Below, in pieces: positions 1-64,000 of a stretch of 64,000 bases of DNA. The DNA is from Octopus vulgaris (Eukaryota), in assembly GCA_951406725.2 (NCBI GenBank), contig OX597837.1:17298001-17362000 (forward strand), read 5' to 3'. Position 1 is the first letter of the stretch; each line of letters starts with the position of its first letter. The translations under genes and the position numbers were made by a program. A model generated the notes under the pieces. That model searched no databases. It was not told the DNA's origin and saw nothing but the letters and a program-made list of their open reading frames with translations.

Positions 1-422
1 CGTTAACCAGCTGCCCTCGGGCGAACGAAATGTGAAAAAGTTCAGAGTTGCAGAGATTACAGATTCTTTTGCCTCTATCAAACGGTGCAGACACCAATAA
101 AATCGACCATTCCAGTCTAAATGCTGAATTCGCGTTCTTCAAACGCCAGATTAATTTACTCAGTCCGGTCGCGTGTTGTTTTCTAAAATCGCGAAATGTT
201 GTGAAGTTTTGTGCCTTAACATGGGCTCCTAGGGAGCGCTTTGTTCGAATAGCTTGCTGTGCATTTGTTTGGAGATTTAAATTCCTGGTTTTTCCTGAAG
301 AGAAAGCTGCAAAATGGTCTCCTTATTCAATCCGAATTTGGAAATTTGCAGCCTTTGAAACATGTGTAGAAAATAATAAAAAGGAATTTTGTAGAATCTT
401 CGTTCAGCTCCATTTCTTCCCT

Positions 423-484
<62 letters not shown>

Positions 485-640
485 CATACAGTGAGGTCCT
501 TTCATCTTCCATATTCTAGAAAGACCACTTGCTAGAGAGGCCTTAAGCCAACAGGTTTTGGGATCTGATGATATGTCATAAAGTTAAGCCTTTTATGTAC
601 ATGAAACCTAAGGTAATCCCGTAAACCAGCCTTATCTAAC

Positions 641-695
<55 letters not shown>

Positions 696-700
<5 letters not shown>

Positions 701-1343
701 ATATTTCGGAATGGTCATTTTGCCAGTTTAGCCAATAAAAACACACGTACTATATATTTGGTGTTACTTTGCTTCAGTGTTATTTTTCTTCAGTGTTATT
801 TATTTCTTACATTAATCTTAATCTTATTTCGGCCAGAGTTCTTTCATCACACTCCTGTGACCGCATCAGTGGTCCTTTGTTTTCTTCTCACTTACTTGTG
901 TCTCTCCTTACTAACCGTCAGCCATTTTGTATTTCTATTGTATGTCTTCATTTGCACATGCTTATATCTCTATGTGCGTTTATGTTTATTTAGTGTATGT
1001 ATGTGGGGGATGCCTGTAATATTTGTATCTTCTGTTTATATATGTTCATGTAATTTGTAATTTTATATGTTCATGTAATTTGTATTTTGTTTTTTGTTTT
1101 TGTTTTTGTTGTTTTTGTTTATTCTTATTTTGTTCATGTGTTTACATCCACCTATTATTATCATTACATATGCTTGTATGTATGTATGTATGTATGTATG
1201 TATAACAACAATACTAGTAATAATAATAATTTGAATTGAAAAAAAATAAAAGGGGGAAGGCAAAATGACCATTCCGAAATATAACAAAATCTGTTTCGAC
1301 ACACGACTTCACATAAAAAATCTTGCACAACAAATATTTAAAC

Positions 1344-1344
<1 letters not shown>
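696..1344 (-). mobile_element. Non-autonomous fold-back element (family A, copy 1) with hammerhead-like motif, inserted in (TA)n
   Basis: 29-bp inverted arms TTGTTATATTTCGGAATGGTCATTTTGCC at 696-724 and 1259-1287, followed by a ~57-bp extension (1288-1344). HHR-like motif on the minus strand at 831-875. Flanked by (TA)n. Reverse-complement homolog at 1740-2070. Confidence 0.8.
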
Positions 1345-1391
<47 letters not shown>

Positions 1392-1392
1392 C

Positions 1393-1605
1393 TGTACTTG
1401 TTTCAGTCATTTGACTGTGGCCATGCTGGAGCACCGCCTTTTAGAGTGGTGAAAGAGTACAGCAGGGATCACCACCTCCTGCCGGAGCCTCGTGGAGCTT
1501 TTAGGTGTTTTCGCTCAATAAACACACACAACGCCCGGTCTGGGAATCGAAACCGCGATCCTCCGACCGCAAGTCCGCTGCCCTAACCACTAGGCCATTG
1601 CGCCT
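1393..1605 (-). mobile_element. tRNA-derived SINE, internally deleted
   Basis: Minus-strand tRNA-like head (GGCGCAATGGCCTAGTGGTTAGGGC...GGTTTCGATTCCC). Its tail CTTGTTTCAGTCATTTGACTGTGGCCATGCTGGAGCACC is shared with many other copies in the window. Confidence 0.75.
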
Positions 1606-1627
1606 CTATATATAAATATATATATAC

Positions 1628-1739
<112 letters not shown>

Positions 1740-2065
1740 CGTTAAATATTTGTTGTGCAAGATTTTTTATGTGAAGTCGTGTGTTGAAACAGATATTGTT
1801 ATATTTCGGAATGGTCATATTGCCATTTTAGCCAATAAAAACACATGCACTACAAAATGGCTGACGGTTAGTAAGGAGAGACACAAATAAGTAAGAAGAA
1901 AACAAAGGACCACTGATGCGGTCACAGGAGTGTGATGAAAGAACTCTGGCCGAAATAAGATTAAGATTAATGTAAAAAATAAATAACACTGAAGCAAAAT
2001 AACACCAAATATATAGTGCGTGTGTTTTTATTGGCTAAAATGGCAATATGACCATTACGAAATAT

Positions 2066-2070
<5 letters not shown>
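1740..2070 (+). mobile_element. Non-autonomous fold-back element (family A, copy 2) with hammerhead-like motif, inserted in (TA)n
   Basis: Extension 1740-1795, 57-bp inverted arms at 1796-1852 and 2014-2070, HHR-like motif at 1907-1951 on +. Flanked by (TA)n on both sides. Confidence 0.8.
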
Positions 2071-2500
<430 letters not shown>

Positions 2501-5181
2501 GGAGACAGGTTTATTTAGCCAGAGGGGAAGCGGATAAGAAAAAATTTGCCAATGTACTGAGCCATGAGGATGAAAGACTTGAGGTATTTCGTGTTGCAAG
2601 ACAGTGTGTGAGAGAGAACCGTGATGTGGTAGGAGAGAAGTGTGTTCGCATGGATGATGGTTTACTTGCGCTAAATGAGGATGCAAAGAGAGAGGTTTGG
2701 AGATGCCACTATGAAAGGTTGCTGAATAAAGAAAATGAATGGGATAAAGAGAGTCTGCCGAATGTCAACCCAACAGAGGGACCAGCCATCCGAGTTGAAA
2801 ATTCTTTGGTAGTTAAAGCAATTAGAAGCATGAAGACAGGGAAAGCCCCAGGCCCATCAGGAATTACTGCAGAGATGCTCAAAATATCTGGCAGTGTCGG
2901 CTATAACCTAGTCACCCGTATAGTCAACCAGGTTATCACCTGGTTGACTATACGGGTGACACGAAGGAGTCATACCCAATGACTGGTGTAGCAGCATACT
3001 AGTCAACTGCTACAAAGGTAAAGGTGATGCTCTAGATACAAATAATTACAGAGGTATCAAGCTGTTGGATCAGGTAATGAAGGTTACGGAGAGGGTCATA
3101 GCCCAACTAATTAGAGAGAGAGTTAGTTTAGATGAGATGCAGTTTGGGTTCGTACCAGGGAAAAGTACCACTAATGCTATATTCCTGGTAAGGCAGCTGC
3201 AGGAGAAATACCTAGCCAAAGATAAGCCCCTGTACCTGGCTTTCATTGACATGGAGAAAGCCTTTGATAGGGTCCCCCGATCCCTTATCTGGTGGTCAAT
3301 GAGGAAACTAGGGATAGATGAATGGCTGGTGAGGGCTGTGCAAGCCATGTACAGAGATACCGTAAGTAAGGTTAGGGTTGGCAACATGTACACAGAAGAA
3401 TTCAAAGTAGAGGTTGGGGTCCACCAGGGTTCAGTACTCAGCGCCCTCCTATTTATCATAGTCCTCCAGGCAATTACGGAGGAATTCAAGACAGGTTGCC
3501 CCTGGGAGCTCCTCTACACTGACGACCTTGCTCTAATTGCTGAGTCACTATCAGAACTGGAGGAGAAGTTCCAGGTGTGGAAGGAGGGTTTAGAATCGAG
3601 GGGCCTTAGAGTCAACCTAGCTAAAACCAAAGTACTAATAAGTAGGAAGGTAGACAATCCACAAATGTCTTCAGGAAGATTGCCCTGCTCGATCTGTAGA
3701 AAAGGTGTAGGTAGAAACTCTATAAGATGTACCCAGTGTAAGCTATGGACACATAAGAAGTGCAGCAATGTCAAAGGTAGGCTAACTGGGAAGATAGTTT
3801 TTGTATGTGGCAGATGCTCGGGAGCATTAACCTCCGAAAATCTGCAGAAAACAACTTCCGTCACTTTCCAGGGGGAAAAACTAGAAGTAGTTGATAGCTT
3901 CCGTTATCTAGGTGACCAAGTCAGTAGTGGGGGTGGGTGCACTGAAAGTGTAACTGCTAGAATAAGAATAGCCTGGGCAAAGTTTAGGGAGCTCTTACCT
4001 CTGCTGGTGACTAAAGGCCTCTCGCTCAGAGTAAAAGGCAGACTGTATGATGCATGTGTACGAACAGCCATGCTACATGGCAGTGAAACATGGGCCGTGA
4101 CTGCTGAGGACATGCGTAAGCTCGTGAGGAATGAAGCCAGTATGCTCCGATGGATGTGTAATGTCAGTGTACATACTCGACAGAGCATTAGTACCTTGAG
4201 AGAAATGTTGTACCTAAGAAGCATCAGTTGTGGTGTGCAAGAGAGACGATTGCGCTTGTATGGTCATGTGGCAAGAATGGATGAAGATAGGTGTGTGAGA
4301 AAGTGCCAATCCCTAGCAGTTGAGGAAGCCCGTGGAAGAGGTAGACCCAGGAAAACCTGGGACGAGGTGGTGAAGCACGACCTTCGAACTTTAGGTCTCA
4401 CTGAGGAAATGACCAGCGACCGAGACCTCTGGAAATATGCTGTACGTGAGAAGACCAGGCAGGACAAGTGAGCCCAGCCCACTTATGAATGCCTTTCCTC
4501 CCTTGGACACAAAGACCTGTTGAAGTAAGCGAAGTCGATATAGAACCTCATCTGACGACAGGCACCCATGCCAACCCCCTTTGCTTGCGAAGACATGTTG
4601 GGGCAAGCGAAAGCGAAAGCGAAATCGAAATCGAATTGAACCAGCCAGGATCCCTGGTCTGGTGGTACGTAAAAAGCACTATCCGACTCGTGGCCGATGC
4701 CAGTGCCGCCTCCACTGGCTTCCGTGCCGGTGGCACGTAAAATACACCAATCCGACCGTATGACAGGCACCAATGCCAACCCCCCTTTGCTTGCGAAGAC
4801 ATGTTGGGGCAAGCGAAAGCGAAATCGAATTGAACCAGCCAGGATCCCTGGTCTGGTGGTACGTAAAAAGCACTATCCGACTCGTGGCCGATGCCAGCGC
4901 CACCTCGACTGGCTTCCGTGCCGGTGGCACATAAAATACACCAATCCGACCGTTGCCATTGCCAGCCTTGCCTGGCACCTGTGCAGGTGGCACGTAAAAA
5001 GCACCCACTACACTCACGGAGTGGTTGGCGTTAGGAAGGGCATCCAGCTGTAGAAACATTGCCAGATAAGACTGGAGCCTGGTGCAGCCTTCTGGCTTCC
5101 CAGATCCCTGGTCGAACCGTCCAACCCATGCTAGCATGGAGAACAGACGTTAAACGATGATGATGATGATGATGATGATGA
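2501..5181 (+). mobile_element. 5'-truncated RTE-clade LINE (RT, PHD-like finger, 3' UTR, (GAT)n tail)
   Basis: ORFs 2608-2982 and 3065-4471 contain [51 protein letters not shown] and GRGRPRKTW. Ends in (GAT)n at 5156-5181. Confidence 0.93.
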
Positions 5182-6224
5182 TATATATATATGTTTTGCA
5201 TGGTTTCTACGGTTTGATGCTCTTCCTAATATTAACTACTTTACAGAGTGTACTTTACAGAGTTTTTACATGGCACCAGCACTTGCAGGGTCACCAAGTG
5301 AATTGCAAAACAAAGACACCTTATATTGGAGGGGGAGTATTATTGAGAGAAGTGCCTTAGTATCAGCTGATGAAAGATTAAAAAGAATAATAGAGGAATG
5401 AAGATAAGAGTCCTACTGTGGAAGAGACACAAGTATAGCTCAGCTGGAAAATAAAGGAGAGAAAGACAGACTTAGAGAAAAAGAGAATTTGTGGTAAATA
5501 GCCGTGAAATGATAGAGGATTGAGCTGAGTGGGAGGGCAGGGGGATAGAGAGGACAGTTTCATAAGAATGTGAGGAGAAATGGTTCCAGATGGGATAGAG
5601 GTGACTGTAGTAAGTGATGGTAAGATATACAGGAGTAGCATGGGGTGGGGTGGGTTATGGGGAGATGTGTGAGGGCATTGGGAGTGGTAGCAAATAAGAG
5701 AGGTGTTAAAGATGGAGTAAAGCAGTGGGGAGAGAGAGAAAGAGAGAGAGTAGTGGCTGAAGGCAGAGGAAGGAAGTGACTGGTGGAAACAATGGACAGG
5801 GAAGATGATGATAAATGGAGGTGTTTCTAGAAAGACAAAAGTATTTTCAACTATAACTCAAAACTGACCAAGGCCTTGTGAATGAATTTGGTTGCCTCTA
5901 AGAAGAGAAATTTTGAATATATTCTTCTCTCCTTCAATAGTACATATAGACAATTACTGTGTGTAAAAAAAAATAATAAACAAACAATCTTCTAACTCAA
6001 AATGGTTCTGCATTTTAAACCTCGCTATTGCTAAAAGATTGCTTCCCTAAGAATAGCCTTTGTTATTCTCATACCTATTGACTCTCTATAAACCTGAACT
6101 AGGACTTATAATGAAATATAGTTCCTCTTTGCTAGTCAGGCAAGATTGGAGAGGTAGAGTTATTGGTACAACTAGTGGGAAAGCTTGAACTGCTAGATCA
6201 GAAACCAAACATCTTAATACTATT

Positions 6225-6228
<4 letters not shown>

Positions 6229-6302
<74 letters not shown>
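6229..6302. repeat. (TC)n microsatellite
   Basis: Pure TC run; it explains the ERERER and SLSLSL ORF tails. Confidence 0.95.
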
Positions 6303-6309
<7 letters not shown>

Positions 6310-6413
6310 CTCTATCACACCCACACACACACACAAAATACACACTGAGGCAGGCAAGAACAAATAGTCCAAAATGATTATAATAGTGTTAGAAAAGAAA
6401 TGTAGAAACTTAC

Positions 6414-6649
6414 CACCAGATGTGAGGAGACCCATTGCTAATGATACAATAGTTGCTGCTTCAGCATTTGTACTGGAGAAACTTGCTTTGAGTTCAGGGT
6501 ACATGACACCCAAAGATATTGGTACCCCACTGCAAACAAACACATTGTAGAACAGTGACAAATAAACAATGGAAGCAGCACAGGTCTTACTAGAACAGCA
6601 AAATTTCCCAATGCTCTTTGCTTGGACTGTTTCTGAAACCTCAGCAGAT
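6414..6649 (-). CDS. Internal coding exon of a monocarboxylate-transporter-like (SLC16/MCT, MFS) gene, TM1-TM2 region
   Basis: Translates as SAEVSETVQAKSIGKFCCSSKTCAASIVYLSLFYNVFVCSGVPISLGVMYPELKASFSSTNAEAATIVSLAMGLLTSG, which matches the MCT N-terminal pattern (G...S.GV.YPEL...F..S.....I.SL). Minus-strand acceptor TCTCTTATTTTCTTTTCAAAAATAG| before 6649 and donor G|GTAAGT at 6414/6413. Confidence 0.8.
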
Positions 6650-7462
6650 CTATTTTTGAAAAGAAAATAAGAGATAGACAAATATAAGAAGGTTAGGAGT
6701 CTCAGAATTGGTAAATGAGTGAGAAAATTTCACAAATAATTAGCATATTTCTTCCCCACACCTCCAGCAATAGATTCTGGGGCTCACAAGACCACTGAAC
6801 TAATAACAGTCTCTGGAAGAACTATAATAGCCTGGTTCACATTATAACTAACTGGTTAGAGATTATCTTCTGGAGACACAATAAGTTATAATATATAAGA
6901 AACAAAATATTTTTAATGCTGTTGGTAGGAACACTGTATTTCATTTGACAACCATAATATACTATCAAGTTCATTAAGGGTTTATAAGTTAACACTGTGT
7001 CCTGCTTTTGTGTTAGCATTGTGTTGTTTTCAATTTTAAGTTTATCTCTACAGATATTCAATAGAATTTGGAGCCAGAAATGAAAGTTATGATGTTCTGT
7101 ATACAAATACATTTATACACATTGCAATTGAAGATATCAAAATAGGTAAAGGGTGCATATTTCAGGAGTTCTTGCTTCTTCTTCAACAACACAGTTGGGT
7201 TATCCAATACTGCTAAACTTAGCAAGTATTTAAGAGATGTATTCATGGATGGTTTAGTAGGGTGGATGTGGTGCTGAAGAAGGAGCAATAACTCCTGAAA
7301 TATGCATATACACCCATTACCTATTTATATATCTTCAATCATTATTTACATAGATGTATTTGTATACATGTATGTATGTATGTATGCATGTATGTATGCA
7401 TGTATGTATGTATGTATGGATGGATGGATGGATGGAGGGAGGGATGTACATATGTATGTATG

Positions 7463-10400
7463 TCATTATTCAGTTTTATTTCAAAATTTCTTGTCAATAA
7501 AGAGCTGGTTTCTAACCTAGATCCAAGGGTCCTTCATTGGAATTTCAACAACATCAACAGAGTATTTTTGTATGTATATATGCAGATTTGTATGTGTTGA
7601 TTTATGTATGTATTTTCGTGCATATAGTTGTATGTTTAGATGTCTTCATATATACTTAAATGATAAACTTCTGGAAAGGTTTAGAGAGTTTTACAGTTCC
7701 AGTGATGGCTTGGATCTGTAGTCATCAAATCAGCTTTCTCCTCTCTGGTTTTGAGAAACCTAATTTCTCAAGATTGGTATTTAGGCAGTGTGTTACATAT
7801 CCTAGGGCCCCAATAGTTACAGGTATAAACCTAAACTTGTAATCTGGATAAAGTAACTGCAGATTTCTCAATAGTTTAGCGTAAGTGTTCTCTTTTTCAC
7901 TGATTTTCAACTTTATATTAACATCCGCTGGGCAGCTAATTTTCACAACTGTGCGCAGTTTCTCGTCTGTAGCCCAGATCATTATATCTGGTCTGTTGCG
8001 CTTACATTTTATTGAGGCCTTTACTGGTACATTCCACCAGTATTCCTTTTTATTATGAGTGGCTATGGCTTCTACCATATTGTGGCTTCTTATTTCTTTG
8101 TCCTGGGATTATCCTTCTGACAGATTTCATTGTGCTGTGTCCTAGCTACAACATCATGTTTCATCGGTAGATAATATCGTGATGACATTTTTGGACAACT
8201 GCTTATAATGTGGGAGATATATTCAGTGTGAACTTCATAAAGTCTGCATTGGTTGTCACATTTTACAGCTTTTCCTGCATCTCTATCCCTTTTGTGCATC
8301 AGGTTGATATTTCCTGTTTCTGGATTGAAAATGCATATCTTTCAAAGTGGGAGGTAGTAATCCGGCTATTAGTCCAAGATAAACTGTTTTGATGCTCAAT
8401 GTTACTATCATCACGTAGCTTTCTACTAACATATTCATGAATAGCCTCCTGCTCATATGGGCTCAACCTTGATATGTTGCAGTAGAGTTGTACAATTTCT
8501 TTGGGCATGTATTCTAGGTTATCAGACAAAGAGTGTTGCTCAAGGAGCTGCCTTCTAAGTCTTATGATGTTATCAGCTTCATGTATGCAAACTTAGTCAA
8601 AGGATGCACTTTGACACTTGGTGGTTCAAAGACACTGCCAAAGAGATATTATACGACATTCAAAGCCTCTACTTTCTCATTTTCATTTTAGGTAGGGGCA
8701 GTCTACATCACTGTTTGTGTGGGAATTGTGTGTGCTTGTTAGTATTTTTTGGGTTTTCACATCAATGGTTCAGATCTCATCAAGCATCCAATCAAGCAGC
8801 CCAAATGTTGGTATGCGTACTGGCACTGCAAACACATTGTGGGCCACAGTTTTATTGAATGCAGAGTTCTGAGGTCCAAATTTTCTTTATTTGGTTGTAA
8901 TATTCTTTAGTGACACATGTTTTGTTACAGGTGCCATTGTAAGATATGTTTTCATTCACCCCTAGATACCTGTAACATTCCTCGTCAGATACAGGGGAGA
9001 CAGTCAAATCATTGATAGACATGTTACTAGTCTGGTTTATAGTTTTCCCTCTTTTCACAACCATATAACAACATTTATCCTGACCAAACTCCAATCCTAC
9101 ATCCTTTGAGAATGTTGTAACTAGGTCAAGGCTCTTTTTCATCTCATGCATATTCATTGCATAAAGTTTTAAGTTATCCACAAAGAAACTGTGTGATTTT
9201 GGTATTTCTGTTTCCTTGTGAACCAGTGAGATATCCTTCAGATTTCCTTTACATGAATGACAAGGGGTTTACAGAAAGTATAAACAACATCACAGAGAGG
9301 CTGTCTCCTTGGAATATACCTTTATGATATTGTATTCTATCAGTGATAATACAGTCACTCTTTGTGTTTAATTTCAAGATGGTGGCCCATGATGAAGTCA
9401 GGTCAGCTATGGCTTTCACTATTCTCATTGGAACTTTAGGGCTTCTAGCATCCATGAGTAGGGAACAAAGTCAAAGACTTTCTTGTAGCCTAGCCACATT
9501 AAAACTAGGTTTGTACTATGCTCTCACACCTCTGACATCACAGTTTTGTTGATTAGCAATTGCTCGGTACATCTCTAGGCTCCCGTCTTCCCAGCTGCTT
9601 GTTCTGCTGTGATGATGTTATTAGTTTCACAATGGTCCCTGAGGAAGAGGTTTAAACATGCTTTATATATCTTATACATTAAATTCTGTCATGCAATTGG
9701 TCAGTAGATTTTTGCTATGTAGCTGGTTCTGCATTTGGAGATCAATTTTGTCTCTGCCAAAGCTAACCAGTGTTGTATGCTACTGTTCCCAATGAAAGCT
9801 TGCTGTACAGATTGATAAAATATGGTCGGTAGAATGTTAGCATCTTGTACCAATATCCAACAATTAAGTCTCTTCCAGGTGCTTTTCCATCCTGGAGTTT
9901 CTGGATCACTCTGTTGCAATAGTTTCACCATCAATGTTGTATGTCTTGGAGGTAATGCAGGGGCAATAACCTTTTCAGATTTCTTCCAGCCACAGAGCAT
10001 CTTGGTTAAATTCTTTCTCTTCACTCCAGATTTTCCTCCAGAAGGAATCTATGACTTCTCGTGAAGAAGCTTCCGTGATGTTTACTGCTCCTCCTCTCAT
10101 GTCTCTGTATACTGCTGCCTGGTTGCGGTTAAACTTTTGGTTTATTGTTCTTTTCTCGGTTATTCTCTTCTGATGTCGGAGTTTTTCACTGACAGCTTTT
10201 AACTCATACTTTAGGGTAATCAGTTTGCCAGTGTGTCCTCTTTTTGCTGTCTCCAAACATTATTTCTGCCTCCTTCTTTACTTTCTGTTGGTTGGACGTA
10301 TAGTGATTTGCTTGTTTGCATGCAATAAGCATCATTACATGACTAATGGTCTTCCGTAAACCAGTTATCTTTTTCTCTGTCTTCAAAACCCATGATGGTT

Positions 10401-10620
10401 CTTTCTTTGTTATTTCGGTTTTGTTTACTTTCTGAATATCATGCACACACTGTTTTACAGTAGTAGCCAGAGCGTATAGACAAGCGTTAATTGCCAGTAT
10501 GTAGGTTCATCACACCGTTGTAAATACTCATCATCAATTTCGTTAATAGCTTTAATACTGTATCTGGTGTTTTTTTTTACTTACTTTGGTAGAGAATACT
10601 CTCTCCTCAAGGGACTACTT
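7463..10620 (-). mobile_element. Decayed R4/Dong-like non-LTR retrotransposon (RT plus restriction-like endonuclease)
   Basis: Fragments GIFQGDSLSVMLFILSVNPLS, MDNLKLYA, YRYLG, the CCHC region CRL...HIISSC...HDVVAR, and RLE motifs NRPDI...ISCP...EKENTY...VTIGALG. The 3' end abuts (CATA)n. Confidence 0.88.
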
Positions 10621-11457
10621 GAAAGCCAAAGTTATTTTTTCTTGGAAAATTAAAATTGATCAAAGTCTTATGGATCTCCTTTTCATTTTGAAAAACTATG
10701 CTAGCCAAGATCCAATATGATGTACAAATAAAGTGACAGCCAAGATTATAATTATTGCCTCAATCAGTCAATCAGTCCGTTTGTCTGTCTACATACACAC
10801 ACACACATTCTTTTACTCTTTTATTTTTTTGCTTGTTTCAGTCATTTGACTGCGCCCATGCTAGAGCACTGCCTTGAATGCCTTGAATATAAATAATTAC
10901 AATTTTTAATATACTCACATGGAAAACATTAGCTTGAAAAGTAGAGGCAAACAATGTCATACATACTCACACACACACACACACACATTTCTCACAGTAT
11001 AAAGACAGATGTGACACTGAGCAGAAGGAATTATCTGCTTTTTTGATATGATATTAAATTCAATGTATTTTAGAGCTGCAGCTGACATGTCATCAAACTT
11101 TGTCCTGTGTCGGTACATATATTAAGGCTGAAAGTTATACCCATGAAAATATAACCAATTTATTGAGTTTATTCAGGGAGTTTCGAGTTTGAATTAGCTG
11201 TGATATAATGAATCAGAAAAAAATTACTTCTTAATACATAGATAATTAATATTTATAGTATTTGTTTGAGTCCATGGTGTATTATATAACTATTTCCTTC
11301 TTAGAATGAAACCTGTTAATAGAAGGAATTGTTCTTTGCAGGTTTATGCCTCGGGGACCGTTCGGCAGGATGCCAGAGACGTCAGCCTGCGACGCCGTCA
11401 GTATTTGAATAATTATAATTTCTAAATTCACAGATAATGGGCATATATAGTATTCTT

Positions 11458-11698
11458 TTATTCTTTTACTAGTTTCAGTTACAAGACTGTGGCCATGCTA
11501 GAGCACTGCCTTGAAGGGTTTTAGTTGAACAAATCGACTGCATGACTTATTTTTTATAGCCTAGTACTTATTCTATTGGTCTCTTGTGTTGAATCACTAA
11601 GTTATGGGGATGTAAACATATGAACACTGGTTGTAAAGCAGTGGGGGTGGGGGACAAACACAGACACAAAAACATGCGCATAGATATATATACATACT

Positions 11699-11739
<41 letters not shown>

Positions 11740-11890
11740 TGGGTTTCTTTCAGTTTCTGTCAACCAAATCCACTCACAAGGCTTCAGTCAGCATGAGGCT
11801 ATAGTAAAAGACACTTGCCCAAGGTGCCATGCAGTGGAACTGAATCTGGAATCATGTGGTTGGGAAGCAAGCTTCTTAACACACAGCCAA
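11458..11890 (-). mobile_element. tRNA-derived CORE-type SINE (cephalopod OR-like)
   Basis: Same family as 16148-16330, 18322-18773, 19195-19331 and 23192-23700: tRNA-like head, CCTTGGGCAAGTGTCTT core, internal microsatellite, AAATGACTGAAACAAGTAAAAGA tail. Confidence 0.8.
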
Positions 11891-12267
11891 CCTTTTTATT
11901 ACTGTTATATGTAAATGAAAAATATGATTATCAAGTTAAGAAAAAATGTAATTTTGAGTCACAAGAAATTTTACAGAAAAGGTTGAGAGTATTTGAAATA
12001 ACTAAATCACAAAAGAGGAAAATGTGATACACAGCAGTTATATATATATATATATACACACACATCTGTCAGATTGTATTGTAAATATATTATCCAGTCA
12101 GATTAGGTTATACATATGTTGTGTTCCAAACAATAAATAATGTTCTTTTAAACTTATTTCATTTGACAAGGACAAGATTTGGGCATGACCTAGTCTATCT
12201 TTAAAAGAAAGACAAACTGCAGTTGTATTGTTGTACCAGTGGCAGACATAAACTTATAAGTTCCTTT

Positions 12268-13166
12268 ATAAGGAACTTCAAAAAGTTCCCAGACCAGTTT
12301 TGTAGCATGCCAACAGATAGCAGTACATGTGTGTATGCTCAGTGAGAGCCAGCAGTGACCTTCATGAATCAGTGTGCCAAGTGACATCACTGTGTTTACT
12401 TTGCAAGTTGTGAAATTTGTGTTCTTGTGATCAGCTGTATGCTGTAGTCTGCAATTTTGTCACGGACAAAAAGTTGGAACAAAGAGCTAATGTGAAATTT
12501 TGCTTTAAACTAGGGAAGTCTGCTACAGAGACATTGAGCATGCTTCAGCAAGCTTATGGTGATGAGGCAATGGGTCGTACATAATGTTTCAAGTGACACA
12601 GGTATTTCAAAAATATCCCTGGAAGATGATAAGTGATATGGAAGACCTGCCATGACCATCACCTTTGGAAATGTGGAGAAAATTCATCAGCTTGTGCATG
12701 AGGATCGTTGGAGGAGAATCAATGATGTTTTGAAGCATTTGAGGGAGGACATTCAGCAAAAGCAACCCCAGATGTGTGGAACACAAAGAATTGGGTTCTT
12801 CACAACAATGTGCCCTGTCACCGAGCTCTCCACACTTGTGAGTTTATTGCCAAAAACAACATGGTATCATTTCTGTACCTGCCCTATTCACCAGATTTAG
12901 CACCTGTGGACTTCCATCTCTTCCCCAAAAGGAAAATGCAGCTCAAAGGTCACTGTTTTAATACCATTGTCGAGATCAAGAGTGAATTACAGAAGGTCCT
13001 GGACTCATTTACAGAAAAACAACTTCCAGGTTGGATTCCAAAAGTGGCAGGACTGCTAGGATCAGTGTATTGCTGTGCAAGTGACTATTTCAAAGGAGAT
13101 GTTAAAATTTGGGTAAATAAATTTTTTTTTTAAACATAACTAGTTTGGGAATTTTTTGATACCACG
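12268..13166 (+). mobile_element. Decayed Mariner-type DNA transposon
   Basis: EQRANVKFCFKLGKSATET HTH start, LHNNVPCH and YSPDLAPVDFHLFPK motifs, imperfect inverted ends. Confidence 0.82.
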
Positions 13167-13519
13167 TTCTGTCTTCAGAAATGTAACCATTTAGTTTAGA
13201 AATTATATTATATCTATTTCCTGATAGTTGGGTCACAAAAGTAAAAACTACATAAAAGGGGAATTTTAATTGATGTACGAGTGATGTTCATTAATGATTT
13301 CCCCTGATCCACATCTCAAGGACTAGGATAAATGAAACTTGACATAATTATTAGTCCTTCACTACATAACAACCACCAAAGGTAACGCACTTCTCCCACT
13401 GCTTTATGCAGCTGTGAAGACCTTGTCTGTAGAAGGCAGTAGGTTGCATCTGGAAATAAGTTCATCATCATCTGAAAAGTGCTTTCCCTTCAAAAAAGAC
13501 TTAATGGTTGGAAAGGTGG

Positions 13520-13766
13520 AAGCCTGTGCTTGTGCCACACGAAAAGCACAACTCACCTTCCTTGTGCTTGTGCCACATAAAAAGCACTAAGTCCATTCTG
13601 CTGAGTGGTTGGTGTTAGGAAAGCATTCAGCTGTAAAAACCTTGCTAAAACAGTCACAGAAGTCTGGTGCAGGCTTCGGCCCAGGTGGCTCTTGTGGTAC
13701 TGTCACACCCATGCTAGCATGGAACATGGATGTCAAATGACGATAATGATGATAATGATGATGACG
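13520..13766 (+). mobile_element. RTE 3'-tail fragment
   Basis: GAGTGGTTGGTGTTAGGAAAGCATTCAGCTGTAAAAAC...CCCATGCTAGCATGG...(GAT)n, matching 5018-5181. Confidence 0.75.
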
Positions 13767-13843
<77 letters not shown>

Positions 13844-13944
13844 GTGCAATGAGTAAATTGTTGCCATTTTGTATTTTTAATTTCATGAATTGTTTGTTTT
13901 TGACTTTGTTGACTACACAGTATAGTAGGGTCAGTTGGGTACTG

Positions 13945-14232
13945 ATGAAACTTGACACACACATAGCCCAATGTCATAATTCAAAACTAACGCAGCGAAA
14001 ATTTTGAAAAGTTCCCCCAGTTCTGAAAAAGTCGATAAATTCGACATGGGGTCGAGAATCAGAAACACAAACCGCAAAATGTCTAGGGGACGCAACTCCA
14101 CCTTTTTTACTCTCAAAAAAAATTTACCATAATTTTTTTCCATTTTTTTGCTATTTTTTGGCTATAACTCTCTAAAAATGCTTTATAGTTATTTCCCTTA
14201 CAAACCTGAGCAACGCCGGGCGATACTGCTAG
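13945..14232 (+). mobile_element. Non-autonomous Helitron 3' fragment
   Basis: Subterminal GC hairpin CCTGAGCAACGCCGGG (14205-14220), then CTAG (14229-14232) followed by T, which is the canonical Helitron 3' end. Confidence 0.72.
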
Positions 14233-14865
14233 TATATATATATACAGAGTGCAATGAGTAAATTGTTGCCATTTTGTATTTTTAATTTCATGAATTGTTT
14301 GTTTTTGACTTTGTTGACTACACAGTATAGTAGGGTCAGTTGGGTACTGCCTGTAAGAGAAACAGCACTATGACACAATTCACTCTGCCAGAAATTTGGT
14401 AATGAAATGCTGTACTGCTTGGCATTCATGCCAGAAGTTCCAACACAAACAAATGGTGAACAACATCCGTTGGCTTGCTGTGTCCCCAAAACATGATAAA
14501 AACCAAATATCCAGTCAACATCTATTTCTTTATTACCCACAAGGGGCCAAACACAGAGGGGACAAACAAGGACAGACAAACAGATTAAGTCGATTATATT
14601 GACTCCAGTACGTAACTGGTACTTATTTAATCGACCCTGAAATGATGAAAGGCAAAGTCAACCTTCATTCATCTTCCCACATGGACAACATCAAGTGCCT
14701 GGAGGGGGTAGTACTGCCCTGGGTCAATAGGGTGGCTGCTGGAAGACCTATGTCTGGCAACATGTTTAAATATTTAAAAATTTAGGATAAAATCTATATA
14801 TGATATTATATATGTGCATGTGTCTAAGCCTGTGTACTTACTCACTTGTCCTTTATATATGTACA

Positions 14866-16131
14866 CATTCCAAGGAGGAAAACTAGAAGTAGTTGATAGC
14901 TTCCGTTACCTAGGTGACCAAGTCAGTAGCTGCTAGAATAAGAATAGCTTGGGCAAAGTTCAGAGAGCTCTTACCTCTGCTGTTGACAAAGGGCCTCTCG
15001 CTCAGAGTAAAAGGTAGACTGTGTGATGTATGTGTACGAACAGCCATGCTACATGGCAGTGAAACATGGGCTGTGACTGCTGAGGACATACATAAGCTCG
15101 CAAGGAATGAAGCCAGTATGATCTGATGGATGCGTAATGTCAGTGTGCACACTTGACAGAGTGTAAGTACCTTGTACCTTGAGAGAAATGTTGGACTTAA
15201 GAAGCATCAGATGTGGTGTGCAAGAGAGACGACTGCGCTGGTATGGTCATGTGGCGAGAATGGATGAGGACAGCTGTGTGAAAAAGTGCCACACCCTAGC
15301 AGTTAAGGGAACCTGTGGAAGAGGTAGACCCAGGAAGGCCCGGGATGAAGTGGTGAAGCACAACCTTCGAACTTTAAGCCTCACCAAAGAAATGACTAGT
15401 GACCGAGACTTTTGGAAATATGCCGTGCGTGAGAAGACCCGGCCAGCCAAGTGAGACCATAATCTCGTGGCCTATGCCAGAGGCGTTACCAGCCCAGTTA
15501 TGCGTACCTTTTCCTTCTTGGACACTAAAACTCTGCTTGCGAAGACCTGTTGAGGCAAGTGAAATCAAAAATCAAAATCAAAATCAAAATCAAATTCGAT
15601 GACTGGCGTCCGTGCTAGCGGGGTGCAAAGAGCACCATACGAGTGTGATCATTGACAGAGTGGCTAACCGGCTTCCATGCCAGTGGCACTTAAAAGCACT
15701 ATTTGAGCGTGATCATTACCAGCATCGCCTTACTGACACTCAAGCCCCGTGCTAGTAGGGTATTAAGAGCACCATCCAAGCGTGATCATTGCCAGAGCAG
15801 CTATCTGACCTCCGTGCCGGTGGCATGTAAAAGACACCATTCGAGCGTTATCGTTACCAGCTTCACCTTACTGGCACCTGTGTCGGTGGAATGTGTAAAA
15901 GGTTTGAGTGAGGTCATTGCCAGTACTGCCTGACTGGCCCCATGCCGGTGGTACGTAAAAGCACCCACTACACTCTCGGAGTAGTTGGCGTTAGGAAGGG
16001 CATCCAGCTGTAGAAACTCTGCCAGAACAAGATTGAAGCCTGGTGCAGCCATCTGGTTCGCCAGCCCTCAGTCATTCGTCCAACCCATGCTAGCATAGAA
16101 AGCGGACATTAAACAATGATGATGATGATGA
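14866..16131 (+). mobile_element. 5'-truncated RTE LINE, same family as 2501-5181
   Basis: ARIRIAWAKFRELLPLL...RGRPRK with stops and frameshifts, a 3' UTR with ~60-bp repeats, and a (GAT)n tail. A second tail fragment lies at 16349-16528. Confidence 0.9.
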
Positions 16132-16497
16132 TATATATATATATATTTAGGCACAGGTGTGGCTGTGTGGTATAGGCACATGCATGGCTGTGTGGTAAGA
16201 AGCTTACTTCCCAACCCCATGGTTCTGGGTTCAGTCCACTGCATGGCACCTTGGGCAAGTGTCTTCTACTATAGTCTCAGGCTAACCAAAGTGGATTTGG
16301 TAGACAGAAACTGAAAGAAGCCCATCGTGTATATATATATATATATATAACTACACTCTCGGAGTGGTTGGCATTTTAGGAAGGGCATCCAGCTGTAGAA
16401 GCTCTACCAGATCAGATTGGATCCTGGCGCAGCCAACTGGTTCGCCAGTTCTCAGTCAAATCGTCCAACCCATGCTAACATGGAAAGCAGACGTTAA

Positions 16498-16529
<32 letters not shown>

Positions 16530-17039
16530 ATATACAAATATTCTATAATTATAAACATAATTATAATCAGGGGTCAAGTAATTGATTCGCCACACACCGA
16601 ACTTAGAAATAGGAGTTAAAATGCCTTTTCTGCTACCATAAAGATCTCTCAAACAGTAACACACTTTTTTTATGTAGGCAAAAAGAAAAAATAATGAATC
16701 CACATGACTCAGATTAGCTACAAACCCATTTCGAGATTAAAGTAAAGTTATATTTATCTACTTATTTCTCACCTTCAGTGCAGCATTTTGAGATATAAAT
16801 TTGTGAGTGTTAGGATTAAATATGCATGCAATCAAGCATCATCGCATAACCAATATTCAACCAACACTTCCAAAAATATACAGCTGAATGTGAACATGTA
16901 GTCAACATTAATAATGTATGAAGGTTGACTACTCTCAATAATCTGAGAAACAAATTGAACACGGAACTACATAAACTTGGATTTTCTGCTAAACAATATA
17001 ACTGTTCCTTCAAAAAAGTAGTATTTAACCCTTTAGCAT

Positions 17040-17372
17040 TCAGTGTAGGTATTTTCTTTTTGCTGGGCAATTAATTTCCACTACTGTACATAGTGTCTCT
17101 TCTCTATCCCAAATAGCTATGCCAGGTTTCTTATGTTTACATTTTATTGAGGTCTTCATTGGGACATTCCACTTGTACTCCTTCTTATTATGAGCAGCTA
17201 TGGCCTGTACCATACTATGGATTTTTATTTCTTTGGCCTCAAGATTATCCTTCTGACAGATTGCATTATACAGTGTCTTGGCTAAAACACCATGTCTCAT
17301 CAGTGGACAACTGCTTATGAAGTGGGTGATATCTTTGGAGTTCATTCCACATATAACTGATGCAGACATCAA
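17040..17372 (-). mobile_element. R4/Dong-like RLE-domain fragment
   Basis: HFISSCP...EYKWNVPMKTSIKCKHKKPGIAIWD...VVEINCPA, homologous to 7725-8299. Confidence 0.8.
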
Positions 17373-17739
17373 TTATAACATTTTGGATTATTATTATTTG
17401 TTCTGATCAATAGCTCATTTCCTGTACTTGTGACACTGAATGAAGCAAGAGGAGGTGGCAGCTTCAGTGAAGGAGTTCTTCAGACGGTGCAACACAATAG
17501 CCTCTACTTTGAATGCTCGGCCACTTTTATTGTAACTTCAAGAATGAAGCAAATAAGTTCCCCAAATATTGCAAGACTTCTGACTTCATACTATATATAT
17601 ATATATGCATATGTAGCAGGAATATTTATCAATTTGAACTCAGATCATTATATCTGAATGCAAATAACCCCCAAAATCTCAAGAATACAATTGCAATTTG
17701 CTAGTATATTATCAACATCATCAAAACATCTGACTGTTC

Positions 17740-17807
17740 AAGATGAAATTATTGTTAAATCCGGTTCCACTTTTGAGTGGAACCGGATTTAACAATAATT
17801 TCATCTT
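17740..17807. repeat. Perfect 32-bp inverted repeat with 4-nt loop
   Basis: AAGATGAAATTATTGTTAAATCCGGTTCCACT-TTTG-AGTGGAACCGGATTTAACAATAATTTCATCTT. Confidence 0.95.
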
Positions 17808-18321
17808 TTCCGAGCAAGATCACCACTATATATTCATCACATTTTAGCCACTCTTGACAGACAGTAGACATCAGACTGGACACAGAAGATGGTAGTCAGC
17901 AGACTGTAGCTGAACCAGCAGCTGGCTAGAGCTCGGTCACAACACAAAAACAATGAACAGATGGCAACTCAACACACAGTGATTGGCTAACATCACAGTA
18001 ACAATCGTTAACATACCTAGTACAAGTTAACTAAGTTATGGAAATGTAAACAAACCAGCACTGGTTGTCAAGTAGTAGTGAGGTGGAGGACAAACACAAA
18101 GTCAAACATATGTAGACTGTGGTTGGGAAGCAAACTTCTTACAACACAGCCAAACTGTAAAATTAGACAATCTGAATGTAAAAAGTAATGTAATATTTTC
18201 ATTTCTGTTTATACAAGTTATATTTCATTCTAATCAACAGTAAAATGTGTCAAATGTTCCAGAATGATTCAGTGAAACTGAAGAACAGAAATAATGAAAG
18301 GGATAGGGGAAATGGTGTTAC

Positions 18322-18773
18322 TCTTTTACTTGTTTCAGTCATTTGACTGTGGCTATGCAGGAGCACCACCTTTAGTTGAGCAAATCGACCCCAGCACTTA
18401 TTCTTTGTAAGCCTAGTACTTATTCTATCGGTCTCTTTTGTTGAACTGCTAAGTTACAGGGATGTAAACACACCACCATTGGTTGTCAAGTGATGTTGGG
18501 GGGACAAACACACACAATCAAGATGAAACAATAACACAAATAACACAGACACACAATCATACACACACACACACACATAGATATATGTGTGTATATATAT
18601 ATGTGTGTGTATATATGTATATACGTTTTCCGTCTACCAAATCCACTCACAAGGCTTTGGTTAGCCTGAGGCTATAGTAGAAGGCACTTGCCCAAGATGC
18701 CACGCAGTGGGAATGAACCCAGAACCATGTGGTTGGTAAGCAAGCTACTTACCATACAGCCACTCCTGCACCT
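18322..18773 (-). mobile_element. tRNA-derived CORE-type SINE, near full length
   Basis: Minus-strand head GGTGCAGGAGTGGCTGTATGGTAAGTAGC...GGGTTCATTCCC, core, microsatellite and shared tail. Confidence 0.85.
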
Positions 18774-19340
18774 GAGGAATTAACGCTAGATAAAATATAT
18801 GTATACATATGCATTGCTAATTTTAATTACCGTTAAAGAGATTTCTGTGGGTTGTCACAGCATTTTTTATTATAACCATGAAATCCTATCCTTTAATTAC
18901 CCTGTTAGATAAAATTGTCATCAAATGACAACTGATGAGGTTATTACTGCTGCTGCTGTTGTTATTTAGCTCCAAGCCAGCCATAATTGAAGGGATATAA
19001 TCAAAATACTCTCATGCCATGCTCATCCTATCCTGCTTTTTTTTTAATTTTGACTATTTCAGACACATTTTATTTACAACCAGTCACATTAGCCAATATC
19101 GTTTTTTTTTTTTTTGCATTTCCTTTTTAAAATGTTAGGGTGCAACTGGAGGTAGGTTTGAGGGCTACTTTTAATTTATTGAGTGCTTATGTGCTTCTTT
19201 CAGTTTCCGTCTACCAAATCCACTCACAAGGCTTTGGTCAGCCTGAGGCATTTGCCCAAGGTGCCATGTAGTATGACTGAATCCAGAACTATGTGGTTGG
19301 GAAGCAAGTTTCTAACCGCACAGCCACTCCTATATTATTA

Positions 19341-20990
19341 CACTGGGCAACACAAAACTGTTTTTGTCTGGTGCCTGGACTATTTCAACAAATTCCTAAG
19401 TGATTTTGCCAGATAAATTCAAAATAACTTCAGATTTTCTCTATCAGGTCTAGTTTTCTGACTAGACCAGACAGAGTAAGTATTTTATTCATACAAGAAT
19501 CAACAAAGAGAGCATATAATACAAAACAAAACAAAGTACAAATAAAAACTCAAAATTGAAAATGCAGATTGGCAAAAATTTTGGGTAGAAAATTCAAGGA
19601 ATAAATTTCCGCTTCTTTGTGCACTGTGAATGTTGAGCTACATGAGTATCTTGTTTTAAACACCAGCAAGAATCTGTCATCATCACAGCATCCCAACATC
19701 CTTGGTACCGAGTTTTCATCTTGATGTCCTGATGGAATCGTTCACCTTGTTCATCGCTAATATCTCCAAGATTTCCAGGAAAATTATCAAGATGACTAAA
19801 AAGATAATGCATTTTGATGCTCATATTCGCGCCAACATCACGAAAAGCTGATATCAAGTTGGTAACAAGGTCTTTATAGTTTTCACTTTTGTGTTTCCCA
19901 AGGAAATTTTGTACTACTTTTGCAAAGGCTAGCCAAGATGATGCTTCATTTTTTGCTCATTTTCATGAAATTTGTGTCCTTCAAGAGCTTACGGATCTGT
20001 GGTCCATCAAAAATCCCAGCTTTAAGTTTTTCAGTTGTCAAGTCTAGAAATACACTGCAGATATACTTGAAGCACTCCCCATTTTTATCCAGAGCTTTGA
20101 CAAATTGCTTGATCAATCCGATTTTGATGTGCAAAGGGGGTGGAATGATCTCGGTCAACTAAAGGTTCTTTCAATATATTGGAAGTTCTAAATGGAGCTA
20201 TATTTGTTCGAGGCAGCCAGTCTTTCTTAACATAGTGGTTTACTCAGTCTCTACTGAGCCACATGCAAACAAAGTGTGGGTATTTGGTATAACTAGATTG
20301 CTGTCCCATGAGAAAATTCACCATCTTTAAGTCAATGCAGATGACCCATTTATGATCATGAAATAATTTCTTCTCTAAAACCAACCTAATTTCTTCATAT
20401 TTTTCCTTCAGAGTTGTTGAGTGGCCGAGTGGGACAGTGCCATACACACTTCTGTTGTGCAACAATACACATTTTAAACTATGCTTAGAGCTGTCTATGA
20501 AAAGACATCATTCTTCTGGTTTGTAGTCCTGAATGCTAAGTTTATTAAGAAGCCCACTGATATCTCTGCAGTAAACCAGCTCTTCCCCTTTTGTGAAGAA
20601 AGAAAGGTACTCTTCATGTCGACTCTGATAAAAGGTTATACAGACATTGTTCTCTAGATGGTTCTTCTCTTTCAGTCAGGAAGCAAATAGTTCTGCAGAA
20701 TTTTTTGGGAGGTTCAAGTCACAAACTAGATCATTCAGCTCTACCTGGGAGAAAAGCTGAGGTAAAGTCTCAATCTCTTGTATCAAGCTACCTGTAATTG
20801 TCAGCAGCATTTTCTTTTGATGCATCCTTCAGACACAATACTGTTCATCCTTTTGTCAACTAGCCCAGGATTTCTTTTTCTCCATTGATCAATGCATTAA
20901 ATTGATCTGTGCTCAATTTATGGCATCTGCTGAACTGTTTAGTCCATAATCCCTGTACACCATCAGGTCTTGCTACTTTCCAATTCCTTA
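19341..20990 (-). mobile_element. Decayed Chapaev3-like (CMC) DNA transposon
   Basis: Transposase fragments PPLHIKIGLIKQFVKAL...GIFDGPQIRKL and MSIKMHYLFSHLDNFPGNLGDISDEQGERFHQDI; terminus CACTGGGCAACA at 19341. Family assignment is from recalled motifs. Confidence 0.72.
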
Positions 20991-21021
20991 CTTTTTAACT
21001 CATATTTGTGATACTGTCGTC

Positions 21022-21086
21022 ATCTTCTTCTTCTTTTTCTTCTTCTTCTTCTTCTTCTTCTTCTTCTTCTTCTTCTTCTTCTTCTT

Positions 21087-21117
<31 letters not shown>

Positions 21118-21120
21118 TTA

Positions 21121-21183
<63 letters not shown>
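21022..21183. repeat. Compound (TTC)n-(TTA)n microsatellite
   Basis: Read directly from the sequence. Confidence 0.95.
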
Positions 21184-21273
21184 TTTTTGCAATACAAATA
21201 ACCTGGTGTTAGAATTCAATATGCATGTGCTTCAAAACAACGCATCAGTTGAATACAGAGCAGATATAACACA

Positions 21274-21535
21274 TTAAAATTACAATTATAAATTATATCA
21301 TGGACTTCATTAGCTCACAGCTGTTTCTGCTATAAGATGCAATGCACTCATAGTTGAATGCTTGAGCATGAAGCTATAACTTTATTGGAGCTTCAAAAAA
21401 TGAAGCTCAGTTTTGAAGGTTCAATGAAGCAATAGTGTGATACATAAGCACTCAACTATGAGTGCATCTTATAGCAAAAACAGCTGTGAGCTAATGAAGC
21501 TCATAACATAATTTCTTGCTCACTTGCAATTTTAA
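21274..21535. mobile_element. Decayed fold-back element with hammerhead 3'-half motif
   Basis: Inverted arms at 21305-21363 and 21446-21499, extending imperfectly to 21274 and 21535. The left arm reads GAAACAGCTGTGAG on the minus strand. Confidence 0.6.
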
Positions 21536-21551
21536 ATTCTCACACACACAC

Positions 21552-22735
21552 GGAAGCAAGGTTTAGAATCGAAGGGCCTTAGAGTCAATGTTGCAAAAAC
21601 TAAAATCCTAGTAAGTAGGAAGGCGGACACATCACAAACCCCTTCAGGTAGACAGCCCTGCACAATCTGTAGAAAAAAGGAGGTAGAAACTCCATAAGAT
21701 GTACCCATTGTAAGCTATGGACCCACAAGAAGTGCAGCAACATCAAAGGAAAGTTAACTGGGAAGATAGCTTTTGTGTGTGGCAGATTCACAGGAGCAAC
21801 AAACACTGCAGATGCTCAGAAAACTGATTTCATCACATGCCAGGGGGAGAAACTAGAAGTAGTTGATAGCTTCCACTACCTAGATGACCGAGTTAATAGT
21901 GGGGGTGGATGATCAGAGAACACTGCCACTAGAATAAGAATAGCCTGGGCAAAGTTCAGAAAGCTCCTACCTCTTTTGGTGACAAAGGGCCTCTCGCTCA
22001 GAGTGAAAGGTAGATTGTATGATGCATGTGTGCAAACTGCCATGCTACACAGCAGTGAAACATGGGCCGTGACTGCTGAAGACATGCGTAAGCTCAAAAG
22101 AAATGAAGCTAGTATGATCTACTGATGTGTAATGTCAGTGTGTACACACGGCAGAGTGTAAGTGCCCTGAGAGAAATATTGGACATAAAAAGCATCAGAT
22201 GTGGTGTGCAAGAGAGATGACTGTGCTGGTAGGGTCACGTGCTGTGTATGGGTGAGGAGAGCTATGTGAAGTGTCACTCCCTAACAGTGGAAGTAACCCA
22301 TGGAAGAGGGAGACCCAGGAAGACATGGGATGAGGTGGTGAAGCACTACCTTCGAACGTTGGGCCTAACAGAGGCAATGACGAAAGACCAAGCCCTCTGG
22401 AGATATACTGTTATTGAGAAGACCCAGCAAGGAAAGTGAGATCACAGCCATAGCCTACACCAGTGTTGCATAACCAGCCCATTTAAAAAGTACCTTTGAA
22501 TTGTCAGGCGACATGCTTGAGGAGATCTATTGAGTCAAGTAAATCAAAATCAAAATCAAATCAAATCAAAACACAATCAAATGGAAATTGTAGTTGTGGC
22601 CAATACCAGTGCTGCCTGACTGGCTCCCGTGCTGGTGGCACGCAATAAGCATCATTCATGTGTGGGTCGTTGCCAGTGCTGCGTTACTGGTTCCCCATGC
22701 CGGTGGCATGTAAAAAGTACCTTCTGAATGTGATC
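21552..22735 (+). mobile_element. Decayed RTE LINE fragment, same family as 2501-5181
   Basis: GLRVNVAKTK, PHD-like cysteine cluster, GRGRPRKTWDEVVKH and partial 3' UTR. Confidence 0.88.
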
Positions 22736-23740
22736 GTTAATTACTCAAAACGTGGAATAAATGAACAGCCAACAACTGATGAAGGGTCATTCTTTATATT
22801 GTCTGTCTTGTTTTCCATTTGTTTCTCTCATTGTTTGCATACCCAAGTTTGCATTTGCATTTCATGTTGTTTATGTTTTGTGACATCCTGTACCCATATA
22901 TCATATATATGCATATATATGTAAGTATGTACATATATGTATGTATATATATGCATATATATATAGATATATGATATATATAGATATATGAACACGTATA
23001 CAGACCCAATTATATAAATTTATATACATCATCAGTTATACAAATATTTACACATCTTCAACCATACAAACTTTTATACATACTCAGCTATCCAAATTTG
23101 TTGATACCCTCCATTATACAAAGTTGCATACACACTCTGTATATACCCCTTTTAGTAATAGATATCTTATTTGCATCCTTTATTTAAATATGTGTGGTGA
23201 GAAGCTTACTTCCTGAGTATTTGGTCCCAGGTTCGGTCACACTGGATGGCACCTTGGACAAATGTCTTCTGCTATATTCTTGGGCCAACCAAATCTTTGT
23301 GAGTGGATTTGGTATATGGAAACTTAAAGAAGCCTGTTGTATATATACATATGTTCAATTTGAAGAATGGACGAAAGCACTAATATATGATATATGATGT
23401 ATAAAATCATGTAACATACTAATAAATATCTGTAAATATAAAACCATCCGGATTTCTGAGTACCTCATTTCTTCTAATACATATGTATATATTTATGTGT
23501 GTGTGTCTTTGTGTTCATGTTTGTCCCTCCATCATCGTTTGACAACCAGTTTCAGTATGTTTGGGTCTCCATAACTTAGCAGTTTGACTGGTAGAGTAAA
23601 TACTAGGCTTAAAAATTAAGTTCTGGGGTCAAATTATTCAACTAAAATCCTTCAAGGTGGAGCTCCAGCATGGCCACAATCAAATGACTGAAACAAATAA
23701 AGGAATATATACATAGGAAATTGCCAATCATACAGCTCTA

Positions 23741-24208
23741 TTGACACCTATTGACCAATCAGGAATAGTAAATTATCAAATTAAATTTTTCAACTCACTG
23801 GAACCACCACATTTACCTCCTCATAAGCTTCACTTGAAACCAATAATAATTTCAAGAAATTTAGATTCTCCAAAATTTTGCAATGGAGTAAGACTTATTG
23901 TGAAGAAAATTATGCCGCATGTTATAGCAGCTACTCTACTCTCTGGCTGTGGAGCAGGCAATAATGTATTCATTACTAAAATTCCATTAATACCTGCTGA
24001 TTTACTAGTACAATTCAAAAGAGTACAGTTTCCAATTAGACTAAGGTTTGTAAGGTCCATTAACAAATCACAAGAACAGACACTATCAGTAACTGGTTTG
24101 CAATTAAAGGAGCCTTGCTACTGCCATGGACAAATATATGTTGGATGCTCACATGTTGGAAGTTCAAAAAATCTTTTCATTTATACTCCAGTGGGAAAAA
24201 ACTCATAA
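23741..24208 (+). mobile_element. Helitron PIF1-like helicase C-terminal fragment
   Basis: LPPHKLHLK...RNLD..KFCNGVRL...FKRVQFPIRL...INKSQEQTL...HGQIYVGCS, the Helitron helicase motifs. Confidence 0.88.
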
Positions 24209-24689
24209 TGTTGTTTATAAAGATTTATCATAACTTGTTTTTATGTTTTCTACTTCAAGTATTATTATTGTTGATCTCACAGAACTGTTTATGCCAGTAA
24301 TGTTAAAATCACTAATCACAATAATTACTAAGAAAAAACACATATATCAAATTCATTGGTCAAGTGGACAGGATCCTGGGTCGTGACAGTTGCAACTGGA
24401 TTCAGGTTCTTGGTATTGACCATGTGTAATGATACTCTTCATATTGGGGCAGCAGCTATATGATAATTTCATAGAATGCCTACTAAATATTTTCTTGTAT
24501 CTGTGAGTGGCTAGAAAGTGTTTGTCTAGGTGAAACAGGAATCTTTTACCAATGTTAGTTTTTATAATAAGGGAAAAGGGAGGGGCGAATCAAATAACTT
24601 TCCTTGGCCTATTTTCAGCTTTCATATTATCCTGATTATTACTAGAGTGATTATATACATAACTATGTTTGAATAAATCTATCATTAGC

Positions 24690-25375
24690 AGAAGCTAATG
24701 AATCCATAAAAATAATACAACTGATAAGAAGACCTATACTGGATTATGTGAAGGTGAATTTTAAAATTGCTATGCCAACCACATGGCCTCCTTCTGACTT
24801 AGGGACAAAAGTAAATCTATTAAGTTGGCTAGCAACGCATGGACTTTAAAAGATAATGAAACACAGCATATAATTAAATGGAAACTCATTCCTTATGTAA
24901 ATGGATTGAATAAATGTAGACTTTGCTTGGCTGAAAAAGCACAGATCCTGTTCAGACCTAAGATCCCTAACTCTCTATTGAACTCCAAGTCAGAAATTTT
25001 CAGTAGTTGCAAGCATATGTATAAATATATTTTGAAGAATTGAAAAATTCCACCTATTCCTGACTGACTTGATATCTTTTCAGCCTTATCATTTAAGGTC
25101 GAAGGAGGATAGCTTTTTTACCGTTTTACTTTTTATTTTTTATATTTTAGCTTCTGCTTTTTGTTTTCCCTTTTCCATTTTCCATTGTTTATTGTCTGCG
25201 TTTTCTATATGCTGCCTTCTCAATTTTTTCACATTTTTTCTATTATTCACTTTCTTTAGTTCATTATGATATGTGGCTTGCACCTGAAGAATATGTTTGA
25301 GTTTTCTCAACATATGAAACTATTATTAGCACTTTAATACATGTATTGTAACTTTTAAATAAATAAATAATATAT
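24690..25375 (+). mobile_element. Penelope-like element 3' fragment (GIY-YIG C-terminus, 3' UTR, HHR motif)
   Basis: YTGLCEGEF...YANHMASF, IKWKL, CRLCLAEK...LLNSKSEIFSSCKH; HHR motif at 25284-25325. Confidence 0.78.
25284..25325 (+). ncRNA. Type I hammerhead ribozyme core, partly decayed
   Basis: CTGAAGA, stem II ATATGTTTGAG-TTTT-CTCAACATAT, GAAA, CTAT, TA. Stem I pairing is poor. Confidence 0.6.
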
Positions 25376-27904
25376 ACATATATATATACTTGATGATCAT
25401 GACTGAAATGCCTTTGATCTAAGGTCTTCTCAATTAAAGTTGACCTAGTGTTAAATAACAGTAATATAATCTATCCATTGCGTATTAAAATATTGCTCCT
25501 CAGTCTTCATCACCATCAACTTTTAGTCACATAATGTTGTTGTTTTGATCTAGAGGGCTTATAATGAAAGACATTCCATCTGTGACCATCCCATCTGTTA
25601 CCATATAATCTAATTTAATTGAGTATGGTATGTGTGTAGAATATGAGGTCCAGCACCCAACAGAGGACCTGTTCTTTTTTTGTGTCTAATTGGTATTTGT
25701 ATTGTCTTATATCATTTATATTAAAATATTAGTCAGTATCTGTATCAATGTCTATCTTTACAGAGCGTACTGGGTGCATTTTCATGGCACTTGAGAGGTA
25801 ACCATCTCCTTGGCACATGTCTCTGCTTACTTACCAGCCTCAGAGTGAGAAGCATGAAAGATTGTGATAAGAGAGTGATAGGAGCACTCAGTATTTCGAG
25901 TTAGCTAATGTATATTGAAGGCAATGTGACAGAAGGTAATGTGACGTGGGAGATAGAACATGACAGAGACCCAAGATGTGGAAAGAGATGAAGCAAGAGT
26001 ATGATGACAGGCTGAATGAAACAGAGTGAAGACATTTAGCACAAGGGAGGAAGGTGAAGGAAGAGTGTACTGGGCACAGTTGGTCCAATATAGCCTCCCT
26101 ATACTTACACTTTGAGATAGGCCAGAGAGATCAGGTGGTGGGGGAATGAAAAGCTACTGAGTTCCTGTATTAGTGAACAGCATTAAACAAGACTTGATGA
26201 GGGAGTTAGATGGTCAGAGAGGTATAGTAGAATTCTTAGTTAAACAAGAAGCAATGCAGTGGACAGAAGGGATCTACTGCCTTCTTTAGTCCTACCAGTG
26301 GTAGAGTGAGATTGAGAAGTGGGTGTGACTGAGTGATGAGCAATAGGGGCACGGGTTTGTAAAGCATGAGAAATAAAAAGGCACAGGGGATATTGGTGAC
26401 AGAAAGATGAGTGATAAAGGGGTGTATGATGCAAAGGGTGTGAGAAAGGGGTGGGTGGGTGATAGGAGCCTCTGCACAATGGTTAAGATATCTACTTAAG
26501 CATCAAAAGAGACGAATTGAAAATGTACGTGAAACTCTAGCAATGCATTTGTGTTGAGATAAATACTGAAATCTTTAGTTTTAGAAATTCATAGCTAGGG
26601 TCACATGTATTAAATTACTGTTTTGTTCTTCGAGCTTAAACTGGTTATTTTTAGAGACTTCATCAGCAGAAAGTTTCATATTTGAATATAGGTGAGGGTT
26701 TCCCCACTACTGCTCTTAACCTACAAGAAATATTGTACTCAACCTTCAAAGAATAGCCAAATCTCCATCAAATTACTGTTATGCTCATCAGTCTTAAAAG
26801 AAGAAGTACAAATTGATTAATATAGCTCTATACATTCTATGCCTGGATAAAAGATGAGGTGGTCATGGTTGAAGTGTTTTTGACTGTAGGTCTGCTCTAT
26901 CAGAGTTGAACTGGGACTAAGCAACAACTCACGAATACACACACACACACACACATACACATGAACAGACAGAAGACTTGAGAAATCCAGCACACAAGAA
27001 AAAGTCTGTGAATCAAAATACAACAAACCAGAGAAAGTACTTTCCTGTTAAATATACTGAAATTTCAAATGAAAACAGATTATAAACACAAGAATGGAGA
27101 GCAACACCCATGTCTGGAAATTTGAGATATGTAAAATGTATATGTATGTAAGTGTGTGTAGGTGTCCATATATGTGTGTGCATATGCATACATTATTTAT
27201 GAGCATTTATATATGCATGCGAGTATGCATGTTGTTGTTATCTTTGGTACGTTGAATGTGTTTATATGGAGATAAATACATTTGGTAATTTCTCACTTTG
27301 CTGCGTATTTTTCAGGGGTTTAACAGCAAAAATTGGAAGTACCTTCTTTTTTTAACACATGCAGATATACACACAGACACACATATATGCACGCGCATGC
27401 ACACACACACACACCACATTAATAATCCAACATTTACATTTATGTATTTAGTCACTTTATAAAACTCATACAGCACCATACATATACATATAGTATCACA
27501 TATGTGAAAAATAACATAGCAGCACATGTAGCCATTTATATTGATGGTTTAAATCTTTAATATAACTTTAGCCCAGCAATATTATATTCTAGTATACAGT
27601 ATTACTATACATCAGTACAATTATAATGTAGTATTCGTTAATTCTAATTATAATACAGTGTAACATTAATTTTGTTTAATCATAATCTTGTATGAGTAAA
27701 ATCCAATTTTCTAACCTATTATTGCTAAAATTCAGTATTGCTATGTTACAATTGAGAACAACTTCAGTTAATTGTGTTGAATTATTGTAATCCAAGATAA
27801 TTTTAATCCACTATAGTTATAATCCATATTACTTCGATTCAGTATTATTATAGCAAATTGCAAAATTTTTAACCATACTGCCATGTCTGAACTCAGATAC
27901 ATAT

Positions 27905-28195
27905 ATGGTGGACTCTCCTGTTGAAGACAGCGTATGAGCGTTCAGTTTTTTGCTGAACAATCTGCACAAATGATTTGTTTATAGTGATCAAATGTTTGTA
28001 CCATACATTAGTTCACTCCTGCCATCAAATCGATGTTGTCTGAACAGGTGTGCTGTGTGCTACGTGTCAGGTATCAAAGTGATCGCAGAGCAATGTGAGA
28101 TGTGAGATGTGAGATGAAGTGTTTTACTCAAGAACACAATGCACCACCCAGTCTAGGAACTGAATTCACAATCGTGAGTACAACACCCTAACCAC
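27905..28195 (-). mobile_element. SINE-like repeat (tRNA head, central domain)
   Basis: ACACCCTAACCACT head end and GATGAAGTGTTTTACTCAAGAACACAATGCACC core, similar to 29365-29772 and 53775-54060. Confidence 0.6.
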
Positions 28196-28210
28196 TATAT
28201 ATATATATCA

Positions 28211-30706
28211 AAGATAGAGAAATTGTATGCTTCCTGACTGACAAATCAAGTAGAATGTCTGTTTACAACCTATCAAACTATATTTAAACATGCAATCACA
28301 CATCAGAGAACAACTACACTTGAATACTCTGAAAATGAAAAAGTCCTTAATGCTCACACGAGGATGTGGAGTATCATTCCCCAGTCTGAGAAATGTACAG
28401 TGAACAATTTCATAACCACCAACAATGAAATCCCACCTCTATATGGCCTTCAGAAAGATCATAAGAGCTACTTAGTTCATGTACTTGGGCCACCTACTCG
28501 ACCTGTTTGTGGTGCTAACAATGCTAACAACCACAAAATATCATATTCTCTCTCACAATTCCTACAACCCTTCATAGAGTTATTTACAGATTTTTGCGAT
28601 AGTACTGAAGACTTAGCAGGATTCACGAATGCAGTAACACATGTAACCTCAGTGACCACATCATAGGTAGCATGGATGTGATTATCACTATATCCTTCCA
28701 TTGATGTAGACTTTGCTATTGAAAAATGTATAGAGTTAATTTGTGAGAGTAATATGATATTTAAAATTGTGGATGTATATAAACTAGGCCTCTTCCTGAC
28801 CCTAACTTGTACCAATGAATATCTGTCACACAATAAACTGGTATATGCTTGTCTCACCTGTAACAAATGAGGTAGAACACTTACTATTACCTCAGCATAC
28901 AAAAACCCACAGTAAATGCTGGCACGGCTGGACAAAACCAGACCACCAACCTTCAGATGTACATGACGTCAGAATTACTGTCGCATACGCTATCGGTGTC
29001 AGCCTTAGAACTACTCTTAAAAACCATATTTTAAAGTTTAATAATAAACTATATAAACAGACGAAAGGCTATTGGTGTAGGGATCGCTGATGATGTTGCT
29101 AGCCCCTTCATGGTATGATGGGACATACCACTTCGCTTTGTATTCTCGATAATTTGATGACATTAACCTTGTCGTGAAAAGTAATACACATATGGACGTT
29201 CTACTAAATAAAGAACAGATGATGACAACTATACAACACATAGCTGACTCTATCCATAGCAGTATAAAGGTTACTGTAGACCCCTCTAAACCCCAGAAAT
29301 AGATTACCTGTCCTAGATACTGAGCTGCAAATAGAAAATACTGATTAACGGAACTGTTAAACTCATAATGCCCAGTCTGGGAATTGAAACTGAAATCCTA
29401 CGACTGCAAGTCCGCTGCCCTAATCACTGGGCCATTGTGCTTCCACATAGGAGCACTCCATTGGTTACGATGACGAAGGGACCCAGATGATATGATCAAT
29501 GGAAAAGCTTGCCCGTGAAATTAACGTGCAAGTGGTTGAGCAATCCACAGACAGGTGTACGCCTAACGTAGTTCTCAGGGAGATTCAACATGACACAGAA
29601 TGTAACAAGGCTGGTTTTTTGAAATATAGGTACAACTCATTTTTACCAGCTGAGTGGACTGGAACAACATGAAATAAAGTGTCTTGCTCAAGGACACAAT
29701 GTGTTGCCAGGAATTGAACTCACGATCTTACAATCATGAGTTGAATGCCCTAACCACTAAGCCATGTGCCTTTGCACACTATTGTAAACCTATGGCTAAT
29801 CCACTGGTAATCCATAGTGACTCAGCGATGTCAAGTACTACCAAAATCCTCATCTTCATGGCAGACTTGGTTAGAGTAATGAGGAATGAACCCCTACAAT
29901 GCCAACCACAAGAACGACAGCAACATATCCAGCACTACATATTCCGAATGCAATGTTCCGGTTACACACAGTATGATAGAATCAGAGTGTACAAAGGAGC
30001 AAAAACAAGATTCGAATGCATTCTAAGAGATGATAAAAACGGCATATTCTGCAACAAGTTCTGGAATAAGTTGGAGAGGGACCCAACAAAAGAAATAGAA
30101 ATAATACTTGGTATGATAACAAGAAGTTTCACAGTGTAATGTTTGTTGATGCTACACCTAGGAACAAATTAAGTAGGGCATTTAAGAAAATCCTGCACAC
30201 AACTGGCTTTAAAATCAAGGTTGTAGAAAAGACAGGTAGGATTATCAGATCTGTATTAAGTAAGTTATACCCATTTGATAAAATCACGTGTCAAAATAGC
30301 TGTGCAGTATGTTCTACAAACTCACATATGAACTGCAAAAAGAAAAACTCTGTATACCAGATTAAGTGCCAAGAAGGGTCTTGCGTGATTATCCCAGAGT
30401 CATATATTGGTGAAACTTCTAAGAGTATCAAGGATAGGTTCAAAGAACACCTGGACAACTATATTGAGAACTCATCCTCCACCCAATAATAATAAAAAAA
30501 AAAACTCCTTCTTCTATCAGCATACTGTAGATTGCCACAATGGCTCCTTAGAAAGGCTTAGGTTAGACATTCTGTCTACACATCCCAATGATGCAATGCT
30601 GAGACAAGTCACTGAAGCTGTCTGTATACAGGGATACAAACCCACCCTCAACTGTAAATCCAAATGGGGTAACTCCCAGATTCCACTCAGGAGTACTCAT
30701 CTATAA
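28211..30706 (+). mobile_element. Decayed Penelope-like element (RT plus GIY-YIG), interrupted by SINEs at about 29365-29772
   Basis: LYGLQKDHK...PTRPVCGA, SMDVxSLYPSID, FNNKLYKQTKG, LPVLD; C-terminal CKKKNSVYQIKC...YIGETSKSIKDRFKEH...RQVTEAVCI...PTLNCKSKW. Confidence 0.85.
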
Positions 30707-30956
30707 TCACCCCTTTCTCTCATTTAACATGTAGAAATTCATACATACATGTTGAGATGCATGATACTGAAATACATATATGTAGTTATATATAATCATA
30801 TGAGTGTACAAAGATTAATATGTATGTACGTATGTGTAGGTGTATGTGTATTTTAGCATGCGTGTGTATGTGTGTGTGTACGTGTGTTTGTGAGTATATG
30901 TGTGTTTATGAGTGTGTATATGCACGCACATATGAGTATGTGCATGTATATATGTA

Positions 30957-31005
<49 letters not shown>

Positions 31006-31054
31006 CATACATACATATATATATATGTATGTATGTATGTATGTATATCTATGT

Positions 31055-34000
31055 CAGGTCACTTTTGAGTGCTACTGGTAACATGTAACCCAGTACAACC
31101 TGTTGCATGGTCAGGTCGTCAGCGACTTAATCCGGCAACCCCACCCAGCTTGCTTGGTGAGGAGGGTGTTTATTGGACACCCTGCGGGATGAAAAACAAA
31201 ACCCGTCAAAGGGTGGAGGAACTCTTCAGAGTCAACGGCCATCCAATAAATGTCTTAAGGCTGTATCATGCGCGGTGACATAGAAATAATCGGACTGAAT
31301 ACCCGATCGCGTGGTTAAACCATTGGGAGTGAAGGACTCCTAGCCTTTGTTAGGTCATCCTTCTAGGAGAAGGTAACTCAGGTAACTGGGATAACTCCGA
31401 CATAAAACCTGCGGCTCAGTGGTTGCGGATGATGTTGACTTGTTCTTCTTTTCGGATTATGGCTGCTGTTGCTTAGTGAGTGGGATTGAGTCAGTGCACA
31501 ACCTTTCCTCACTTTAAAAAAAATCTTCTTGCACAGGCATTGCATGATAACAACTTTTATTGATTGATTAAATTGATTAACTAATTCATGATTGTTGATG
31601 GCACTGTGAGTCTCAACTGAATGGCTGGCTGTAGAAATCAATGATGTACCAAAACAGTATAAAAATAAATGGCAGTAAGGACTCTGGAACCACATCAGCT
31701 GAAAGAGTCTGGCCTGGCAGGGGCTCCAGAGCATCACAGTCTGAACCCGGCTGTCATCATGCTACTGTGATAGAACCAAAGACAATAGTGAATATTGGCT
31801 GTTGGAATGTATGGACACTGCTTGGCCGCAAGTCCTCTGAATGTTCTGAAAGAAGGACTGCGTTTGTTGCGAATGAGCTTCAACGCTATGATCTTGACAT
31901 CGTTGCTTTATCTGAGACGAGATTACCTGGAGATGGTCATCTTACAGAATCTTGTGGAAAATATACATTCTTTTGGAAAGGGAGGAATGAAGAGTTTAGA
32001 GGAGAGGCGGGAGTGGCATTTGCTGTTAAGACTACTCTTGTAGACAAGTTGGAAAAATTCCCAGTCGGAATTAACGAGCATCTTATGTCCATGAGAATTC
32101 CTTTGGTTAAAGGAAATTATGTGACCTTGGTGAGTGTGTATGCTCCAACTATGTGCTATACTGATGACGAAAAAATTTCTTTCTACCATACTTTGAAGGG
32201 CATTATAAGAAATATCCCTCGGGCAGAAAAAGTCATCGTACTGGGTGACTTTAATGCTAGAGTGGGTAGGGATTTTAACACATGGACTGTAATTGGAAAG
32301 CATGGCGTCGGGAAGTGTAATAGTAATGGCATGCCTTTGCTGCAGATGTGTGAGGAGCTGCGTCTGTGTGTTACCAATACCATGTTTCAACAAAAGAATA
32401 AGTTTAAGACTACATGGATGCACCCTGCATCTAAAGAATGGCATATTCTGGATTACATCATTGTAAGGGTGCGTGACAGACAAGATGTGCAGTGTTTTTG
32501 TGTTCTTCGTGGAGCTGAGTGTTGGACTGACCATCGCCTAGTACGTGCAAAAGTGAAATTAGTCACAAAACATAAAATCCGGGCTGCAGGGATTACCCTG
32601 CCTAAAAGACTGAATGTTGATCATCTTAGGTGTAATAGTGTGAAGAGAACTTTACGAGAGGAAATGAATGCTGCAGATATTGGGGAGGATTGGCCGACCC
32701 TTAAAAAGTCAGTTTATGATATAGGCAAGAAAGTTCTGGGATTGGTACAAAGAAAGCATCAAGATTGGTTTAAAGAAAATGATGAACATATAGATGATTT
32801 ATTGGCTGATAAAAGATGTACTTTGTCACGCTTTTTGTCAGCAAAGCCACAGGAAAGGGAAGTTTATGGACCGACATCTTCCCTGATGACACCACTTCGA
32901 AGCAGGGATGGTAAAGAACTTTTTCGTGATTCACAAGGAATTCTGCGAAGGTGGCAAGAACAGTTTGATGAACTTTTGAATCAGTAGTCTGTAGTTAGTG
33001 AGGATGTTCTCAATCTCATCCCTGGATTGCCTGTGAAGGCAGCACTCGCGGAACCACCAAAGTTGGAAGAAGTTGCAATGGCTGTCTCAAGGTTGAATAA
33101 TGGGAAGTCTCTGGGTATGGATGGCATTCATGCAGAGTTGTTACAGCATGGTGGTGAGAAACTTCTGCAGAAACTTCACTCTTTGTTTGGTAAGATATGG
33201 GCGAGTGAATCTATACCAGAGGACTGGCGAGATACAGTAATGGTGGTCTTGTATAAGGGAAAGGGCAACAGGAATGATTGTGGTAACTATAGGGGAATAT
33301 CATTGCTTTCTGTCATAGGAAAGGTTTTATGCAGAGTACTTCTGGATCATCTGCTGAAACATGTTTCAGATTGTGTTCTTCCAGAAAGTCAATCTGGCTT
33401 TCGTGTGGGATGTGGCACTGCTGATATGATCTTTTCAGCTAGACAGCTTCAAGAGAAGTGTGTGGAACAGGCTCTGGATTTGTATCAGGTTTTTGTTGAT
33501 CTGACAAAAGCCTTTGATACTGTTAATAGAAAAGCATTGTGGAAAGTCCTCCAGAAACTTGGGTGTCCTGAAAAGTTCCTTGCTTTGGTTAGGTCTTTTC
33601 ATGAAGACATGAAGGGTAGGGAAAATGTTGGAGCCCATTTCAATACAAAATGGAGTGAAACGGGGATATTCTGGCACCGACCCTATTTTCCATATATTTT
33701 GCGATGGTGTTCTGTATTGCATTCAGAAACTACAGATATGGTGTTTACATCCATTATCAAACCTCTGGTAGCATATTTAATATCAGGCGCTTTGCTGCAA
33801 AAACAATGATATTTACCTCTATCATAAGAAACCTTTTGTATGCAGATGATTGTGAGCTAGTAGCACACAGAGATTGATATGCAACACATCTTGAATGCAT
33901 TCTCTGATGCTTGCACTGCCTTAGGATTGACAGTCAATCTCAAGAAAACTGTTGTCATGCATCAACCTGCCCCTGGTAAGCAGTATAGTGTACCAAATAT

Positions 34001-35088
34001 CTATGTGTATGGTAAACGACTTGATGTAGTTGATCAGTTTGTCTACCTGGGAAGCACTATTAATAGATATAGCAATTTGGATGATGAAATTCCATATAGA
34101 ATTAGGAAAGCAAGTGTTGCTTTCAGAAGGCTAGAAAAGCACCTCTGGAGTCGGCAAGACATATGCAGAAAGACAAAGATAAAGATGTACAAGGCATGTG
34201 TGCTCCCTTCTCTTCTCTATGCCTGTGAGATGTGGGTCACATATCGATACCACCTTAAACAACTGGAACATTTCCATCAGATGTGCCTCAGATGGATCTA
34301 TGGCATTAAGTGGAAGGACCGCATCAGTGATCTTGAAATATTGGAAGGCTCTCGGTGTGAAAGTATAGAAGCTCTTGTGTTAAAGCAAAGGCTCAGATGG
34401 AGTGGTCATCTGGTCAGGATGAAGGATTCAAGGATGCCAAAACAACTCTTTTATGGAGAGTTAGCTAAAGGAAAACGACCTCCACATAAACCAAAAATGA
34501 GGTATAAGGACTTGCTGAAGGCTTCCTTAAGAGATGCTTGCATCTCTCCTGACACATGGGAAGGCATAGCTATTGATCGTAGCAGGTGGAGAAGGATTGT
34601 GCACGAGAGGACAGCCACTTTTGAGAAATCTTGAGTTGCTCATGAGAAAGTAAGGAAGGATGTCAGGAAGGGCATCGCTGTTACACTTCCAGATGGGAAG
34701 GGTCTTCCTATGATGCTGACATGCAATGTCTGTGCAAGACCCTGCCTCAGTAAAGCTGGACTCAAGAGTCATCTTCGTAGTCATAAAGTGAGACAGATGA
34801 GTGACAACCTGGCCACTGGAGGTGGTGTAACACACCATACTAATCATATCTGTCGGGCATGTGGAAGAGAGTGTAATTCAGCAGGAGGACTTAAATGACA
34901 TGCAAAGGTACATGAAGCCCAGTTACAACTACAGCCGGCTATTACCAGTAAAAGTTTTAGTTGCCAATTCTGTACAAGACATTGTAGATCTTTAGCTGGG
35001 CTAAAAAGCCACATTCGATCACAGCACCAGTAACAGTTAAGCTTCATGCAATGGCCATACTCGATAACGAGGGGGCAGCCATAATGTA
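31055..35088 (+). mobile_element. Near full-length RTE (BovB-like) LINE: APE endonuclease, RT and three C2H2 fingers; frameshifted
   Basis: GCWNV, ALSETR, GVAFAV, SVYAPT, GDFNARVG, LDYI, TDH; NYRGISLLS, QSGFR, DLTKAFD, LLYADD, FVYLGS, LRWSGH; CxxC...HxxxH motifs at about 34720-35028. Confidence 0.93.
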
Positions 35089-35100
35089 ATGTATGCATAA

Positions 35101-35134
<34 letters not shown>

Positions 35135-35143
35135 GCACATATA

Positions 35144-35472
35144 TAGTGGCGGACTGAGTCTAAAAATAGTGGTTGCCAGGAAACTAAGGGGCCCACCCGC
35201 TACTACAAGGGACCTCACCTGCAACTACAAGGGGGCCCACCCGCAACTACAATGCTATCGTTTGATGTTTTTGCTAAAAGTATTCTTTTCAACTGTTTAC
35301 AAACACAGCCAAGCTGAAATAATTAATGCATTCTTCCAGGAGTGAAAAAAATCTCTCAAACTTGAGGTGATGGGCCCCTTAGATACAAACATGGGCCTCC
35401 ATATATGGATTCTAATGGTGCAGGAGCCCACTTGCCATCAGGCAAGCTGGTAACCTGGCCAGTCCATCACTG
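35144..35472. mobile_element. Non-autonomous hAT-type MITE
   Basis: TIRs TAGTGGCGGACTG and CAGTCCATCACTG, with an 8-bp target duplication CACATATA at 35136-35143 and 35473-35480. Confidence 0.8.
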
Positions 35473-36176
35473 CACATATATATGTAAAATACAAGAAAAA
35501 AAGTTTTTGAATTTTAACCGTTGTCTGCGAAAGTAGTGACATATATGTGTGTAATGGATAAACGTATATATGTGTATGTGTATATGTGTTTATATGATTG
35601 TGTGTGCTTGTACTTTTGTATAAGTAAGTTTATATTTGCATGTATGTATCTAAGACAATGTATCCATTCACTGTTAGACGGTGGTGAGAGGGACATATAT
35701 ATATATAAATAGCATTCAACTGTGGTTGTGGTTGAATATATTAAGTCCACCATTTCGTCAATCACAGCAGCTTCCAAGCTTCACCACTAATTCAGTTCTC
35801 AACTAAATTGCAAACTGTTAACAATTTTAAAGAGGACACCCCCTCAGCTACACTTTGGTATAAATAGTTTGAGATTTGGTTCAGTAGAAAAAAAAGTTAC
35901 ATCAAAATATCTGTGACCTCAAGGGGGGTAGTAAAGCAGATATTCATTTTCAATTAACAAAGTTTTTAATTTTAAACTAAAAGTGTATCTTTCTTAGGCT
36001 TAAATGATAGAAAAATGCATGAGGAGTTCAGAATCGCTAGTCACATTGAACAAAAATTAGTAGAAAAAGAGTTATGAAGTAAAATGTTATGAAATTTCAT
36101 GTCAGTAAGTAAGGAAGTAAAGGGGTAGTGGTTAAGCAATAGAGAATATATTTCTAAGATGAATGTTTATTTTCTA

Positions 36177-36462
36177 AGGCAGTGAGCCGGCAGAATCGTT
36201 AGCACACCGGGCGAAATGCTTAGTGATATTTCATCTGCTACTACGTTCTGGGTTCAAATTCCGCCAAGGTCGACTTTGCCCTTCATCCTTTCGGGGTCGA
36301 TTAAATAAGTACCAGTTACGCACTGGGGTCTATATAATTGACTTAATCCGTTTGTCTGTCCTTGTTTATCCCCTCTGTGTTTAGCCCCTTGTGGGTAGTA
36401 AAGAAATAGGTATTTTGTCTGTCTTTACGTTTTTTAGTTCAAATTTCGCCGAGGTTGACTTT
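36177..36462 (+). mobile_element. SINE with partial internal duplication
   Basis: GGCAGTGAGCCGGCAGAATCGTTAGCAC head and GTTCAAATTCCGCCAAGGTCGACTTTGCCCTTCATCCTTTCGGGGTCGAT domain. A minus-strand relative lies at 14510-14670. Confidence 0.7.
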
Positions 36463-36533
36463 GACGTACAGATTATTTCGTTAATTTTTAGTTTAAAAAA
36501 TTAATGAAATAATCTGTACGTCAAAGTCAACCT
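36452..36533. repeat. 38-bp inverted repeat, 1 mismatch, 6-nt loop
   Basis: AGGTTGACTTTGACGTACAGATTATTTCGTTAATTTTT (36452-36489) pairs with 36496-36533. Confidence 0.92.
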
Positions 36534-37453
36534 TTCAAACTTCTAATACTGGTAGAATGTGTCACATAGAACAGGCTTTACTCTTAATGTTTTTGACAAA
36601 ATTTTGTATTTTAGAAGTTACTTTGTCACAAGTTACAGAGTGACAATGGAGAAATTCATGTTTGATAAGTGCCAATACACGAAACTTTTAGCTTTTGACT
36701 TACTCTCTAACTTCTGCTGATGATATATATACATATTACACGTATGTGTAAAAAAGTCTCATCATGCAATTGAACCAATGGAAGAGCCTCTACCTAGTCG
36801 CTCAACATGATAAAAATAGCAGCCAAAGTATTCCCCTACCTAAATCACATGCCCATTGTATGTAATGTCCTAGATTAAAAGACGGTTTGCTGAAGGCTGG
36901 AATGTCTTTGATGATACGTTTGCAGTATCAGGGTTTATTTGAGGCTAAATAACAACAACATTATGGGCAATTTCTATATTAACACCCGCACGATTTTCAC
37001 TGAGAAAAAATTGGATTTTTTGCATGGAATCAAGTGCCCTGAACTCCTAATATGCAGCAAATCCCTTATTTTTGGTTTGGGAAAAACAAGGTGGGGGTTC
37101 CCTCCCACCAATCCTGGAATCATTGGAAATTTTTTTTTTGTTGAATGAATTCCTGTGACCTCCTAATATTGCAAAATTAGGTTACTTAAGGTGAGCCTGG
37201 TAACTGATGGTTTTGGAGTCTTGTTGTTTGTAACTTTTGGTGAGCCATGGTGCAACCAACAACATGGTAAAAATCCTTGCCATCAATTTGGTGTGGATGA
37301 GTAATATCAAATAATTCAATCACAACATATATTTAAATTAAACACGAAAAAAATTGAAATATTATCTTTCAGTATTTTATAAGGTAAAACCTTAAAGTAT
37401 TAATTGACACATTATTAATTATCTTATAACAGCAATGTCAGGAAAAATCATGG

Positions 37454-37974
37454 ATTACATGGAAAAATGCAAGCATGGAAAGTCATATTCTTAAGATTAT
37501 AATCCTGGAAAAGTACAGGACAAGTTATTACATCTGTAAAAGTATAGGACAAGCTATTACTTCTAGTAAAGTAAAGAATAAGAAACTTTTTACTCAAAAT
37601 ATTGCAGCTAAAATTAAAATTTGAATATTAAAACTTATTTTATTATAGTTTACAAATAACACTATATTTATTTAAGTAGAATTTGGCTAATTTACTGCCT
37701 TAAATACAGAAAAAAGTGACTAATTAGACAAACTTACAAATTAGCTGAACAGTTTTGTACAATAAATTTCAAAGATGAGAACTGTAAAGAGTGATAAATT
37801 AGAAGAACTGGCATTCTTTGCTGCAATATTTTAAGTAAAAAGTTTCTTATTCTTTACTTTACTTGAAATAATAGTTTGTCCTAAACTTTTACAGGTGTAA
37901 TAACTTGTCCTGTACTTTCCTAGGTTTATAATCTTAAGAATATGACTTTTCATGCTTGCATTTTTCCATGTAAT
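37454..37974. repeat. Fold-back/MITE-like element with ~155-bp imperfect inverted arms
   Basis: 37454-37608 is the reverse complement of 37820-37974 with scattered mismatches. ~210-bp spacer; abuts (TA)n on the right. Confidence 0.85.
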
Positions 37975-38500
37975 ATTTATATATATATATATATATATAT
38001 ATACATACAAACTTCAACAGAGTAATATTCATATATACAACTTGAACAGACACACATATCAGTACATAAACATACGTTCACATGTACATACACATATACA
38101 CACACACAGACATGTCTACACACATACCTAAATACTTACATACATATATACATAAGTACATAGATACATACATACTTACGTACATACATACATACATACA
38201 TACGTATAGGTGTGCATGCATATGCATGTACACATGCATACACACATACTTACATGCACACATACACATACATATCATGAACTGTTACTTTCTCAGATGC
38301 AGCATGGAATTTTGTCAGTTGAACAGGTCACGGTTTCAAAACGATGAAAATATTTTGACAAATTAAATTTAAATGTTGAAGTGAATCTAACGTTTTTTTT
38401 TTGTGTATTTAAATGGTTTATAAACACCTTCCATGCTGCAATTAAAAAATAATAATAATGAAATTATTGTATACAGTGCTCAGGTGCACCACAACTTGTG

Positions 38501-38539
<39 letters not shown>

Positions 38540-38540
38540 A

Positions 38541-39808
38541 TTGGGTCATCCCATATATAATGCGGTGTTTTCAATTGCACAAACTAAAAGTTGGAGGGAG
38601 ACAGGATAAACTATCTGCATCAACTTGCTATAAAAGCAGGTAGTAATTTTACCTTGTGCCTATTCTTAGTGCAAGTTTTGGAGAGTGAGGTTCGATTTTA
38701 ACAGTTATTTTTTCAAAGCTATAATGGAAGTGACATAGGAGCATATTTGGCATATTTTGCTTTATGAGTTCAATAAAGGCAACAATGCAATGGAAAGTGC
38801 GAGAGATATTAATGCAGTATATAGGGATTGGACAATAAGTGTAAACCATTGTCAAAGGTGGTTCCAGAAATTCTGAGCCAGAGCCTACAGCCCAGAAGAT
38901 GAGCCTTATCTTGGAAGATCTGTAGAGCTCGATGTGGACATCCTGCAAATACAGGTGGAACAAAATCCCAATGTAATTGTTGAAGAATAGCAGAGAAGCA
39001 TGGATTTCATCATTCAACCATTCATTGACACCTGCGTGCCATCAGAAATGTCAGCAAATTAGGTCAATAGGTTGCTCACAAACTTTCTGAGTCTAATTAC
39101 GTGCAGAGAGTGAATGTGTGCTCTTCTTTGCTGTCACGTCTCACGCATGAACCTTTTTCGGACCAAATAGTGACTGATGATGAGAAATGGATTCTCTATA
39201 AAAATGTCAAGCAGCAAAGACAGTGGGTAGAGAAAGGAGAAACACTGGCACCCAAGCCTAAAGAAGGTCTTCACCCATGTGTCAGGTGTTGTTATCTGTT
39301 TGGTGGGATATGAAAGGTTTTGTCCACTTTGAACTTTTAAACCCAAACCAAATGATAACAAAGGTGATCTATTGCGAGCAGCGTGAGTGGCTTAGGTCAG
39401 TGCTAGAAGATAAAAGGTGCTCTTCCATCAGGATAATGCTTGGCCACATACAGCGAGGATGACATTCCAAAAGCTGGAGCAGTTTGAATCGGAAACAATG
39501 CCCCTTCCCCACCATATTCGCCAGGCATTGCCCCATCTGATTATCATTTATTCTGTAGTCTTTAAAATCATTTGGACAGAAAAAATATGAATTCTGTAGA
39601 CGAGGTCAGAACAGTACAGGAGGAGTATTTTTTGACATGGACAAGTGAATTTTGGAAGTGGGGCCTTGCAAGTCAGCCAGATAGATGGAAGAGCATCATA
39701 GAAAATGAAGGAGAGTATATTTTAGATTAAAAAAAGAACTTTGTTTATCTTAATTTCGAAAAAATAAAAGAATTATAAAAATACTGCATTATTTATAGGA
39801 TGGCCCAA
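38541..39808 (+). mobile_element. Full-span decayed Mariner transposon
   Basis: ~30-bp TIRs TTGGGTCATCCCATATATAATGCGGTGTTT and its near reverse complement ending at 39808, flanked by TA. Contains IVTDDEKWILY, HQDNA and YSPGIAPSDYHLF motifs. Confidence 0.9.
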
Positions 39809-40495
39809 TATATATATATATATATATATAGGAAGAATAGAAAAAGGGGACAAGTGCTCAAGGTGTTATTAAATCAAATATATTTTCATATCTCCTACAT
39901 GTGTATTGATGGATGTGACCAAAATATGTCCGACAGGATATATAATGGTCAGCTATGCATCAATCTCTTCAGGGAAAGTATAAAAAACAGTACCCATCAA
40001 ATAGACAAGTTAACAAATATATGAAGACCCAGAAAATGTGACGTATGCATATGCCAGCACACACACAATACATATGTCAAGATAAACAATTATATTTTTA
40101 TTAATATTACATATATACATATAAACACACACACATTAATATATACATACATATGCACACGCATATGCAAACCCATAATATATATATATATATATATATT
40201 AAATTAGAGATAAAACCACTATTAGGCAAATCAAACAATGAAAAACATAAGCCAATACATAAAATTAATTTAATTTATATTATTTTAAATATATATCAAA
40301 AGTATTAAAAGTTTAATAAAAGATAAAGAGTAAAACACTACGATCGTTTCATGGCTGTACAATTCGAATAACAATAATTTAAATTCAATTAATAATTCGA
40401 GTTATGGTTACAGTCAATCTTCAGGTTAATTGAAATATCTAAAAAATAATCAGAAATATTTAAACAATATTTTAAAGATATAAATAATATAATAA

Positions 40496-40915
40496 CAATA
40501 ATAAATCTCTAAGCGAGGTATAAACAGTAACTGCTCTGTAATATAAGCGGGACCAGCCATCTGAATGTGGCTAGGGACAGGGCGGGGTGGTGGGGGTGTT
40601 ACTGATGCATTTAGCCCCAGGCGACTATAGACGTCACCAGGAGAGCCGACACCATCACGGTATCCTTGCTAGCCTGTAAAGGGAGATCAGCCGGTGCTTG
40701 CCATGCGCTGACGAGAGGCGACCACCTCGAAACCGGTCCGTGTGTAGCATCCGTATCTTCGGGGAGGCTGATCTCCCTTTACAGGCTAGCAAGGACACCG
40801 TGATGGTGTCGGCTCTCCTGGTGACGTCTATAGTCGCCTGGGGCTAAATGCATCAGTAACACCCCCACCACCCCGCCCTGTCCCTAGCCACATTCAGATG
40901 GCTGGTCCCGCTTAT
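40496..40915 (+). mobile_element. GC-rich 420-bp fold-back retroelement with hammerhead ribozyme in the loop (inner layer)
   Basis: Arms 40542-40692 and 40766-40916 (151 bp, 1 mismatch). 13-bp direct duplication AATAATATAATAA at 40483-40495 and 40916-40928. The empty site is visible in the opposite arm of the host element (about 41704-41728). Confidence 0.92.
40693..40751 (+). ncRNA. Type I (minimal stem III) hammerhead ribozyme
   Basis: Stem I GGTGCT-TGC-CATGCG paired with CGTGTG-T-AGCATC; CTGACGA at 40708-40714; stem II GAGG-CGACCA-CCTC; GAAA at 40729-40732; palindromic CCGG; TC at 40737-40738, with predicted cleavage after 40738. Confidence 0.9.
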
Positions 40916-41780
40916 AATAATATAATAATATTACTTATAATAAACTCTATTATCAAACTAGAAACATAAAACTTAACAATTATGATTATATCAAAATCGA
41001 CTATAATGTTAAATATTAACTTTAATTTATAAGGTAGGAAACCCACCAATAATCTAATAAACCAACAAATCTATCGCTAAGTAGTATCTTACGAATAAAC
41101 TTAAATTTAATATCTAATAATATAGAAAATTACGATAATTAGATCATTACATAAACAACGATATTTACATAAGGAAAATATTATTACACCAAAGACTTAT
41201 ACAATATTAAAATTTACAATTTGAAGATCTTAAATATAAATAAATAAATACTTATCTTAGTGAGGTTTAGTAATTAGTATTTATAGTATTTATTCGATAC
41301 TATATTACTACGAATTGATTATTTCTATAAGTATTTTACATAAGATTTCCGAAAGTTCGTTTAAGTTTGTTTATTTGTATTTTGAAATTAGCTATTTCAT
41401 CTTTAAATATGAAAAATTAATTTATTAGGTTTTTATTATATGTGCATATATATTTATTTATAGAGATTATTTTAGATCTTAATTATAATATTTATATACA
41501 TTTATATATTTTCATTGATAATTTATTTATAATAGTCATTTTTAAATATTTATGTAATTAGATATAGATTAATACCGATATTAGATAATTGGTGGGTTTC
41601 CTACCTTATAAATTAAAATTAATATTTAACATTATAGTCGATTTTGATATAATCATAATTGTTAAGTTTTATGTTTCTAGTTTGATAATAGAGTTTATTA
41701 TAAGTAATATTATTATATTATTTATATCTTAAAAATATTGTTTAAATATTTCTGATTATTTTTTAGATATTTCAATTAAC

Positions 41781-41866
41781 CTGAAGATTGACTGTAACCA
41801 TAACTCGAATTATTAATTGAATTTAAATTATTGTTATTCGAATTGTACAGCCATGAAACGATCGTA
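41781..41866 (+). ncRNA. Hammerhead ribozyme motif with extended stem II (mirror copy on minus strand at 40339-40424)
   Basis: CTGAAGA, TTGACTGTA...TCGAAT...ATTCGA...TACAGCCAT, GAAA, CGATCG, TA. Stem I has only about 2 contiguous bp. Confidence 0.62.
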
Positions 41867-42095
41867 GTGTTTTACTCTTTATCTTTTATTAAACTTTTAA
41901 TACTTTTGATATATATTTAAAATAATATAAATTAAATTAATTTTATGTATTGGCTTATGTTTTTCATTGTTTGATTTGCCTAATAGTGGTTTTATCTCTA
42001 ATTTAATATAATATAATATAATATAATATATTTATACTATAAAATTGGAATTAATCCTAAATCTGATTTTTCCCTGTAAGTTTGGATTTATTCCC

Positions 42096-42149
<54 letters not shown>

Positions 42150-44019
42150 GCACATACATACATACACACACATATATATATATATACATATATATATATA
42201 CATATATATATACATATACACACACACACATACATATGGATACATATATACATACATATACCCATACAAACATACATATTTCTATATATACATTTATACA
42301 CATACACGTGTAGAAGGGCACATATACACATGTACATATATATACATCCACACATAAATATATGTACATATACATTTTTTTTGGTTCCAGCTCAGAGCTG
42401 TGGCCATGCTCATGTATATGCTGATATATATATATACACATATATATATATATATATATACATATACACACAAACATACACATATATACATACACACATG
42501 CATACACACATACATACAAACACATCTACACACATATATATACTCACAACATATACATATATACATATGCTAACATTAATAGACATATATGACTACGTAC
42601 TTACATACATAAGTACACTTACACATACAGGAGCATACACATCCAAAAAAAAACGCAATACATCTAAACGCATACTTACATACACTGACATATGCTTAGA
42701 TAAGCACATACACACATAGCACTAACATAGCATACATACAGGGACAAAACCAGATAAACACGCATATACATATATGGAAAGCTAAGTATTGAAGGGAATG
42801 CTAAAATTTGAAAATGCCATTAAGGAAATATACTTCATAAGGTAAGAGAAGAGAAGGCATAGGTGAATAGGGAGGGGGGAAAAATTAAAACAAAGTTAAA
42901 AGAGAGTGAGGGAGAGGAGCGGGCAAAATTGGATTTTATAAAAGATGGGAAAAAAATGAATGGAGGAATAAAGGTTATTGGAAGTAAGGATAAATAATAA
43001 AGAAAACATAAAGGATAATTTGCAGAAATTATTGTTAGGTAGATACTATTTGAAAAAAGAACGAAGGTGTGTTTTTTCCAGTATTTACATCTGTAAACTC
43101 ACTCCATAAATGTATTCACCAGATTATGTTTGGAAAACAGTATTGTAAATTTTGTTCCTCTGTGCAAAGCGGGCAGAAAGGTTTCCCTTTGTCATAGGGA
43201 AATGATGAAAATAAAATTTTCCAGCCTAAAGAAAAAAGCTTGTTAGAGTCCTTAAGGTGCCAGATTAGTTTACTAAGCCCTGTGGAATTACACTTACGAT
43301 TGTATTTGAAGGTAGAGAAATGGTTAGCCAGTCTCAATTTCAGTTCTGTAGAGGAGAATCCTATATAAAAATATTCCTTGTTACAAGAGGTAATCTTGTA
43401 CTGGTACATGGCATTCTTAATTCTCCAGTTTCCATTTCGGACACAGACTATATGAGGACCACAATTGCAAGGCTTAGTTTCATTGATATTATGATTTAAG
43501 GAGAGATTATCGTTAATATTATTGTAAACTTAATTAAAGTTGCTAGGGTTATTAGGAGAGACACTGTAACCTCTTAGAACACAGCTGTTATGTGATGCTA
43601 CAATTTGTAAAATATTGTAGGTGTTGGAAAAACCTAGTCTCATATGGTGTTGGTGTATATGTATATACGTGTATATATATATATGGGTTTGCGTATGCAT
43701 GTATGTATGTGCATATATATGTATGTATCAATGTGTGTGTTTATATGTATATATGTAATATTTGTAAAAAATATATGTTTAATCTAAACACATGTTGCAT
43801 ATATGTGTGCATGTTTGCATATGCATATATATACGTCACATTTTCTGGGGCTTCATATATCTGTTAAAATGTCTATTTGATGAGTACTGTTTTTTATATC
43901 CTCCCTGAAGAGATTTATGTATAGCTGACCTGTCAGACATATTTTGGATGCATCCATCAAAACATATGAAGATATAAATGATTTAATAACATCTTGAGTG
44001 ACAGAAATCTTTTGTAGCT

Positions 44020-46020
44020 AACAGAGGTAACAGCTCTCTGAATTTCCTCTACCCTATTCTTATTTTAGCTATCATACTCTCTGTGTATTCTCCCTCACAA
44101 CTAATTTGATCCCCAAGGTAGCAGAAATTATCTACTACCTCTAATGAACCACCAGGGTATTTGAGAGAATCAATTTTCCAAGTTTCTATAGTTTTTATAG
44201 ATCCTGTGCATCTTCCACATATGAACACTACCTTCCTATTAACACACTGCACCCATTGTGTGGCCATAACTTACACTGGATACACCACATGGAGTTCCTA
44301 CCTACACATTTCCTACAAATCAAGCAGGGCCTCTAACCTGAAGCAGGTATGGTCCTGTTTGTTTTCTTGCTTAATCAGGTCAGTTAACCTTAAGGCCCTT
44401 AGATTCCAGGTTTTGCTTCCACACCTGGAATTTCTCTTCAAGCTCTGTAAGGAATCTGATATGAGGACAATATCATCAGCATATAGTAGTTTCCAGGGGC
44501 TGCTGGTCTTGAATCCCTCTGTTATAGTCTGGAGGACAATGATGAAAAGGAGGAGACTGAAGAGTAAGCCCTGATGAACCCCTTCCTGTACACCAAATTC
44601 TTCGCTCTACTCATGGTTAACTCTCACCTTACTGACAGCATCATTGTACATGGCCCGTATAGATTTCACTAGCCACTTGTCTATCCCTAGCCTCCTCAGA
44701 CCCCACCATATCACACAGCAGGGTACTCTATTGAAGGTTTTCTCTAGATCAGTGAATTCCAAGTATAATGGTTTATTCTTAGCTATGTACTTCTCTTTCA
44801 GTTGCCTGACTATGTCAGTAGTGCTTCTCCTCCCCCAGATAAAGCCAAACTATATTTTGTTTACCCTAATTCTGCTCCTAATTAATTGGGCAATAACTTG
44901 CTCTGTAATTCTCATCACCTGGTCCAAGAGTTTGATGCCTCTATAATTGCTTCTGTCTAAGGCATCACCCTTATACTTGTAGCAGCTAACAATAATGCTG
45001 CTACATCCGCCACAGGGTATAACACCTTCCTGAATGACCTGATTAACTATGCGGGTGACAAGCCCATATCTTACCATACCAGATATTTTGAGCATTTCAG
45101 CCAGATGGACCAGGGGCTTTCCCAGTTTTCATATTTTTAATTGCCTTATCTATCATACTACTGTCCACTATGATAGCTGGTCTCTGTTGGTTTCACATGA
45201 GGGAAATTCCCTTTATTCTATTCATTTTCTACATTCAACAGTCTTGCATAGTAACTTTCCACATCTCTTTCTCATCCACATTACTAATTGCAAGCAGACC
45301 ATTATCCATCCACACACACTTCTCTCCTACAATATCTTTATTCTCACTGACACACTGTCTAGCAATCTGGAACACTTCAAGCCTCTGATCTTCACACTGT
45401 AGGACATTGACAGATCTCTTCTTTTCTGCTTCTACTCTAACTAGATAAACCTGACATCTCACCTCCCTTTTAGCTTTCTGATATGATTCTTTACTATCCC
45501 CTGTTTTCCAGTCTGTCCAGACTTGTTTCTTCTCTTTTATGGCCCTGTCAACATCACTGTTCCATCACCACATCTTACTTGGTCTGGCAGAGGCTTTGCT
45601 CCAACCACAAATTTGGTCTGATACCCTTAGTAGATTGTCCTATAGGAACTTTCAGTTGTTCTCTATGTCATGTGTCTCTATCCTCCTTCTCATCAGAGGC
45701 CTCATTGAGGACATCGCTAAATCTCTGCCTGTTTGAAGGATCTTTGAATTTCCACAGCCTCCTTTTCCATATTGGCTTGCATCTTTTGGGCTCTAAGCCT
45801 GAAGTCACTAACCACTAGCTTGTGTTGAGTTGGAAAGATTTTGCATTTACAAGCATATATCTATCCATGTGTTTGGTGAGGATGTAGTCAGTCTGGCTGG
45901 TGTGCCCCATCCATTGATAAGTGTTCAGATGGTTGGCAGGTTTACTGAAATTAGTCTTGCAGACCAGTAAGCCATGAGCATCACAAAACTTCAGCAGCCT
46001 TGTCCCTTCATTGTTGCCTA
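44020..46020 (-). mobile_element. Decayed RTE LINE fragment (APE to RT), related to 2501-5181
   Basis: [16 protein letters not shown]...NYRGIKLLDQVMRITEQVIAQLIR, YADD, LEVVDNFCYLGD. Confidence 0.85.
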
Positions 46021-46209
46021 CCGAGAAAAAGTTGTATCTATGCAGGGGTTCAGTGCAGGCATCATTTTATAATTAAAAAATCTGCTTTATATTATGCAGT
46101 TCTTGGTTTGGTCCCACTGCATAGCAACTTGGGCAAGACTCCTCTCCTATAGCTTCAAGTTATATCTACATAATGAGTGTCTACATATATACTTAGAATA
46201 CTTAGAAAA

Positions 46210-47150
46210 GTTTGGGACAAAATTGGCCCAGGCTATGGCTAACTTAATACTACCAATGAAGGACATTTAATGATGCTTCACATTAGTCATTCTCTGGACA
46301 CCAGAGCCCATTCAAGTAATTAGTTATTGTTAGCAGATATAGCTAAGTGTAGGTGGTCTATCTGGATTTTATAGGAGAGATTCATTCAGGAACTATTTGA
46401 ATGTTTTGAGATCTTTTCTATCTCTTATGGTTCTTGATGATGCTACAGAGAGTAGGAGCAGTTTAAATGAAATAGTTCTATCAAGTGCTGTGATGCAACT
46501 ATGATTTTTGCATAGAGACCAGCCTTGGGTGAATTTGAAAGTTGATGCCAGCAACATTTGGAAAATGCTGCCAGATACTTTCCACATCATACAAATGATA
46601 AAGCACTCATGGTGGCGTTGGAGGGAATAAAGTTTAAGTTTAAGATGATCCAAATAATCAAGACCTGCCATGCTGTCTATTTTTCTTGTGATCAATTTTA
46701 GGGGCACTTCAATTTGTATAATATTTTGGTTCATATAGGGAGACTACAGTGGACAACAATATTCAAGATGAGGATGGGTGAAGGTGGAGAAGGATAATGG
46801 TAGAAGCATCTCTAGACCGAAAACATCCAGGAGTATGCCTTACAGGCCATGTCAACTTTGTTATGTAAGCACCCCAGCTTAAGTTGTTGTTGATGGTTAC
46901 TCTGAGATTCCTAGCAGTGTTTGATGCCATGAAGTTTTCACCTGAGGGAAGAGTGTATATAGTAGCGTAAGTGAAGCCTCTTTGCTGATGTGGATTAATT
47001 CAAATTTATTCTCATTTAGCTGCATATTGTGTTTTCTCACCCATCAGATAACAGTGAGCAGATTTGACTGGAGATTAGTCCAGTCTCCTGCCCTGTCAAC
47101 AACTTTCAGAAGCTTAGAATTATCAGCGAAAATTCCAGTGCTGCTGTGTC
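46210..47150 (-). mobile_element. Decayed CR1-like LINE 3' fragment
   Basis: IFADNSKL, PHLEYCCPL, LKLYSLQRH; homologous to 54537-55845. Confidence 0.8.
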
Positions 47151-48589
47151 TCTCTTTTCTCCTATAGTTAGCTAATATTTTGTGTGGAAAATGAACTCCA
47201 AGTGTCAAATTGTAAAAGAGAGAGCACATTTAGCATTTATCTTTTCTGTTAGTGATATATACCCTCATTGTCCGGGCCTTCATTCTATAGGAGTAAACAG
47301 CAGAGACACATACAGGCATAGATACACATGTGTAAAAGTGAATGCACACACATACACACATGTACAGAAATACACACACACATGCATAGTTTTTTTTTTT
47401 TCATATGTGCAAAGGATACGACAAGTAGGAATCCAAATTGGTTTATGAAGGATTTGGTGGGTAGTGATAGCAGTTTCAGAAGTAGTGGAAATGTAGTGGC
47501 GATGGGGGAATTTGTGATTGTCATGTGATGTTGTGGTTGATAGTAGTAGTGGTAGTAATATTTGTTGTAACAACAGCAGTAGTGCATGCATGCATGTGTG
47601 TGTGTGCGTGTGTGTGTGTGTGTAAAAGAGAGAGTGTACAGGTGTGTGTGTGCATGTGTTGGTGCACTGGAAGGATGTTTACAGAATTTCAAGTTGGAAA
47701 ATATTTCTAGCATGGTTGTTATTTACAGTGTTGTTAATGTTGATGTGATGGAGAAGCATAGTGTGTATGTGAGGGGACGAGTGGACATGTGTGTGTGTGG
47801 GGATGAAGCTGCTGTGTGTGTGTGTCTATGTATGTTGAGTGGGAACACAGTAGATGGTTGTGTACAGAGAGTGAGTATTTTCAGTAGTGGTGGTGGTGTA
47901 GAGGAACAACTGTAGCAGATGCTGTAAAATCAATGTCAGCAATTTCAGGTTTTAACACAAGAAAAAAGCCAAAAACAATTTCATCCACAACATTCTAAAT
48001 ACCAAAGTATTTTTCTATTCGTTTCTTAATTTTCGTGTTCAATTTATTTAATGATTTTCACATTTGTTGTTTACTTTTTTTACTTTTTCTTTTTCAAGCA
48101 CTAATGTTTAGGTTGGGTATTTCTGAAATTCCACATATCCAACTTCAGCTGTCTCCTTTGCTACCTTTGACCTTTGCTTCTTTCTCTTCAGCAAAGGTAC
48201 AATTTTGATTAGTATTTCTTGACTCATTACATCAAGTATGTTCAGACTTGCACAATAGCAGTGGTACAGCTATTGTACTGAACACCAATCCATATTCAAT
48301 GCTATATTTGGGGTATTTCTGTGTTCCCATAGAGAACAAAGAGCACTCAACTACATTTGAGGATCTATAAAAATTAGTTGGGGTCAGGGATTTCTGAGAC
48401 AGAGTTGTGATTCACATCAGAGAAAGAAATAATGTAGGTAGCCAACTGTGGAGACCCTTCTTGTGGACATGTGAAATGACTGAATGTGGAACAACCAAAA
48501 CATTGAAGAATGAGAAAGAATTTAAAGTGAATGCAAATATGATTTTCAAACCAAAAAAATCTCCTCTACTGCATCAAATGCCCACAATG

Positions 48590-51500
48590 CAATGATAATT
48601 ACCATTATTATGGCCAGGTTCCAACCTGGACTGCAGCAACAAAAACCTATCCACCACACTTCTCAGTTCATCATCACTGCTTCAATTCCTGGATATATTC
48701 CAGGCCAGTGTCTACAATCAAGTTGTCAATGTGTGATGACATTTTCTTCTTCTTACATCGCCATGAAGTGGGTTCAAGAAGACTAATTTTTGATGTTTCC
48801 ATCTCAGGGTGGTGCACACAGTGACCAGATAGTTGTAGCCATTTGTACCTGATCATTGTGGGATGATGTCAGCAGTTGGGGAGCTGACCGGAAGATGAAG
48901 GGGCAGGAGTGACGTGCACGCAAGCAGGGGAGCATTGGCCCTTTTCGATTGGGGTAGCCGACAGAGTTGGACGTGTGAGCGCTTTGTCAAGGTAGGGGAA
49001 AAGCAGCTGCTATTTCTAGCGTTCGGGTCGGGCCACATGGAAGGGTGCATTACCACTGGAGAGGTCTGCATCGACGAAGAGAAGGTAGGTGTCCTTATTT
49101 CAAATCTACCGCATATACCACAAGCTATTTCGGCACTCCATATAAGACATCACCACGATGGCAGCTAAAATCAGGATCGCCAGCGATGTAGTGGTGAAGG
49201 CGATGTAGTGGTGAAGGCGATGTAGTGGTGAAGGCGATGTAGTGGCCTGGATGCGTAAAATCAGGTTTGTGGCAAGACTGCTAGGAATTAACGACGTGGC
49301 GAGCCTTATGGCACTGTATTTGTAAGGGAGTGTGTTGACTCTATATCTTGAGATGGACAAAGAAGAATGTCTGGATGAGGAGAAGATTGAGCAACGTCTG
49401 AGAGATGCTTACACCGAGAGTGAGTACACAGACTTTGTTAAGCTGGGCACGATTAGATGGACGGGAGAACAGGTGGATGAATATGCGGCGGAAGTTCGAA
49501 GGTTAGCCATGCTGGCTGGGTTTACAGGAGAAGGGCTGGAGAGAGCAGCGCAACTGGCATTCGTAAGTGGGTTCCCTGATGACATAAGGATTCGATTGCA
49601 GCAATTGCATGGGGGAAAAAAGAAGGCACTGAGCGAACTTGTGACTCAAGTCCACGTGTTGATGTGAAACACTGGATGGAAGGCGATAGCGATGGTGGTA
49701 ATGGAGGCACAAAAAGACGGCCAACGGCCGGAGAAGGACGGGAAGAAGCCTACCGTGCAACGACAGTGGACATTCTCAGGCCGGTGTTTTAGATGTCAGG
49801 GGTTGCACATGGGAAGGGAGTGTACGCAACCAGGGCCTGTCTGCTATCAATGCAGACAGACAGGGCACATCACCCGTGATTGTGACCAGGGAAATGACCA
49901 TGGGGAAGTTGCTGCCTCTTGAACTTTCCCCGCAAACGAATAGAGGTGCTTTTGGAGATGCTGCTCTTAATAGATGTCGAGGCTGAGGGGAAGACGTTCA
50001 AGGCCCTCATGGATACGGGTTGCATGACCATCCTTGTGATTTCAAGGGTGACGATGAAGTGGAATGGAATGGGGCAAGTAGCATCTGGGTGGTCGACGGC
50101 AGCGAAATCTGTTGCAAAGGCAGCGGCAATGTAGAGATAGTGGTGTGAGACACAACGCTAAGGCTGCAGGTAATTGTGGCTGAACACGTGATAGACGGGG
50201 TTGATGTGGTGATGGGGATGGACGCCATCAACCACCTCGGTGGCGTCAGTATTGTAGGAGATGAGGTCACGTTCGGAAGCGTGGGAGCGTCGTACGCTGT
50301 GAGTCAGGATCGCCAGAGAGAACAGAGCTCCACGAGGGGCTGCCCCACTTACACCATTGAGGACAAAGATTTTCAGGCGGCATTCGATGGTCAGTGGTGG
50401 ACAATAGAGTGGTGACGGAAGGACGAGCCCCCGATGCTGAAAAACAGAGTGAGCTGCTACCAGCATACCCTGAAAGGTCACGCCAGGGTCGAGTTTGAAG
50501 ACGAGGTGGAGAGGTTGGTCGAGGAAGGGGTCCTTGTCCTGTGGAAGGAGGAGGTAGTGGGCGGATTGCTACCCCTGATGGAGGTGGTGCAGCCGACGAG
50601 GGAAAAGTGAGACCGGTGCTGTACTTCAGAGAGCTAAACGAGCATATATCGTTCCACACGGAAGGCAAGGTGTCAGACGTTTGTGGTGAGACGCTACATG
50701 CGTGGAGACAGTTGACCAGGGCAGCGACAATTGTCAACTTGAAATCAGCATACTTGCAGCTCCATGTGAGCGACAAACTGTGACGATATCAGCTGTTGTA
50801 CTAGGACCGGACGAACTGTTTAACCGGGCTAGGTTTCGGGTTGAATTCAGTTCCAAAGATCATGGCAGCAATGCTTAAGTCCGTCCTAAGAAAAGACGAC
50901 AAGATTAGAAAGGCTACCAGTTCCTACATAGATGACATTTTGGTGGACAAAACTGTAGTGCCAGCCAATGAGGTAGTGAGACATCTGGAGAAGTTTGGAC
51001 TGATTGCGAAGCCACAGGAGTCGATGGAAGGAGGAGCTGGACTGGGGCTGAAGCTGCGAAGAGATAGATCGAGTGAGTTGGTGTTCTGGAGATGGAATGA
51101 AATTCCAGAGCTGAGTTCCAGCATCAGCAGGAGAGTGCTGTTTTCGGTGTGTGGGAAGTTGGTCGGTTACTACCCGATCGCTGGATGGCTGCGCACGGCA
51201 TGCAGTTACACCAAGAGACGAGCGGATGGGGAGAGTTGGGGCAACAAGGTGGGAGAAGGGACGGTGGCGATGATGCAGGAAATCCTAGAGAGGACGAGAG
51301 CGGAAGACCCAGTCAGGAGGAACTGGTATGTGCCCAAGACGGAATGCGGGACCGTCTGGTGTGATGCTAGCAGTATAACGATAGGGGTTGTGTTGGAGAT
51401 CGAAGGCACTGCAGTGGAGGACGAGGCCTGGCTTTGGAAAGCAGATGACTTTAACCACATCAATGTCGCCAAATTAGACGCGGTGCTGAAAGGGGTGAAC

Positions 51501-52465
51501 TTGGCCCTGAAATGGAGGCTGTGCTCAATCGAAATCCAAACGGATTCAGCCACTGTGCTTGGCTGGGTAGGATCAGTGATCACCGGTGAGAGGAGAGTTT
51601 GGGCGAAAGGTGCCACGGAGATGTTGGTGAAGCACTGTCTAGGAGTTCTAGGTGAATTGATCGCCGAGTTCGGACTGAAGCTGAACGTGGTTTTCGTGCC
51701 TTCGGAGAAAAACAGGGCGGATGCACTGACCAGGGTGAGAAGGGCGTGGTTGGAGGAACCGGAGGAGGGACAGAAAGGGATAGCTGCAGCGTGTCGGTTA
51801 GATGACTCTGAACTGAAGAGACTGCATGCTATGCATTACTTGGGTGTGGACAGGACCCTGTATCTGGCGAAGAAGCCATTTGTGCCTGATCATCTCACTA
51901 AATTCCAGCCGGTTTCTATAGACATGTGTTTGTCATATGTTGCTGCCATTTCATATTTAGAGCCATTCATAGCATCCATTTAGCCCGTTTGATAGGTTCT
52001 TTGTCAGTGTCCATGTTCCACTGCCATATAATAGCACTGATTTGACACTTACAATGAACAGCTTGATTTTGAGTTACCTGGACAATTTGGAGTTCCACAT
52101 TTCCTTTAGTTTATGACAGGTTGTCCATGCTTGTGCCTTCCTGATCTTGATGTCTGCTTCTGAACTGCTCACCCAACCACCTAAGTACTTCAGCAACATT
52201 CAATTTGGAACTGCACAAAGCAAACAGTTCAGCGTCACTTGATTGGTTGAAAGACATGTATTCTGTTCTCTTGACATTTCTGTTCAGTCCTATTCTAGCA
52301 GCTGATGTTTCTACTCTGCTAAGCAGCTGTTGAGCTTGATTTCATTAGATATGAGTGCTGTATCATCTGCGAAGTGCAGCTCTATGATGGTTACTGCTGA
52401 TGCTCTCAGCGATCTTTGCTGGTTTATGATGAAACCAATGTCTTCATCACTGTTGTGATGCCTTC
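48590..52465 (-). mobile_element. Decayed LINE (RTE-like) split by the Gypsy insertion (pieces 48590-48856 and 51874-52465)
   Basis: HFADDTALIS, KYLG and LQLSGHCVHHPEM remnants are collinear across the insertion. Confidence 0.7.
48857..51873 (+). mobile_element. Ty3/Gypsy LTR retrotransposon: 5' LTR, gag, PR, RT, RH; truncated at the start of integrase
   Basis: Starts with TG at 48857, putative LTR end CA at about 49121. Gag with two CCHC knuckles, ALMDTG protease, RT LKSAYLQL and YIDDIL, RNase H WCDASS...TDS...NRADALTR, then H...HYLGVDRT. GC-rich relative to the host. Confidence 0.9.
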
Positions 52466-52969
52466 TGCATTTAATTAATTCTAGTTGTATCTAAATGTAC
52501 ACATTGGGAAGTGTTTTTTTTGTGAATCATTTTATTTACTGACCCTGAAAGGATGAAAGGCAAAGATGACCTTGGTGATATTTGAACTCAGAGCACAGTG
52601 AATTGGAAAGATTAATGCAAAGCAATTTAGCCAATGCATTAATGACTGCTAATTAGCTGCCTTTCATCATACTTATTGCAGAGTAAATCTATTTTGGGTC
52701 AAATCTGAGATCTTTCATACAAAACCATGAACTACAAGCATCTTGACCACATGAGCCTTTCTCTCTCATAACCATCCAGCCATGTTCTTCATGCTTTTTA
52801 GTTCCTGATCTGACCTCACCTGCTCCATTACTGAGTCTACAAGTTTTTAATTGGATTAAGAAATTTCATCTGAGTTATTTGTGACATCCCCGATTTTGGC
52901 ACATCCTAATTTATTGAGTGCATAGAGCCAACCTCGGTCGTATGTTTGAGTGTGTGTGTGGGGGAGTTA

Positions 52970-53480
52970 TTGCCATGGTGATGGTGTTGGTGGTGTTGAT
53001 GGTGATATTGTTACTATTGAGTGATGGTGATGGTGGTTGTGATATTGATAAAATGGTAGAAAGGGTGGTAGTGATATTGTAAGAAAAGTTTGTGGTGACA
53101 TAGGTGTTGTAGGGGTGGTTGTAATGGAGGAAATATTGTTGTGGTAGGTGTTGTTGTTGTACTTGTGCTATTGTTGTGGTAATACTTATAATGGTAATGG
53201 TGATGTGATGTAATAATAAGAGTGGTACTGGTGATATGACGATGTTAGAAAGCTGGGGTGTTAGTAGAAGTGGTGATATTGTTGCGGAAGCACAGGTAGT
53301 TGTACAGGTTGTGATATTGTTTTATTTACAAGTGTGGTGGTGATGATGATGTAATATATGTGGTGGTGATATTATTGTGGTAATAGCAGGTGTGGTATGA
53401 GTAGATAGACATGATGGTGTTGGTGGCGACAGCAGCAGTGGTGGTGATAGTGGTGATGGTGGTAGTGTGAGTAAATATGT
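52970..53480. repeat. Degenerate (GGT/GAT/GTT)n low-complexity tract
   Basis: G/T-rich cryptic trinucleotide repeat. Confidence 0.8.
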
Positions 53481-54202
53481 TGTATTAAGTTCTTACTAGA
53501 TAATTAACAAATACATTAGTTCTGGTATGTGTAGCGTACTGGTAGTGATAAGATAAGACGATAAGACACACATCTATTAAGGTTGTTACTGTGGAATGTG
53601 GAATACTGTTGCTGGTGATGATGATAATTATAATGATTATGATGTGGGTGGGGGAGCGGCGACAAACACACTTGTATGTATGCACACATAAATATACACA
53701 CACACACTTACGTGAATACACACATAAATACATACACACACACACACACACATGCTCGTGTATATTATACTTGCATATGGCTTAGTGATTAGGGTATTTG
53801 GCTCACAATTGTAAAGTGATAAGTTTGATTCCTGGCAACGTGTTGCGCCCCTGAGCAAGACACTTTATTTCATGTTGCTCCAGTCCACTCAGGTGACAAA
53901 AATGAGTAGTTCTTGTATTTCAAAGGGCCAGCCTTGTCACATTCTCATCACATTCTGTGTCATGCTCAATCTCCCAGAGAACTATGTTAAGGGTACACAA
54001 GATGTCTGTGGAGTGCTCAGTCACTTACAGGTTAATTTTACAAGCAGGCTATTCCGTTGTTTGCATCACCTGCAAGCTTCCTCATCACTTGCTATATTAA
54101 TTTTTCTCAAATATATACATGTAATATAATTTCCCATTCAGTTCACTGCTGCCCTCTTTATCTTGCTCTGTATGTACGTATTTGTGTATATACATGTTTA
54201 TA

Positions 54203-54536
<334 letters not shown>

Positions 54537-54538
<2 letters not shown>

Positions 54539-55845
54539 GCTGTCTAACACAGCTCTTACACCATATTGAAGATGTACTCAAAGCCTTGGGAACAGGTTCG
54601 AACTCTGATGTCATATATCTTGACTTCAGTAAAACGTAGACCATAATATCCTACTCTCAAAATTGGCAAATGTTGGAATCCGTGGAAAAGTTCTACACTG
54701 GATCAAGTATTTCCTGGCAAATAGAACACAACATGTTGTAGTTGATGGAGTCCACTCAAGCCCAGCAAAAGTCACCAGCGGTGTCCCCCAGGGGACTGTC
54801 TTGGGTCCGCTACTCTTCATAATTTACATAAACGACCTTTCCAGTGTCGTACATTGCTGAAAAGTGAAAATATTTGCTGATGACACTAAGCTCCAGCAAA
54901 TCGTCAATGAAGAAGCAGTCCGAACTCAACTCCAGTCTGATCTATATGCTGTGAGTCAATGGGCAGACAGAAACAAGATGCAACTGAACAAGGGAAAATT
55001 TGAGCTGATGCATTTTGGAAGAAATTCCTCACTAAAACAGCCATACTCTCTTCCTTCAGGGGAACTGCTCATAGCCTCTAATAATATCAGAGACCTGGGT
55101 GTAATTGTTGATGACGATCTCAGTTGGAGTGCATACATCAACAAGAAGGTTGATATAGCTTGTAGGATGAGTTCCTGGATCTTAAGAACTTTCCGGTCCA
55201 GAGAACAAGGTGTCATCATACCACTTTTCTCCTCCTTTGTACGGCCACACCTCGAATACTGCTGCCCACTGTGGTCTCCTCATACAAGACAAAACATCTC
55301 GAGGATTGAATCACCCCAGAGGGAACTCACTAAACGAATTGAAGGCATGGCTGCTCTCGATTATTGGGATCCCCTTAAAGCCTTGAAACTCTACTCTCTC
55401 CAGCGTCGCCGTGAGCAGTACATCATTTGTATGATGTGGAGAATATACTGCCAACTTTGCCCAAACGACCTGAACATTAGCTTCAAGGTTCATCCAAGAC
55501 TGGGACCACAGGCCATACATCTTCTGCCCAATTCCAGATCACAGCATACATGTACACTGCAACATAATTTATTTTCCTCAACAGGCACTGCCCTATTTAA
55601 CATTGTCCCGAAAGGGATCAAAGAGGAAAAGGATCCCATCAACTTTAAATGGAGTCTGGATAGATTCCTTCAAGGAATACCAGATAAGCCACCCATAATT
55701 GGATACAACTCACCCAACAAAAACTTACTACTTGAATGGACCATAAACAAAACTTGACTTAAACAGGATTCAAATAATCCTATCAGGTGGTGCTATTAAA
55801 TTAGACATGGCCTGGACCAATCTTTGGTCGAAACATATCTAAGTT
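54537..55845 (+). mobile_element. 5'-truncated CR1-like LINE (RT 3' half)
   Basis: SCLTQLL...[58 protein letters not shown]; 3' stem-loop GACCAATCTTTGGTC. Confidence 0.92.
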
Positions 55846-56359
55846 TATATATATATGTATGTATGTGTGTATGTATACGTGTATGTATGTACACAGACAC
55901 ACATATATAGATTTCTTGACCTGATTTTTAAAGATTTTTAGCCACTACTTTCAACAGAAGTAAGTTTATTACAGAATGGAAAGAAAATGATGAACCTTCT
56001 ATGCTACATATCTATCTATTACTGTTCTTGTGAAATGTTATATATTTAACTATCGCTGTTTTTATTTCAGTTTCTTCCCCTGCTAACATATTTGGAATCG
56101 ATCAGCTGGGGAATCATCAGACAGAAATTTACTACACCAAGAGGCTCTCACAAACATCCCAATTATGAAAATGTTAAATTCACTAAAATTATTGTCTACA
56201 TATACATTAGTTATCAAAATTTTCTGTCTATGGTTTTTCTATATAATGTTGAATGCAGAAATAAAAACAGTTAAAATGTGTGTATGACAATCTATTAAAT
56301 GTTTCTCATATTACTATAATGAATCACCTTCTTTTACCTAACTGTTTCTTGAATTACAC

Positions 56360-56998
56360 CTATATTACTTGCGTGTAGACAGCCATGCTACACAGTAGCA
56401 GAACATGGAGTGTGATTGCAGAGGATATGCAAAGGCTTGAAAGAAATGAAGCTAGTATGCTTTGCTGGATGTGCAATGTTAGTGTGCGTGTACAACAGAG
56501 TGTATTAGTGTCTTGAGAGAAAAAAGGGCATAAGATGGTGTCAGATGTGGTGTGCGAGAGAGAAGACTGCTCTGGTAAGGTCATGTGATGTGTATGGATG
56601 AGAACAGCGATCATTAAATGTGGAGGGAACCTGTGGAAGAGGAAGATCCAGGAAGACATAGAACAAGGTGGCAAAGCATGATCTTCAGATGTTGGGTCTC
56701 ATGGAGGTGATGACAAATGATTGAAGCCTTTGTTGGGGTTGCTGTACTTGAGACGACTCGTCAGGCCAAGTGAAATCATGGACAGTGCCAGTGACATATA
56801 AAAGACACCTGTGACAGTGACACGTAAAAGGTACCCACTATACTCTTGGAGTGGTTAGCATTAGGAAGGACATCCAACTGTAAAACCAGGCTAAAATCAG
56901 ACTGGAGCCTGGTACAGCTCTCCAGCTTACCAGTTCCAGTCAAACCATCTAACCCATGTCAGCTCGGAAAACATGCTAAGTGAGGATAATGATGATGA
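56360..56998 (+). mobile_element. Old RTE 3' fragment with (GAT)n tail
   Basis: Homologous to 4050-5181. Further old pieces at about 58590-58990 and 59680-59860. Confidence 0.8.
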
Positions 56999-57309
56999 TT
57001 TCAATGAAACAAAGTACTACCTTATTTTAGGTGTAAAGCACTAGTATATATCTGCATGCACGCACACACACCCACACACCCAATTATGAGGAAAGAGAAT
57101 GATTAAATTTCTCTTCTAAGATAATTTATTCTTTTGTTTCTATGAGGCTTGAGTTTTTCTTTCTATTACTCTTTCTTCATGACTATATGTTCAATGCATC
57201 TCCCAAGATAATGTCTTCTTTCATTGCTACAAGATCCATAGCTCACCTTGAAACTCAGGTTTAGTTCTCAAATGAAGTCTCCTGCAACATTTGAGCTGTG
57301 TCTTATATA

Positions 57310-58550
57310 TGAGGGTCAGCTGAAAAGTTCTTAGGCTGACCAAGATATTCTCATGGAATGTGACCAAATGCAGTTTAGTTTACAACATAGACCTCCTTAC
57401 AATCCACAGACTTCTTCCATTGGTGTTGCAGTGCTTGGATCTCACTGGTGAAGAAGCTTTCATCCTGTTGGTCAAAAAAGTCATGATATGATCTCATCAT
57501 CACTGTGATACTGGTTCCCACCCAAGTGTTTTTCCTGCTGGGGAACAGATGATAGTCAGATGGGACCAAATCAGAAGAATAGGGAGGCTGATCAACCAGT
57601 TAAAGCCACAGTCGTGCACAGCAGTAATTGAAACCAAGGACTTGTGTGCTCAAGTATTGTCCTGATGAAACAAGACCCCTTTTGTCAGTTTTCCTTGGTG
57701 TTTTATCTTGATAGCCTTTCATAACTGCCTCAACAAGTTGGCATAATTACTCTCCACGGATGGTGTGGTCCTCTTGAAAATAGTCAATAAATACAATGCC
57801 TTTTGCATCCCCAAAATCTGAGGCTATCACCTTCCTTACCAAAGAAATGATCTTGGCCATTTTTGGAGCAGGTGAGGAGGGATGTTTTCACTGCATGGAT
57901 TGTTGTTTTGTCTCTGGCTCAAAGTGATAAAGCCAATACTCATCCTGGGTTAGGAAATGTTCAAGGAAAGCAGCCTGATTTGTCAGATTCTTCCCATAAT
58001 GTAATCAGCTTGGTGTGCTTTCGATCAGGTGCCAGAGGACATGATACCCACTGAGCAGAAACTTTCATCTTGCTAAGTTCATTGAGCAGAATATTCTCAA
58101 CTCTCTCACAGGATATGCTAATAACATTGGCTATTTGATTTGTAGTCAATCACCTGTCATCCATCAGCATGTGGTGAACACAATCTATGTTTTCTTCAAT
58201 GGTGGCAGTTGTAGGATATCCAGACCTTGGGTCATCTTCCAGACTCTCCCTTCTTCTCCTGTTCAGCTGTCCACTTTTACATTATTGATAAATCTGGAGC
58301 ATCATCCCCTAATATAGCAACTGTGTCAGTATGAATGACCTTAGGGGCTAAACCCGTTTTCTGCAGGTACTTGATAACAACATGATGCCAAATTTTGTCC
58401 ATTTTCAAGAGAAATCGTTACTAGTTACTTCTGAAGTTTTTCTGAACAGTCAAATGTCAATTTACCTGGAAAGAAACAATGCAGTTATTAATAAGAAGAA
58501 GAGGTGAAACCAATGCAGGCAAGATTTCAAAGCTCTAGCATCACTCCTAT
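57310..58550 (-). mobile_element. Decayed Mariner-type transposon
   Basis: KVSAQWV, YSSDLVPSDYHLFP and WKKSVDCKEVYV remnants; terminus GAGGGTCAGCTGAAAAGTTC after TA. Confidence 0.8.
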
Positions 58551-59858
58551 TGCTGTTGATGATGGAGATTTTTTACTTTAGAGTGAAGAGCAGATTATAT
58601 GATGCTTGTGTTAGAAATGCTATGCATGAATATGGAGGACACGAGAAGAGAGGAAAGAAATGAAGTGAGCATGTGCAATATAAGTGTGCATGGAAGACAG
58701 TAAAAAGGTGCTATGTGCAAAACTGGGCATAAGAGTATGTTCTCATAGTGTACAAGATAGAAGATTGTGCTGGTATGGACATGTAAAATGTATGGATGAG
58801 GAGAGCTGCCTAAAGAAATACTGATCACTAAAAGTGGATGGAAATTGCAGAAGAGAAAAACCCAAGAATACACTTGACCAAGTGGTGAAGGTTGATCTCA
58901 GGACCTTGACCCTTATGGAGGAGGTAAGAAAGGACCTGGAAGACTGGCAATAAACAGTTCTCAAGAACACCCATTCATGCCAGCATAACTGAGTTTCAGC
59001 AGGGTTGAGTGTGTGTGTGCGTGAGTGTGTGTGTGTGTGTGTGCACATGCGTGTGTGTGTGCATGTGTGTGCATGTGCATGAGCGTGTGTGCATATATGC
59101 ACAATTGCTCTTCACAATGCTTCACCACCCATCAACTCCTTCATTGCAATTCCTGCTTTGCACAACTTCACTTACTAACCAGAAGCACTTCGTTTATTAT
59201 CCATCATTCATCTATAAATTCTGATCTCCACCCACATTTTCCTTGATCCTACCCCAACTCTCACCATACTTTCACCCCTCTTATACACTATGCTTTCCTC
59301 TTACTATTCCCTGTCCACTCAGTAACCCACTCAACAGCATGTCAGTTCTCTTTCTTTGGCCCATTTACTGTATCATCATTTTTATTCTGCTGTCCAGCAG
59401 TAGATATCCTCTACTCTTCCCTCTCATTTCAGCCCTACTCATTCCTGCTGCTTTGTACCCTGAAGGTTCATTCTGACACTTTTTCCCCAATTTCAAGCTC
59501 CACACACCTCCTCTAAAATGTGAACAGTCATACAGCTCCTCTTCTACAAGAAAACTGCTTTGCTTTTAGCTCTTTTCTCTCGTTACATTACTCCTCTAAA
59601 CTCCCTATTTCTTAAGCAAAGAAGTTTCCTCTTCCCACTCAAGGTTCTTAGTCTTGCAAGCTACATGGTGACCTTAATAGTGCTTGTGGCATACAAAAAG
59701 CACCCAGTACACAGGCTGTAAAGTGGTTGGCTTTAGGAAAAGCATCCACACATATAAAGCATGCCAAATTAACACAGGAGCACAATGTAGTCCTTGGGCC
59801 CATCAAATCCTGTCAAACCCATGCCTGCATGGAACATGGATGTTAAATGATGATGATG

Positions 59859-59897
<39 letters not shown>

Positions 59898-61079
59898 GCC
59901 AAATGACTGCATCTACTATACATATATATTTATATATCTAAATTTTGTACAACTCTCTTATTCTTTCATTCTTTCTTTCTATCAGCCTCTTCACACTTAC
60001 TTCGTTCTTTCCACTCTTCTTTCTTTCATTCCCCCCCGCTCTCACATTTCCTGGCTTTCTCTTCATTCTCACATTCCCTCCTCTTTCACTTCACTCTCTC
60101 CCTTTCTTTTTTTCGTCCCTCCCTAATTCTTCTGTCCCTCTGCCTCTACCTGTCTTCTCTCTCCCCACGTGACTGGTGTTCGGCCAAGCCTGACCTTTCT
60201 TTCTTGGTTCGACTACCATCCATGCAACATCTATATTCCTCCCCATGCCTATCATCTCTTATAAGCCTGCTGTAAGGCTTCACTTTCACACACGCCAGCT
60301 TAATTTAATTCGTTCTCAGTTGAAAGACACCTGTTGTTATGTCCTGTTATTTGCATTTGTATTTGTGTACCATTTCTCCATTTTTTTCCCCGTCCTTGTT
60401 TTTGTATACATTTGCTGCTTTTTCCCAAAAAATCTAATGCTCTTAGCTTAGTTTTTCCTTGGGGCTAGCCATATTGGAGCAATATCAAGTATAACCAGCT
60501 GAAATTGTGAAGATAATGTGGAACTTGACTGAAGAAAGAAAACTTTGAATGACCCATCTGTGTTTTGTCTTGTCCCTCTTTTGTATCATTTGTCTGGATG
60601 TTTTGCATTCTTGTCCCATTTTTTGTATTCCTTGATATATATATATATATATTAGAAGTTTTGAGCTATTAATAACGCTATTGAGCGTTTTACTAAACTG
60701 TATGAAAATTACAACATTTTGGTTTTTATTGATGAATATTTGATTTTACCAATTGGAGATATTGTTGAAAAATGGACATGATGAAAGTTGTTAATGAGAA
60801 TATGAGGATGTAAATAAAAATGTCAAAAGGACAGGAAAATAAGAAAAATATATTTATCATCTCCCAAATATTTTACAGGTTTGATTTCTTTTAATATATA
60901 CGAGTGTGCTGTAAGTCAATGATTCACTCTTTATTCTACATTATGTTATTTTCTACAGTAAATGATCTTGCTAATTGCAGACATGTTAAATGCATACATG
61001 TATATGTATGCAAAGCTATCAAAATATATGCATATTTACACATGGACACATGAGCTTACAAACAGGTTACATACATGAG

Positions 61080-63330
61080 GATAAGATTATCATATTGGGC
61101 GATTTTCATGCTAGAGTTGGTAAAGATTTGAGACATGGGGTGTGGTTGGAAGACACGGAGTAGGAAATTGTAACAGCAATGGCTTAGTTTTGTTACAGAT
61201 GTGTTCTGAGCTGAATCTATTTATTATGAGCACTACATTTTAACAAAAAGGTAAGTTCAAAACTACATGGATGCACCCCAGTTCAAAACAATGGCACCTG
61301 ATAGACTATATGATAACTAGAAAGCGAGGTAAGAGAGATTTCTGTATAGTGAAGCATGCAGGATACTTGGTGGTGGAAGAAAGTAGAAGAGATAGAGGCT
61401 GCTTCCAATGTTAAGAACACTAAGTTATATACTCTCCTTCATGTCCTACTTTGGCTTATGTGAAGAATATAGGAATGGTGTTTTATTGAGGGAGCCCAAA
61501 GACATCTTAAAATGATGGGAGGAACATTTCAATGAACTTCTGAATCGACCATCAGTTGCTGGTGAAAAAAGTATTGATATGATTCCACAGAATGCACCCA
61601 TTGAGTGCTTAGATGACACCCCGTCAATGGAGGAAACAATAAAAGCAGTATCAAAGCTGAACAATGGCAAAGCACTGGGAGTTGATAGTCTGAATGTAGA
61701 ACTATTTAAGTTTTGGGGGTACTACTGCTAGACATGCCAACAGGAGTAATACAGAAAATATGGAAAAATGAAGTTATGCCAAAAAACTGGAAGGCTGCAG
61801 TCATGGAAGTTGTGTTCAAGGGTAAGAGACAAAAGGATGAATGCAATAACTTTCGTGGTATTTACCTGTTTGCTACAGCTGGCAAAGTTTTATCACGAAT
61901 AATGTTGGACCGGCTGCAGATATATGTGGCTAATGAGACTCTTGCTGAATCACAGAGTGGAGTCAGAAATGGAAGGAGTACTGTTGACATGATCATCTCT
62001 GCACAGTAATTACAGGAAAAGTGTGTTGAACAGCAAATAGGACTTTATCAGGTATTCATTGATCTTACTAAGGCTTTTGACTCTATCAATCGAACTGCCT
62101 TGTGGGAGATCTTGAGGAGACTTGGATGCCCAGTAAAGTTTCTTACTATTCTGAAGCAGTTTCATGATGGCATGGAAGTAAGGATCAACTTGGTGGAAAG
62201 CTCTCATAGTCTAACTCTGTCATGAATGAGGTAAAACAAAGTGACATACTAGTACCCACTCTCTTCACCCTCTATTTTACTATAGTTTTTCAATTGGCTT
62301 TCAAAGGCTCCTATGAAGGCAGATATATTAGATATCGCACAGCAGGAAAAATCTTTAACATCAGAAGACTGTCAGCTAAGTCAAGGACGTCCTCAACTCT
62401 TATTAGAGACCTCCTCTATGCAGATGATTGTGATATTATCACTCATACTGAGGAGGACATGCAAAATCTTATGAATGCAATTTCAATGGTTTGTGAGGCA
62501 CTTGGCTTAACCATAAATCTTACTAAAACTATTGTCATGTTTCAGCCAGCACCAGGAATGCCATACATAGAACATGATATCTTCATGTATAGAAGAAAAC
62601 TTGCTGTGGTTTCTAAGTTTGTTTACTTAGGGAGCACACTAAACACAAGAGTGAATCATGTCACTAAGCATCAGTGAATCACGTCACTATGCATTCAGAA
62701 AGTCAGTTTTGCGTTTGGCAAACTGGAAGATCACCTATGGTGTAGACATGGTATTTCCACTGCGACAAAGATTAAGGTATACAATACATGTACCTTAACC
62801 TCTTTATTGCATGCTTGCGAAACATGGACTGTGTATCGTAAGCACTTATGGAATGTTTTCATCAACAATGCCACAGAAGGATTTTGAGGATCAGCTGGAA
62901 AATGTTTGTGAGAGATGATGAGGTGCTTGAAAGAGGGAAAAGCTTCAGTACTGAAGCTTTGCTATTGCAGTACAGATTGAAATGGAGTAACACTTAGTCA
63001 GAATGACAAACAACAGACTGTCTAAACAACATTTTTACTGAGAATTTGTGACAGGTAAGTGTCCATCCCACAAACCAAAGATGAGGTACAAAGATTGTCA
63101 GAAGTTGGGACTGAATAAGATAAATGTTCCAATTGACAACTGGGAAGATTTAACACAGTGCTGAGAAAAATGAAAAAAGTTGTGTAAGAAGGCAAAAAGG
63201 AATATGAAAGGAAGAGAATGGAGCACGCAAAGATCAAAAGAAAGATGAGAAAAAGTGACAGGAATGATGTTCTAACAAGCATTAATGAACGTGATGACAC
63301 AGTGGAGATGATTTTCTCAAAGTGTTGAGT
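61080..63330 (+). mobile_element. Decayed RTE (BovB-like) LINE related to 31055-35088
   Basis: GDFHARVG, TTWMHP, NFRGIYL, DLTKAFD, DLLYADD, FVYLGS. Confidence 0.88.
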
Positions 63331-64000
63331 GTTATAACACCTAAAAGTCATAGACATGGACACTCACACCAATTGTAATTCATATTTGAATTTATCCTTA
63401 TGTATGCATTGTTTGAGCATACCAGTTGATGGTTTTTACACCATTTTACATATAGTCATGCACAGGCTATTCAATTTGCCTTTAGTTCAATTCAGGTGCA
63501 TGATGTTGATAAGCCACAAAATTGGTGAAACATCAATGTTCATCATTCCTGAATGAAACTTGGGGTGAGTTGTCTTGCCTGTCTATGACTATGACTTTTA
63601 GATCTTTTAACACCTACTGTTTTGAGAATTACAGCCAACCAGTAAACAAGCAAAGCACATATATTTTGTGTGTTCAGTAATGTTTACAACACTTGCACTG
63701 TTTGTAATTCATACTTGAATACATCATTCATCCACGGCAGTGGGCAAATTTTTTTTAGCAGTGATGGGCCAGGCTCCAGTTATACTTTGAGATCAGATAA
63801 TTAAAAATTGATTCATCATCATCATCATTTAATGGCTGCCTTCCATGCTGGCATGGGTGGGACTGATTCATTAACAAAAAAGTTAGGTCAAAAGTGGCAA
63901 GAAATATGCTACTTTAAAAGAAAACTATAGATTAATTGAATTTTTTACAATTCAATTAATCTATGGTTTTCTTTTAAAGTAACCAAGACAAATGTGCTCA

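Follow-up and report, generated by a model that had tools for sequence, protein, structure and literature searches.

Metazoan non-LTR retrozymes are described, in the accessible parts of two reports (Cervera and de la Pena 2020; Li, Clavereau and Pollet 2026), as non-coding tandem units of 150-450 nt that carry one type I hammerhead ribozyme per unit, occur as dimers to multimers, are flanked by target duplications longer than 4 bp and co-occur with Penelope-like elements (PLEs). Mobilisation by PLEs has been proposed for these elements (PMC7229834; bioRxiv 10.64898/2026.07.22.740005), and in the literature available the mobiliser of animal retrozymes has been argued from co-occurrence and pLTR homology alone. 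Inverted, 5'-truncated copies with a one-sided tail have been published for PLEs themselves (PMC8557442; PMC3846280, each as far as its text was accessible), and how such copies and tails arise is undefined according to the part of PMC8557442 that was available.

The window, by which we mean the whole 64-kb stretch of Octopus vulgaris DNA that was analysed, contains at positions 40,483-40,928 a hairpin that represents a single insertion of a non-LTR retrozyme with hammerhead-bearing tandem repeats of 359 nt. As in the described families, the units are tandem, non-coding and hammerhead-bearing, and the copies are dispersed with target duplications longer than 4 bp. The family is a real, young and new member of the animal non-LTR retrozymes.

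Results

Structure of the insertion

The insertion is bounded on the plus strand by a target-site duplication at 40,483-40,495 (left, 13 bp) and 40,916-40,928 (right), and consists of two arms joined head to head. The left arm, or B arm, comprises unit positions 74-274 with its sense strand on the minus strand (40,492-40,692), and its 3' end is at a site designated B. The right arm, or A arm, extends on the plus strand from unit position 1 to about 225-227 (40,692-40,915), and its 3' end is at a site designated A. The two meet at 40,692 in a 74/1 junction with an overlap of 1 nt, a junction absent from all other mapped insertions. Unit positions ~226-274 form a tail that is confined to the B arm (40,492-40,541, minus strand), and a type I hammerhead motif with the stem III palindrome ACCGGU lies at 40,693-40,751 on the plus strand.

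The initial annotation had described the same DNA as a fold-back with 151-bp arms, a 73-nt loop and a 46-bp extension. Its arms were recovered at 40,542-40,692 and 40,766-40,916 with a single mismatch at 40,662, base 151 of the right arm being base 1 of the target duplication, and its loop at 40,693-40,765. Expressed in unit coordinates, the window copy is unit 74-274 (minus) joined to unit 1-227 (plus), so that the loop corresponds to the beginning of the right arm, and the 46-bp extension to the unit sequence past position 225. The extension is present as described, and it is reinterpreted here as a PLE-type tail (unit ~226-274).

The 13-bp duplication and the preserved empty site were also borne out. 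The 13-mer occurs three times in the 64-kb window, at 40,483, at 40,916 and, once and inverted, at 41,710 in the other arm of the host element (41,710-41,722, minus strand); the host copy L368 likewise carries it once. The left duplication shares its last 4 nt with the end of the element tail, so the duplication measures 9-13 bp depending on assignment. The insert was rich in GC and CpG relative to the window, with a GC content of 0.55 and a CpG observed/expected ratio of 0.68 compared with 0.38 and 0.36 in the window, and the absence of any frame of 120 aa or more agreed with its description as non-coding.

The host (40,195-42,095) is itself a young, AT-rich multicopy element arranged head to head, with a short end on one side and a long end on the other; the two end sites are about 85 nt apart. 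Its copies have 98-99% identity and variable head-to-head junctions, no hammerhead was found in one copy scanned, and it is possibly another non-autonomous PLE-type family. An older inverted pair at 39,857-43,998, with arms 77% identical and a GIY-YIG remnant at 43,116-43,529, encloses the host, which in turn holds the retrozyme, so that three insertions are nested at this position. Elsewhere in the window (28,325-30,676) lies a broken older PLE in several frames, a relative of the element PLE-X discussed below, with 44-50% protein identity over most pieces.

Repeat unit and sister families

When the 2.8-Gb genome was searched with the insert, matches lay in tandem at a period of 359 bases, and arms reached about 5.6 units of 359 nt. 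For a young element of this genome, the closest protein with a species name, that of Octopus vulgaris, was 97% identical. The reference unit was a natural one from L010, with numbering that starts on the 5' side of the ribozyme. The mobile unit is the 359-nt tandem monomer and not, as had been claimed, a fold-back with a ribozyme loop. The wider description of a young, non-autonomous element that bears a hammerhead and the marks of PLE insertion stood, and a genome-wide check of copies, which had been suggested with it, found dispersed copies, tandem arrays and target duplications.

The ribozyme core with its palindrome had 133 exact genome matches compared with 10 for a reversed control, and 78 among the 100 matches listed of the 133 belonged to the retrozyme. 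The site-A region had 264 exact genome matches and the tail had 477, many of which were stubs or members of a sister family. Identity to the reference unit was 95-100% for most copies and about 90% for a few. Part of the repeat was detected in 20 of 24 listed sequencing runs, and half of its words or more in 6 of the 24; none of the runs listed was recorded as RNA, and these detections were counted as evidence neither for nor against.

A sister repeat of 350 nt is about 60% identical to the 359-nt unit end to end, with a score of 191 against a shuffled maximum of 117. A diverged sister retrozyme (L348, L356) has a tail nearly exactly common to the 359-nt family and a different upstream region, and the near-identical tail suggests that tails may have been exchanged between families. 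In three retrozyme families, a small hairpin with a 5-7 bp stem and a 6-8 nt loop was observed 10-17 nt before site A (L010:1412-2129, L194 and L356); it is a candidate recognition signal. A 30-codon frame running through the tail was dropped, as it was not conserved in the 350-nt sister family when read by eye.

Hammerhead motif

All elements that had been attributed to the loop are present in its letters, namely CUGACGA, stem II GAGG/CCUC with the loop CGACCA, GAAA, CCGG and UC. They agree with the core CUGANGA / GAAA / UH of a type I hammerhead and, from their placement within 40,693-40,765, predict a cut at 40,738/40,739. The Rfam check that had been proposed for the motif came out negative. 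No hammerhead model matched the insert at the gathering score or at E<=10, and the best match was a generic hairpin resemblance to a miRNA model, although an Rfam match was counted as a convenience and not as the definition of a hammerhead. The folding energy of the motif alone was unexceptional (z -1.5), and across four motifs z ranged from just -1.4 to -2.1; folding was therefore left out of the support for the ribozyme.

With no hammerhead match in Rfam and folding unexceptional, the ribozyme call is based on the conserved core and on covariation. Covariation extended to all four helices among the sister families. Among 11 motifs from about five families, 16 of 17 pairs in helices I, II and III changed on both sides, and the motif alignment was 87% paired, a value reached by 0 of 500 shuffles, with slid controls at 28-47%; because the rows are related and the structure was drawn from the same sequences, the covariation is supportive and is not assigned a probability. 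In the place equivalent to stem III, the sister families have three distinct palindromes (6, 8 and 8 nt) with duplex energies of -8.3 to -10.7 kcal/mol. A short palindrome that differs in sequence among sisters would suit cleavage as a dimer, as the initial annotation had anticipated.

The lowest-energy fold of the monomer mispairs the hammerhead core. This predicted mispairing and the palindrome fit the dimer-dependent, canonical metazoan type I form (PMC4209133). The motif had been named a minimal type I hammerhead; by the definitions in the accessible text of PMC4209133 it is the canonical metazoan form, with a long stem I, a 4-bp stem II and a short palindromic stem III. In the part of a 2026 preprint that was available (bioRxiv 10.64898/2026.07.22.740005), one of nine predicted Xenopus dimers cleaved. 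The 151-bp double-stranded RNA stem capped by a ribozyme, which had been envisaged as the transcript, is an accident of a single locus: the 74/1 junction is unique to it and, since all 48 mapped junctions differ, the loop coincides with the ribozyme by chance of the local junction.

Ends of inverted insertions

Ends were scored at two sites, site A at unit 224-229 (~225) and site B at unit 268-274, which bounds the Penelope tail, about 48 nt apart. In two-armed insertions the arms lie head to head, which makes the outer end on either side a sense 3' end. Forty-nine of 53 two-armed retrozyme insertions had one A and one B end, and none was A/A or B/B; one BLAST end among the 49 continues into the flank. 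The remaining four paired a B end with an end at neither site (147, 214, 258 and 359). The signature of PLE insertion, an inverted head-to-head copy with a one-sided tail, was therefore present on the retrozyme in 49 of 53. Duplicate records of one locus, the hybrid copies L145, L182 and L248, the garbled L044, the second copy in L346 and the tandem PLE-X cluster L314/L315 were dropped before these counts were made.

Because the first query favoured tail-bearing loci, a separate census, unselected on ends, was drawn from the first 100 of the 264 site-A-region matches, which represented 48 loci. Twenty-nine of its 32 two-armed loci were A/B and three were odd, and its 15 single-armed loci comprised seven A, seven B and one other end. 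The census also contained one tail-to-tail B/B pair, L345, whose B ends lie around a (TA)10 tract (L345:1367-1719) and are of one haplotype.

The same pairing was found in 19 of 22 two-armed insertions of the 350-nt sister family, with three odd, and in 9 of 9 insertions of a third family that shares the tail; since selection in each sample was on the tail, A/A pairs could not show there. The A/B rule is general in the Octopus vulgaris genome, as it was observed in the retrozyme, in two sister families and in PLE-X.

Junctions, arm lengths and targets

Fold-back junctions were mapped in 48 two-armed insertions and differed in all 48. Among 28 refined junctions, 15 had an overlap of 0-5 nt, nine had 1-14 inserted bases and four were complex. 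Junctions seemed to cluster at the hammerhead boundary, but this pattern was discounted, as the first queries had selected it and the reference unit was cut there. Arm lengths were unbiased (A longer in 17, B longer in 20) and uncorrelated (rho 0.27, p 0.10), and in 21 of 48 insertions neither arm fits within the other, which excludes a plain snap-back without later cutting.

Targets were AT-rich or (TA)n, the latter in 35 of 48 loci, where the length of the duplication is unreadable; duplications of 11-14 bp were found in 11 of the 48 and none was found in two. L034 and L225 are independent insertions in opposite orientation at one shared site of another repeat. A fold-back or MITE-like class with fixed terminal inverted repeats was considered and rejected, given that 48 of 48 junctions differ and the ends are asymmetric.

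Haplotypes of paired arms

Divergence between arms was 1.6% within an insertion compared with 3.7% across loci (0 of 2000 permutations), and the nearest arm was the arm's own partner in 14 of 36. The terminal units of 44 loci contained 84 concordant lineage alleles, and private alleles common to both arms were present in five. Seventeen of the 44 loci were discordant, 13 at a single site and four at two or more lineage alleles. L236, one of these four, is error-ridden; in L002, L050 and L228 the arms differ at 2-4 lineage alleles without a spare unit to copy. Variants recurred within arrays, with period 3 in L010 and irregularly in L022. A monomeric circle as the template for several arrays was unsupported, because units differ and variants recur.

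Candidate helper elements

PLE-X is a young element with RT and GIY-YIG domains (weak Pfam hits) and is 99-100% identical among its best 40 copies. It has two ends, 53 nt apart, which were paired short with long in 12 clear cases among 20 stretches; the other stretches included one odd end and one tandem cluster left unscored. Two-armed PLE-X stubs that pair a short with a long end lie at 693-1,343 and 1,742-2,073 of the window. The PLE-X protein has a long asparagine-rich N-terminal region, and a hammerhead-like variant with an altered core was seen about 125 nt before the short end (L242:4222-4268).

The insertion L242 is a hybrid in which a retrozyme A arm stands head to head with a 5'-truncated PLE-X arm across a 3-nt microhomology, and the PLE-X arm ends at the long site. 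Four related copies of the hybrid were counted as one event. It lies within a (TA)n tract, where a duplication could not be read, so a two-step origin by two insertions and a deletion is possible. On another contig, the hybrid copy L243 is flanked differently on the right and its retrozyme arm is shorter; it may represent a remobilised daughter. The tail-to-tail arrangement of PLE-X and the retrozyme is found in L187.

The initial annotation had invoked a PLE with RT and GIY-YIG domains acting in trans and had looked to a PLE that shares the terminus of the element. PLE-X is the leading candidate for such a helper, an assignment to which we give slightly better than an even chance; a shared terminus was found in none of 50 GIY-YIG loci or 60 PLE-X/PLE-Y loci, which sample the PLE families. 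Between the terminal sequences of PLE-X and the retrozyme there was no detectable homology, 373 of 500 shuffles scoring as high.

Other PLEs were considered as helpers and rejected. In an abundant young two-ORF family (L111-L128, e.g., L114:1768-5468), the intact RT/GIY-YIG frame measures 781 aa and is overlapped on its upstream side by a second frame of up to 479 aa, and short repeats make up the 3' region. To our knowledge, this two-ORF layout is unusual among endonuclease-bearing PLEs. The family had no homology to the retrozyme and no hammerhead, and the copies viewed had direct repeats in place of two ends. One L119-type copy had equal ends. PLE-Y has its own minimal hammerhead, yet the copies aligned have just one 3' end. 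At L036 and L224 the retrozyme lies immediately downstream of another PLE and shares its orientation; it was likely inserted there beside an older PLE end with a deletion.

Discussion

Mechanism of insertion

We favour, with moderate confidence, a two-ended target-primed reverse transcription carried out by a PLE protein, probably dimeric, whose two cDNAs are joined head to head. Arrays would be transcribed as multimers in which, owing to the palindromic stem III, cleavage would depend on the pairing of two ribozymes. The RT/GIY-YIG protein, probably as a dimer, would nick both target strands about 12-13 nt apart, after which cDNA synthesis on a sense RNA, which may be uncleaved or circular, would be primed at site A by one 3'-OH and at site B by the second. 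The two cDNAs would end at independent points and be joined head to head by short microhomology or inserted bases, and the templates would usually derive from one RNA or source array and sometimes from different units or RNAs. The A/B rule, the unbiased and uncorrelated arm lengths, the 21 of 48 insertions with unnested arms, the multi-site discordance at 4 of 44 loci and the hybrid L242 support the model. In vitro, a PLE protein for which a dimer is predicted cleaves and extends both strands and starts at two sites bounding the tail (PMC11167929, in the part accessible). Against the model, the arms of one insertion usually share a haplotype, which a copy-back (hairpin) intermediate predicts likewise, and 13 of the 17 discordant loci differ at only one site. 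The hybrid is a single event, PLE-X and the retrozyme adjoin tail to tail in L187 and have no detectable terminal homology, four insertions have odd ends, and the tail-to-tail pair L345 is unexplained by the model; the available text of PMC11167929 also gives the same start site for the top and the bottom strand in vitro.

The same element and helper class could instead yield A and B ends if a single cDNA folded back and copied itself and the endonuclease then opened the hairpin with a stagger of about 48 nt. We consider this unlikely, although it is the alternative that deserves most weight, as it accounts for the A/B rule, for the shared haplotypes and private alleles and for near-diagonal junctions such as 284/277, 72/65 and 113/103. 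Also in its favour, the accessible parts of the PLE literature assign the tail to endonuclease-mediated resolution of an intermediate (PMC8557442) and propose self-priming on an antisense template (PMC3846280). A self-copied hairpin needs in-register identity of the terminal units, whereas these differ in L002, L050 and L228 with no spare unit available; it could not produce the retrozyme/PLE-X hybrid in one step; and both tail boundaries are mapped as RT start sites in the available text of PMC11167929. That the 420-bp fold-back with its ribozyme loop is a fixed, functional mobile unit, as the initial annotation had it, is very improbable. The loop does coincide with the motif at 40,496-40,915 and the folded plus strand retains stems I and II within it, but 48 of 48 junctions differ, the 74/1 junction is unrepeated, and many copies are multi-unit arrays or single arms. 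Least probable of all is that the palindrome arose artefactually, by fold-back in assembly or amplification. At some loci of the family (L044, L145, L221, L235 and L236), arms that are garbled or marked by numerous small deletions indicate that palindromes trouble the Octopus vulgaris assembly; the differing flanks, the direct duplication, the empty site and the asymmetric arms with defined ends speak against an artefact, as does one end rule common to four unrelated or diverged families.

Whether the two-ended reaction describes PLE integration at large, with a dimeric RT/GIY-YIG protein always using the short site at one end and the tail site at the other and with two RNAs allowed as templates, is a proposition on which we are evenly divided. 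The octopus retrozyme is another animal retrozyme family, and its value is as a test bed, since a young family with countable ends has provided a quantitative rule, the pairing of a short with a long end, as well as a named candidate helper. If the asymmetric two-ended rule is true, it would alone explain both the inverted copies and the one-sided tails of PLEs. The hybrid would then directly document, in physical form, the enzyme by which animal retrozymes are mobilised, and a shared terminal sequence would be unneeded.

Comparison with known systems

In L1 twin priming, both ends of the target prime cDNA synthesis and an inverted 5' part is joined via microhomology. The octopus insertions differ in that the second primer starts at a fixed site and in that the junctions do not cluster at the start of the other arm. 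In the literature accessible without subscription, supplements excluded, we found no prior statement of near-obligate A/B pairing or of the two-ended model, and likewise no PLE signature on retrozyme arrays and no retrozyme/PLE hybrid. Inverted arms are not described for retrozymes in the available portions of PMC7229834 or bioRxiv 10.64898/2026.07.22.740005.

PAc (Poseidon of Anolis; Frangieh et al. 2024, PMC11167929) is alike, within the accessible text, in having two internal RT starts that bound the tail, cutting and extension of both strands, an AT-rich target and an insertion that is independent of hammerhead cleavage. That text reports no strand difference in start site and leaves pairing within one insertion unaddressed. 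The tail of the PLEs in PMC8557442 and PMC3846280 is 30-40 bp and is called optional in the parts available, whereas the octopus tail is 47-53 nt. In comparison with these published PLE insertions, so far as their text was accessible, the pairing of short and long ends is near obligate in two-armed octopus insertions, and the cargo is a non-coding multimer. Xenopus retrozymes have pLTR homology to their helper in the available part of their report, whereas none was found between the octopus retrozyme and its candidate helper. Unlike the metazoan non-LTR retrozymes described so far in the accessible reports, the octopus family has insertions with the full PLE signature, one of them fused to an autonomous PLE.
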